49,688 nt of DNA, from positions 1-49,688 of the forward strand of contig DEQB01000035.1 in the NCBI GenBank assembly GCA_002359085.1, given 5' to 3'. A program made the translations under genes and the position numbers. Under the pieces are notes generated by a model. The model ran no database searches. It had not been told where the DNA came from and saw only the letters and a program-made list of their open reading frames with translations. The stretch is from Erysipelothrix sp. UBA3377 (GTDB lineage Bacteria > Bacillota_I > Bacilli_A > Erysipelotrichales > Erysipelotrichaceae). This document shows, piece by piece, positions 1 through 49,688 of the stretch (position 1 is its first letter; each line of letters begins with the position of its first letter).

Positions 1-536
1 TCTTCTCTTTTATAATCAATCAAAGCATCTTGGAAGAGTTGTGAATTCACTGGATCCAATCCAGAGAACGGCTCATCCAAAATTAATATATCCGGTTCAT
101 TTAAAAACGCCTGGGTAATTTGAATTTTTTGTTGGTTACCCTTTGACAGTGTTTCTAACTTTCGATTCAAGTAGTGATCTACTTCAAATCGTTGTGTCCA
201 ATAATTTACAGAAGTTATCGCTTCCTGTCTGGTAGCGCCTCTTAACATCGCAAAATATACGAGTTGGTCCTTGACCGTTGTCTTAGAATACATACCACGT
301 TCCTCTGGCAAGTATCCTATTTTGTGTTTGTTAGAATCGAAGACTTCACCATCCAAAGTGATATTTCCTTCATTGGCTTCAAAAACGTCCATAAGGATCC
401 TAATCGACGTCGTTTTACCGGCACCATTTCTTCCCAAATATCCAAAAATACGTCCGCCATCAACCTCAAAAGATATATCTTTTAAAACATGAAAGTCGTC
501 GAAATATTTATTAATATTCTCAAATCTTAGTTTCAT
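1..536 (-). CDS. ABC transporter ATP-binding protein (YhaQ/NatA-like), partial: continues past the window edge
   Basis: Manual translation from ATG at 536 gives MKLRFENINKYF..., Walker A GRNGAGKTT, signature LSKGNQQK and Walker B ILILDEP. SD AAGGAG upstream. Not in the ORF track because it is truncated. Confidence 0.9.
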   Translation of the reverse strand, partial: MKLRFENINKYFDDFHVLKDISFEVDGGRIFGYLGRNGAGKTTSIRILMDVFEANEGNITLDGEVFDSNKHKIGYLPEERGMYSKTTVKDQLVYFAMLRGATRQEAITSVNYWTQRFEVDHYLNRKLETLSKGNQQKIQITQAFLNEPDILILDEPFSGLDPVNSQLFQDALIDYKRE

Positions 537-635
537 AAAAAAGCTCCTTGTACTACATTCCTAATACAAGGTTACACCATACAACTCGATAATACAAGAA
601 AGTTAAAGTTATATTTTATTAACATTCATTAAATT

Positions 636-1049
636 TTAACGCATAATGCGTCTCCAAACAAGTTTTCGTTCAGGGTGATTTACGTTTGAAAGATACAATA
701 AATCGTCTTCAATTTTAATACTACGTGTCTGGATACTACCCACATATGCATCGATTAGACTCATGTCAACGGATGTGATGAGATGTTGTTTGTCTTCATC
801 AATCACAAAAAATCCGCTGTAGGCATGGTAACCAAAAGCAGCCATTTTCTTTTCGACATCCGTCAAAAACAACCGTGAGTCAATAAACTCAGTTGCCATG
901 ATCTGAACTGAAACACATTTCTGTTTTGTAAACACAATACTTCCCAGTGCATCTTTTCCCAAAGGATATATAATATCCCCTTCTGTATTCTCTGATTGGT
1001 ACTTCACAAGTTCCCAAGAAGTACCCAATAATAATTGTGCTATGTTCAT
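636..1049 (-). CDS. Lipocalin-like domain protein (Lipocalin_5 type)
   Basis: Motifs LLGTSWELVKY, YPLG, AYSGFF and terminal LVWRR. ATG at 1049 follows GCGGGG. Confidence 0.75.
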   Translation of the reverse strand: MNIAQLLLGTSWELVKYQSENTEGDIIYPLGKDALGSIVFTKQKCVSVQIMATEFIDSRLFLTDVEKKMAAFGYHAYSGFFVIDEDKQHLITSVDMSLIDAYVGSIQTRSIKIEDDLLYLSNVNHPERKLVWRRIMR

Positions 1050-1245
1050 ATCATTACCCCGCATTTCATTTTTAGTAAATATCCTTAATTAGAATTTACT
1101 ACAATTATAGCAGTTTTACACAAACATTTTATTCAGGATGAACTTTTATAACTATAATTCAGTAAAACCTGCGTGTTTAGACCATATTATTTTGATTTTT
1201 CATAAAAATGAGGTATGATTGATTATGCAATCAAAAGGAGAGAAT

Positions 1246-1587
1246 ATGGAACAATTTTTAGAAATTATAATTCATATAAGTGTACTGATTTTAGAAATCA
1301 TTGCTGTCGCAGTTATCGCAATTGGTACTGTAAAGTCAGTCATTATTTTTATTCAAAATTATTTTACTGATAAAGAAAATCAAATCATTCGTGAAATGGC
1401 ATCCAGTATGTCTTTGGCTTTAGAGTTTATTCTTGCAGCTGAGATCTTGGAAACAATGATTGTTGATGATCGCACACAACTCATAACCATGAGTGTACTC
1501 TTAGTCTTAAGAATTATTATAACATTTGTACTTCATTGGGAACTTCGTACCACGGAGTGCCATGAAAACAAATCTTCAGATGAATAA
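1246..1587 (+). CDS. DUF1622 family small membrane protein
   Basis: Motifs LALEFILAAEILET and LRIIITFVLHWE. SD AAGGAG before ATG 1246. Confidence 0.8.
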   Translation: MEQFLEIIIHISVLILEIIAVAVIAIGTVKSVIIFIQNYFTDKENQIIREMASSMSLALEFILAAEILETMIVDDRTQLITMSVLLVLRIIITFVLHWELRTTECHENKSSDE

Positions 1588-1591
1588 TAAT

Positions 1592-1621
1592 AAAATCCAA
1601 TCTCAGCGGTTGGTTTTTTTT
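1592..1621 (+). terminator. Intrinsic terminator of the DUF1622 gene
   Basis: CCAATC-TCAGC-GGTTGG hairpin followed by a T-tract. Confidence 0.65.
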
Positions 1622-1638
1622 ATGCTCGTAATATAAAT

Positions 1639-1666
1639 AAAAAACCTTACTGTTAAGTAAGGCTTT
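1639..1666 (-). terminator. Intrinsic terminator downstream of tRNA-Leu
   Basis: CCTTACT-N4-AGTAAGG hairpin, with a T-tract on the minus strand. Confidence 0.65.
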
Positions 1667-1674
1667 AATTTTCA

Positions 1675-1761
1675 TGGTACCCGAAGACGGACTTGAACCG
1701 TCATGAGTTTTACCTCGCTGGATTTTGAGTCCAGTGTGTCTACCGATTCCACCATTCGGGC
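1675..1761 (-). tRNA. tRNA-Leu, anticodon CAA
   Basis: Reverse complement reads GCCCGAA...CTGGA-CT-CAA-AA-TCCAG, long variable arm, GGTTCAAGTCC, then TTCGGGT-A-CCA. The CCA end is encoded. Confidence 0.97.
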
Positions 1762-1773
1762 AACTGCTCTATT

Positions 1774-1802
1774 ATAATACTACTAATAATTGATTTAGAC
1801 AA
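1774..1802 (-). promoter_or_regulatory. sigmaA-type promoter for tRNA-Leu
   Basis: TTGTCT-17bp-TATTAT just upstream of the tRNA. Confidence 0.55.
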
Positions 1803-1845
1803 TACCTTTTTTAAAAATATTGTAGTTTTACAACATAAATTTAGG

Positions 1846-1885
1846 TAAAGAAACGGACCCAAGCAAAATCACTTCGGTCCGTTTT
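1846..1885 (-). terminator. Terminator after ftsK
   Basis: AAACGGACCGAAG...CTTGGGTCCGTTT hairpin followed by CTTT. Confidence 0.6.
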
Positions 1886-1891
1886 AATATA

Positions 1892-4150
1892 TCATTCAGT
1901 TTCTTGCAATCTTTGGTAAGCATCAAGACTCTCATAAAAGATTTCACGCGGTTTTGCGCCCTGTTGAGAACCAATGATTCCCTGTTGTTCCAAAGCGTGC
2001 ATAATACGTGCAGCGCGATTGTATCCGATACCAAAGTAGGTTTGAAGATTAGAAGTTGAAGCGCGCTGTGAACTTATGACATGTTCCAACGCCTGTTCAT
2101 ATAGTTCATCTTCCATACCCTTTTGTTGACCTGTGGTTTCTGTAGGTGTCATGGCTTCCTCAAATGTATTATCAAATTGAGGATCTGCTTGTTCAGAAGC
2201 ATATTTGGCTAATTTCTCAACCTCAGCATCTGAAACATAAGCACCTTGAACACGTGTCGGACTGGGAGCGCCCATTGGGATATAAAGCATGTCGCCATAC
2301 CCTAATAATTTCTCAGCGCCTGTGGCATCTAAAATCGTTCTAGAATCAACTGCACTGGATACCGCAAATGCGATCCGACTGGGTATGTTGGCTTTAATTA
2401 CACCTGTAACAACATCCACAGACGGACGTTGGGTTGCCACAATTAAATGAATACCAGCTGCACGTGCAAGTTGGGTGATACGTTGAATTGACGTCTCAAC
2501 TTCCTTACCCGCAACCGCCATCAAGTCTGCCAACTCATCAATAATAACCACAATCCATGGCATCGCTTCAAGTGACTCATCTGTTTTTGATTTTTCGTTA
2601 TAAGCACTCATGTTACGAACACCCTGTGAAGAGAACGTTTCATAACGTTGTTCCATCTCAACCACAATTTTTTGAAGTGCCGCAGCCGCTTGATGCGGAT
2701 CGGTCACAACTGGAGTTAAAAGATGTGGAATATCAACATAAGGCGTAAATTCAACCTTCTTAGGATCAATCAAAACCAATTTAAGTTCTTCTGGATGTTT
2801 ACTAATCAACAGTGAAGAAATAATACTATTGATGGAAACACTTTTACCACTACCAGTTGCTCCCGCAATTAAAAGGTGGGGCATTTTATTGAGTGCAATA
2901 CTGATGGATTCACCCATTAAGTTCTTACCCAATGCCACCCAAATATTTTCTTTTTCGTAAAACTGAGACGTATTCAAGACAATTTCTTTCAAACGCACTG
3001 GTACTGTCTCTTCATTGGGAATTTCTATCCCCACTGCTGGACGTCCAGGAATGGGTGCCTCAATACGCAATGACGTAACCGCCAACTCCATCATGATGTT
3101 ATCTTGAATGGAACCAATACGACTGATTTTAACATTACTATCCGGCTTAATCTCAAACTTCGTGACAGAAGGACCGATATGAATATCCACCAATTCAGCT
3201 TCAATCCCAAATTGCTCCAGAACTTCAATAACACGCTTACCACGCTCTTTTGCGGAATTACTATTCGCTGTGGAACGACCCTTTTTACCCACACTATCAA
3301 GTAAAGATAAGGGCGGCAGTTGATAATTAGAGAACTTGCGTTTTTCCTTATCACTTCCAGATTTTTTATCATCTTCAGTTAAATCAAAACGAACACGATC
3401 ATCTTCAACAATTGTGATCGGTTGTGGATGTATTTTGGGTTCAGATTTATCATCTGTTACATCAATAAAATTAGCCGTCACATCATTGGGTTGTACTGCT
3501 ACTTCAGGTTCATCCAACATCAAGTCGATCGGATCAACTTCAACGTCATCCTTAGCAGGTAAAAGTTTTTTAAAAAATCGTCCAAACCCTTTGATGAAGG
3601 AGAAAAAGTATCCCAAAACACGCTTAACACCTTCAAAGATTCTTTGAGGTGTCAACAATAAGAACGTTGCGACCAAACCCAGAAATACATTAACGATAAT
3701 GGTTCCGGTTCTATCAAATAGAAATGAACTGACTGCATAGAATATAGCGCCAAGAATACCACCATAAGCATTCGTTTCAAAATCAGAATAAACGTTCTTT
3801 ATGATCGAGAAATAATAGCGAACGACTTCGCCCCCAACCATCTTTTGAACAATTGGGAATGCCAATACGTTCAGTAAGATAACAATAAATATCAGCATTG
3901 CAATCCAAATTCTCTGTGGTACTTTTTTAAACTTTTTAGGATCAATCAAATAAAAGAGAATGAGTGCAATGAGCAAGCCAAAGAATACTTGAGGATAAGC
4001 TCCAAAAAGCACTCTAAAAGATCCAAATAAAAATCTTCCAACAAATCCTAACTGAAATATACCAATAACCGCAAATACTGCAATCGCGAGTAATAGCGTA
4101 TATTTCTTTGCGTCTTCACGCATTTGTTTTTTACTTCTTCTTCGACTCAA
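1892..4150 (-). CDS. ftsK: DNA translocase FtsK/SpoIIIE
   Basis: N-terminal TM segments, PHLLIAGATGSGKS, IIDELADLM, LARAAGIHL and a C-terminal gamma domain (IGYNRAARI). TTG start. Confidence 0.97.
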   Translation of the reverse strand: MSRRRSKKQMREDAKKYTLLLAIAVFAVIGIFQLGFVGRFLFGSFRVLFGAYPQVFFGLLIALILFYLIDPKKFKKVPQRIWIAMLIFIVILLNVLAFPIVQKMVGGEVVRYYFSIIKNVYSDFETNAYGGILGAIFYAVSSFLFDRTGTIIVNVFLGLVATFLLLTPQRIFEGVKRVLGYFFSFIKGFGRFFKKLLPAKDDVEVDPIDLMLDEPEVAVQPNDVTANFIDVTDDKSEPKIHPQPITIVEDDRVRFDLTEDDKKSGSDKEKRKFSNYQLPPLSLLDSVGKKGRSTANSNSAKERGKRVIEVLEQFGIEAELVDIHIGPSVTKFEIKPDSNVKISRIGSIQDNIMMELAVTSLRIEAPIPGRPAVGIEIPNEETVPVRLKEIVLNTSQFYEKENIWVALGKNLMGESISIALNKMPHLLIAGATGSGKSVSINSIISSLLISKHPEELKLVLIDPKKVEFTPYVDIPHLLTPVVTDPHQAAAALQKIVVEMEQRYETFSSQGVRNMSAYNEKSKTDESLEAMPWIVVIIDELADLMAVAGKEVETSIQRITQLARAAGIHLIVATQRPSVDVVTGVIKANIPSRIAFAVSSAVDSRTILDATGAEKLLGYGDMLYIPMGAPSPTRVQGAYVSDAEVEKLAKYASEQADPQFDNTFEEAMTPTETTGQQKGMEDELYEQALEHVISSQRASTSNLQTYFGIGYNRAARIMHALEQQGIIGSQQGAKPREIFYESLDAYQRLQETE

Positions 4151-4161
4151 TTTAACACACC

Positions 4162-5823
4162 TCAGAGATTTACTTCTATAATCACAGGCATAACCATCGG
4201 TCTTTTACCTGTTTCTTTAAATACATATTTTGAGATTTGATCACGGGCATCATTACGGACCGCAACATTATCAAAACGATTCTCTTTGCGCGCTTTTTCA
4301 ACCGTGCGCTCTAAAATATGACCCACTTCATTCATGATGTTTTCAGAACTTCTAATATAAATAACACCTCTTGATTGAACATCGGGTCCCCCAATGATTT
4401 CTTTAGTCTTATGATCAATCACAAGACCCGCAATAATTGCACCATCGGTAGCCAACGTTTTACGATCTCTTAAAACAAGGCTTGAGGTATCCAAGTTATC
4501 TTTACCATCAATCAAGACCTCATCTAAAGCAACTTTATCAAAGCTTTCAATGTGATTACCATTTTCAAAAGTAGCCACTTCACCATTGTCTAAAACCACA
4601 ACATTTTTTGCAAGGAAATCCATATCAAAAGCAATGTCGGCGTTCTTAATAAGGTTTAAATATGACCCTTTAAGCGGTACATAGTATTTGGGTTTCATCA
4701 TTGATAGCATCATCTTGATATCTTCAATTGATGCGTGCATTGCGGAAACTTCACGATAGTTTAAAGATACAACTCGGACACCATCTTTAAATAGTTCGTC
4801 CTCCATCGCCGCTGCAACCCTTTCGGTTCCTGGAACAATCGGTGAAGCAATGATCACTGTATCCTTAGGATCCAGTTTAATCCGTGCATCTTCACCACTC
4901 GCAATTCTATGCATACTTCTAAAGACATCTGGTCCTGTATTTGAGACAATCACCACCACATTATCCATCTTATTATTAAAATGCTCAGGGCTGACTTCTA
5001 CTTCCTTAGGAATTTTATAATATCCCAATTTATCCAAATGATTTAATATTTTTCTTTGTGACTCATTCGCAAAGAATACACGACGACGATACTTTTTCGC
5101 CATCTCAACCACTTCAATTAAACGATAAATATTTTGGTCATAAAGCGTCGTAAAAATACGACCTTCACTTTCCTCAAACACGCGATCAATGCGACTTGAG
5201 ATTCGATGGGTTGGGGATGTAAAACCAGATTTGTCTGCCGTTATAGATTCAACGGTTAATATAAATACACCTTTCTTCCCAATTTCAGCGAGATCAGAAA
5301 TGTCGCAGCTAAAACTCTCACCTTTCGCATCAAAGTCAATCACGAATTCTGATGAATGAACGATATATCCTTGATCTGTATCGATAGCAATCCCAAAAGT
5401 ATCAGGGATAGAATGCGTTAAACCAAAGGTTCTTATTGAACGCTTTCCAATTTTGAATTGTCCGCTACGTTTGATCTCATGAATTTCGACATTCTTTATT
5501 TTATGTTCTTGTAGCACATCTTTAATCATTAAAGACGTTAGGGGTGTTGTATAAACTGGAATGCGTACATCTTTTAAAAGATATGGCAAAGCCCCCATCA
5601 CATCATCATGACCGTGTGTTATAAAAATCGCTTTGATGCGGTTTTTATTTTCAATTAAATACGTAAAGTCAGGAATAATAATCTCTACCCCTAACACTTC
5701 ACTGCTCTCTGGGTAACGAACACCCGCATCGACCACATAAATTTCTTGATCAATTTCAATAACGGAACTGTTTTTTCCGTGCTCATCGTTGCCACCCAGT
5801 GTAAAAAAACGAATTTTTTCCAT
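4162..5823 (-). CDS. rnj: Ribonuclease J family protein (J2-like, degenerate metal motifs)
   Basis: Beta-CASP motifs DAG, THGHDDVMG and HSIPD, with C-terminal TGKRPMVMPVIIEV. Confidence 0.92.
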   Translation of the reverse strand: MEKIRFFTLGGNDEHGKNSSVIEIDQEIYVVDAGVRYPESSEVLGVEIIIPDFTYLIENKNRIKAIFITHGHDDVMGALPYLLKDVRIPVYTTPLTSLMIKDVLQEHKIKNVEIHEIKRSGQFKIGKRSIRTFGLTHSIPDTFGIAIDTDQGYIVHSSEFVIDFDAKGESFSCDISDLAEIGKKGVFILTVESITADKSGFTSPTHRISSRIDRVFEESEGRIFTTLYDQNIYRLIEVVEMAKKYRRRVFFANESQRKILNHLDKLGYYKIPKEVEVSPEHFNNKMDNVVVIVSNTGPDVFRSMHRIASGEDARIKLDPKDTVIIASPIVPGTERVAAAMEDELFKDGVRVVSLNYREVSAMHASIEDIKMMLSMMKPKYYVPLKGSYLNLIKNADIAFDMDFLAKNVVVLDNGEVATFENGNHIESFDKVALDEVLIDGKDNLDTSSLVLRDRKTLATDGAIIAGLVIDHKTKEIIGGPDVQSRGVIYIRSSENIMNEVGHILERTVEKARKENRFDNVAVRNDARDQISKYVFKETGKRPMVMPVIIEVNL

Positions 5824-5835
5824 AGTAACTCCTTA

Positions 5836-6603
5836 TCATTTTCTTGTAATTCTCATGATGTCTGTAGACAACATGGTTTCATCATCGATCGTAATTAGGA
5901 CTGCATTTAGGAAGCTTTCTCCAGAGCCAACTTCATAATACGTTCTAACACCATCAATTATATTTTCTTTCAATTCATTAAAATCACGACCGATAATAGA
6001 ATCCAATGCACCACACATACCCACATCGGTTATGTACGCAACATTTCCTATTAAACGCTCATCTGCAGTTTGAACATGGGTATGGGTTCCCACGAGTGCA
6101 TCGATTTCATCTTTATACAGTGTAGCAAAAAACATCTTCTCACTGGTTGATTCTGCATGGAAATCAACAAAATAGTAATCTGCTTCAACATGATCTAAGA
6201 CATATTCCATATATTTGTAAGGTTTATCACCCACGCGGTTCATAAATGCCTCCCCATAAAGGTTGACGACACAAATTAACCGATCATTCACATGATACAC
6301 TTTATAATAATTCCCAAAATCAACGGGATCAATATTCGCAGGAATCAGTAAATGTTCACATTCATCATAAAAGTCATAAATTTCACTTTTAGCGAAGGTA
6401 TGATTCCCCATCGTAACCACATTAACGCCCAATTGAATCAGTTGATTATAAATCCTTTTGGTGATGCCTTTTCCATGGGCGGCATTTTCACCATTTGCGA
6501 TTACAAAATCAACATTGTAATCTTCTATCAACGTAGACAAATGGTCAGCAACAATTTGCCGACCACTTGAACCTACTATATCACCAATAAAAAGCAATTT
6601 CAT
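5836..6603 (-). CDS. ymdB: YmdB / TIGR00282 metallophosphoesterase
   Basis: Motifs GDIVG, NGENAAHG, GNH, DFHAE, GTHTHV and TDVGMCG. Immediately follows rny. Confidence 0.95.
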   Translation of the reverse strand: MKLLFIGDIVGSSGRQIVADHLSTLIEDYNVDFVIANGENAAHGKGITKRIYNQLIQLGVNVVTMGNHTFAKSEIYDFYDECEHLLIPANIDPVDFGNYYKVYHVNDRLICVVNLYGEAFMNRVGDKPYKYMEYVLDHVEADYYFVDFHAESTSEKMFFATLYKDEIDALVGTHTHVQTADERLIGNVAYITDVGMCGALDSIIGRDFNELKENIIDGVRTYYEVGSGESFLNAVLITIDDETMLSTDIMRITRK

Positions 6604-8156
6604 TACTTCGCAAGCTCCTGTGCTCTTAATTCACGAATAACGGTAACCTTGATTTGTCCAGGGTATGTCATTTCTTCTTCAATTTGAGTTTTAATTTCAC
6701 GAGCAAGCTTTGTAGTTTGTAGGTCATCAATCTTATTTGGGATAACCATAACTCTAAGCTCACGACCTGCTGAAATCGCAAACGCTCTTTCAACACCTTC
6801 TTTGGTAGTGGCGATTGCTTCGAGATCTTCAAGTCTTTGAATATAATTTTCAAATGACTCATAGCGCGCTCCAGGTCTTGCAGCACTGATGGTATCAGCT
6901 GCTTGTACCAATACGGAGATCACACTGGTAGCCGGCGTATCACCGTGGTGAGACGCAATTGCATTGATAACTACAGGATGTTCATTTCCTTTTTTAGCCA
7001 AACGAACTCCCAGTTCAACGTGACTTCCTTCCATTTCAAAATCAAGTCCTTTACCGATGTCATGGAAAAGACCAGCACGCTTCGCAAGTTTGGCATTCAA
7101 ACCCAACTCAGAAGCCATCATACCTGCCAAATGCGCAACCTCAATTGAGTGTTGTAATGCATTTTGGCCATATGAATAACGATATTTCAAACGACCCAAA
7201 ACGGTCACCAATTCTTTATTAACTTTACTGATACCTAAATCAAACAAAGTATCTTGTCCAGTTTTAATAATAACACTGTGTAAATCCTTTTGTGCTTTGG
7301 ATACAACTTCTTCAATACGACCCGGTTGAATACGTCCATCTTGAATTAATGTTTCAAGAGAAATCTTAGCGATTTCACGACGAATCGGATCAAATGAAGA
7401 GACTGTAATAATCTCAGGTGTATCATCTATAATCAAATCGACACCGGTTGCCTGTTCAAAAGCACGGATGTTACGACCTTCACGTCCAATAATACGACCT
7501 TTCATGTCTTCATTGGGCAATGTAACAAGAGATGATGTGTTTTGAGTCACAACATCTTGTGAATATTTTGAGATTGCAAGAGAAATTATGTTCTTCGCAA
7601 GGTTCTCAGCATTTTCATGCGCCTGTTCTTCTTGTTCTTTAATATACGCAAGCATTTCATGTTCCGTTCTTTTTTCAACGATATCAAACAATTCTGCTTT
7701 CGCATCATCAACTGTTAATGCAGTAATTCTTTCCAATTCTTGGACTTGGATATCCAAGTGTTTCTCTAATTCTTCTTCCTTCTTATCTAGTACTTGTTTT
7801 TTCGATTCTAATTGTTGCTGGGTTCTTTGTAAACCCTTCTCTTTTTCAGTCAAATTTTCGTCTTTAAAATTTAAACTGTCTTCTCTACGACTCAGTTTAT
7901 TTTCAAATTCTGACAATTCTTTCTGTTGTGATTTCAACTCTTTTTCAGCATTTAATTTAATTTCATAACTTTGTGTCTTTGCTTCCAGAGTTGCTTGACG
8001 CACTATGTTTTCAGCTTGTGAATTCGCGTCCTCAATAATTCTTAGAGATTCTTTTTTAGCTCTACTTAAACCAATTTTATTAATAACAAAAAATATAATT
8101 GTCATTACGATAAATACAATAATACCAGTTAAGAGGGCCATCATTTTTTCATCCAT
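6603..8156 (-). CDS. rny: Ribonuclease Y
   Basis: N-terminal TM, coiled coil, KH domain (KGRIIGREGRNIR) and HD domain (HDIGK). Confidence 0.98.
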   Translation of the reverse strand: MDEKMMALLTGIIVFIVMTIIFFVINKIGLSRAKKESLRIIEDANSQAENIVRQATLEAKTQSYEIKLNAEKELKSQQKELSEFENKLSRREDSLNFKDENLTEKEKGLQRTQQQLESKKQVLDKKEEELEKHLDIQVQELERITALTVDDAKAELFDIVEKRTEHEMLAYIKEQEEQAHENAENLAKNIISLAISKYSQDVVTQNTSSLVTLPNEDMKGRIIGREGRNIRAFEQATGVDLIIDDTPEIITVSSFDPIRREIAKISLETLIQDGRIQPGRIEEVVSKAQKDLHSVIIKTGQDTLFDLGISKVNKELVTVLGRLKYRYSYGQNALQHSIEVAHLAGMMASELGLNAKLAKRAGLFHDIGKGLDFEMEGSHVELGVRLAKKGNEHPVVINAIASHHGDTPATSVISVLVQAADTISAARPGARYESFENYIQRLEDLEAIATTKEGVERAFAISAGRELRVMVIPNKIDDLQTTKLAREIKTQIEEEMTYPGQIKVTVIRELRAQELAK

Positions 8157-8198
8157 ATGTATGCTCCCATCTTAATTAATTAGTTTCCTAATAAGTAA

Positions 8199-8227
8199 AT
8201 TATACTTGATTTACTTATATTTCACAA
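8199..8227 (-). promoter_or_regulatory. sigmaA promoter of rny-ymdB-rnj-ftsK
   Basis: TTGTGA-17bp-TATAAT. Confidence 0.7.
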
Positions 8228-8339
8228 GGAAAAATGTATGGTTGGGTACAACTGATATTTTTTTATTTGTTTTATACATGAGAATCATTTTATTGAAGAC
8301 TCAAACTTTAAAAATACAGACGCTCTTTTCTCACCAAAA

Positions 8340-8368
8340 TAAAAAAAAGCAAAACTTTCGTTTCGCTT
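8340..8368 (-). terminator. Terminator after recA
   Basis: AAGCGAAAC-GAAA-GTTTTGCTT followed by a T-tract. Confidence 0.75.
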
Positions 8369-9371
8369 AATTAACGTTTTCTTGTTTCGGAATGATCCGT
8401 TCACGAATCTGATCCGCAACAATTTTAGTGACATCTGGGTTGTCCAATAAAAATGTTCTTACAGCTTCACGACCCTGACCAATTCTTTCGCCATTATATG
8501 AATACCATGACCCACTTTTCTCAATGAGATCAAACTCAACACCCATATCAATGACTTCCCCAATAAAACTGACACCTTTTCCATATAGGATTTCTACGGT
8601 TACCAACTTAAAAGGTGGGGCTACTTTATTTTTTACAACACGAATATTGGCTTTATTTCCAATAATATCCTGCCCAATTTTAATTTGTTCACTTCTTCGA
8701 ATATCAAGACGAACTGAAGAATAAAACTTCAAGGCTCTACCACCTGGCGTTGTTTCAGGATTACCAAACATAATCCCAACTTTTTCTCTCAATTGGTTAA
8801 TAAAGATCGCAGTACACTCACTCTTATTCATCGCACCTGATAATTTACGCATGGCTTTTGACATCATACGCGCTTGAAGACCCACTTGGGCATCTCCCAT
8901 TTCACCATCAAGTTCCGCTTGTGGTACCAACGCAGCAACACTGTCTACAACAATCAAATCAACGGCACCTGAACGCACCAAGACATCCACGATGTCCAAA
9001 GCTTGTTCACCACTGTCAGGTTGAGACAAAATCAATTCATCGATATCAACCCCTAAATTACGTGCATAGACGGGATCAATCGCATTTTCTGCATCGATAA
9101 AGGCAGCTCTACCGCCTGCTTTTTGACATTCAGCAATGGCATGCAATGCCAAGGTTGTTTTACCACTGGATTCTGGTCCATAGATTTCAATGATACGTCC
9201 ACGAGGATATCCACCGATACCCAAAGCAGCATCCAATTGAAGTGATCCTGAACCAATCGCATCAACATCTACGTTACCACGATCTCCCAGTTTCATGATG
9301 GAACCTTTTCCATATTGTTTTTCAATCTGTTTTAAAGTTTCCTGTAAAACTTTATCTTTTTTTTCGCTCAT
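8367..9371 (-). CDS. recA: Recombinase A
   Basis: Motifs [24 protein letters not shown] and [15 protein letters not shown] favours the ATG at 9371. Confidence 0.99.
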
Positions 9372-9404
9372 ACTGACCTCCATTATGAATTAATCAACTT
9401 AAAG

Positions 9405-10004
9405 TTATTCCCCTAATTGATTTGAAAAATATGTTCTACTTTGAAGTACGTAAGATACACCACTTAATACGGACATCAACGTTGCAAACCATACAACAAT
9501 CGATGACACTGGAATACCTTGTAACTCAAATGGCAAGTTATTGAGCAATACCAAGATGATGGCGACCATTTGTAAAACAGTTTTTGCTTTACCCAAGTAA
9601 CCAGCAGCCATAACCATACCTTGTTGTGCCAATAACATACGAATCGCATCCACGATCGTATCACGCCAAATCATTAATAATACGGCAACCACTGGAACAA
9701 TACCCTCTACAGCAAATAAGATAAATAATGTATTGACCAATAATTTATCCGCAATTGGGTCTAAAAACTTTCCAAAAGTTGTGATCATATTGCGTGATCT
9801 CGCCAGATATCCATCCAAGAAATCTGTAAACGATGCGATTGCGAATAATACAAGTACCACAATCTTATCATATGACAGAATCACTGAATCAAAAGTAAAG
9901 TGATCAATCTGTATTCCAAATTGGTTATAAGGAAATACATAAATTAAAACGATAAGTGGAATTAGAGCAATTCGGAATACCGTTAATTTGTTTGCGACAT
10001 TCAT
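9405..10004 (-). CDS. pgsA: CDP-diacylglycerol--glycerol-3-phosphate 3-phosphatidyltransferase
   Basis: CDP-alcohol phosphotransferase motif DFLDGYLAR...FGKFLDPIADK. rodZ-pgsA-recA synteny. Confidence 0.95.
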   Translation of the reverse strand: MNVANKLTVFRIALIPLIVLIYVFPYNQFGIQIDHFTFDSVILSYDKIVVLVLFAIASFTDFLDGYLARSRNMITTFGKFLDPIADKLLVNTLFILFAVEGIVPVVAVLLMIWRDTIVDAIRMLLAQQGMVMAAGYLGKAKTVLQMVAIILVLLNNLPFELQGIPVSSIVVWFATLMSVLSGVSYVLQSRTYFSNQLGE

Positions 10005-10006
10005 TT

Positions 10007-10918
10007 CTAAGCTCCTTCCTCAACGAATCTAAAATAAACTTTTGTAACGCCATTACTGTTTTGAACGGCGTCATCAAGGGTAACACGTTCTCCATTTAGA
10101 TAGAACTCATTCCCTAACATAATTCCCATATGGAACATGACTTCTTTATTGCCTTCAAATACATCGCTATAGACAATCGATTCGCCTTTTGCGTACGTTT
10201 TTGAGACGGGATCTGCAACTTGTTGGTTATTGACCCTTACAGCAATCCATGTTTGGGGTGCCGTGAACTTAACTTCCAATTCAAAAGCATCTGCTTGCGT
10301 CAATCCTGATACCTCAATAATATTGGGCTCAACATATGTTAAGGAAACATTGGGTGTTTCATCCACAATATCACTGGGTTCATCGGGTTCTTCCGTATCC
10401 GGTGTCTTATCATTTGTATCCGGTATAACAATCGGTGGTTTTTCAATGGGTTCTGAATTAAACCAACCCGGTAAATACTTCACACCTACAAAAATCAATA
10501 AGATGACAAGTACCAACGCAGCCAAAACGAAAGAAACAAAAGAAAAATCAATACGTTTTCTCTTTTTAGAAATCGTGGTCTTTATATTTTTAATGTCACC
10601 CTGTTCATGACGCTTACCCCTGATACCGTCATTAATATCAATACGCTTGCGAATTTCACTAACATCCAAGCTTTGAGTAGTCGTTAAAATAATCTTATCC
10701 AAATCATCACGAATTTCATCATAATCAAGATTTACAGCATTCGCATAGTAGCGCACATAATACGCTAAATATGACAAATCTTGCTTAAAAAAATCAACGT
10801 TCCCCGCTTCGATTGCCTTAAGATGTGGTATCAATAACTTTGTTTTTTTGCTGACGTCTTCAATGGAAAGGCCCATATCTTCACGTGCGGCTTTAATTTT
10901 CTTACCAATAGTTTCCAA
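10007..10918 (-). CDS. rodZ: RodZ-like cytoskeletal protein (HTH + TM + extracellular domain)
   Basis: N-terminal HTH (IGKKIKAARE...YVRYYA), single TM, upstream of pgsA. TTG at 10918 follows GAGGGTG. The ATG at 10957 lies only 3 nt from the -10 box. Confidence 0.85.
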   Translation of the reverse strand: METIGKKIKAAREDMGLSIEDVSKKTKLLIPHLKAIEAGNVDFFKQDLSYLAYYVRYYANAVNLDYDEIRDDLDKIILTTTQSLDVSEIRKRIDINDGIRGKRHEQGDIKNIKTTISKKRKRIDFSFVSFVLAALVLVILLIFVGVKYLPGWFNSEPIEKPPIVIPDTNDKTPDTEEPDEPSDIVDETPNVSLTYVEPNIIEVSGLTQADAFELEVKFTAPQTWIAVRVNNQQVADPVSKTYAKGESIVYSDVFEGNKEVMFHMGIMLGNEFYLNGERVTLDDAVQNSNGVTKVYFRFVEEGA

Positions 10919-10960
10919 GTTTACACCCTCTCTTATTAGGTCGTTTGTATTATTCATAAC

Positions 10961-10989
10961 ATTATATCAATCAGTCGTCGTAATTACAA
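10961..10989 (-). promoter_or_regulatory. sigmaA promoter of rodZ-pgsA-recA
   Basis: TTGTAA-17bp-TATAAT with an extended TG. Confidence 0.75.
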
Positions 10990-11025
10990 TCATGCCAAAA
11001 AGTAGTTTTAAAACAAAAAATGCAT

Positions 11026-11372
11026 AGACACGCATTAAGCCATGTTCTGTTAATGATAACCATTTATCTACACAATAATATGTGTCCGGTCTCTTCTTTG
11101 ATTCGTTAAGACCAGCTCCCCTACCAAATTTGGGTTTCTCGCTTGCGGGGTTTACCAACGTTCCACTCACTTAATTTCTTAAATGACTCGTCTCTGTGGC
11201 ACTTTTACAGTCGTTAACCATAGTTAAAACCTTAGGTTAAAGAGCAGCCGTCATAGATGCCTCTATGCCTTAGCTTATTTTTTCGCTAAGCACAAACACT
11301 ACCATCATCACAGATGGTGCGAGCATGGACTTTCCTCTACTAAATAAATAGCAGCGATTATCTTTTGTGTCT
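11026..11372 (-). ncRNA. rnpB: RNase P RNA, type B
   Basis: Reverse complement contains GAGGAAAGTCCATGCTCGC, AAAGTGCCACAGAGACG, GGTAAACCCC and 3' ACAGAACATGGCTTA. P1 helix GACAC/GTGTC. Directly follows gpsB, as in Bacillus. Confidence 0.96.
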
Positions 11373-11376
11373 TATT

Positions 11377-11685
11377 TTATTTTTTATAAACTACTTCTTC
11401 TAATTTTGATATACGTCTTAATAAATCGACATAGGATGGTTGGGGTTCAATACCACTTTGAGCACGCTCTAAACCTTGAGTTACGTGTTGTTTGCGTTTT
11501 TGTTCCGCCAAAGCATTTTCATAGCGATCTAACAATTCTTTTTGTTTTTTGATCAAAGTTTCGAACATTTCATAGTCCTGCATGACCTCATCTAAAAATG
11601 AGTCCACTTCCAATGCATTATAGCCTTGATAATCTATATGAAATTCTTTTTCTAAAATCTTATCAATTGTTAATCTCTGTTTCAT
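11377..11685 (-). CDS. gpsB: Cell division regulator GpsB (DivIVA domain)
   Basis: Motifs ILEKEF...GYNALEVDSFLD and C-terminal DLLRRISKLEEVVY. Divergent from recU. Confidence 0.9.
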   Translation of the reverse strand: MKQRLTIDKILEKEFHIDYQGYNALEVDSFLDEVMQDYEMFETLIKKQKELLDRYENALAEQKRKQHVTQGLERAQSGIEPQPSYVDLLRRISKLEEVVYKK

Positions 11686-11713
11686 CTTATCACTCCATCT
11701 CTATCCGAATCTT

Positions 11714-11742
11714 ATTATCTCAAAAGATTCAGGTAGTTTCAA
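11714..11742 (-). promoter_or_regulatory. Candidate promoter of gpsB-rnpB
   Basis: TTGAAA-17bp-GATAAT with an extended TG. Confidence 0.5.
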
Positions 11743-11817
11743 GTATATTCGTTAAAGCATTCGCCCATAATTTTATACTTTTTCACACATTTATTGTATA
11801 ATAGATACGGTGATAAC

Positions 11818-12408
11818 ATGATACAATATCCAAGTGGACAAGGTCCTTCAAAAACAACGCCAAAAAAAACCAGTACCAGCAATCGCGGAACACACTTAGA
11901 AGACGACATCAATCGTTCAAATGAGTACTACCGTCACAACAAGATTGCGCTTGTGCATAAGAAGCCAACGCCGGTACAAGTAGTGGGCGTTGACTACCCT
12001 TCTAGAAATAAAGTTAGAATCACAGAAGCCTACTATCGAAAGGCATCAACTACGGATTATAACGGTGTTTATAAAGGGTTTTATTTAGATTTTGAATCAA
12101 AGGAAACAAAAAACAAAACATCCTTTCCACTCTCAATGATCCATGATCATCAACTTGATCATTTAAAGTCAGTCATAGAACACAAAGGCATTGCCTTTTT
12201 CATTATTCGATTCACATCACGTAATGAAACATATTTAGTCTATGCTAATGATTTAATTGAGTTTATTAAAAACAATGAACGTAAATCCATACCCATTGCT
12301 TGGTTTAATAAACAAGCATATCTTATAAATATGCGATACCAAATACCCTGTGACTACATTGAAATAATAGAAAAACATATCCATGAGGTGAATAACAATG
12401 GACAATGA
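11818..12408 (+). CDS. recU: Holliday junction resolvase RecU
   Basis: Motifs MIQYPSG, NRG, HKKPTP, STTDYNG and DFESKET. Confidence 0.96.
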   Translation: MIQYPSGQGPSKTTPKKTSTSNRGTHLEDDINRSNEYYRHNKIALVHKKPTPVQVVGVDYPSRNKVRITEAYYRKASTTDYNGVYKGFYLDFESKETKNKTSFPLSMIHDHQLDHLKSVIEHKGIAFFIIRFTSRNETYLVYANDLIEFIKNNERKSIPIAWFNKQAYLINMRYQIPCDYIEIIEKHIHEVNNNGQ

Positions 12409-15400
12409 ACGTACCAAAGAATTAAATATACTGGAACTAAAAACTGGTCCTGACCAGAACGGCAAAGGAGATAACATGTCAAAAAAGAAACCAAAAACCA
12501 ATAAAAAGAAACGCGTAACGGGCGCTAAAGTCTTTGCGAGTTTCATTTCATTTGCGGCCGTCGCTTTCATAGCAGGTGTTGTGGTTGTGAGTTTGTTTAT
12601 CGTTTCAACGATCGCTCAAACCCCACCCATTTCCGCCGATGATTTCATTCAAAACGATTCAACCATTGTATTAGATGCAAGTGGTAACGTTATTTATGAC
12701 TTGGGTGAAAAGCTCATTGAAACCGTTGAATACGAAGATATATCACAATCTCTAATCGATGCTTTTGTCTCAATTGAAGATTCAAGATTCTTTGAACACA
12801 ATGGCTTTGACTTACCCCGCTTTACTTCAGCGATGCTTAAAAACGTGATGGTCACCCTTCAAACGATGAACTTATCATTTGATGGTGGGGGTGCTTCAAC
12901 CATTGACATGCAATTGGTACGTAATGCCCTTTTAACTGAAGAAAACGTTGAAACAGGTGAAGTTGAACTTCCCGCTTCAAGTGGTCTTGATGGTATCAGA
13001 CGTAAGATTAAAGAAATTTATTATGCAACCTTATTAAACAACGAAAGTATTTTAGACAAGAAAGCCATTTTCCAAAAATATGTCAATGAGATTTGGTTTG
13101 GGAGTGGCAACAACACACTGGGAGTTGAAAAAGCTGCCATGTACTACTTCGATAAAAGCGTATCCGATTTAACATTGGTAGAGTCCGCCTTTCTGGCAGG
13201 TGTTGTGAATGCCCCCAATTTATATTCTCCCTACAAGAGTCTTACTTTGGCTACGGAGCGAACACATACCGTACTTTATTATATGAACTACCATGGTTAT
13301 ATTGATGATTATGAATATGAACAAGCCCTTAAGATTCCTTTGGAAAACTTATTTGTGCAACAAAGCCTTACTTCAGAAGATGCGATGCCAAATCAGGCAT
13401 ATATCGATGTGGTCTTGGATGAAGTTGAAGCGTTGACGGGATTAAATCCAGCAACAACACCCATGATCATTCAAACGGCCATGAATACTGAGTTACAATC
13501 ACAATTAGATCTTGTACAAAATAGAGAAATTGCCAACCTTGATATCCGTCAAGTGGGTAACAGCCCCATTCAAATTGCTGCCACGGTTGTTGAAAATTCA
13601 ACCGGTGAAATTATCGGTATTGTCGGAGGGTATGACTACTATGGTCAACGTGTATTTAACCGTTCATACCACGGACTTTACCAACCAGGTTCAACCGCAA
13701 AACCTTTTATATCCTATGCACCTGCATTTGAATTTCTGGGTTATGCGACAAGCCATACTTTCTTAGATGGCCCTTATGTTTGGCAAGGTACAAATATCCA
13801 ACTGAATAACTGGGATAACCGTTATCGTGGACAAGTAACCCTTAGAGAAGCGATTTCACAATCATACAACATTCCAGCCGTCCTTACCTATGATGCTGTC
13901 AATGATAAAATTGGGCACTCACGTTATGTTGACTATGTAGAATCCATTGGTTTTGTAAGCTATGCCAACAACTTAAATGCATGGTTTGAAGCCATTGATG
14001 ATTCACGCCAAGGTAATGGACGCGATGCATTATCTGCTCAATTTGCGATTGGTGGATCCGATTTTTATACAAACACCCAAGAGCTTGCGGGTGCAACAGC
14101 GATGATCATGAACGGTGGCGATTATGTAACGCCCCATACGATTCGTGAAGTAACCATCGTCAATACGGGACAAGTTATTGAGTCCCCTTATAAAGCAACA
14201 CCCGTCTTATCGGAAGCTGCAGCTTATCTAACTGCCAAAACGATGCGCGATGTTGTGGACGACAACCGCGGTATTGACGCAACCCGTTATGTATCAAAGA
14301 GTTATACAACTTACGCAAAAACCGGTACTTCTAACTGGAGTTCAGATGACTCCGCCACTTATGGCGTACCTGCTGGATCCGCAAAAGATAGACTTTTACT
14401 CACCGGTACTGACAAAATAAGTATTGCTTCATGGTCTGGTTTCGATGCTGAAGAAATTAATAAAAAAGATGGTAAATCTTATTTCTCAAATGCTGAAAAG
14501 AATTTCCAAATTCAAAGTAGATTGAATGGATTTGTCCTTGATATTCTTGAGGATTACTATGGACCGGGTCAAACAATACCGCAACCTTCAACGGTTAAAG
14601 AGATTACACATATTTTGGGGTCCTTCCCCTATCAATCTCCAATCGCTGGTATGAACGAAAACCTCATTACCTCTGGACTTGTTAAAGCTGAAGCAGCTTC
14701 ACTGGTTCCGGCCACACCTCCTGAACTGGATTCCTTATCCAATTCAAGTGTGTCCGTAGAATCTTCCAGATTAAACAATGTGGTCAACATTACATTTGCG
14801 AAATATCCAGATGAAGAAAAACTAATCAAAGCACCAGATACAATTGAAATGACATCCGGAAACAGAACGTATACTGGTAAACGATTATATGATGCCTCAT
14901 GGATCTTTGGTCCCGTACGATATCAATCAGATATCATACTTAATGGTGAAATTATTGAAACCATTCAAAGTGATACAGAGACGCAACAATTCACGGTTCC
15001 CCTCAATACGTTTGGAACGATGGAAGTATGTACGTATTATACCTTTGAACTCAACACGGATGCTGTTTCTAATAAAATATGTCACCCGGTTGATTTGGCA
15101 GATGTTTCTGTTCGTGTACCTTCTTTTGGAACACTGGACGACTTAAATTACTTTGCGAACAACTACGAACTTAAGATCAACGTAACGTATCGTAATGAAG
15201 CGAACCCAAACAGTTACAATCGCGTGTTAGAATTAAATCCAAACCATCAAAAGAAAACTGTAAAAGTATCAGAAATCTATAACAAAACATGGGACGCCGT
15301 TATTGGAGATCACGAAATCGTGGTCAACGATATCATTGGATCATCCGCCCGTAATTTCTACTTATCTTATAGAAATTATTTAAACATTGATATGCCCTCT

Positions 15401-15502
15401 AGTGGTAATATCACAAAAATTGTTGATTCAAGCGGTAATCCCATAAACTCTATTAGACTCTCTACCTATGATGGTGGTAAAATTACTTTAGTTACAGAAT
15501 AG
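12398..15502 (+). CDS. ponA: Class A penicillin-binding protein (PBP1A); alternative start at 12476
   Basis: Transglycosylase motifs EDSRFFEHNG, GASTIDMQLVRN and RKIKE. Transpeptidase motifs STAK, SYN and KTG. recU-ponA synteny. Confidence 0.93.
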   Translation: MDNERTKELNILELKTGPDQNGKGDNMSKKKPKTNKKKRVTGAKVFASFISFAAVAFIAGVVVVSLFIVSTIAQTPPISADDFIQNDSTIVLDASGNVIYDLGEKLIETVEYEDISQSLIDAFVSIEDSRFFEHNGFDLPRFTSAMLKNVMVTLQTMNLSFDGGGASTIDMQLVRNALLTEENVETGEVELPASSGLDGIRRKIKEIYYATLLNNESILDKKAIFQKYVNEIWFGSGNNTLGVEKAAMYYFDKSVSDLTLVESAFLAGVVNAPNLYSPYKSLTLATERTHTVLYYMNYHGYIDDYEYEQALKIPLENLFVQQSLTSEDAMPNQAYIDVVLDEVEALTGLNPATTPMIIQTAMNTELQSQLDLVQNREIANLDIRQVGNSPIQIAATVVENSTGEIIGIVGGYDYYGQRVFNRSYHGLYQPGSTAKPFISYAPAFEFLGYATSHTFLDGPYVWQGTNIQLNNWDNRYRGQVTLREAISQSYNIPAVLTYDAVNDKIGHSRYVDYVESIGFVSYANNLNAWFEAIDDSRQGNGRDALSAQFAIGGSDFYTNTQELAGATAMIMNGGDYVTPHTIREVTIVNTGQVIESPYKATPVLSEAAAYLTAKTMRDVVDDNRGIDATRYVSKSYTTYAKTGTSNWSSDDSATYGVPAGSAKDRLLLTGTDKISIASWSGFDAEEINKKDGKSYFSNAEKNFQIQSRLNGFVLDILEDYYGPGQTIPQPSTVKEITHILGSFPYQSPIAGMNENLITSGLVKAEAASLVPATPPELDSLSNSSVSVESSRLNNVVNITFAKYPDEEKLIKAPDTIEMTSGNRTYTGKRLYDASWIFGPVRYQSDIILNGEIIETIQSDTETQQFTVPLNTFGTMEVCTYYTFELNTDAVSNKICHPVDLADVSVRVPSFGTLDDLNYFANNYELKINVTYRNEANPNSYNRVLELNPNHQKKTVKVSEIYNKTWDAVIGDHEIVVNDIIGSSARNFYLSYRNYLNIDMPSSGNITKIVDSSGNPINSIRLSTYDGGKITLVTE

Positions 15503-15522
15503 GGGGCCCGTCCCCCTTTTTT
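15501..15522 (+). terminator. Terminator after ponA
   Basis: AGGGGG-CCCGT-CCCCCT followed by a T-tract. Confidence 0.7.
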
Positions 15523-15538
15523 CTTTATCAGGAGGCTT

Positions 15539-17491
15539 ATGAAACGATATCTCAAGCAGTTATATCTGTATTTAATACCACTCTTACTATTTGAATTTAC
15601 GTTCAGAATACAGGAAATAGAAGCAGCGCGTTTCTCATTTCAAATGCGTTCTTTTCTTTATGCATTATTCTTAAGTTTATGTTTACTCACCATCAACCTC
15701 ACAAAATTTAAGAAGATTTCAAAAACGATTACTCTCATGGTCTTCATTTTCATTGCCTTTTACTTTTTCATTCAAACTGGCATCAAAGATTATTATGGCA
15801 CTTTTTTTTCATCACGATTTTTGATAGCTGGAACACCTGATGTTCAAAGTTATGCTTTTGACTTCATTAAATTTTTGAAACTCAAACATTTTCTTTATCT
15901 GTTATACGGCATGCTTGCGATCATTTCATACCTGAAGTGGGTTGATACAGATTTGAAATTTAACTTCCTTTCAATAATCTCAGTTTTGGTTGTATTCGGT
16001 ATGTATATCAGTTCTCTTGTTTGGATGGACCCTACCTTCGTATTCGAAAAATCGATGTTGCTATTCAAAAACCCCTACTATACCGAACTCTCAATTCATC
16101 AATTGGGTTTGCAGGGATTTATGATTTCTGATTTACAATACATAGCCTTCCCAAAGCGTGCATTAATTGAGGAAGAGATTATTATAGAAACTCCTGAACC
16201 CAAACCAGAAGAAAAAGAACCTGATCTTTTATTAAACAGAACCTTTGATGATACAGCTTGGATTACGCAAATGGAAGCTGAAACAGATACAACACTTAAA
16301 AATATTGATCAATATCTCTTGAATCAATCCATAACGCCTCGCAATGAAAAAACGGGTATCTATAAAGATAAGCACTTGATTTTATTTTTAGTTGAAGCCT
16401 TTGATATGATTGCGATTGATAAAGATTTAACACCTACTTTATTTAAACTGAAGACCCAAGGTTCATATTTTAATAATTTTTACTCGCCGCAGTATAACTG
16501 CGCAACGGCTGAAAGTGAATTGATGGTCTTAACAGGTACCTATCCTGTAAACAGTATTTGTACGATGAACACGTATACAAAAAATGCGACGCCTCAGACC
16601 ATATTCAATATGTTCAGAAAACAAAATTATGAAACGCAATCCTACCATAACTGGAACGATCAATTTTATGCGCGGAGTGTTTATCAGCCGCTGTTGGGTT
16701 CTCAAAACTATCAAGATGAAACTACCACCATTCCTCGATTGATAAAAGGGTGGCAAAGTGATTTGACGATGATGGAGAAAGTCGTTGCGGACTTAAATCA
16801 AAAAGAAGGCCAACAAATGACCTTCGTGATAACTTCTACCACACACTTCCCTTATGATAAAGATTCTTATCTGGGTAATAAGTATCTACAGGAAGTATCG
16901 CGTGTGTATCCAAATGCACCCATGCATATCAAACGCTATTTATCTAAAGCCATAGAACTTGATAAATCCATTGAATATTTACTCAATAACTATAAGGATA
17001 TTGATAATACCGTTTTGGCATTGTTTTCAGATCACAGACCCCTCAACATGCCCCTTGAATATTTAAAGTCTTATTCAGAGGTGGATCGATCTCAATTTGT
17101 GGGATATGAAAAAACACCGTTTATTGTGTATACACCCAATCAAAATCATGAAACCATCTCAACCCCTTCCAGTACCATTGATATCGCCCCTACACTTGGT
17201 AATTTGTTTGATTTGGAGTATGATCCCAGATTGTTCTTTGGAAAAGATATCTATAGTAGTGATGAGAATGTTGTCATCTTTCAAGGGGGCAGTTGGATTG
17301 ACAGTAAGGGTTACTTCAATGTGAATACCGCAACTTTTATCCCTTTTAATAAAGAGGATACGCATACAGTTGAAGTGATTCAAACGATGAATCAAAAAGT
17401 GAAAGCGAAACGGAATATCTCATCTCAAATCTATCAAAATGGTTATTATTCTAAGCGTGCTTTCTTATTGGAGGCGCATAAGTCCTACTAG
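15539..17491 (+). CDS. ltaS: LTA synthase family protein (alkaline phosphatase/sulfatase fold)
   Basis: About 5 N-terminal TMs. Catalytic-type motifs LVEAF, ATAESE, THFPY and SDH. Confidence 0.82.
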   Translation: MKRYLKQLYLYLIPLLLFEFTFRIQEIEAARFSFQMRSFLYALFLSLCLLTINLTKFKKISKTITLMVFIFIAFYFFIQTGIKDYYGTFFSSRFLIAGTPDVQSYAFDFIKFLKLKHFLYLLYGMLAIISYLKWVDTDLKFNFLSIISVLVVFGMYISSLVWMDPTFVFEKSMLLFKNPYYTELSIHQLGLQGFMISDLQYIAFPKRALIEEEIIIETPEPKPEEKEPDLLLNRTFDDTAWITQMEAETDTTLKNIDQYLLNQSITPRNEKTGIYKDKHLILFLVEAFDMIAIDKDLTPTLFKLKTQGSYFNNFYSPQYNCATAESELMVLTGTYPVNSICTMNTYTKNATPQTIFNMFRKQNYETQSYHNWNDQFYARSVYQPLLGSQNYQDETTTIPRLIKGWQSDLTMMEKVVADLNQKEGQQMTFVITSTTHFPYDKDSYLGNKYLQEVSRVYPNAPMHIKRYLSKAIELDKSIEYLLNNYKDIDNTVLALFSDHRPLNMPLEYLKSYSEVDRSQFVGYEKTPFIVYTPNQNHETISTPSSTIDIAPTLGNLFDLEYDPRLFFGKDIYSSDENVVIFQGGSWIDSKGYFNVNTATFIPFNKEDTHTVEVIQTMNQKVKAKRNISSQIYQNGYYSKRAFLLEAHKSY

Positions 17492-17536
17492 TATGGGACT
17501 TTTTTTTAAAAAAAAAGACTGAACCAAATCAGTCTT
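17480..17536. terminator. Back-to-back terminators of convergent ltaS (+) and ddl (-)
   Basis: AGTCCTAC...GTATGGGACT plus T-tract on the plus strand. AAGACTGA...TCAGTCTT plus T-tract on the minus strand. Confidence 0.75.
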
Positions 17537-18542
17537 GTAAATCTTCAATTAAGGCTTCAATCAAATCACGATACTCCATGCCCTCTTTTTCAATAAGCAT
17601 GGGATATAAGGATACGCTTGTAAAGCCGGGAATCGTATTAATTTCATTAAAATAAATTGTTTCATCTTCTGTCACAAAGAAGTCTGCACGTGAAATATGC
17701 GCACAATCCAGTAAATCAAAGATGAAGGATGCCTGTTGTTTTACAGATGCTAACGTTTCTTTGGAATAAGGTGGATCAAAGAGATTCTCTTGAACATTTG
17801 AAACGTATTTTTCTTCAAAATCCGCAATGGGTTTGAAACGTGTTGCTTGAACTGGATGGGAAACAATATGATGTTTCTTGGTTTTTAAAATGGCTACAGA
17901 CAATTCTTGTCCATTAATATACGCTTCAATCAAAACACGTTCATCATAGTGAAGCGCAACTTTAACGGCTTCTTTAAGTTCAGTGACATTTTCTACATAA
18001 CTGATCCCAAAGGAAGATCCTTCCCTGCTGGGTTTGACCACACATGGATACGTCAGTAAATCATGATCAATATCTTCATACGAACCAATCAATTGGTAGG
18101 GCGCCATATTAATGCCCGCCTGCTCACATATCTTATGGGTAATGTCTTTATCCATACAGACAGCAGAACTGGTCATCTTCGAGCCTGTAAAGGGTATATT
18201 CGCCATCTCAAGCATGCCTTGGATCATACCCCCTTCACCAACGGGTCCATGGAGTATCAAGAGTGCCCCATCAATTTCAAGGGGTGTCATTGTTTTTTCT
18301 TCATAAAGCCCAACACCTGCATCTTTAAACTTAAAGATCAATTCGCTTTCTTTTGGAAAGTCTTTATTGGTAAAGTTATCGTTAGTAAAATTACCTGTAA
18401 TCCATAAACCATCTTTTTGAATATAAATGGGCAAGCAGTTGTATTTATCTTTGGGAAAATTTTTAAACACACTGGCTGCAGATTCAACAGATATATCATG
18501 TTCACTATCTGTAGAACCAAATATTAATCCGATTGTTTTCAT
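17529..18542 (-). CDS. ddl: D-alanine--D-alanine (D-Ala:D-X) ligase, divergent
   Basis: Motifs SEHDIS, LHGPVGEGGMIQG, KPSREGSSFGI, DFEEKY, RADFF and NEINTIPGFT. Confidence 0.92.
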   Translation of the reverse strand: MKTIGLIFGSTDSEHDISVESAASVFKNFPKDKYNCLPIYIQKDGLWITGNFTNDNFTNKDFPKESELIFKFKDAGVGLYEEKTMTPLEIDGALLILHGPVGEGGMIQGMLEMANIPFTGSKMTSSAVCMDKDITHKICEQAGINMAPYQLIGSYEDIDHDLLTYPCVVKPSREGSSFGISYVENVTELKEAVKVALHYDERVLIEAYINGQELSVAILKTKKHHIVSHPVQATRFKPIADFEEKYVSNVQENLFDPPYSKETLASVKQQASFIFDLLDCAHISRADFFVTEDETIYFNEINTIPGFTSVSLYPMLIEKEGMEYRDLIEALIEDLQD

Positions 18543-18543
18543 T

Positions 18544-19857
18544 TTATTCACCTTCTAAAAGTCTTTCTAATTCATAGTAGCGTGAGCCCTTCATTAAAAT
18601 GAAAGTATCCGTTTTAAAATAAGGTTGAATCGCTTCTTTTAAAGCCTCAAAGGTTTTAAAATGAGTAACACGCTCATCCTTAATGTCTTGATGGGCCCGT
18701 CCAAATTCTTCACCCAAAAGAAATATCTTATCTGTGCTCTGAGAAATGGCTTGATTTAAAACATTGTGGTGATGGATTTCAGTTCCAACTCCCAGTTGAT
18801 ACATATCAGCCAATACAATAACGCGATACGCATTTGATGTATACTTCTCAAATAAATTAAGGGCTGCTTCCATACTCTTTGGGCTTGCTTTATAAGCATC
18901 AAAAAGGATGGTTGCGTTTTTATACGTATAAATCTCTGTACGCATTGAAGTCAACATGACATTTTGCAAGCCATGATTGATCACATCATCATTCACACCC
19001 AAATGACGCAAAAGTGCAATTGCACCTGCAGCATTTGAAGCCTGGTGTGTTCCCAGTAAATTCGTTTCATAGTGACGATCATTGACCCTAAAATCCATCT
19101 TATCGCCATGAATATCTACATCATGAACCACAAATTCATTGTCTTGTTTAAAACCAAATGAACGATGGTCTGTCGCATAAGATCTAAACCAACTGACATC
19201 CCCTTGGTAGAAACATCTGCGTTTATCTTCTATAGTTTCAAATATTGAGAATTTCTCTTGAGCAAGTACTTCAATATCATCATTGAAGTTATCCATATGG
19301 GCTTGGTCCAAACTTGTTAAAATCGCAGATGTTGGTTTGACTAATTTTAACATCTTCTCAATTTCACCTGGTAAATCAAGTCCCATCTCAAAGATACCGT
19401 ATTTGGTCGTTTCATCCATTCTAAAGAGTGTCAAACATGATCCAATTTCAGTATTTTGGTTCTCAAATGTCGCGATGGTGGGTGCGATATTTACCAATAC
19501 GGAATGTAGAATATCTTTGGTAGAAGTTTTACCATTACTACCTGTTATGGCAATGGCCTCGATATTCAACATATTTCGGTAGGTTTTCGCAAATTCAAAC
19601 ATCCCCAATAACGTGTCAGGTACCAAGATTTGTGAAATATTCAAATCAAGTTGACGGTCTACCAGTAAGGCAGTTGCGCCTTTATCAATCGCATTTTGCG
19701 CATAGTCATGACCATCCACGCGTTCACCGACAAGACATACAAATAAATCATCTTTCGACACATGTCTAGAGTCTACGCTTATGCCCTTCACAAATGCATT
19801 CCCAATTACATCTGCACCTAACATTTTACCAATTTCTAAAGTTGACATTTTTATCAT
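18544..19857 (-). CDS. murF: UDP-MurNAc-tripeptide--D-Ala-D-Ala ligase
   Basis: Motifs DSR, GERVDGHDY, ITGSNGKTSTK, EMG and MKGSR. Adjacent to ddl. Confidence 0.92.
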   Translation of the reverse strand: MIKMSTLEIGKMLGADVIGNAFVKGISVDSRHVSKDDLFVCLVGERVDGHDYAQNAIDKGATALLVDRQLDLNISQILVPDTLLGMFEFAKTYRNMLNIEAIAITGSNGKTSTKDILHSVLVNIAPTIATFENQNTEIGSCLTLFRMDETTKYGIFEMGLDLPGEIEKMLKLVKPTSAILTSLDQAHMDNFNDDIEVLAQEKFSIFETIEDKRRCFYQGDVSWFRSYATDHRSFGFKQDNEFVVHDVDIHGDKMDFRVNDRHYETNLLGTHQASNAAGAIALLRHLGVNDDVINHGLQNVMLTSMRTEIYTYKNATILFDAYKASPKSMEAALNLFEKYTSNAYRVIVLADMYQLGVGTEIHHHNVLNQAISQSTDKIFLLGEEFGRAHQDIKDERVTHFKTFEALKEAIQPYFKTDTFILMKGSRYYELERLLEGE

Positions 19858-20474
19858 AGTTGGTGTTTCTCCTTCAATGCTTCCAACAACACATAGGCAT
19901 CACTTTGATTACGTGCTGTTGAATGATATCTACCAAATAACAGTAATAAATAATGGGCTTTGGCCCAGTCTTTGGCTTCAAAGATATGCATTAGTTTTTT
20001 TTCTACTTCCAGTACGGAATCATTTTCGTTCGCAAAGCCCAGTCGCTTCGCTACCCTATCTACGTGTGTATCTACCGCTATGGCTGGTTTTTTAAAACCC
20101 ACCGCTAAGACCACATTGGCTGTTTTTCTTCCCACTCCAGGCAGTCTAATTAAGTCTGTGTATGTATCTGGCACAATACCATCATAATCAGAAACCAACA
20201 TTTGACTGGTTTCAAGTAAAAATCGCGCCTTATTGCGGTATAAACCCAGCGTCCTGATGTATGATTCAATATCTTTAACACTGGCCTTCGCCATCGAAAA
20301 CGCATCAGGATAAGCCTTAAAAAGGGCGGGTGTGACTTTATTCACCGCAACATCCGTTGCTTGCGCAGATAAAGTGACCGCAATCAAAAGCTGAAAATTA
20401 TCTTCAAAATAGAGTTCACTATCCGCATCAGGAAATTCTTTTTCTAATATATCGAGGATTTCTTGAGGTGTCAT
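19854..20474 (-). CDS. nth: Endonuclease III (no Fe-S cysteines)
   Basis: Motifs LSAQATD, HhH LPGVGRKTA and VDTHV. Follows dnaD. Confidence 0.95.
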   Translation of the reverse strand: MTPQEILDILEKEFPDADSELYFEDNFQLLIAVTLSAQATDVAVNKVTPALFKAYPDAFSMAKASVKDIESYIRTLGLYRNKARFLLETSQMLVSDYDGIVPDTYTDLIRLPGVGRKTANVVLAVGFKKPAIAVDTHVDRVAKRLGFANENDSVLEVEKKLMHIFEAKDWAKAHYLLLLFGRYHSTARNQSDAYVLLEALKEKHQL

Positions 20475-20983
20475 AATGACAGACCCTTTTCTTTACGGTT
20501 ATTAATTAGAATTGTATTAATATAGGGAAATGAAACTTTTTGATAAACAATGGCCGTTCTCAATGCCGCGATGATTTCATCTTGCGTATATTGATTCAAC
20601 CAACTGTTTAATCGCTCCAATTCATTTTGACTCAATGGCCGTGATAACTCACTTTCAAAAACTTCAAAAATATTTTCATCCACATATTCATAACGGACCC
20701 CTTCTTCAAACAAGCGATCCAAAATGAACTCAATACGATCCTTTAAAGGTTTAATCTCCAGAATGTTTTGACGCACCAATTGCTGGATTAAGGTATCCAC
20801 ACGATCTTGTTGAAGACCCGTTCTTTTTGCCAAAACAGAAGGGTCAATACTGACATTCAAGCCATTTAAATAATCTATCATTAAGATTAATAGTGCTTGA
20901 TCCGGTGAAATATGTAAAAGACTTAAATTCTCTAAAACCCAATCTCTACGGTTCACATAAGGTTTTTTATACCACATACTCAT
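20471..20983 (-). CDS. dnaD: DnaD domain protein
   Basis: Motif FESELSRPLS...ELERLNSW...YINTIL. dnaD-nth synteny. Confidence 0.85.
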   Translation of the reverse strand: MSMWYKKPYVNRRDWVLENLSLLHISPDQALLILMIDYLNGLNVSIDPSVLAKRTGLQQDRVDTLIQQLVRQNILEIKPLKDRIEFILDRLFEEGVRYEYVDENIFEVFESELSRPLSQNELERLNSWLNQYTQDEIIAALRTAIVYQKVSFPYINTILINNRKEKGLSL

Positions 20984-21429
20984 CTGCCTCCAAACTCAAA
21001 TACAACTTCTAATGTTTCAATATTTAAATATACGAATTGTAATTCACTCTCAAGCGCAAATACGATTTGTTTATCATAAACCCCATACATAACTTCATCT
21101 TGATCAAAACCCAACAAAGATGCGGTTTCATACACGCTATCAAGTGCAATATAGTCTGTTTTATCGAATTGATTTAATGCTTGATTGAACCAATACATAT
21201 CACGTCCCAAACGCACAATATAATAGGTATCATCCAAGGAGAAACGATTCAATAAGGTTACGTTCTCTAAATTATGTTGCGTTTCAAACGCTTCAACATA
21301 TAAATGATCTTCATGCTCATGGGCACGATTGGGACCCGCTATAAAACCGACATGAAAAAGCAGTAATATAAAAATGATTACCAAAATTAAAAACATATTT
21401 AACAGAATATTTTTAACACGCTTGTTCAT
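20980..21429 (-). CDS. Membrane-anchored protein, probable YpmB/TseB-like
   Basis: Single N-terminal TM. PepSY-like YGVYDKQIVF...YLNIET. Lies upstream of dnaD, as ypmB does in Bacilli. Confidence 0.5.
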   Translation of the reverse strand: MNKRVKNILLNMFLILVIIFILLLFHVGFIAGPNRAHEHEDHLYVEAFETQHNLENVTLLNRFSLDDTYYIVRLGRDMYWFNQALNQFDKTDYIALDSVYETASLLGFDQDEVMYGVYDKQIVFALESELQFVYLNIETLEVVFEFGGR

Positions 21430-21456
21430 AATTACCTCATTAATATCTTATCACGA

Positions 21457-22404
21457 CTATAACAATTTCCCAACATTTTTAAGGCGAATATCAATCTCAC
21501 CATTGTCTTTTTCTTCAACTTCTAAAACAGCATCCACATCCAATTCATCCAAGGGTAATACGATTTCTAAACCCTTCTCTGTTACAATACGATGTTTGCG
21601 TCGACTGCTCAGACGATTGACCGCCGTTGACTCAACCCAAGCAGGTAGATGGGTTTCCATAATGGTATCATCCACAAAGTTCTTTTCTTCATCACTTAAA
21701 TCTTCAAAGACGGTTGTGATGATACGTTTGGTTTCAACTTCATCAAAAAGTTCAGCATGCTCTAAAACAACTTGCTTGGAACGAATCTTATCTTCCAAAA
21801 TATTGGAGTCTCTTTGAGTCGCTAAATAATCAACCATCACATCCACGATTTCTAAGGTTCTCTTCGCATTGGGGATCGTTTCAAACTTCAAAACAGATTC
21901 CAGTTGTTCTTGGGTTGCCATACTCAATTTCACGAAGAACTCCCCACTCTCTAGATCGAATGCGAAAGCAGTTTTAATGCTTGCGAAAGAATCGCTGAGA
22001 ATGCCCATACTCTGTTCGATATCGTCTGATACTTTTAAATAACCTGCACGACCCATGACTTCAAACATCACAAATTCAACACTGTCTTCAGTGTCAATCA
22101 TCGCAAAGATGAGATTTAATGAAGTATAGGTTGTACTACCAACATAATCATCAAACCATGCTTGCGCAATGCTTTTTGATAGGTCCATGAATTCAAAGTC
22201 ACGACTTCCAATAGAGGAGTACAACATACTTTCTTCATGTAAAAGCCCCTTAGAGACTGTATTTGATTTCTTAAATGCGTTGAATAACTTAAGAATATAA
22301 GTATCCAATTCAACATTTTGATTTAAATTTACTTGTTTTTCACTCAAAACTACCGTATTTAACTGATTGTCTACTGAGTGTATCACTACTTTTATTACTG
22401 ACAT
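21457..22404 (-). CDS. Nucleoid-associated protein (NA37/YejK-like)
   Basis: N-terminal VVIHSVD and C-terminal RKHRIVTEKGLEIVLP...NGEIDIRLKNV, typical of Firmicute nucleoid-associated proteins. Confidence 0.7.
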   Translation of the reverse strand: MSVIKVVIHSVDNQLNTVVLSEKQVNLNQNVELDTYILKLFNAFKKSNTVSKGLLHEESMLYSSIGSRDFEFMDLSKSIAQAWFDDYVGSTTYTSLNLIFAMIDTEDSVEFVMFEVMGRAGYLKVSDDIEQSMGILSDSFASIKTAFAFDLESGEFFVKLSMATQEQLESVLKFETIPNAKRTLEIVDVMVDYLATQRDSNILEDKIRSKQVVLEHAELFDEVETKRIITTVFEDLSDEEKNFVDDTIMETHLPAWVESTAVNRLSSRRKHRIVTEKGLEIVLPLDELDVDAVLEVEEKDNGEIDIRLKNVGKLL

Positions 22405-22430
22405 TTTATCACCGCTTCTATCATATCACT

Positions 22431-22456
22431 AAAAACACACCCTGAGGTGTGTTTTT
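22431..22456 (-). terminator. Terminator after gpmI (potentially bidirectional)
   Basis: AAAAACACACC-CTGA-GGTGTGTTTTT. Confidence 0.8.
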
Positions 22457-22458
22457 CA

Positions 22459-24024
22459 TTAAACTTTTTCGATTAAACTTTCTTCCCAAGATTCATGGGG
22501 TTCAAAGCCTAACAGGTCAGCAACCGTTGCAGCAACATTTGCCAAACCAAATTTTCCATCTTTCAACTTAACATCATTGTTATAAACAATAAATGGCACT
22601 GGCATTAATGAGTGGGATGTTTTGGGATTACCCTTCTTATCAATCATCTCATCGGCATTACCGTGGTCAGCCAATACAATTAAGGTTGCATTATTGCGAC
22701 GCACTGCTGGTAATAATCTTTGGATTGCCAAGTCAACAGCTTCTACTGAAACCACAACACTTAAGAAGTTACCGGTATGTCCTACCATATCTCCATTTGG
22801 ATAGTTAATTCTGATGAAATCATATTCTTTTGAATCCAATGCTTCAATTACTGCATCCGTAATTTCTGCGGATTTCATCCAAGGTCTTTGATCAAAGGTA
22901 ACATCGTCACCTTTAATTTCTACCCAAGTTTCATGGGTATCACTGATTTTCTCAGAACGGTTACCATTCCAGAAATAAGTCATATGACCAAATTTTTGAG
23001 TTTCTGAAATCGCAAAGGTATTGAGATCGTTTTTAACCATAGATTCAGTTAATGTATTTTCAATATGTGGTGGCACTACCAAGTAATGTTCTGGAATATG
23101 TAAGTCACCATCGTATTGTAACATTCCTGCATACTTCACTTGAGGCACTTGTCCACGATCGAAGTAATCAAAGGAAGCGTCTCCTTCAAAGGTTTTTGAA
23201 ATTTCAAGTGCTCTGTCCCCTCTAAAGTTGAAGAAAATCACACTGTCACCATCCAATACAGGCGCAACGGCTTGTCCATCTTTTGCGACAACCCATGCTG
23301 GTACGTACTGATCAGATAAGAGTTCTTCTGATTCATTACGGTATGTGGTAATGGCTTCGGTTGCACTTGAGAATTGACGTGCAGTCCCTTTAACATGGGT
23401 ATTCCATCCCATTTCAACCATACCCCAGTCTGCATCGTAACGGTCCATCGTTACCAACATTCTACCGCCACCTGATGCAATGAAACTTTCAAAAGTATCG
23501 TCATTCAGTTCAGCCATTAAAGCTTCCACTGTATCAATATAAGTCAATGCTGACTGTTGTTCAACATCACGACCATCACTCAACGCATGAAGCGCTACTC
23601 GTTTGATACCATCTGCTTTTGCACGTCTCAACATTGCCAAAACATGATCAATATGTGAGTGAACATTTCCATCTGATAATAGACCAATCAAATGCAGTGT
23701 TTGACCCTCAAGATCCTCACAAAGCCACTTCCAAGTTGGACTCTCAAAAATTTGACCACTTGCGATTGACTCATTTACCAATTTTGCACCTTGCGCATAG
23801 ACTTGTCCAGCACCCAGGGCATTATGTCCTACTTCAGAATTCCCCATGTCATCATCACTGGGAAGTCCCACAGCACTACCATGTGCTTTCAATTGAATAT
23901 TTGGGCATTCCGCCATCAATTTATCTAAGGTAGGCGTATACGCTTGTTTGACTGCGTTTCCCTCAACGACATCACTCAAACCAACACCATCCATAACAAC
24001 CAATACTACAGGATTATTTTTCAT
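22459..24024 (-). CDS. gpmI: 2,3-bisphosphoglycerate-independent phosphoglycerate mutase
   Basis: Motifs DG, MGNSEVGH, SDGNVHSH, DGRD, NFRGDR, DMVGHTG and ADHGN. Confidence 0.97.
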   Translation of the reverse strand: MKNNPVVLVVMDGVGLSDVVEGNAVKQAYTPTLDKLMAECPNIQLKAHGSAVGLPSDDDMGNSEVGHNALGAGQVYAQGAKLVNESIASGQIFESPTWKWLCEDLEGQTLHLIGLLSDGNVHSHIDHVLAMLRRAKADGIKRVALHALSDGRDVEQQSALTYIDTVEALMAELNDDTFESFIASGGGRMLVTMDRYDADWGMVEMGWNTHVKGTARQFSSATEAITTYRNESEELLSDQYVPAWVVAKDGQAVAPVLDGDSVIFFNFRGDRALEISKTFEGDASFDYFDRGQVPQVKYAGMLQYDGDLHIPEHYLVVPPHIENTLTESMVKNDLNTFAISETQKFGHMTYFWNGNRSEKISDTHETWVEIKGDDVTFDQRPWMKSAEITDAVIEALDSKEYDFIRINYPNGDMVGHTGNFLSVVVSVEAVDLAIQRLLPAVRRNNATLIVLADHGNADEMIDKKGNPKTSHSLMPVPFIVYNNDVKLKDGKFGLANVAATVADLLGFEPHESWEESLIEKV

Positions 24025-24113
24025 AATTTCCTCCTTAACTCTTTATTCATTATACAACGATTCAAGCACAAATTAAATATCAAAACACAATGTAACCGCA
24101 TCCACTCGTGAAT

Positions 24114-24144
24114 AAAAAAACAGTTAGTTGAAAAACTAACTGTT
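24114..24144 (-). terminator. Terminator of the glucosaminidase/anchor operon
   Basis: AACAGTTAGTT-N3-AACTAACTGTT plus T-tract, overlapping the stop codon. Confidence 0.8.
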
Positions 24145-25626
24145 CATATCACTTCTTCTTCTAAATAGTTCATTAAACTGCTTGGCTTTTCTTCGATATA
24201 CAAAAACCATCGTCAATACCAACGCTCCTAAAACTCCACTTACAACTTGATAAATCAAAATCTCATTGGAAACCTTTTGAACATCAAACGCCACATAAGC
24301 AATTTCACCTTCACCATTCATATTAATATGAGCCAAACGAACCTCGCCATTTTCATCAATAACATGGGTAAACAAACTCTCTTCATCATTAACCCAACCA
24401 TGAGCTTGTGTTTTAAAGTTCAAATCCATACCAAACTCAGTAAAAACATCCAAACTTGGCATGTCTAACAATGTATAAGGATTACCCCCATACGTTGGCG
24501 ACAACACACCTTCTTCAAGATCCAACTCCTGATCCACAACCATCACAACATGGTCATCATCACTAACCAAGATTACTTCATGTAAGACAGTTTTATCTTC
24601 GTCAATCAAAAGCCACTTAGCTTCACCCGCATCATTGGAGACCAACACTAACTTATTCTCACCATATTGGTAATAATAATCTAAGGCATCCTCATCCTCA
24701 AAGTACGTCACCTCAAACCCATAAGGTTTAAACAACGCATCCAGTAAAGCATCATTTAAGAAAGTATAACTCTCATCACCCACTTGATACGACACATCAC
24801 TCTCATCAGCCATGGTCACATTAATAATATAGGTCTGTTCAACTTCGCCTTCACTCGCTTTAACACGCACCTCAACCTTGTCATGACCATTATCAAGTTT
24901 ATACATCTGCGTATAATCCATATCAACATCATCATTCGTCGGATTCATGATCAATTTAAAAGCATTCACACCTCTGGGTAAAACCAATCCATATTCAAAA
25001 GTATTTTCTTTTGTTTCAACAGAACCAACCAACTTACCCTTCAAACGCGTCGCCTCAGAGAATATCTCAATTGAAGACACAACTGGTATCTTCATCTTTG
25101 CCTCTAATTCTCTAGCAGCTTTCTCTTCAGGAGTTTCTGCTTTCGGCAATTCTGGATTGTAGATATTGTTTCCTGGATCAGCGGTTCCTGACCCACCACC
25201 GGAACCTGAACCACCACCAGGGTTTGTTGAAGGTTTTGGACTTACAGTCACAGTCACCTTATTACCGTTCATATTTAATAAAGTACCATCATCTGCTTCG
25301 GAAGCTAAATCTGTCAAAGTAATCGTTGCAGTTCCTACTTTCTTTGCAGTATAGGTAAAAGTCATTCGTGCGGGGTCATCAGCAGAAGATGTATACGATG
25401 TAACACCGCTTATAACACTGGTATCAGAGATAGCCATGCGTATATTGTAATATGCTCGCTTAGATTGACCTGAGTCTACAATAATTGTAAATGTATCCCC
25501 AGGATAAAGTGTCGCAGAAGAACTTCTTCTAATAGATCCTGCTGCATGCACAACCCCTGTAAAAAGTAGTATCATCATCGCAAAAAGCGTCGTAATTTTA
25601 ATTGTCTTTTTTATTAATTTTACCAT
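24136..25626 (-). CDS. Membrane-anchored surface protein: cohesin-like N-terminal beta-sandwich, Gly/Pro linker, cadherin-like beta-sandwich, C-terminal TM
   Basis: Signal peptide ending VHA. Motifs GDTFTIIV...FTYTAKKVGTATITL, GGGSGSGGGSG linker and FEYGLVLP...LDNGHDKVEVRVKASEG...TYIINVT. C-terminal TM plus RRK tail, no LPxTG. Confidence 0.7.
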   Translation of the reverse strand: MVKLIKKTIKITTLFAMMILLFTGVVHAAGSIRRSSSATLYPGDTFTIIVDSGQSKRAYYNIRMAISDTSVISGVTSYTSSADDPARMTFTYTAKKVGTATITLTDLASEADDGTLLNMNGNKVTVTVSPKPSTNPGGGSGSGGGSGTADPGNNIYNPELPKAETPEEKAARELEAKMKIPVVSSIEIFSEATRLKGKLVGSVETKENTFEYGLVLPRGVNAFKLIMNPTNDDVDMDYTQMYKLDNGHDKVEVRVKASEGEVEQTYIINVTMADESDVSYQVGDESYTFLNDALLDALFKPYGFEVTYFEDEDALDYYYQYGENKLVLVSNDAGEAKWLLIDEDKTVLHEVILVSDDDHVVMVVDQELDLEEGVLSPTYGGNPYTLLDMPSLDVFTEFGMDLNFKTQAHGWVNDEESLFTHVIDENGEVRLAHINMNGEGEIAYVAFDVQKVSNEILIYQVVSGVLGALVLTMVFVYRRKAKQFNELFRRRSDMNS

Positions 25627-27758
25627 CCGTTAATTAATTCCTTTCCTGTCAGGTGTTGATGAATAACTCTTAAATCACCGATGGTTATTCTGTTATCTCC
25701 GTTTAAATCCGCCAATCCAATTTGTTCAGATGTCATCGTTTTCTTACCCGTTAAATGTTGATGAATTATTCTTAAGTCTCCAATCGTAAGTCTGTTATCT
25801 TTATTTAAATCACCTACTTTAAAATTTGGCGTAGGCTCTGGATCTGGTTTCGGATCTGGATCTGGAAGATCTCCACCGCCACTATTACCACCAATTGCGA
25901 TACCACCTTTTGTTAGAGATAAATGGTCTAGACTTAGGTAACCAATGTAATTACGGTTGCCATCGTTATATATTACTTGGAACCAACCGTTGTTTGTTTT
26001 ATAACCTGTAAGTTTTGTATCTTTGGGTATTGTCAATATAGCACTGTAATCTGTGGACCAATCAGGTCTTAAGTTTAAGTTTGATAGTGTGTATACGGTT
26101 GTTTGTGTAGATTCAAAACCAGGTGTTTCCTTCATAGTTGGATTGGTTTGAGTCAGTAAAGTACTATCGGTACCTGTAAATACAACGTCAACCAGTGTTG
26201 CGCTAATATAAATCTGTGAATTGTTGATGTTGAATTGAGCACGTCTGTTTGAGCCGTCAGTTTTCCATGGTAGTAACTTTTTATTTGAACCCAGTAAATG
26301 CTCAGAAGTTATTCGATACCAAGTGGTGTTGTTATCTGATCCTACCGCTTGACCCGTTATAGTATCCGTAATAAGCACAGGAATGCCATAATATTTAACT
26401 GTATAAACAACATTAGAATCATTTGCGATTGATGCGGTATTTCTCGTTCTCGCACTGTGACTGTTAACAATCCCTATTGTGTAACGCCCATAGTCTTTGA
26501 ACCCTGCGAGTTTGTCCATTGCGTAGTAGTGGTTTGCGATTTTTTCACCCCAATAAGGATCGGATGCATACTTAACATTCATACCCAATGCTTTATTACC
26601 TACGAATCCTCCGAAATAAAGGGGGTTATTCCCAGGATCTCCATCAATATAGTTCCAGTTCCAAAAAGTTGAGAAATGACGTTCTATGGCGAGTCCAGGA
26701 CTAGCATAAGTGGAGGCTGAACCCGGTGATGAATCATAAGCGGAGTGTCCAAAAAAGTTATTACGATTGACCGCAAAGTTTGCGCCACCATAGGCACTCT
26801 CATGAACTCCAGTTGAAAATGCGAGTGCTGCATTGCCTCCGTATAAGTTTCCATAATCAATAAAGAGTTGTTCCATTTCATACATTCTGGATTTGTAAGT
26901 ATTGTTGTAGTTCGCTCTAACGAGATAGTTTCTCAAGTCGGTTGCTGTAAGCTTCGTTTGCGCACGTGCAGGTAACCATTGGAAGTAATTGTAATAAGGC
27001 GCATCAGGATTAACTGAATGCGTTCTAATACCAGCCTTATAATCACTTACAAGGTGCGTATAACCTGCAACTGAGTTTTCATAGAAATAGTGTCCATCAA
27101 ATGATAAATATAACGTATTCGCTTGGATATAGTCGGGTGCTTTACCTTGAACCAATGCTCCAGATCCGTATCGGTTTGTTGTATCCGTTGCATCGTATTT
27201 GATGTAGTGAACCAACTCATTCTCACTATTTCTAGTATAGTAGTTATAGTTCGCATTGGTTGAAAAGTCACTTGTTTTAAACTTTGTTGTTTTATCAATC
27301 CAGCCCACAATACCGGCAAGCGCAATTTGATAACGGTTCTCTGTTTCATCAATCACCGCTACAACACCCGAATAAGATTTACCATCTGATACATATGTAT
27401 ACGCTGAAGTTGTTGTTGCATTTTTGTATATATTGACTGTGTTATTACCGGAACCTGTAAAAGTTCCAAGTTTTAAATTAGGAGTACTCAACAAAGAGAA
27501 AGTTCTCGCTCTGAACAATGGTTCTTTCACGCTTTCGATTTCTTGATCCCCAAGAACATATTCAACTTCTGTTTGAAGATTTGGCATAATGGTCAGTCCT
27601 TTTCCTACATCGATGGTTTCTGTTTCAACTGTTTCCGATAAAGTTTGCACATCAGTAACACTTGAAACATCATTAAAACCCTGTGCAAAAGTTACGACAG
27701 GTATCGTTAATGCAAGCATCGTTAGGAATAAAAGTAGTTTTTTAAGATTTGTTAACAT
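25620..27758 (-). CDS. Secreted GH73 endo-beta-N-acetylglucosaminidase (autolysin) with SH3-like domains and a C-terminal dockerin
   Basis: Signal peptide. GH73 motifs HESAYG, NNFFGHSAYDSSP and GMNVKYASDPYWGEKIA. SH3b (LNLR...GWFQV...GYLS). PDP linker. Duplicated DLNxDNRxTIGDLR dockerin motif. Confidence 0.9.
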   Translation of the reverse strand: MLTNLKKLLLFLTMLALTIPVVTFAQGFNDVSSVTDVQTLSETVETETIDVGKGLTIMPNLQTEVEYVLGDQEIESVKEPLFRARTFSLLSTPNLKLGTFTGSGNNTVNIYKNATTTSAYTYVSDGKSYSGVVAVIDETENRYQIALAGIVGWIDKTTKFKTSDFSTNANYNYYTRNSENELVHYIKYDATDTTNRYGSGALVQGKAPDYIQANTLYLSFDGHYFYENSVAGYTHLVSDYKAGIRTHSVNPDAPYYNYFQWLPARAQTKLTATDLRNYLVRANYNNTYKSRMYEMEQLFIDYGNLYGGNAALAFSTGVHESAYGGANFAVNRNNFFGHSAYDSSPGSASTYASPGLAIERHFSTFWNWNYIDGDPGNNPLYFGGFVGNKALGMNVKYASDPYWGEKIANHYYAMDKLAGFKDYGRYTIGIVNSHSARTRNTASIANDSNVVYTVKYYGIPVLITDTITGQAVGSDNNTTWYRITSEHLLGSNKKLLPWKTDGSNRRAQFNINNSQIYISATLVDVVFTGTDSTLLTQTNPTMKETPGFESTQTTVYTLSNLNLRPDWSTDYSAILTIPKDTKLTGYKTNNGWFQVIYNDGNRNYIGYLSLDHLSLTKGGIAIGGNSGGGDLPDPDPKPDPEPTPNFKVGDLNKDNRLTIGDLRIIHQHLTGKKTMTSEQIGLADLNGDNRITIGDLRVIHQHLTGKELINGW
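25654..25811 (-). repeat. Internal duplication (102-bp period) encoding the two dockerin halves
   Basis: tgttgatgaat...tctgttatct...tttaaatc occurs at 25654-25709 and again at 25756-25811. Confidence 0.9.
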
Positions 27759-27878
27759 GTTATCACCTTTTATATTTTATCATAGTGGGCTTTTGTTTGT
27801 GTGAATTTTACATAATTATCATAATATAATGTATTTTATCAAATTTGTGATATATTAATAACCAACGGAGGTATTCAT

Positions 27879-28574
27879 ATGAATCAAAGTAATTCTATTA
27901 AAAATAAATCAATAGTTGATAGCGATGAAACAATGACCAATAACATTCAACTCTCCTTTGGAGAAGAACTTGGAAATAGTATATCCCATGGCGTCATGAG
28001 CGTTTTACTCTTGTTTTCACTGCCTTTAGTTTCCATGTTTGGTTACGCAAAGGGTGGTTTTGTACTGGGTACAGGATATGGCATTTTTGTGATATCCCTG
28101 TTCTTAATGTTTACAGGGTCTACCCTCTACCATGCGATGGCTTATGAAACAAAACATAAGTATGTGTTCAGAATACTGGATCATATATTTATTTATGTCG
28201 CCATTGCGGGAAGTTATACACCCGTTTGTCTATACGTAATTGGTGGCACCTTTGGATATGTGCTTTTATTCTTACAATGGAGCATGGTTTTGATTGGTAT
28301 TCTTTATAAATCGATTGCCCGAAAATCAATTCCCAAACTATCCGTCACAATCTATCTGATAATGGGTTGGACCGCAATTGTTGCGCTACCCACCTTGATC
28401 AGAAATTCAAACGCTTGGTTTTTATCCTTAATTGTTTTGGGTGGTGTTCTGTATAGTGTGGGTGCATGGTTCTATATGCAAAAGGATCGTCCTTATTTCC
28501 ACTTTATTTGGCACTTGTTTATCATTGCTGCTTCAATTGCACACTTTATTGCTATTATTTTCTTTATCGGATAA
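27879..28574 (+). CDS. Hemolysin III / PAQR family membrane protein (TrhA-like)
   Basis: Motifs EELGNSISHG, STLYH, LDHIFIYVAIAGSYTP and HFIWHLF. About 7 TMs. Confidence 0.93.
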   Translation: MNQSNSIKNKSIVDSDETMTNNIQLSFGEELGNSISHGVMSVLLLFSLPLVSMFGYAKGGFVLGTGYGIFVISLFLMFTGSTLYHAMAYETKHKYVFRILDHIFIYVAIAGSYTPVCLYVIGGTFGYVLLFLQWSMVLIGILYKSIARKSIPKLSVTIYLIMGWTAIVALPTLIRNSNAWFLSLIVLGGVLYSVGAWFYMQKDRPYFHFIWHLFIIAASIAHFIAIIFFIG

Positions 28575-28770
28575 TACGTAAAACCTTAATGGTTTGATGT
28601 TCCCAAAGAAACAATATACGCCAAGGTCCCGTCTTAAAGACGTGGCCTTTTTTTTCTAAAGGTTCACTGTGCACATACTTCTTTTCAAAATAATCCAGTA
28701 ACATATGACTTTGAACTTTGTCTTGTGACTTTAAATCTTCAAGGACTTGGGCATCATATAAGAAGGTCAT
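28564..28770 (-). CDS. Putative short/degenerate RelE/ParE-like toxin
   Basis: 68 aa with an ATGA overlap to the upstream antitoxin. Pattern EDLKSQDK...FKTGPWRILF...IKVLRI resembles RelE (DLKKLDK...RVGDYRII...VLVI). Confidence 0.5.
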   Translation of the reverse strand: MTFLYDAQVLEDLKSQDKVQSHMLLDYFEKKYVHSEPLEKKGHVFKTGPWRILFLWEHQTIKVLRIIR

Positions 28771-29000
28771 AACAACCCCAAACGAGACTTCAATTCTTCA
28801 GAAGTCAACAAACTGGTCGTATCAGTATGGCGTGACATTGCTTCATCAAAAGTCAACGCATCCAGTTGATTTTTGATTTCATTCAGAGCACTCTCACGCA
28901 AAAATTCGGAGATACTGATGCCCTTTATCTCCGCAAAATTTCGTATTAAAGTGTTTTCTTTTTCATTAAGTCTTAATGAAACTGTATATTTCTCACTCAT
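28767..29000 (-). CDS. RHH-type antitoxin (RelB/DUF6290-like)
   Basis: TVSLRLNEKE...GISISEFLRESAL (ribbon-helix-helix) and C-terminal EELKSRLGL. Confidence 0.75.
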   Translation of the reverse strand: MSEKYTVSLRLNEKENTLIRNFAEIKGISISEFLRESALNEIKNQLDALTFDEAMSRHTDTTSLLTSEELKSRLGLL

Positions 29001-29024
29001 AGATACTCCCCATTTTGTAGTTCT

Positions 29025-29078
29025 ATTATATACAGCTTTGTATTACAAGTCAATACACAAGTATTACAATGTATTACA
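29025..29078 (-). promoter_or_regulatory. TA promoter with three TGTAATAC operator-like repeats
   Basis: TTGACT (29048-29053)-17bp-TATAAT (29025-29030). GTATTACA at 29040, 29061 and 29071. Confidence 0.75.
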
Positions 29079-29103
29079 CAATGGGTAAAAGAAAAGCTTG
29101 AAA

Positions 29104-30336
29104 TTAATCAAGCTTAATGTTTCCATCCACAATAATGTCAATTTCTTGACCGTCATATGTGATCCCAACTGCATGCATGTCTGCACTACCAAACATGAAG
29201 TCCTCATGTAAGATAGAATTATTGGCATGGTTGGCCTTTAGTGTTTCAGCATCCATTGCTGTACCACCCTTGATATTCATTGGATACGCTCTTCCTAAAG
29301 CCATGTGACACGATGCATTCTCGTCAAACAGCGTGTTGTAGAAAAGAATATTCAAATCCGAAATTGGAGATTCATGAGAAATTAATGCAATCTCACCAAG
29401 ACGACTACTTCCCTCATCTGTTTCTAAAAGGGACTTTAACGTATCTTTTTCCTTTTTCGCGTCATAATCAACCACTTTACCGTCTTCAAATCTCAACCAG
29501 AACTCATCAATCAGTTTTCCGTTATAGTTTAAAGGCTTCGTGCTATAGACGATACCATTCACGTTTTGACTATCAGGCATAGAGAAAGATTCTTCCGTAG
29601 GCATGTTGGGATTAAAGGTATAACCTCTACCAGAGATTTCAGCACCACCAGCCCATACGTGATCTTTAACGAGTCCCACTTCAATATTCGTTCCCAAACT
29701 ATTTTTAAAACGAATGGATTTGAAATTATGACGATTCAATACTTCGCTTTGATTACGCAAGACTTTATTATGCGCATCCCAAAGTGCAACAGGATCATCT
29801 TCACCATTAATTCTAACTGTGTACAGAATAGATTCCAATAGTTTTTCTTGACCTTTTTCGTCATCAAGTTCAGGGAACACAACGTTTGCCCACTCCTTAG
29901 TAGGAAGTGACACAAGTGACCATTGTCCTCTGTTAGCCATCATATACTCACGATAGTTTTTCAAAGCTTCACCACTGGCCTTGGATGCTGCGGCGATTTT
30001 TTCACCATCAATATCTTTTAAGATTCCAGGAGAAGGTGCATAAATACTCAAAATACAAAAGTCTTTTGAGATATAGTCATCATACTCATCAACGTTCCAT
30101 TGCGGAATGTCTGAAAGTGTTTCAATATCTTGATGTTCATAATGCATTTTTGAGATATGATCGTCACTAAATTTAACAATTACTTTTTTCGCACCTGCTT
30201 CGTATGCCTCATTAACACAAAGGCGGACAAACTCAACGTGTTCCGCCTTGGCTTGAATGAGTAGCGTTTGTCCATTTTGAACATTTACACCTGTACGAAT
30301 TGCAAGTTTCGCATACTGATTCAATTTGTTATTCAT
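29104..30336 (-). CDS. ampS: Aminopeptidase, family M29 (AmpS/PepS)
   Basis: Motifs PNMPTEE, LGEIAL, NTLFDENASCHMALGRAY and HEDFM. Confidence 0.93.
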   Translation of the reverse strand: MNNKLNQYAKLAIRTGVNVQNGQTLLIQAKAEHVEFVRLCVNEAYEAGAKKVIVKFSDDHISKMHYEHQDIETLSDIPQWNVDEYDDYISKDFCILSIYAPSPGILKDIDGEKIAAASKASGEALKNYREYMMANRGQWSLVSLPTKEWANVVFPELDDEKGQEKLLESILYTVRINGEDDPVALWDAHNKVLRNQSEVLNRHNFKSIRFKNSLGTNIEVGLVKDHVWAGGAEISGRGYTFNPNMPTEESFSMPDSQNVNGIVYSTKPLNYNGKLIDEFWLRFEDGKVVDYDAKKEKDTLKSLLETDEGSSRLGEIALISHESPISDLNILFYNTLFDENASCHMALGRAYPMNIKGGTAMDAETLKANHANNSILHEDFMFGSADMHAVGITYDGQEIDIIVDGNIKLD

Positions 30337-30338
30337 AG

Positions 30339-31238
30339 TTACTCCTTAACACCATTACAAAGCATGGCTGCCCCAATAACACCCGGTTCATCCAAGAGTG
30401 CCAATTCAAACTTTGTATTGCGCATACCGGGATGTACCAATGTATTGTATGTTTCAATAACTCTATTTAAATAGAGGTTTGCCGATTTAGAAACGCCACC
30501 ACCAATTACAAACACATGTGGTTCAACCACGTGTGCGATGGCAGATAGCATCATCGCAAAGTCAACAACCATTGTATCTATAATATCAACAGCGTCTTTA
30601 TTGCCTTCATTTGCAAGTTTAAAGATTTCATAAGCAGATTCAATATCTTCTGAAATTCTTTCTTTTGCTTGTCTTACCATTGCGCTACCTGAAGCCCAAT
30701 TCTCAACCGCACCTGCATTCAAGTGGTTGATTTTTGGACGATCACGATCAACAATAATGTTCGCAATTTCTCCCGCATAACCAAAGTTACCGGAAACGAC
30801 TTGACCGCGTACTACAAGAGCGCCCCCAATTCCAGTGGAATGGGTAATATAATAAACAATTTTTTCACCTTTACCAGCACCGACCATCGCTTCTGCAAGG
30901 CCTGCGACATTGGCGTCATTGTCCATAAATATTGGCAAGTTTAAACGTTCGTTTAAATATTTAACAACTGGAAAATAAGCGAAGTCCTTAATGTTTGTAC
31001 CCAAGGTAACATAACCATTTTCAGTATCAACTGGACCTGGAATACCCAAACCCACTCCCAGAACTTCATGCTTGTATTTAAGTTGATCAATCAAACTTAA
31101 AATGTTATCCAGAACAACTTCTGGACCTTGATCTGATAGGGAAGGACTTTTTACGTCCTCAAGGATTTCCCCCAATTCAGTTACAGTTGCAACTCTGACA
31201 TTGGTTCCCCCAAGGTCAATACCAATAAATTTTCTCAT
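30339..31238 (-). CDS. glcK: ROK family kinase (probable glucokinase)
   Basis: Motifs IGIDLGGT, NDANVAGLAE, STGIGG and VIGGGV. Downstream of pfkA-pyk. Confidence 0.8.
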   Translation of the reverse strand: MRKFIGIDLGGTNVRVATVTELGEILEDVKSPSLSDQGPEVVLDNILSLIDQLKYKHEVLGVGLGIPGPVDTENGYVTLGTNIKDFAYFPVVKYLNERLNLPIFMDNDANVAGLAEAMVGAGKGEKIVYYITHSTGIGGALVVRGQVVSGNFGYAGEIANIIVDRDRPKINHLNAGAVENWASGSAMVRQAKERISEDIESAYEIFKLANEGNKDAVDIIDTMVVDFAMMLSAIAHVVEPHVFVIGGGVSKSANLYLNRVIETYNTLVHPGMRNTKFELALLDEPGVIGAAMLCNGVKE

Positions 31239-31256
31239 ATCAGAATCCTTTCTCAA

Positions 31257-32684
31257 TTATTTAACTTCAATAATTTTCATGAAGTTGGTTGTACCTTTAC
31301 CTGAAGGATATCCAGCAGTAATGATAACTTTACGACCTGGTTTAATACCATAATCTTTCGCAATTTTTGAAGCCAACTCATCATCATTTGTCATTTTATT
31401 TCTAACATCTGAATAAATTGGAACCACACCCCAGTTTAAGGACAAGCTTCTTTGAACACGTTTATCAAATGTTACAGCCAAAATAGGAACAATTGGACGG
31501 TATTTTGAAATACGACGCGCTGTGTTTCCACTTTGTGTAAACGCAACAACAGCATCCACATCATCCATGTTCAAGCAAGTTTCAGCAACAGACATACCAA
31601 TGGAGTCTTGAGTTGTAGCATCAGAAGATTCGATTGACATATCAAGTCTTTCTCTAAATGGGAAAATATCTTGCATTGCTGTAGAAATGTTATACATTGT
31701 TTGAACCGCTTCAACTGGGTAGTTACCCACTGCAGTTTCACCTGACAACATGATTGCATCTGTACCATCAAGAACAGCGTTTGCAACGTCATTTGCTTCC
31801 GCACGTGTAGGACGTGGCGTTGTCATCATTGACTCAAGCATATGGGTTGCCGTAATAACTGGCTTACCAATTTTGTTTGCAACTTGAATGATATGTTTTT
31901 GGTAAATAGGAACCAAGTGAGCTGCAACTTCAACACCCAAGTCTCCACGTGCAACCATAACACCATCAGCAACTTGAAGAATTTCTTCAATATTGTCATA
32001 ACCTTCTTGGTTTTCAATTTTAACAATAATTTGAATGTCTTCACGACCTTCATCAATTAAAATATCTCTGATTTCAACAACATCACTTGCTCTTCTAACA
32101 AAAGAAGCTGCGATATAGTCAACATCATTCTTCGCTCCAAAACGAACGTCAGCATCATCTTTAACACTGATAAAAGGCATTGATAACTTAACACCTGGGA
32201 TGTTAACACCTTTACGTGTTTTGATCATACCTGGGTTTTCTACACGACAAATTAAATCTGTTTCATCCTTATCAACAACAGTAAGACGAACCTTACCATC
32301 ATCAATTAAAAGATAATCATCTTTACTAACATCTTTATGCACTTCAGGCACCAATAAACTAAAGCGTTCTTTGTTACCCACATAGTCAGCATCAAATCCT
32401 ACTTTTACGATATCGCCTTCATTAAAATGAACGCCACCATCAAGCATATCTGCACAACGAATTTCAGGACCTTTCGTATCCAATAGGATTGCCAAGTTAA
32501 TACCTGTTTCCTCGCTTGCTTTACGTACGTTATTCATACGTTTTAAATGATTTTCTTGTACATCATGTGAGAAGTTAAAACGCACTACGTTCATACCCTC
32601 TTTAGCCAATGTAGACAACATTTCAACTGATTCAGTTGCAGGTCCAATTGTACATACAATTTTTGTGTTTTTAATATGTTCCAT
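31257..32684 (-). CDS. pyk: Pyruvate kinase
   Basis: Motifs TKIVCTIGPA, DTKGPEIR, MVARGDLG, PTRAE and MLSGETA. Confidence 0.98.
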   Translation of the reverse strand: MEHIKNTKIVCTIGPATESVEMLSTLAKEGMNVVRFNFSHDVQENHLKRMNNVRKASEETGINLAILLDTKGPEIRCADMLDGGVHFNEGDIVKVGFDADYVGNKERFSLLVPEVHKDVSKDDYLLIDDGKVRLTVVDKDETDLICRVENPGMIKTRKGVNIPGVKLSMPFISVKDDADVRFGAKNDVDYIAASFVRRASDVVEIRDILIDEGREDIQIIVKIENQEGYDNIEEILQVADGVMVARGDLGVEVAAHLVPIYQKHIIQVANKIGKPVITATHMLESMMTTPRPTRAEANDVANAVLDGTDAIMLSGETAVGNYPVEAVQTMYNISTAMQDIFPFRERLDMSIESSDATTQDSIGMSVAETCLNMDDVDAVVAFTQSGNTARRISKYRPIVPILAVTFDKRVQRSLSLNWGVVPIYSDVRNKMTNDDELASKIAKDYGIKPGRKVIITAGYPSGKGTTNFMKIIEVK

Positions 32685-32696
32685 CTTTATTTCCTC

Positions 32697-33656
32697 CTAT
32701 ACCAATCTTCGATGTAACTCAAACAGATCTTTTCTAGACTGTTTTGTAACTGCCAATGCTTCGGTGATGTCCATTGTAATAAATTCATCACCAACCAAAC
32801 AAACACATACGTTTGTTTCTCCATTGATCAGCGCATTCAATGCGGTATCTCCATAACGCGTTCCCAAAATACGGTCACGAGCTGTAGGGGAACCCCCTCT
32901 TTGAATATGTCCTAATACGGTAGAACGACCTGAAAAAGCCGTGTTATTAGATATTTTTTGCGCCAACAACTCAACATCCGTAATCTTTTCAGATATCAAT
33001 ACGATAGAATGACGTTTCTGTTTACGAGCATCTATCTCACGTAGCCGTTGCAATACTTCACTTTCATCAAAGCCCGTTTCCTTGGTAATCACAATCTCAG
33101 CACCCACGGTCAAACCCGCATAAAGTGCCAAATCACCACAGCGATTACCCATAACCTCAACCACCGAACAACGATGGTGAGAAGCTGAAGTATCACGCAA
33201 CTTATCAACGTTTTCTATAATTGTATTCAACGCTGTGTCAAACCCAATTGTATACGAAGTTGAAGCAATATCATTATCAATGGTTGCAGGTACTGCAATA
33301 CAATTAATACCCATCGCAGAAAGCTCACGCGCACCACGATACGTACCATCTCCACCAATTACAACCAATCCTTCGATTCCCAAAGCATTCAGATTATCGA
33401 CGGCTTTTTGTCGAACTTCGACCAACTTAAACTCATCGAGTCGCGCAGATCCTAAAAGTGTACCACCCTTAATAATCATGCCACTGACATCGCTTCGCTC
33501 AAGTTTTCGAATATTGTTCTCGACAAGCCCCTGAAAACCATTGAAAATACCATAGATTTCAGCACCTTGAGAAAGTCCAGATCGAACCACAGCACGAATG
33601 GCTGCATTCATACCAGGAGCATCGCCTCCTGAAGTTAAAACACCAATCTTCTTCAT
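32697..33656 (-). CDS. pfkA: ATP-dependent 6-phosphofructokinase
   Basis: Motifs TSGGDAPGMN, GGDG, TIDND and LGHIQRGG. SD GAGGTG before ATG 33656. Confidence 0.98.
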   Translation of the reverse strand: MKKIGVLTSGGDAPGMNAAIRAVVRSGLSQGAEIYGIFNGFQGLVENNIRKLERSDVSGMIIKGGTLLGSARLDEFKLVEVRQKAVDNLNALGIEGLVVIGGDGTYRGARELSAMGINCIAVPATIDNDIASTSYTIGFDTALNTIIENVDKLRDTSASHHRCSVVEVMGNRCGDLALYAGLTVGAEIVITKETGFDESEVLQRLREIDARKQKRHSIVLISEKITDVELLAQKISNNTAFSGRSTVLGHIQRGGSPTARDRILGTRYGDTALNALINGETNVCVCLVGDEFITMDITEALAVTKQSRKDLFELHRRLV

Positions 33657-33718
33657 TTTCCACCTCATTGTATATCATACCACTATTTTGTTAACATTTA
33701 CACATGTAATCACTGATT

Positions 33719-34633
33719 TTACCGATTATGACGACGGTTTTTTCCAATAATTTCTAAAGGTTGTGCAATTGCGTAGATTCTATCCACAAAACGTTTTGAA
33801 CGCAACTTATCCACATTACCTTTTTGATCAATTGCGTAAAGCGTCTCCAACATATCCATTGGATAATTGCTCGTAAATAGTGTCTTACGATAATTTTCCA
33901 AACGATGATTCAAAAGCGGCAACAACACCTCATCACGACCCCATGTACTGATGGGTTCTGCACCCAAGTCATCAATAACCAACACATCCACAACTTTCAA
34001 ACGCTCCAAAGTGTAATCAACTTCATAACTCTTATTAAAATTACGTTTCAATTCACTGAGTAACTCCGCAACACTCACAAAAGCAACAGACTTCCCTTGT
34101 TTTGCAGCCCTATTGGTCACACAGGCTGCCAAATAACTTTTACCCACACCCAAATCACCATAGATGTAATATCCCAAAATATCATTGGAAAAAAACTGAG
34201 TCAAAGCTTCAAGAGATTCCTTATAACTCACCCCAAAAACACCCGTTTCAAAGCTCGCTTTCTGAAGACTTTTATTCAAAGGAAACAATTCATAAGCACC
34301 CAAATATTGTTTGGCCTGATACGCCTTTTGAGCCGACGCAATCATTTTATGTTCATCCAATAAAACCTTCGCAACGGAATCATACGTCAGATTAATATAC
34401 TCACCCAAATATGGATTCACATCCAACGCTTCTTGTGATAACTTATTCACGCGATCCAATGCCTCAAGCCAATCTTTAAAGCGATATAAATTTTCTTCAA
34501 CCACTTCAAAAGGACAATCATAATGTTCCATGAATCTCTGTATCGTTTTATTATTTCGCAGTGCTTCAACCAGACGTTCCTTATCCTTAATTTGAGCTTC
34601 TGATAACTCAAAATTAAACAAATTCGTATCCAT
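33719..34633 (-). CDS. dnaI: Primosomal helicase loader DnaI
   Basis: Motifs GDLGVGKS, LVIDDLGAE, WGRDEVL, TSN and GKNRR. Follows dnaB. Confidence 0.9.
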   Translation of the reverse strand: MDTNLFNFELSEAQIKDKERLVEALRNNKTIQRFMEHYDCPFEVVEENLYRFKDWLEALDRVNKLSQEALDVNPYLGEYINLTYDSVAKVLLDEHKMIASAQKAYQAKQYLGAYELFPLNKSLQKASFETGVFGVSYKESLEALTQFFSNDILGYYIYGDLGVGKSYLAACVTNRAAKQGKSVAFVSVAELLSELKRNFNKSYEVDYTLERLKVVDVLVIDDLGAEPISTWGRDEVLLPLLNHRLENYRKTLFTSNYPMDMLETLYAIDQKGNVDKLRSKRFVDRIYAIAQPLEIIGKNRRHNR

Positions 34634-35778
34634 TATTCATCCCCACTTTCCGACAACTTCATAATCCACTCACGGATTTCACGCGCTTCCTGTTCAGTAA
34701 TATCTTCACCTTCTTGATATGTTGGAACAGGCGCGACCTTATTCACTTTAGGTTTGCTTGTTTTTGACAGACTCAAATCTTGGATTGTCGCATTTTTCGC
34801 ATCCTGTAATGACTCCACTTTATTACGCTTCCAATTGGCCGCAATCTTTTCAACATACGATTTATTGAGATTGTTTTGATTGGTCTCCAACACAAACTCA
34901 AGCAATACATTAATTACCTGATTATTGAAACCAAAATTACGCGATAAAGATTGAATTAAATTACGATCCGCATCCACGACATACTCATACCCTTGTTTAT
35001 GACGCATAAAACTGATCGGATCCACATCATAAGGATTCTGCTGGTTCACCTTCATCTTACCCGCATGCTTCTCAACAGAGAACACAAATCCTTGCGTATT
35101 AAAATGCTTCGTATCAAAGTTACTGTTCTCAATCAAAATACGACGCATGGTAATCATATCAATATCATACGTTGAACCTGCTGCCTCAATAATCTGTTTC
35201 AGTTCCGCAGTACGCATCGCATAAGGGAAAATTGTATCCGAAATTTGATTAAAGAATAAATCCACATCAAAATGGGCCATCGATTTAACTTCACTTGATT
35301 TTTCAAATTGTTCCTCATAATGTTCATCCCAAATCGCCAACCTATTAGAATCAAAACGTTTCGTAATATTGCGACCAGAAATTGGAGAAACATCTTTTTG
35401 ATATCTCAAAATCGCACGTTTGTACGTTTCCTGCCCCACCACAAATGAATACAACCTCCCAAATATGGGGTGAGATATAAACTCATTGGGTGATAATGGC
35501 GGATGAACCACAAACTGATAATCATACTCATAATATGTCGTCAATAAATTCAATTGTTCAAGTTCTTCACGCTTTTGTGTGACTTCATCAATGGATTCAT
35601 TCAGAATACTCAATAAAGTTTTCGTATCCAAGACCAGTCCAAGTTTTCCATATTCATAAAGTGTCAAATAAAGAGACGTCGCATTAAAAGAGAAAACAGG
35701 TTGATACAAAAGCATCAACGTCTCCAAATTTTCTTGACTCAATTCAAAATCGACACGAATTCCAATTTTTTCAGACAT
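34633..35778 (-). CDS. dnaB: Replication initiation/membrane attachment protein DnaB (Bacillus-type)
   Basis: Motifs LLYQP, PLSPNEF, VINVLLEF and YVEKIAANW. coaE-dnaB-dnaI synteny. Confidence 0.85.
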   Translation of the reverse strand: MSEKIGIRVDFELSQENLETLMLLYQPVFSFNATSLYLTLYEYGKLGLVLDTKTLLSILNESIDEVTQKREELEQLNLLTTYYEYDYQFVVHPPLSPNEFISHPIFGRLYSFVVGQETYKRAILRYQKDVSPISGRNITKRFDSNRLAIWDEHYEEQFEKSSEVKSMAHFDVDLFFNQISDTIFPYAMRTAELKQIIEAAGSTYDIDMITMRRILIENSNFDTKHFNTQGFVFSVEKHAGKMKVNQQNPYDVDPISFMRHKQGYEYVVDADRNLIQSLSRNFGFNNQVINVLLEFVLETNQNNLNKSYVEKIAANWKRNKVESLQDAKNATIQDLSLSKTSKPKVNKVAPVPTYQEGEDITEQEAREIREWIMKLSESGDE

Positions 35779-36343
35779 CTTTTATCCTCCTCAACACCGT
35801 ATCCAATGCATCATATAAATACTCCAAATCATGATCATTATATATGACATAGTCAGCTTTCTGATTCTTAAAAGCACCCTCAAGTTGACGCGCTTCACGC
35901 TTCTTAATTTGATTCAAACTCAACCCACGATCCCCTAACCGTTGATAACGCACTGCCATTGATGCATCCACCGAAATTATGACATCAAATAAATCTTCCA
36001 TCTCTGCCTCAAACAATAACGGCACCTCCACAAATAATAAAGGGGCATTGTTTAATTGGAGTATGTCACTTCGAACCAAAGAAAAAACTTGTTGTTCAAG
36101 TAAAGCTAAAGTAAAAGAATCATTAAACACAATTTCGCTTAATGCTTTACGATTAACTGTCTCATCCTCATTCAAGATTTGGGTACCGAAAGTATCCATT
36201 AACCATGGATATAACTTTCCTTTTGGATCATAATAGCCATGCGTAAAAGTATCCGTATTGTAAACCGGATAACCTTGTGCTTTTAAATACGTGCTCACCG
36301 TTGATTTTCCTGCACCTATGGATCCGGTAATCGCTACTCTCAT
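35771..36343 (-). CDS. coaE: Dephospho-CoA kinase
   Basis: Motifs ITGSIGAGKST, VPLLFE and ADYVIYN. Confidence 0.95.
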   Translation of the reverse strand: MRVAITGSIGAGKSTVSTYLKAQGYPVYNTDTFTHGYYDPKGKLYPWLMDTFGTQILNEDETVNRKALSEIVFNDSFTLALLEQQVFSLVRSDILQLNNAPLLFVEVPLLFEAEMEDLFDVIISVDASMAVRYQRLGDRGLSLNQIKKREARQLEGAFKNQKADYVIYNDHDLEYLYDALDTVLRRIKDV

Positions 36344-37161
36344 TTTCTCACCCTTTGACATTTTTCACAATAGACACTGGTTCTTCCTGCAATTTTTGTT
36401 TTACTTAATAAAGTTTTACAATTCACACAAGGTTCTTGGTAACGCCCATAAGCATTCAAAACCAATTGGAACCTACCACTTACACCCAAACTAGAGGTAT
36501 AGGAACGAATGGTCGTACCCCCTGCCTCAATGGCTTGATTCAGAACAATGACTGTATTTTCAATGATACGCTTCAAGTCTTTATCGGATAATGTATTGGA
36601 AGTAGTGAGCGGATGAATCCGACTTAAAAATAAAATTTCATCAGCATAAATATTCCCAATACCCGTTATAACTGATTGATCCAACAGTAATGCTTTAATC
36701 GCAATCCTTCTGTTCTTTAATTTTTCCCTCAAGTAAGATACCGTCAACTTTGCATCAAAAGGTTCCAACCCAAGGTTTTTCTTCTCAAAATAAGCATTCA
36801 AATTATCAGTAATGGCCATTCTCGAAAATTTACGCGTATCCAAATAATGAACATGCGTACCATCAGCGATCAGCGTCAAATGCGTGTGCTTATTTTTCAA
36901 AGTTGGAGTTTCATAGAGATGAAACTTACCTTCCATCCTTAAATGAACGATCCAATATAACCCATTTGAAAACCCAAAAATAAGATATTTACCCCTTCTT
37001 TCAAACATTGTGAATGTCTGGTCTTTGAGTATCGATACATCAAACAAACTGTCCACTTCTAAAAGCGGTTTATAAAATAAACGTATCTCTTTGACTGTTT
37101 TCCCCATTAAATTATGAGCCAACACATTTTTTATCGTTTCAACCTCTGGTAGTTCTGGCAT
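36340..37161 (-). CDS. mutM: Formamidopyrimidine-DNA glycosylase
   Basis: Motifs PELPEVE, RRGKY, HLRMEG and GIGNIYADE. Zinc finger CxxC...CxxCQ. Confidence 0.97.
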   Translation of the reverse strand: MPELPEVETIKNVLAHNLMGKTVKEIRLFYKPLLEVDSLFDVSILKDQTFTMFERRGKYLIFGFSNGLYWIVHLRMEGKFHLYETPTLKNKHTHLTLIADGTHVHYLDTRKFSRMAITDNLNAYFEKKNLGLEPFDAKLTVSYLREKLKNRRIAIKALLLDQSVITGIGNIYADEILFLSRIHPLTTSNTLSDKDLKRIIENTVIVLNQAIEAGGTTIRSYTSSLGVSGRFQLVLNAYGRYQEPCVNCKTLLSKTKIAGRTSVYCEKCQRVRK

Positions 37162-39644
37162 TACGCTTCCATCCAGTTCTGACCACTTGAATAAGAGACC
37201 TTGAGTTTAACGGGCCACGAAACGATGTTTTCCATGATTTCCACAATATCTTTTTCAATCATTTCAAGTTCTTCAATTGGTACATCAAACACAAGCTCAT
37301 CATGTACTTGAAGGATCATCTTAGTCTGTTTATCTTTTAAATAGGCATCCACTTTAACCATGGCCATTTTTATAATATCCGCAGCCGTACCTTGGATGGG
37401 CGCATTCATCGCTGCCCGCTTCCCAAACTCACGAACCGCATGGTTGGCATCAAACACCTCATTGATATAACGCCTTCTGCCAAAATATGTACTCACAAAA
37501 CCTTCTTTCATACAAAGCGCAACTTGTTGGGCCATGTATTCACTGATATTTGGATACACTTCATGATAACGGTCAATGTAAGCTTTAGCGGCTTTGACAG
37601 GGATATCCAACTGTTGTGAGAGACCATAATCACTCATACCATAGATGATCCCAAAGTTAACACTTTTGGCTTCACGTCGTTGAGAACGATCCACTTCATC
37701 GACCCCAAAAATATCACGAGCCGTCTCTTCATGAATATCTCGAGATTCATTAAATGCCGCAACCATTTTTTCTTCATTGGCCAAAAACGCCAACACACGC
37801 AATTCAATTTGAGAATAATCAATGCTGAGTAAGACATTTCCAGGTGAAGGTACAAATGCTGCACGCACCCGTCTTCCCGCTTCATCTCTCACGGAGATAT
37901 TTTGAAGGTTGGGATTTGATGAACTCAAACGTCCCGTTTGGGTTGCATGTTGATTCAATGTTGTATGAATCTTACTATTGGCTGTAATGTGTTTTTGAAG
38001 CCCGACAGCGTATGTACTATATAGTTTCTGTACACGACGATACTCTAATATTAATGGAATGATTTCATGTTCAGGTGCCAGCCTTTCCAAAACGTCAACT
38101 GCAGTGGAACGCTTTTTAATAAGGGGCAGTCCCAATTCATCAAATAAGACTTCAGCCAACTGTTTGGGTGAATTCAGATTAAAGGGCCCATTTGTATACG
38201 CAAATATTTGTTCAGATAGATGATCGATTTGAGATTTCGTATCAATCGCAATCTCATCCAAAATATTTTGATTCACATTGAAACCCACATATTCCGCTTT
38301 CGCCAATATCTTAGTTAAAGGCGCTTCGATCTCTTCATACACTGAAAATACCGCTTCCTTTTTAGCACGTTTGACCTGTCTGTCCCACACTTCAAATAAC
38401 TTACGTGCGATATAATACCCTTCATTTTCATCATGCCATAAATTAAAGGCATCTTTAACCTTATCAAAAGTATTCACGTTACCATCCACCATAAAGGACA
38501 ATAACATCAGATCATTGAAGTGGTATTCATCCACATCCAAGCCCAATTCAAGCAACAATAGATATAGAGGCTTACTTTCAGAAGCCGTAACTCGACTCTG
38601 TTTCATTAAATTTATAAATTCAGGATTTAATGTCATTTCCATATACGTTAAATAACTCACACGCATACCATCGGATAGATAAGCTCCCAAAACTTCCTTA
38701 TCCTTTGCGACATCCAGATAGATGGCAACATCATTTCCCACCCAACTTTGATCAAAGGGTGTTTCTGAAATCTCAACCACTTCACGATCACCAGGTACAT
38801 CCTGAACCAACGAATTCATGTCATATTTACGATAAAAAGCATTGGTAGACTGAACATCTATTTTAAGTTCAAAGTCATTGATATCAATTTCAACGGGAAC
38901 CTGAGTATTAATCTGTGCCAAGTTAAAAGAAAGGTACGCTTGATCTTTATACGTTCTTAAGTTCTCACCCATTTTACCTTTAATGGTATCCGCATTATCG
39001 TACACGGTATCCAAATCACCATATTGTAAAAGTAACTTCATCGCCGTTTTCTCACCGATAGAAGGTACGCCTGGAATATTATCTGAATTGTCCCCCATCA
39101 AAGCTTTTAAATCAACGATTTGAGAAGGTTTCAAATTCATTTCCGTCATCAAAACTTGTTCATTCACACGCACAATGTTGGTCAAACCTTTTTTCATCAG
39201 TAAAACATCTGTGTGCGGATCCACAATCTGTAATAAATCACGATCACTGGTTAAAATATCAACTTCATCATTGGAAAACTTTTTAGCCAGCGTTCCAATG
39301 ATATCATCCGCCTCATAGCCACCCAATTCCAAACGATTGATATTCGCTGCATCTAAGAATTCACGAATCAAAGCAAACTGTGAAATCAATTCAGGATCAA
39401 TTTCACTACGCGTTCCCTTGTACTCCGGAAACATTTCATGTCTAAAAGTCTTTTGATTGGTATCAAATGCAATCAAAATATGCGTCGGTTCAAAAAGTTC
39501 CAATGCTTTGTTTAACATGGTCGAAAAACCATAAACCGCATTGGTGGGAATTCCAGTAGATGAACGCATTAACCCCCTACTAAACGTGCCATAATAAGCT
39601 CTAAACAACATTGAATAACCATCTATTAATAATATCTTTTTCAT
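37161..39644 (-). CDS. polA: DNA polymerase I
   Basis: 5'-3' exonuclease domain (LIDG, EADDIIG, GDNSDN). Polymerase motifs DYSQIELR, AKSVNFGIIYG and QVHDEL. Confidence 0.98.
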   Translation of the reverse strand: MKKILLIDGYSMLFRAYYGTFSRGLMRSSTGIPTNAVYGFSTMLNKALELFEPTHILIAFDTNQKTFRHEMFPEYKGTRSEIDPELISQFALIREFLDAANINRLELGGYEADDIIGTLAKKFSNDEVDILTSDRDLLQIVDPHTDVLLMKKGLTNIVRVNEQVLMTEMNLKPSQIVDLKALMGDNSDNIPGVPSIGEKTAMKLLLQYGDLDTVYDNADTIKGKMGENLRTYKDQAYLSFNLAQINTQVPVEIDINDFELKIDVQSTNAFYRKYDMNSLVQDVPGDREVVEISETPFDQSWVGNDVAIYLDVAKDKEVLGAYLSDGMRVSYLTYMEMTLNPEFINLMKQSRVTASESKPLYLLLLELGLDVDEYHFNDLMLLSFMVDGNVNTFDKVKDAFNLWHDENEGYYIARKLFEVWDRQVKRAKKEAVFSVYEEIEAPLTKILAKAEYVGFNVNQNILDEIAIDTKSQIDHLSEQIFAYTNGPFNLNSPKQLAEVLFDELGLPLIKKRSTAVDVLERLAPEHEIIPLILEYRRVQKLYSTYAVGLQKHITANSKIHTTLNQHATQTGRLSSSNPNLQNISVRDEAGRRVRAAFVPSPGNVLLSIDYSQIELRVLAFLANEEKMVAAFNESRDIHEETARDIFGVDEVDRSQRREAKSVNFGIIYGMSDYGLSQQLDIPVKAAKAYIDRYHEVYPNISEYMAQQVALCMKEGFVSTYFGRRRYINEVFDANHAVREFGKRAAMNAPIQGTAADIIKMAMVKVDAYLKDKQTKMILQVHDELVFDVPIEELEMIEKDIVEIMENIVSWPVKLKVSYSSGQNWMEA

Positions 39645-39682
39645 AACGTGCCTTTCTAAAATAAAACCCTTAAACGCTAAGC

Positions 39683-40675
39683 CTAAGGGTTGTCAATTTC
39701 CTCTTCATCTGTACTTTCACCCAGCGCCATCAATGTGTCCAGGTTTTGATACATCAACGATATATAATCTTCATTATTCGCCAGATCTTCGTTACTTAAC
39801 GTATATAAGTTATGTAAATTTATTTGTGTTAAATCCAATTCAGTTTTAATTTGATTAAACAACATAACATAATCTGCAGGTAAATTATTTTCAAATACAA
39901 TGTATTCAACACCATCCGCTTGGATACGCTCGCGCATTACAGATAATAATTTCTCATCTGGTAAAACACCATTTTTAGAAAGTGATAAGGGATATACATT
40001 GATTCCATAACTCTTTTGCCAATTCCCAAAAGTAGGTGTTAAAGAAACAAATGAAACCTGATTATCAACATTTCTCAACGAAAGATATTCAGAATATAGT
40101 GTCACCAACTCAATTTCCAACTTATCAAAGTTATCATTGAAATAAGAAGACTGTTCCGGATACTTACCCACAAGATAATCCAAAATAGAACGACCCATCG
40201 ATGTCATCGCAATGGGATCAATCCAAAGAATAGGATCATTCACATACAAGTCATTTTGATTGATGAGATTCGTGTCATAGTAGGGACCCTCAATGTTTGT
40301 GGTAACCCCACCAATTGTAATATTTTGGTAACGTCTAAAATCATATAATTTAGAGTACTGACTCAAATCAAACATTTTGTCAGTCACTGCATTTAATTCA
40401 GGTTCATATAATTCAAAGTAAGGTTGTGCTTCACTGATATAAAAAATTACATCCGCCACATCTAAAACTTCTTCATAGTTTGTGACCATTTGAGCACGCT
40501 GCGCCACTGCACCATTATCAAGACGCAGTACATTTGCACGATCTCCAGCAATGCGGTTTACCAAAAACTCCAGTGGATAGTTCGTAACCGCGATATCCAT
40601 GGTTCCTTGAACACAGCCCGTTAAAGAACTCAAAACAAGTCCTACAATTATCAATTTAAATATTTTATGTTTCAT
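39683..40675 (-). CDS. Lipoprotein with ZnuA/AdcA/PsaA (cluster A-I) solute-binding fold, lacking His ligands
   Basis: Lipobox LTGC. Family motifs VTNYPL, ADVIFY, DPILWIDP, YPEQSSYFNDN and YISLMYQNL. Confidence 0.75.
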   Translation of the reverse strand: MKHKIFKLIIVGLVLSSLTGCVQGTMDIAVTNYPLEFLVNRIAGDRANVLRLDNGAVAQRAQMVTNYEEVLDVADVIFYISEAQPYFELYEPELNAVTDKMFDLSQYSKLYDFRRYQNITIGGVTTNIEGPYYDTNLINQNDLYVNDPILWIDPIAMTSMGRSILDYLVGKYPEQSSYFNDNFDKLEIELVTLYSEYLSLRNVDNQVSFVSLTPTFGNWQKSYGINVYPLSLSKNGVLPDEKLLSVMRERIQADGVEYIVFENNLPADYVMLFNQIKTELDLTQINLHNLYTLSNEDLANNEDYISLMYQNLDTLMALGESTDEEEIDNP

Positions 40676-40720
40676 AGATACCTCACTCTTTTATTATACC
40701 CTATTTTAAGATGTTTTAAA

Positions 40721-41239
40721 CTATCGATACGTTATTTTACCAATGATCCTACTTGAGTAATCATACATCCACTTTGCAAGCGGAACAAAAATCAAATTAC
40801 CCAAAATAACCCAAATTGTGCGATCAATAATAAAATCATTTAAAGGAACACTTTGACTTTGAGTCACGATCAACATCATATACAATACGATTTCCTTCAC
40901 AAATAACCCCAAAGCCATCAACAAACTTAACTCAACCATGGTTTCACCAATATGACGATACCAAATTCGAATAATAATGGCCGCAATCCCATAACTTACA
41001 TAAAAAATGGGAAATGTTTGAAGATGCATTAAATCCAATACCAAACACACTAAAATAACTTTAAATGTGATTTCAAAGCGATCATCTTCTTTTGTCATCA
41101 ATAAAAGAGTCAGAAAATGAATTTGACTCACAAATGTCAATGGACCCAAATCAGTTGTGTTAAAAATAGCTTGAATAAAAAAATCAATCGCAAACGATAC
41201 CATGAATAACCCCAAATGAACCAATCTACGTTGCCTCAT
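40721..41239 (-). CDS. mreD: Rod shape-determining protein MreD
   Basis: About 5 TMs, 172 aa, overlapping the mreC stop codon. Confidence 0.7.
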   Translation of the reverse strand: MRQRRLVHLGLFMVSFAIDFFIQAIFNTTDLGPLTFVSQIHFLTLLLMTKEDDRFEITFKVILVCLVLDLMHLQTFPIFYVSYGIAAIIIRIWYRHIGETMVELSLLMALGLFVKEIVLYMMLIVTQSQSVPLNDFIIDRTIWVILGNLIFVPLAKWMYDYSSRIIGKITYR

Positions 41240-42072
41240 GGTGCCTTCACAACCTTTATATAATCAATCGCATTAAAGTTGGCATTGGATTTTGATTTCA
41301 CAATCACCCCAACCCCCTCGGCGACTTGTTTGACTTCACTAACATCCCCAAAATAAATACCTTTTGGGAAATGACCCCCTAAACCAGAAGTCACAATCTT
41401 TTGACCCACATCTAGGTTTTCATTTGAATCCATCAAAAGAATATCAAATGTTTGGGTCTCATAATCATAGTTATTAATAATACCATTGACAGATTGATCC
41501 CCTACTTCAATGACGACAGATATTTTAGAAAATTCATCATTTGAAGTCAATAAAGTAATCAAACTGGTAGTCTCATTAACATTCAACACCTTACCAACCA
41601 TGCCGCCAGTAGTGATGACACCATCATCCACCGCAACACCATCGTTTGATCCGATATTAATCGTAAGCACCTTATTCCATGTTTCAAATGAACGATCAAT
41701 AACACGACCCGCAATCAATTCAATGTCTGTATAAACAGTATCCAAATCATTGAGTGCTCTCAGTGTCTCGATTTCATCAAGATACATTTTTTCTTTTACT
41801 TCCCACTCAGCGACTGAAACCACATAGCGCCTTAACGCATCATTCTCTCCACGTTTTTCCCAAAAACCCAAATAGTCTTTAGAAAAATTAGAAACTGTTT
41901 CTGCAGGATATTCAAACAAGCCATAACGCACCATGGAAAAGAAACCATAGACTTCTTGATCACTTGTACGATAAAAACTGGTATGTCTTAAGAGATTGAA
42001 CCCAATTAAGGATACCACCAATACCACAATTACATTGATTAAAAATTTCGTTAATGACATTCTTTGTTTCAT
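41236..42072 (-). CDS. mreC: Rod shape-determining protein MreC
   Basis: TM, coiled coil, INIGSNDGV, GMVGKV and VTSGLGGHFPKGIYFG. Confidence 0.93.
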   Translation of the reverse strand: MKQRMSLTKFLINVIVVLVVSLIGFNLLRHTSFYRTSDQEVYGFFSMVRYGLFEYPAETVSNFSKDYLGFWEKRGENDALRRYVVSVAEWEVKEKMYLDEIETLRALNDLDTVYTDIELIAGRVIDRSFETWNKVLTINIGSNDGVAVDDGVITTGGMVGKVLNVNETTSLITLLTSNDEFSKISVVIEVGDQSVNGIINNYDYETQTFDILLMDSNENLDVGQKIVTSGLGGHFPKGIYFGDVSEVKQVAEGVGVIVKSKSNANFNAIDYIKVVKAP

Positions 42073-42121
42073 GCATATCACCTTTTCTCATTATACTAGA
42101 TTTTACTGTAAAGATAAACTT

Positions 42122-42146
42122 AAAAAAGAGGTTCAAGCCTCTTTTC
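42122..42146. terminator. Terminator after radC
   Basis: AAAAAGAGG-TTCAAG-CCTCTTTT. Confidence 0.7.
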
Positions 42147-42147
42147 T

Positions 42148-42837
42148 TTATTCTATCACAAACAGCTCAGGCATGTGCTCCCGAATCGAAAGATATGAAC
42201 CCTCAGATACAATTAAATGATCTAAAATATATACCCCCATCATATATCCAGCATTCACCAAGATTTCAGTAGTATCAATATCTGATTGACTGGGCACAAG
42301 ACCACCACTAGGGTGGTTATGAACCAAGATTATGTGAGAAGCACTGTTTTTAACCGCATCCTTAAAGATCTCACGTGGATGAACGACACTACGATCCAAC
42401 GTTCCCACAAATAACTGAGACGCTTTGATGAGTCTATTTTGTTTGTCCAAATAAACCGCAATAAAATACTCCTGACGTTTGTATCCAACCTCCAAATTCA
42501 ACCAATTCACCAACGTATGTGGCTCATTCACTTGGATCACTTCACCTGATTTTGGTTTTACAATGCGCTTGGATACTTCAACCAATGCCATGATTTCAAG
42601 CGCCTTAATGTGACTGATACCCCGAATTTCCATCAACGCATCTTTTGTGATGCGATTAATGCCATTGAGTGAGCCCGTTACTTTTAAGATTTCATCCGCT
42701 ACTTGTAACGCCGAGAATTTTTTAGTTCCCTGCCGCACAAACAAAGCAAGTAACTCCCGATCTGATAACCGCTCCAACCCATGTTGCATCGCTTTTTCCC
42801 TGGGTCTTAATGCCTCAGGAATTTCTTTTATTTTCAA
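42148..42837 (-). CDS. radC: RadC / JAB-domain protein
   Basis: Motifs RPREK, VHPREIF, HNHPSG...PSQSD and LDHLIV. TTG start. Confidence 0.95.
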   Translation of the reverse strand: MKIKEIPEALRPREKAMQHGLERLSDRELLALFVRQGTKKFSALQVADEILKVTGSLNGINRITKDALMEIRGISHIKALEIMALVEVSKRIVKPKSGEVIQVNEPHTLVNWLNLEVGYKRQEYFIAVYLDKQNRLIKASQLFVGTLDRSVVHPREIFKDAVKNSASHIILVHNHPSGGLVPSQSDIDTTEILVNAGYMMGVYILDHLIVSEGSYLSIREHMPELFVIE

Positions 42838-42873
42838 TTACTATCACCCCATAATAACTATGCTCCCCCAAAG

Positions 42874-42897
42874 AAAAAACCTTCTTAAAGAAGGTTT
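42874..42897 (-). terminator. Terminator after metQ
   Basis: AAACCTTCT-TAA-AGAAGGTTT, with a T-tract on the minus strand. Confidence 0.7.
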
Positions 42898-43702
42898 AAT
42901 CTAAAGTACTAATGACTGCAGGCGCAAAGGTCTCCGCAATATATTTTTTAACAGATTCATCATTGAACGCCGCAATAATTGCTTTTGACTTTGCAGTTTC
43001 AGTTTCCCCCGCTCTAACTGCGACAATGTTCACAATATTTGCGATGGTCACGTCATCAATGGGTTCTGCTTGAATACCACGATTTGTAATACCACCTGCC
43101 AATGCGTAGTTCCCATTCACAATACCATAGGCAGCACTGTCTAATAACTTCGGTGTATTTTCAGCACTGGCCAAACGAATCTCAATATCGTATGCGTATT
43201 CTGTAATATCATTTAAAGTCGATGTATCACGATTGTTAGGATTCAACTTTATCCAACCAATCTCTTCTAAAAGTTTTAAAGCTCTGGGTAAGTTTGTGGC
43301 ATCATCAGGAACCACAATCACATCCCCATCCGCAACATCAGCTAACGTAGTTTTTAAACCGCTATAAATCGCAATGGGCTCATAGTGTACTTGAATGAGC
43401 GGTACAAGGTCTGTGCCATGTTCTTCATTAAAGTTGTTTAAGTAAGGTGTATGTTGGAAATAGTTCGCATCCAGTTCACCACTTTCAAGAGACGCATTGG
43501 GCGCAACATAGTCATCAAATTCAATAACTTCCAAATCATAACCGAGTGCTTTTAAAGGCGCTTTAAGTTGTTTCAAGAAATCCGCATGGGGTAAAGCAGT
43601 TCCTCCAATCACAATTTTCTCTAAATCATCTGTTTGATCTTTTCCAGATCCACATCCAACCAATACCAGTAACACCAATAATATACTTAGTAATTTCTTC
43701 AT
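42896..43702 (-). CDS. metQ: Methionine ABC transporter substrate-binding lipoprotein (MetQ/NlpA)
   Basis: Lipobox LVGC. Motifs FDDYVAPN, DANYFQHTPYL, PDDATNLPRAL and NGNYA. Preceded by a Met T-box. Confidence 0.92.
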   Translation of the reverse strand: MKKLLSILLVLLVLVGCGSGKDQTDDLEKIVIGGTALPHADFLKQLKAPLKALGYDLEVIEFDDYVAPNASLESGELDANYFQHTPYLNNFNEEHGTDLVPLIQVHYEPIAIYSGLKTTLADVADGDVIVVPDDATNLPRALKLLEEIGWIKLNPNNRDTSTLNDITEYAYDIEIRLASAENTPKLLDSAAYGIVNGNYALAGGITNRGIQAEPIDDVTIANIVNIVAVRAGETETAKSKAIIAAFNDESVKKYIAETFAPAVISTLD

Positions 43703-43724
43703 CTAAACATCCTCCTATAAGTAT

Positions 43725-43975
43725 ATAAAAAGCACGCCTCCCATAAGGATGAGCGTGCTCTCATGTTACCACCTTAATTCGTATCAGCCTCACGACCAAT
43801 ACCTCTTCGAGTTCAATCAAACTCTATTGCTATAACGGGCAAACCCGTCTTGATCTAAATAACTTTCGACCAAGCAGCTCCAAGACCATATTCAATTAAT
43901 TTCCACTTGCTTAATTTCACCACCATAAGCTCTCTGTAAAGTTTTCATTAATTTACTCTTCTTTTCATCGCATTT
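43725..43975 (-). promoter_or_regulatory. T-box riboswitch, Met (AUG specifier)
   Basis: Stem I with AGUA, AGAGA and GGUGAAA elements. Specifier GAAU-AUG-G at 43887-43889. T-box AAGGUGGUAACAUG. Terminator AGCACGCUC...GAGGCGUGCU-UUUU. Confidence 0.92.
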
Positions 43976-44069
43976 TCATTTATGTTTACATTATTATACA
44001 TTTGATTATAAAAGTCAACCCTCAAACAAAAAAAGTTGTCTACCAATAATAGTAAACAACTTAACAACC

Positions 44070-45818
44070 TTATTTTTCAGGGTATTCAATTAACAAATGC
44101 AAATCATCCAACTGTTGTTGGGTCGCTTTTGCAGGTGCCTGAGTTAAAGGATCTCTTGCAGAAGCATTCTTCGGAAATGCAATCACGTCTCTGATTGAAT
44201 TTGAATGCGTTAGTGCCATCGCAAAACGGTCTAAACCAAACGCAATCCCACCATGAGGCGGTGTACCATATTGGAAAGCATCCACAAAGAAACCAAAACG
44301 ACTTTGGATTTGTTCAGGCGTAAATCCAATCAATTCAAACATTTTCTCTTGGAGTGCTTGTTGATAAATACGCATGGAACCCCCCGCAATTTCAAAACCA
44401 TTTAACACCAAGTCATATGCTTCCGCAATGACTTCAAGTGGGTTGGTATCCAGTAGTGGGATATCTGTTGCTTTGGGTGCCGTGAAGGGATGGTGACGCG
44501 CAACCAAGTTACCTTCTTCATCTGCTTCAAACATTGGGAAATCTACGACCCAAGCATATTTGAATGCATTTTCTGCAATTAAATCAAAGTCTTTCGCAAG
44601 TTGAAGTCTCAAGGATCCAATCGCATTGGCACACACTTCCCATGCACCCGATCCGATAAATAATACATCACCATGAACCAATTTGTGTTCATTCACAATC
44701 GTATGTTTTTCATCTTCTGAAATGAATTTTGCAGCAGATCCTGAGAATACATCGTTTTCATATTTTAAGACAACCAAACCATTCAATCCGTGCTTCTTAA
44801 CAAGATCCGTATACTTGTCCATGACTTTACGAGTGAATTTTTCACTGTGGTTACCCCTTAAGATAAGACCCTTTAAGCTTCCATTAGCAGCGATTGTATT
44901 GGAAAATACTTGGAATTCACTGTTTTTAAAAGTTTCATTAAAGTCATTCAAATGCATTTCAAAACGTAAGTCCGGTTTGTCACTACCATAAATATTCATG
45001 GCATCCACAAACTTGATACGTGGGAATTCAGGTTTCGCTTCACCCAAAACATCAACCATTACATTGGTCGCAACGGTTTCAACAATTCCCATAAACTGGT
45101 CTTGTGTTAGGAAAGACGCTTCAATATCAACTTGTGTAAAGTCCAATTGACGGTCTGCTCTTAAGTCTTCGTCTCTAAAGCAACGCGCAATTTGGTAGTA
45201 TCTTTCAAGACCACCAATCATCAACAGTTGTTTGAAGATTTGCGGTGATTGTGCGAGTGCATAGAATTCACCTGGATGCACTCTGGAAGGTACTAAGTAC
45301 TCTCTTGCACCTTCAGGCGTTGATTTGGTTAACATGGGAGTTTCAATATCAATGAACCCCATGGATTCCAAAGTATTACGCATATTCGACGTAATCTTAG
45401 CACGTGTCATCAAACGATTTTGCATGATGGGACGTCTTAAGTCAAGATAACGATATTTCATACGTGTATCTTCAAGGGCATCCGTTTCATCCGCAATAAT
45501 CATAGGAGTTTGTTTAGCAGCATTGATAATTTCAAATTCTGTAACATCAATTTCAATATCACCTGTACGTAATTTAGGATTCTTATCTTGTCTTTCAATA
45601 ACAGTCCCTTTTACATTTAAAATATATTCACTTCTTACTTTTTCAACTTCAGGAAATTGTTCTTGATTGATCACCAATTGAACAATACCCGTACGGTCAC
45701 GTAAGTCAATAAAAACAATAGACCCAAAGTTTCGTCTCTTTGAGACCCAACCCAGAAGTTCTACGGTTTCATTTTCATGCGTGATTCTTAATTCACCATT
45801 ATGATGTGTTCTATTCAT
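44070..45818 (-). CDS. aspS: Aspartate--tRNA ligase
   Basis: Motifs RYLDLRR, TPEGAR, QSPQIFKQ, RCFRDED and PPHGGIAFGLDR. Start ATG 45818 (MNRTH) overlaps the hisS stop. Confidence 0.98.
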   Translation of the reverse strand: MNRTHHNGELRITHENETVELLGWVSKRRNFGSIVFIDLRDRTGIVQLVINQEQFPEVEKVRSEYILNVKGTVIERQDKNPKLRTGDIEIDVTEFEIINAAKQTPMIIADETDALEDTRMKYRYLDLRRPIMQNRLMTRAKITSNMRNTLESMGFIDIETPMLTKSTPEGAREYLVPSRVHPGEFYALAQSPQIFKQLLMIGGLERYYQIARCFRDEDLRADRQLDFTQVDIEASFLTQDQFMGIVETVATNVMVDVLGEAKPEFPRIKFVDAMNIYGSDKPDLRFEMHLNDFNETFKNSEFQVFSNTIAANGSLKGLILRGNHSEKFTRKVMDKYTDLVKKHGLNGLVVLKYENDVFSGSAAKFISEDEKHTIVNEHKLVHGDVLFIGSGAWEVCANAIGSLRLQLAKDFDLIAENAFKYAWVVDFPMFEADEEGNLVARHHPFTAPKATDIPLLDTNPLEVIAEAYDLVLNGFEIAGGSMRIYQQALQEKMFELIGFTPEQIQSRFGFFVDAFQYGTPPHGGIAFGLDRFAMALTHSNSIRDVIAFPKNASARDPLTQAPAKATQQQLDDLHLLIEYPEK

Positions 45819-47097
45819 GTTTTTCTCCGATCCAAGCATTGATTGCTGAAACCAATTGTTCCAGTGGAACATTGATTTGTTGTTGTGTTTCAATATTTTT
45901 AAGCGTCAGTGTGTTGTTGACAACCTCATCTTCACCCAATATTATGGCGACTTGAGATCGATAGCGATCTACCAGTTTGAATTGAGCACGCATGGAGCGA
46001 TTATAGAAATCCATATCCACACTGTATCCAGCTTCACGCAATAGACCCATCGCTTTTAAAGCCAAAGTATTTGAAGAAGCATCCAAAGGCATCACAAATA
46101 CATCCACTTTATCTTCCGTATCCAAATTGATATTGCCAGATTCCAAGAATACCATCAAACGTTCAATCCCCATCCCAAATCCAAATGCAGAAACTTCCGG
46201 ACCACCATAGTATTCAACCAAGTGATCATATCTACCACCTGCGAATATGGTACTTTGCGCACCCGCATCATCTGATGTTGATATAACCTCAAAGACAGTA
46301 TGGTGGTAGTAATCCAAACCACGCACCAACTTATGATTGACTTCATATGGAATTTCTAAAGCATCCAACACTTCACAAACCTTCTCAAAGTAATGTTTTG
46401 AATCTTCATTCAATGCTTCCTGATTTGTGGGTGCCGTAATGAGTGCTTCATGGTCTTGGTAGAATTTATCATCCAAGATACGCAAAGGGTTTTGTTTATA
46501 ACGACGTTTGTTATCTTCTCCCAAATCTTCAATAAAGGGTTCAAAGTGTGCGATCAATTGTTCACGGTATCGGTTTTGACTCTCTTGGTCTCCCAATGTA
46601 TTGATAACCAATTTGAAATCTTGAATGCCTATTTTTTTAAGTAATTCAAGTCCCAATGAAATGGCTTCAACATCCGCATACGGACTTTTCTCACCAAAGA
46701 ATTCAACACCAAATTGGGTATGCATACGCATTCTACCTTTTTGAGGTCTTTCATATCTAAAGTTGGGTCCAATATAGAAATACTTTTGAATTGCAGTGCC
46801 TTGAGCATACAGTTTGTGTTCCACAAATGCACGCACAACCCCCGCAGTTCCTTCTGGCCTTAAAGTGAGAGAACGTCCTCCTCTATCTTCAAAGGTATAC
46901 ATTTCTTTATTAACCACATCGCTGGCATCATTACCGCGATCAAAGACTTCGGTATGTTCGAATATCGGCGTCTTAATTTCAGTAACATGATATGCATCGG
47001 TCAATTCACGCGCAACGGTCTCTATCTTGTTCCAAATTCTAACCTGTTGGTCAAAGACATCTTGTGTACCGCGTGGTGCTTTTAAATTTTTTGACAT
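45811..47097 (-). CDS. hisS: Histidine--tRNA ligase
   Basis: Motifs PRGTQD, LRPEGTA, FRYERPQKGR, LVRGLDYY and GGRYD. Confidence 0.98.
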   Translation of the reverse strand: MSKNLKAPRGTQDVFDQQVRIWNKIETVARELTDAYHVTEIKTPIFEHTEVFDRGNDASDVVNKEMYTFEDRGGRSLTLRPEGTAGVVRAFVEHKLYAQGTAIQKYFYIGPNFRYERPQKGRMRMHTQFGVEFFGEKSPYADVEAISLGLELLKKIGIQDFKLVINTLGDQESQNRYREQLIAHFEPFIEDLGEDNKRRYKQNPLRILDDKFYQDHEALITAPTNQEALNEDSKHYFEKVCEVLDALEIPYEVNHKLVRGLDYYHHTVFEVISTSDDAGAQSTIFAGGRYDHLVEYYGGPEVSAFGFGMGIERLMVFLESGNINLDTEDKVDVFVMPLDASSNTLALKAMGLLREAGYSVDMDFYNRSMRAQFKLVDRYRSQVAIILGEDEVVNNTLTLKNIETQQQINVPLEQLVSAINAWIGEKHE

Positions 47098-47116
47098 AAT
47101 ATGCTCCTTCTCTTAA

Positions 47117-47318
47117 ACAAAATAAAAGATGATCCCAAGGACACGCTACGTGTGGTACCACCTTTCTTTATACTCAATTCTTTAACGCAGAACTACGGAT
47201 CAGACTACTTTATTCATCGATCTTCTTCTGTGGGGTCACATTAGATTCCAAAGCATACATTTCACCAAAGTTGTATGTCTCTAAACATTGTCTTCTAATT
47301 CAGTCACAGTCTAACGAA
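47117..47318 (-). promoter_or_regulatory. T-box riboswitch upstream of hisS-aspS
   Basis: AGAGA and GGUGAAA distal elements, GCGUUA F-box-like element, antiterminator AAGG-UGGUACC-ACACG-UAG-CGUGU-CCUU. Confidence 0.85.
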
Positions 47319-47354
47319 TTTATACACACTTAAGATAACATAAGTGTACTGTTT

Positions 47355-49544
47355 TTACAATATTTTTCTTTCAACACGCACCACCGAGTCAACTTTTCGC
47401 AAGTTTGCGACTAAGTTACGCAAGTGTTGAGAGTCATTAACCACAACACGCAAGGTCGTGGTCACATGAATTTTATCTTCATCTATTTCAGAATTAACGG
47501 CTGTCAACTTCACCTTCAACTGAGAAGCTGTGGTCACAAGGTCAGTCAACAAGAAATTTCTATCGGTTGAGTATATACTTAAAACCGTTTCATAATCACC
47601 ATGGTCAAAGACATCTTCCCAATAAACATCCAACAAACGTTTGGTTTCATTTGCGATATTGGGACAATCTTTACGGTGTACCTTAACACCCTGAGCCTTG
47701 GTAACATACCCTACAATGTCATCACCATAAACGGGTGAACAACACTTGGACATAGAAACCATCATTGAATCTACACCTTTAACACGCACTCCCGTATCAC
47801 CTTGAGAACGTCTCTCTTTTGTGTTTTGAGATAACAACTTTTCAAAGCGTTCTGAATCTCCAACGGGTACTCTATGTACGGATAGTTTTTCAAACACAGA
47901 TTGAAGTGACAGTGATTTTGTAGCAATCGCAGCCATCAAATCATTTACCGTATTGACGGAAAACTGATTCAAGATATGTTCCAAACGTTTATTACTCTTT
48001 AATTCTTTCTCATCAAAATTACGGCGTTTGGCTTCCTCTTTGAACATTTGTTCACCCTTTTGAATCAAGGTTTCTTTTTCTTCAGAAGCAATGCGCAATA
48101 AATATTGACGAATTTTATTACGAGCATGACTTGTTTTAACTACCTTCAACCAATCCTCAGAAGGACCGGAATTTTTATTGGTAGAGATACTGACCACATC
48201 ACCGGTTTGAAGTGGTGTATTCAGCGGCACCAACGTACCATTCACAATGGAACCCACGGTTTGATGTCCGACCTCAGTATGAATACGATACGCAAAATCA
48301 ATGGGTGTTGCGCCATTGGGTAAATCAATAACACGACCCTTAGGCGTCATAACATAGATGTTCGCTTCAAAAATATCCCTTTGAAGCAAGTCCATAAAGT
48401 CCCCAGCATCTTCATCCATATCGTCTGTCATCATCTTGAAATCCTTAAACCACGCGAGACGGTCCTCAATTTCTTCAGAACCCTTAGTTGGACTCAGTGT
48501 CGTACCTTCTTTGTATCGCCAGTGGGCAGCAACCCCGCGTTCAGCAATCTCATCCATTTGATACGTTCTGATTTGTATTTCAAATATGGTACCCTCTTCT
48601 CCCACAATGGTAGTATGAAGCGATTGGTACATGTTTGATTTTGGCATTGCGATATAATCTTTAAGTCTTCCAGGAATGGGACGATAGTCAGCGTGAATAT
48701 AACCTAAGATTTCATAACAGTTCAATTCACTTTCAGTAATGATTCGAATTGCGAGTAAATCTAAAATTTGATCAAAACGACGTTGTCTGGTTTCCATTTT
48801 CTTATAAATACTATACAAATGTTTTGAACGACCAAAAATATTAAATTTAATACCATTTTTCGTTAAAAGCGATGATATATCCGTAATCATTTGCGTAATC
48901 TGAGCATCACGCTCTACTTTTCGCATTTCAACAAGGCGTGCAATTTCATAGTAGCGATCACGATGTAAATATTGGAAACTTAAATCTTCCAATTCATTCT
49001 TAATTTGCGCAATCCCCAATCTATGCGCAATGGGCGCATAAACATCCAAGGTTTCCTGTGCAATTTTCTTTTGTTTTTCAGGTGATTGAAATTGAAGTGT
49101 ACGCATATTATGAAGTCTGTCTACGAGTTTAACAAAAATAACACGAATATCTTTAGCCATTGCGATAAATATTTTTCTATGATTGGCTGCAAGATATTCT
49201 TTTTCATCTTTAAACTCAAGGGCCCCAATTTTGGTGACACTTGAAACTATCATGGCGACATCTTCACCAAACTGATCTTTCAGTTCAGATTCCAAAACAC
49301 CACTGTCTTCCACAACATCATGAAGCAAACCTGCCGCAATGGTTGTGGGTGACATGTGTAATTCAGCGAGAATTTGTGCAACGTTCAGTACGTGAATCAC
49401 AAAAGGCTCTCCACTTTTACGATATTGACCGGCATGTTTCTCGTCCGCAAAAACATAGGCATCATAAATGAGCTTTAAACTTTCTTCACTTTTAATGTAT
49501 TCTTTTGCTTTTGATAAAATACTTTCAATACTTACTCTTGACAT
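47355..49544 (-). CDS. relA: Bifunctional (p)ppGpp synthetase/hydrolase Rel
   Basis: HD domain (LLHDVVED), DRLHNMRTL, RLKDYIA, YQSLHT, TGS (DFAYRIHTEVG), CC and ACT domains. Confidence 0.98.
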   Translation of the reverse strand: MSRVSIESILSKAKEYIKSEESLKLIYDAYVFADEKHAGQYRKSGEPFVIHVLNVAQILAELHMSPTTIAAGLLHDVVEDSGVLESELKDQFGEDVAMIVSSVTKIGALEFKDEKEYLAANHRKIFIAMAKDIRVIFVKLVDRLHNMRTLQFQSPEKQKKIAQETLDVYAPIAHRLGIAQIKNELEDLSFQYLHRDRYYEIARLVEMRKVERDAQITQMITDISSLLTKNGIKFNIFGRSKHLYSIYKKMETRQRRFDQILDLLAIRIITESELNCYEILGYIHADYRPIPGRLKDYIAMPKSNMYQSLHTTIVGEEGTIFEIQIRTYQMDEIAERGVAAHWRYKEGTTLSPTKGSEEIEDRLAWFKDFKMMTDDMDEDAGDFMDLLQRDIFEANIYVMTPKGRVIDLPNGATPIDFAYRIHTEVGHQTVGSIVNGTLVPLNTPLQTGDVVSISTNKNSGPSEDWLKVVKTSHARNKIRQYLLRIASEEKETLIQKGEQMFKEEAKRRNFDEKELKSNKRLEHILNQFSVNTVNDLMAAIATKSLSLQSVFEKLSVHRVPVGDSERFEKLLSQNTKERRSQGDTGVRVKGVDSMMVSMSKCCSPVYGDDIVGYVTKAQGVKVHRKDCPNIANETKRLLDVYWEDVFDHGDYETVLSIYSTDRNFLLTDLVTTASQLKVKLTAVNSEIDEDKIHVTTTLRVVVNDSQHLRNLVANLRKVDSVVRVERKIL

Positions 49545-49564
49545 ATTCTCACCTCCTTATTGTT

Positions 49565-49592
49565 TTAAAAAACGAAGTATTCCACTTCGTTA
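49565..49592 (-). terminator. Hairpin/terminator between apt and rel
   Basis: AACGAAGT-N5-ACTTCGTT followed by TTTT on the minus strand. Confidence 0.55.
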
Positions 49593-49688
49593 TTAATAAT
49601 CTAAAATAGTATAGATGTCAATGTTCTCGAGTTTATCGCGACCCTTGAGTTCTAGCAATTCAATTAAGAATGCACACCCAACGACTGT
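49593..49688 (-). CDS. apt: Adenine phosphoribosyltransferase, C-terminal fragment
   Basis: Manual translation TVVGCAFLIELLELKGRDKLENIDIYTILDY*. apt-rel synteny. Confidence 0.88.
   Translation of the reverse strand, partial: TVVGCAFLIELLELKGRDKLENIDIYTILDY

Follow-up and report, generated by a model that had tools for sequence, protein, structure and literature searches.

The cohesin-dockerin connector is known from cellulosomes. In Cellulosilyticum lentocellum, one report describes an operon with one cohesin and one dockerin, ClcC/ClcD, whose products were shown to form a heterodimer (PMC13487519). Dockerin-bearing lysozymes and the idea of a "lyticome" are likewise in print (PMC6403190, PMC6487960). 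A lone dockerin and a lone cohesin associated with GH73 have been remarked on for the non-cellulolytic Ruminococcus bicirculans, in a Discussion passage by Ze et al. 2015 that draws on Wegmann et al. 2014 (PMC4611034). In view of that passage an earlier estimate of the novelty of the present pair was too high; the prior art, as it appears there, is at the level of annotation. Here we follow up a gene pair within a stretch of 49,688 nucleotides (the window), for which an initial annotation had proposed that a wall hydrolase is tethered to a membrane scaffold by such a connector.

Organization of the gene pair

The features of the pair are as follows, with the evidence for each in brackets.

27815..27842, minus: promoter-like site TTGATA-16-GATAAT, 5' of gene 1 (consensus match alone, 10/12 positions)
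25620..27758, minus: gene 1 of 712 aa, peptidoglycan glucosaminidase, secreted and ending in a dockerin (ORF, Pfam and solved relatives)
26496..27110, minus: gene 1 residues 217-421, aligned to 4q2w and 7pj3 and containing the HESAYGG and YASDPYWGEKIA motifs (E 1.5e-14 and Pfam)
25926..26084, minus: gene 1 residues 559-611, SH3b-like domain (SH3_3 at 24.1 bits, under the cut-off of 27)
25830..25892, minus: gene 1 residues 623-643, Gly/Pro-Asp-rich linker containing the right border of a variable cassette (sequence and public runs)
25650..25814, minus: gene 1 residues 649-703, type-I dockerin whose two Ca-loop/helix repeats are almost the same (Pfam)
24136..25626, minus: gene 2 of 496 aa, stalk protein anchored in the membrane (ORF, Pfam and homologues)
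25543..25626, minus: gene 2 residues 1-28, signal peptide, ...GVVHA/AGS (read by eye)
25237..25542, minus: gene 2 residues 29-130, beta-sandwich of eight strands at the N terminus (the N-domain), proposed cohesin-like dockerin receptor (model and profiles)
25147..25236, minus: gene 2 residues 131-160, Gly/Ser/Pro-rich linker in which the variable cassette has its left border (sequence and public runs)
24802..25089, minus: gene 2 residues 180-275, Cadherin-like beta-sandwich (PF12733 at 24.3 bits and model)
24277..24801, minus: gene 2 residues 276-450, membrane-proximal, mostly beta domain (confident model)
24196..24261, minus: gene 2 residues 456-477, transmembrane helix at the C-terminal end, with a basic cytoplasmic tail after it (by eye; kept in homologues)
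24118..24145, minus: terminator-like hairpin, 12-bp stem and T run, directly 3' of gene 2 (sequence scan)

Both reading frames were found as initially annotated, overlapping by 7 nt where the minus strand reads ...GGAAAGGAATTAATTAACGG-ATG-G-TAA, with AAAGGA 12 nt 5' of the gene 2 ATG. The shared terminator that had been proposed agrees with the hairpin after gene 2 and with a search between the two genes, where no terminator-like hairpin was found; such sites numbered 2 against 2.4 expected from shuffles, that is, without enrichment. Genes 1 and 2 are proposed to form one operon encoding a tethered autolysin.

The description of gene 1 as a GH73 enzyme with a C-terminal two-repeat dockerin held, as Glucosaminidase (residues 297-415, 39.7 bits where the cut-off is 30.2) and Dockerin_1 (residues 649-703, 38.7 against 22.9) both exceeded their Pfam cut-offs and both DLNxDNRxTIGD...HQHLTGK repeats were present. 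A signal peptide was seen by eye. The best solved relatives of the catalytic part were the endo-beta-N-acetylglucosaminidase chains 4q2w and 7pj3 (E 1.5e-14 over residues 217-421), with which the ES..G and YASDPYWGEKIA motifs align and which we take to be Streptococcus pneumoniae LytB, the pneumococcal cell-separation enzyme. Judged from its sequence, gene 1 encodes a LytB-like GH73 glucosaminidase that is secreted and ends in a type-I dockerin. The SH3-like part also claimed for it was matched below the cut-off, while SH3_3 exceeded the cut-off in 6 of 18 scanned genes lying upstream of gene-2 homologues.

For gene 2, reading by eye confirmed the signal peptide, the Gly-rich linker, the C-terminal hydrophobic stretch with its basic tail and the lack of an LPxTG motif. 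The cadherin-like stalk likewise found a counterpart in PF12733, the sole Pfam family in gene 2, as a partial match (residues 235-271) just over the cut-off (24.3 against 24.2 bits); the model of this part (model residues 31-126) superposed on 4ftd with Z 9.2 and rmsd 2.7 over 93 aligned residues. No recognised family was found for residues 276-450, and searches with their confident model gave no informative match.

The pair sits in the core chromosome amid genes of the wall and of division (class A PBP, Ddl, MurF, DivIVA, MreC), and no mobile or toxin genes adjoin it in the window. The statement that the window holds no plant-polysaccharide enzyme was upheld, with such families in 0 of the 37 other ORFs at E<=1e-5. 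A scan of its own genome (1.30 Mb, 84.5% complete) for further dockerins returned exactly one, that of gene 1, and one such N-domain.

Conservation of the pair in relatives

Genes directly upstream of gene-2 homologues encoded a C-terminal Dockerin_1 in 18/18 cases at E<=0.01, 15 of them over the cut-off. Their catalytic domains were GH73 (14), GH25 (2) and Amidase_2 (1), and the remaining gene encodes a 2290-aa protein without a catalytic family. Two further gene-2-type loci at contig ends both had a dockerin upstream, and at some loci two dockerin enzymes accompany one anchor. We then considered a family sample of 201 genomes, which are kin, so that the counts come from non-independent genomes: Dockerin_1 was found in 94 and the N-domain profile in 60. 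Where the N-domain lay in a frame of up to 600 aa, a listed dockerin on the same strand preceded it by 93-196 nt in 57/64 cases, and in frames above 600 aa at that spacing in 0/12. Seen from the dockerin, 103 of the 145 instances examined combined a C-terminal dockerin with a downstream ORF starting within 80 nt. The pair is kept in relatives, with the dockerin as its constant part and GH73, GH25 or amidase as the changing enzyme domain.

The same sample contained 54 Pfam Cohesin matches, 20 of which lay <700 nt behind a dockerin. Twelve dockerin partner proteins consisted of a signal peptide, a cohesin, a Cadherin-like-type stretch and a C-terminal hydrophobic tail, with Pfam Cohesin in 12/12; in two of them (G030 and G200) the same region was already matched by the gene-2 profile. 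The Cadherin-like domain itself was present in 14/20 and 44/68 partner proteins.

Probable relationship of the N-domain to cohesins

The N-domain had been credited with a cohesin-like pattern. It falls outside Pfam Cohesin, with no match in gene 2 even at E<=1 and in 0/20 gene-2 homologues at E<=0.1, and taken alone the pattern equally resembles a Big_2-type Ig motif; what stands of the claim is a probable kinship to cohesins, reached through relatives and an intermediate cluster. The model of the domain (pLDDT 87.5) comprises 8 strands over ~100 aa, against 122-137 aa for the cohesin stretches of the 12 partner proteins. Its first-ranked Foldseek match was a cohesin from Clostridium perfringens GH33 (2vo8, E 8.7e-5), and VIA aligned 105/107 residues to cohesin 2w1n (Z 9.1, rmsd 3.1). 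Since by VIA a cohesin (Z 9.1) fell between GH2 and complement domains (9.2) and a Big_2 domain (8.8), fold searches place cohesins level with generic Ig-like domains, and on the question of a generic Ig fold unrelated to cohesins they favor neither side. Against 1.84 billion proteins, the N-domain profile matched chiefly giant multi-repeat proteins, 13 of which were scanned (Big_2 in 8, Cohesin in 0).

An all-against-all phmmer comparison of 103 partner N-domains yielded 1119 hits, against 0 for reversed or shuffled decoys under an equal threshold. The window's N-domain and all 12 cohesins fell in one component of 85, its clusters being linked by edges of E ~1e-5 that are lost at 1e-6. By hhalign, the window's cluster matched an intermediate cluster (87.7%, E 3.4e-6, 102 columns), which in turn matched the cohesin cluster (96.6%, E 6.7e-10, 106 columns); direct comparison of the window's cluster with cohesin clusters aligned 26-27 columns only. 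The most fitting reading of the N-domain is that of a cohesin relative, shortened and strongly diverged, which would act like a cohesin and stands outside Pfam Cohesin.

Joint exchange of dockerin and N-domain

Comparison of strains delimited one further feature.

25231..25835, no strand: variable cassette of ~0.6 kb comprising the dockerin, the gene junction, and the signal peptide and N-domain of gene 2 (public runs; equivalent swap between contigs L041 and L042)

The related contigs L041 and L042 are identical at 70/74 positions upstream of the break, at 35-55% over the dockerin, signal peptide and N-domain (~590 nt) and at 95-100% over the next ~2.3 kb. At the window's own locus, contigs from 4/4 public metagenome or metatranscriptome runs break at ~25143-25236 and 25834-25837, and positions 25231-25855 form a separate contig in runs X1 and X3; presence of the locus in RNA libraries is not proof of its transcription. 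Loose ends fell at 25809, 25826 and 25834 on the right border and at 25236 and 25251 on the left, and at both borders they continue into other sequence, which by eye reads as other dockerin starts and another N-domain end. Strains exchange the dockerin and N-domain jointly, as one small cassette between near-identical flanks.

Over 86 pairs, dockerin distances were correlated with those of the N-domain (partial Mantel r 0.37, p 0.001) more than with those of the next segment (0.20), whereas a Mantel test on the first 21 pairs was non-significant (rho 0.14, p 0.14); as the dockerin borders the N-domain on the DNA, their linkage can by itself yield both joint swap and covariation. The two may constitute a specificity pair, swapped between strains as a single cassette.

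A probable tethered wall enzyme and its alternatives

In the model that we favor, gene 1 would be exported and cut peptidoglycan with its LytB-like GH73 glucosaminidase module, while its type-I dockerin docks, presumably with the aid of Ca2+, into the beta-sandwich of ~100 aa at the N terminus of gene 2. The latter would be a type-I membrane protein with a cleaved signal peptide and a single C-terminal transmembrane helix, whose Gly-rich linker, Cadherin-like domain and membrane-proximal domain could serve as a stalk presenting the receptor away from the membrane. Docking on such a stalk would keep the enzyme on the producer's own envelope. The N-domain is the putative receptor because of the conservation of the pair around a constant dockerin, the true cohesins at the same position, the remote homology through the intermediate cluster and the joint swap, and the same comparisons support the initial proposal of gene 2 as the cognate scaffold in the membrane. 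We give the reading in which the gene 1 dockerin is held by the N-domain of membrane-anchored gene 2 a probability of roughly 70%; binding, Ca dependence, topology and action on the own wall are what we infer within it. As strains swap plug and socket as one cassette, a cellulosome-type connector probably holds the bacterium's own wall enzyme at its surface.

It is unlikely that the N-domain is instead a bacterial Ig-like tip or spacer of a generic (Big_2) type, with the dockerin being a mere Ca-binding stabiliser or having its receptor in the Cadherin-like or the membrane-proximal domain, in another protein or in a wall polymer. Such a tip would fit the absence of Pfam Cohesin from gene 2 and its 20 homologues, the profile matches to Big_2/Big_9/PKD-type repeat proteins, the tied fold matches and the short direct hhalign alignment to cohesins; the Cadherin-like domain is likewise kept in partner proteins, and the joint swap could be a by-product of physical linkage plus diversifying selection on an exposed tip. 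Yet relatives of the same architecture have a Pfam-verified cohesin at exactly this position, the intermediate cluster links the domain to cohesins across its full length, dockerin distances track the N-domain more than the next segment, and both observed swaps stop at the same two linkers with the dockerin always included. Dockerins with no known partner are common, and 93 of the 150 listed dockerins in the family sample have no N-domain profile match behind them, so two co-expressed envelope proteins without contact, an autolysin with an orphan dockerin and an unrelated adhesin or stalk, also have to be considered. We regard this as very improbable given the close spacing of 57/64 N-domains behind a dockerin and of 103/145 dockerins ahead of an ORF, the survival of the pairing through changes of enzyme domain and the true cohesins in relatives.

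The plug and socket could also be real and serve a purpose other than housekeeping, either as a weapon or public good directed at other bacteria, or with gene 2 as a holder or inhibitor until release. This would be in line with the published dockerin-bearing lysozymes and "lyticome" (PMC6403190, PMC6487960), with the tail shared by GH73, GH25, amidase and giant proteins, with two dockerin enzymes per anchor at some loci, and with polymorphism of the cassette inside populations, which loci under conflict would be expected to show. We nonetheless think it improbable: a reduced 1.3-Mb genome carries just one dockerin and one such anchor, the catalytic part is nearest to solved endo-beta-N-acetylglucosaminidase chains (taken to be LytB), the core-chromosome locus lies amid wall and division genes without adjoining mobile or toxin genes, and the C-terminal transmembrane anchor would retain the enzyme on its producer.

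Comparison with known systems

The proposed tether resembles the case of R. bicirculans, a non-cellulolytic gut Firmicute whose only dockerin is paired with a GH73 wall hydrolase alongside a single cohesin; as far as the passage shows, that is a genome remark without operon, anchor architecture, conservation or test, its cohesin is annotated as such whereas the receptor domain of gene 2 fails Pfam Cohesin, and the lineage differs, the one named relative of the present pair being labelled uncultured Erysipelothrix sp. (PMC4611034). ClcC/ClcD likewise are adjacent, probably co-transcribed genes that carry their genome's only cohesin and only dockerin. They differ in a GH5 cellulase, a scaffold with CBM3 and X2 and without a membrane anchor, a role in cellulose degradation and experimental proof of binding (PMC13487519). 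The C. perfringens glycoside hydrolase modules (2vo8, 2w1n, 2o4e, 2jh2) share a cohesin-type beta-sandwich outside plant-cell-wall degradation and gave the N-domain model its best matches among cohesins (2vo8 by Foldseek, 2w1n by VIA), at 130-140 aa against ~100 aa and 11-13% identity. Cohesin-dockerin modules of C. perfringens join secreted enzymes together and are not known to tie them to a membrane anchor. In the OlpA-type anchor of Clostridium thermocellum (complex 3ul4, Foldseek rank 23), a single surface cohesin binds an enzyme-borne type-I dockerin directly; its clients are cellulosomal enzymes, and attachment is by SLH repeats to the wall rather than by a C-terminal transmembrane helix. 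Finally, gene 1 keeps the ES..G and YASDPYWGEKIA motifs of 4q2w/7pj3 in its catalytic part (residues 217-421), and in place of the choline-binding repeats that target LytB, its targeting module would be a dockerin with a dedicated protein anchor.

Gene pair layout and domain content

The two genes lie on the minus strand and share 7 nt (ATGGTAA), with an AAAGGA motif 12 nt before the second ATG, as initially annotated. The features of the locus are as follows:

25620..27758, minus strand, gene 1, open reading frame of 712 aa
24136..25626, minus strand, gene 2, open reading frame of 496 aa
24145..24118, 3' of gene 2, terminator-like hairpin (consensus match)
27842..27815, promoter-like site (consensus match)

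A single terminator had been proposed for the pair; a hairpin does follow gene 2 and none lies between the genes, but both the terminator-like and the promoter-like site are consensus matches of a kind not enriched over shuffled sequences. Contigs from two metatranscriptome runs span both genes and their junction, although contigs as such show no transcript, ends or level.

Gene 1 was described as a secreted GH73 glucosaminidase with SH3-like domains and a C-terminal dockerin. Pfam Glucosaminidase (PF01832) matched residues 297-415 with 39.7 bits (cut-off 30.2) and Dockerin_1 (PF00404) matched residues 649-703 with 38.7 bits (cut-off 22.9; 43.6 bits when the dockerin was scored on DNA), confirming both assignments, while the SH3-like part was recovered as an SH3_3 match at residues 559-611 that falls below the Pfam cut-off. 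Type I dockerins consist of two tandem segments of ~22 residues, in each of which a helix comes after a Ca-binding loop (D-x-N-x-D ... D). Gene 1 indeed carries two near-identical tandem repeats, DLNKDNRLTIGDLRIIHQHLTGK and DLNGDNRITIGDLRVIHQHLTGK, and positions D7, N9, D11 and D18 were invariant across 19 aligned dockerins. The closest solved relatives of gene 1 are the endo-beta-N-acetylglucosaminidase chains 4q2w and 7pj3 (residues 217-421, E 1.5e-14), which we take to be the pneumococcal cell-separation enzyme LytB, the structure record stating the molecule name only. HESAYGG of gene 1 aligns to LESNWG of 4q2w (ES..G motif), its Glu presumably being the catalytic acid, and YASDPYWGEKIA is identical. 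Since both motifs are kept in this alignment, the catalytic machinery of gene 1 looks intact. The unusual part of gene 1 is its targeting module, a dockerin.

Signal peptides were read by eye in both genes, as were a Gly-rich linker and a C-terminal hydrophobic stretch (456-477) in gene 2. Behind the latter comes a basic tail of 19 aa, and the translation holds no LPxTG motif (by eye), in agreement with the annotated transmembrane segment; the arrangement fits a plain membrane anchor, and sortase anchoring was ruled out for want of the motif. Given a transmembrane helix at the C-terminus, the N-domain (gene 2 residues 29-130) would be the part farthest from the membrane. The cadherin-like stalk between them was also recovered, if marginally, with PF12733 at 235-271 scoring 24.3 against a cut-off of 24.2 bits over profile positions 50-87 of 89; the Cadherin-like domain was above cut-off in 13/20 gene-2 homologues. 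The predicted structure of residues 150-455 (pLDDT 83.3) comprises a helix, a Cadherin-like sandwich and a mostly beta membrane-proximal domain. In a fold search with this model, the Cadherin-like part (model residues 31-126) matched 4ftd (Z 9.2, rmsd 2.7, 93 residues), and the membrane-proximal part was barely probed and gave no informative match. An NCBIfam scan of the gene pair returned nothing beyond Pfam and no cohesin in gene 2.

The 37 other open reading frames of the window are housekeeping genes (FtsK, RNase J, RNase Y, RecA, class A PBP, LtaS-like sulfatase, Ddl, MurF, DivIVA, MreC, glycolysis genes, PolA, RelA and others). None of them encodes a plant-polysaccharide enzyme, consistent with the first description, and a prophage or other mobile origin of the pair was ruled out because the window is core chromosome. 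In the 1.30-Mb assembly (84.5% complete), a scan for further dockerins found that of gene 1 to be the sole one; a single N-domain of the gene-2 type and no Pfam cohesin were detected. Three other features of the window were recorded in passing. Two small overlapping open reading frames at 28564-29000, minus strand (77 aa and 68 aa), have an antitoxin/toxin-type look, the 77-aa one with a ribbon-helix-helix-like N-terminus (by eye). A 315-aa protein without a Pfam family at E<=1e-5 is encoded downstream of gpmI (21457-22404, minus strand), and a 318-aa frame similar to it by eye occupies the same position after gpmI in a metagenome contig (L042:3971-4927). Finally, the class A PBP (12398-15502, plus strand, 1034 aa) has a Transpeptidase match that stops at residue 655; no family at E<=1e-5 covers the remaining ~380 residues to the C-terminus.

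Conservation of the pair among relatives

Gene 2 has 7 other relatives in a collection of 5.8 billion proteins (36-53% identity), and in their alignment the first ~100 residues past the signal peptide vary freely, the remainder being conserved. When 201 genomes of this family, from 83 genera, were searched with a gene-2 profile, 31 genomes in 20 genera gave a match, and 20 of the matching loci were retrieved for inspection. All 18 genes directly upstream end in a C-terminal Dockerin_1 (E<=0.01; 15 above cut-off), so that the pair is conserved in relatives. Two loci truncated at contig ends have a dockerin just upstream as well. The catalytic domain of the 18 upstream genes is GH73 in 14, GH25 in two and Amidase_2 in one, with no catalytic family in the last (2290 aa). 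As dockerins are retained despite these differing catalytic domains, the dockerin is the constant element accompanying gene 2.

Across the 201 genomes, Dockerin_1 was found in 94 and an N-domain profile built from 21 sequences (A2) matched 60. Within frames of up to 600 aa, 57/64 N-domain matches have a listed same-strand dockerin 93-196 nt upstream, against 0/12 in longer frames. Among the seven unpaired N-domains, two lie downstream of sub-threshold dockerins behind GH25 (contigs G170:C32 and G057:C23) and two are truncated by contig starts (G151:C15 and G155:C355). Exceptions to the pairing also include G082:C4, with a degenerate dockerin remnant (by eye), and G015, G069 and G041, for which no dockerin is listed. 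At least one dockerin/N-domain pair is present in 49 genomes, with two pairs in six and three in one. Viewed from the dockerin side, 103 of 145 instances are C-terminal with a downstream frame starting no more than 80 nt away; the frame runs on past the dockerin in 27, and 10 have no downstream frame. The Cadherin-like region starts near residues 133-175 in 44 of the 68 partner N-termini scanned. This comparative evidence argues for gene 2 as the cognate membrane scaffold of the hydrolase, as was proposed.

Some loci depart from the simple pair. For example, two dockerin-tailed genes in tandem precede the anchor at L044:477-5494, and a dockerin gene, an anchor and a second dockerin gene follow one another at L049:2484-7004. 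Another class of partner N-domains carries conserved cysteines in the first ~70 residues (...PG..F....CG..EG......NA........WCDRG...; loci L043-L046, L073, L074, L076-L079, L082, L089, L092-L094, L104, L107 and L108), which points to a receptor variant stabilised by disulfides.

Relation of the N-domain to cohesins

The N-domain had been called cohesin-like. The proposed search of gene 2 for Pfam Cohesin (PF00963) gave no match at E<=1, nor did any of 20 gene-2 homologues match at E<=0.1; Big_2 (PF02368) likewise had no match on the N-domain at E<=1. Against PDB sequences, the N-domain profile reached a best E of 0.019 with no cohesin among the matches listed. Against 1.84 billion representatives it gave 2980 matches with giant multi-repeat proteins on top, and 13 top proteins that were scanned contained Big_2 in 8 cases and Cohesin in 0; the likeness of the N-domain to Big_2 is thus an indirect one. 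In one protein from these searches, P0015 (916 aa), GH25 and SH3_3 come after six profile-matching stretches, an arrangement that joins a similar beta-sandwich directly to a lysozyme.

Cohesins are typically nine-strand jelly-roll beta-sandwiches of about 140 aa. The AlphaFold2 model of the N-domain (107 residues, pLDDT 87.5) is an eight-strand beta-sandwich. Foldseek ranked the C. perfringens GH33 cohesin 2vo8 first (E 8.7e-5, TM 0.55) and listed further cohesins (2w1n, TM 0.68; 3ul4, 2jh2, 5n5p, 3kcp and 6kgf), interspersed with Ig-like domains of S-layer, complement and TRAPPII proteins. With VIA-align, cohesin 2w1n (Z 9.1, rmsd 3.1, 105 residues) tied with GH2/complement (9.2) and Big_2 (8.8) domains. 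Thus the label lost Pfam membership and kept a place for cohesins at or near the top of the fold lists, tied with Ig-like domains; the predicted fold is compatible with a cohesin, short of proof.

True cohesins in the family offered a further comparison. Pfam Cohesin (E<=0.01) occurs in 44 of the 201 genomes and in 0/4 genomes of the window's genus, and for 20/54 matches a listed dockerin is located upstream at a distance below 700 nt. Twelve cohesin partners have the layout of gene 2, with a signal peptide, an N-terminal domain, a Cadherin-like-type stretch and, at the C-terminus, a hydrophobic tail. Their N-terminal domains are Pfam Cohesin in 12/12, which places a true cohesin at the N-domain position in relatives. 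In two of the twelve (genomes G030 and G200), the gene-2 profile had earlier matched the same region.

An all-against-all phmmer comparison of 103 partner N-domains (iE<1e-4 over at least 60 residues) produced 1119 matches and none with reversed or shuffled decoys. One component of 85 holds the window's N-domain and all 12 cohesins. The shortest path between them runs over edges of 1.4e-8, 3.9e-5, 3.4e-14 and 8.5e-6, and the clusters split at 1e-6. Profile comparison of these clusters is given below.

Table. hhalign comparison of N-domain clusters (number of sequences in brackets): probability, E-value, aligned columns.
Window's cluster (56) versus cohesin cluster (18): 93.7%, 1.9e-7, 26
Window's cluster (56) versus intermediate cluster (7): 87.7%, 3.4e-6, 102
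Intermediate cluster (7) versus cohesin cluster (18): 96.6%, 6.7e-10, 106

Direct alignments of the N-domain to cohesins reach 85-94% probability over 26-27 columns only (27 for A2 against the cohesin alignment A6). From these comparisons, the N-domain is probably a shortened cohesin derivative, a remote homology short of proof. As Pfam membership failed, we word the claim as a domain that works like a cohesin and is probably a diverged one.

Separately, five giant frames (1600-2483 aa) encode Dockerin_1 and then, 40-58 nt later in the same frame, Pfam Cohesin (G196:C1:91968-92567, G082:C21:12572-13138, G074:C3:27155-27676, G139:C3:73086-73607 and G013:C26:737-1321). A dockerin and a cohesin within one polypeptide could allow self-association or chain formation.

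Exchange of the gene junction

Relatives of the locus were found once among genome contigs and once among metagenome contigs. L041 (labelled uncultured Erysipelothrix sp.) and metagenome contig L042 share 70/74 identity as far as the Pro/Thr linker in gene 1 and 95-100% identity over the ~2.3 kb that begin with the Gly linker in gene 2. The intervening ~590 nt are unrelated (35-55%); they encode the dockerin and, past the junction, the signal peptide and N-domain of gene 2. In addition, the part of gene 2 between the Gly linker and the C-terminus is near-identical in proteins P0003, P0004 and P0007 and in L042 and is combined there with at least four different N-domains, so the cassette has more than two alleles in this lineage.

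The stretch is present in nineteen runs from 9 studies, with source labels that include chicken gut, manure, feces, compost, wastewater, bioreactor and soil. Four of them, two RNA libraries and two probably DNA, were compared as contigs at the window's locus. In 4/4 runs, pieces end at ~25143-25236 and start at 25834-25837, and in runs X1 and X3 the interval 25231-25855 forms a separate contig. Word depth of this cassette in X1 was 8.4 against 18.6 and 25.5 in the flanks, a hint only, with one figure per contig; neither such depth differences nor uncovered bins were taken as proof. Beyond loose ends at positions 25236/25251 and 25809/25826/25834 the contigs run into other sequence, whose translation by eye on the gene strand shows other dockerins beginning (...YQLGDVTGD, ...YKLGDVNND) and another N-domain ending. 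Run X4 has contigs linking both flanks over a replaced middle. Both borders of the swap, at residue ~641-645 of gene 1 and residue ~130 of gene 2, lie in the two linkers that also bound it in L041 and L042.

Dockerin and N-domain distances over 86 pairs were correlated (Spearman 0.46), and the partial Mantel r was 0.37 (p 0.001) for dockerin and N-domain versus 0.20 for the following segment, with linkage and kinship confounding both measures. A mirror-tree test on the first 21 pairs gave no significance.

Interpretation and relation to known systems

We favor, with a probability of roughly 0.7, a Ca-dependent dockerin/cohesin-like pair by which the producer would keep a LytB-like glucosaminidase tethered to its membrane stalk. 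Support for such binding is indirect and comes from the closeness of dockerin and N-domain genes, the true cohesins at the equivalent position in relatives and the joint swap of the cassette. That the N-domain is a mere Ig-like tip, with the dockerin binding elsewhere, draws on the fold ties with Ig-like domains and the Big_2 matches; we consider it unlikely given the network joining the N-domain to true cohesins and the 12 cohesins found in the same position. We judge it equally improbable that the pair is real but used for antagonism or inhibition instead of housekeeping, a notion that the exchanged junctions favor and the core-chromosome setting speaks against. That the two proteins make no contact at all is very improbable in view of the recurrent pairing across genomes.

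How a tether of the favored kind might be used is more tentative. Taken as a whole, the idea of the gene junction as a cassette that sets specificity is one we hold at clearly less than even odds. A single chromosomal locus would carry, within natural populations, many dockerin/receptor alleles that are mutually orthogonal and are swapped through recombination in the two low-complexity linkers, and the receptor would represent a miniaturised class of cohesins missed by current family models. A secreted autolysin would then dock on cells of matching allele only, privatising a dangerous enzyme or addressing it to kin; alternatively, the pair may co-evolve while its exposed tip evades phages. If true, this would account for many "orphan" dockerins in non-cellulolytic Firmicutes. 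Polymorphism of the cassette within populations poses an evolutionary question: why would a housekeeping tether diversify?

Should binding be confirmed, hydrolase control and placement in this low-GC lineage would rely on a cellulosome-type connector, not on wall-binding repeats. Many lone dockerins of non-cellulolytic bacteria would gain a concrete and testable role, a class of short cohesin-like receptors unrecognised by Pfam would be added, and the naturally swapped cassettes would provide a ready orthogonal plug-and-socket set for protein display.

In the limited full-text literature searched, we found no description of a membrane-anchored Cadherin-like scaffold operon, of a Pfam-negative receptor class or of joint cassette polymorphism. 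The idea of a GH73 enzyme with a lone dockerin and a cohesin is not new: it appears as a genome remark on Ruminococcus bicirculans (Ze et al., PMC4611034). Lysozymes with dockerins have likewise been described from rumen metagenomes, and the notion of a "lyticome" is in print (PMC6403190, PMC6487960). In C. lentocellum, an operon with one cohesin and one dockerin is reported to yield a pair with demonstrated binding; it differs from the present pair in that its partners are a cellulase and a CBM3 scaffold (PMC13487519).
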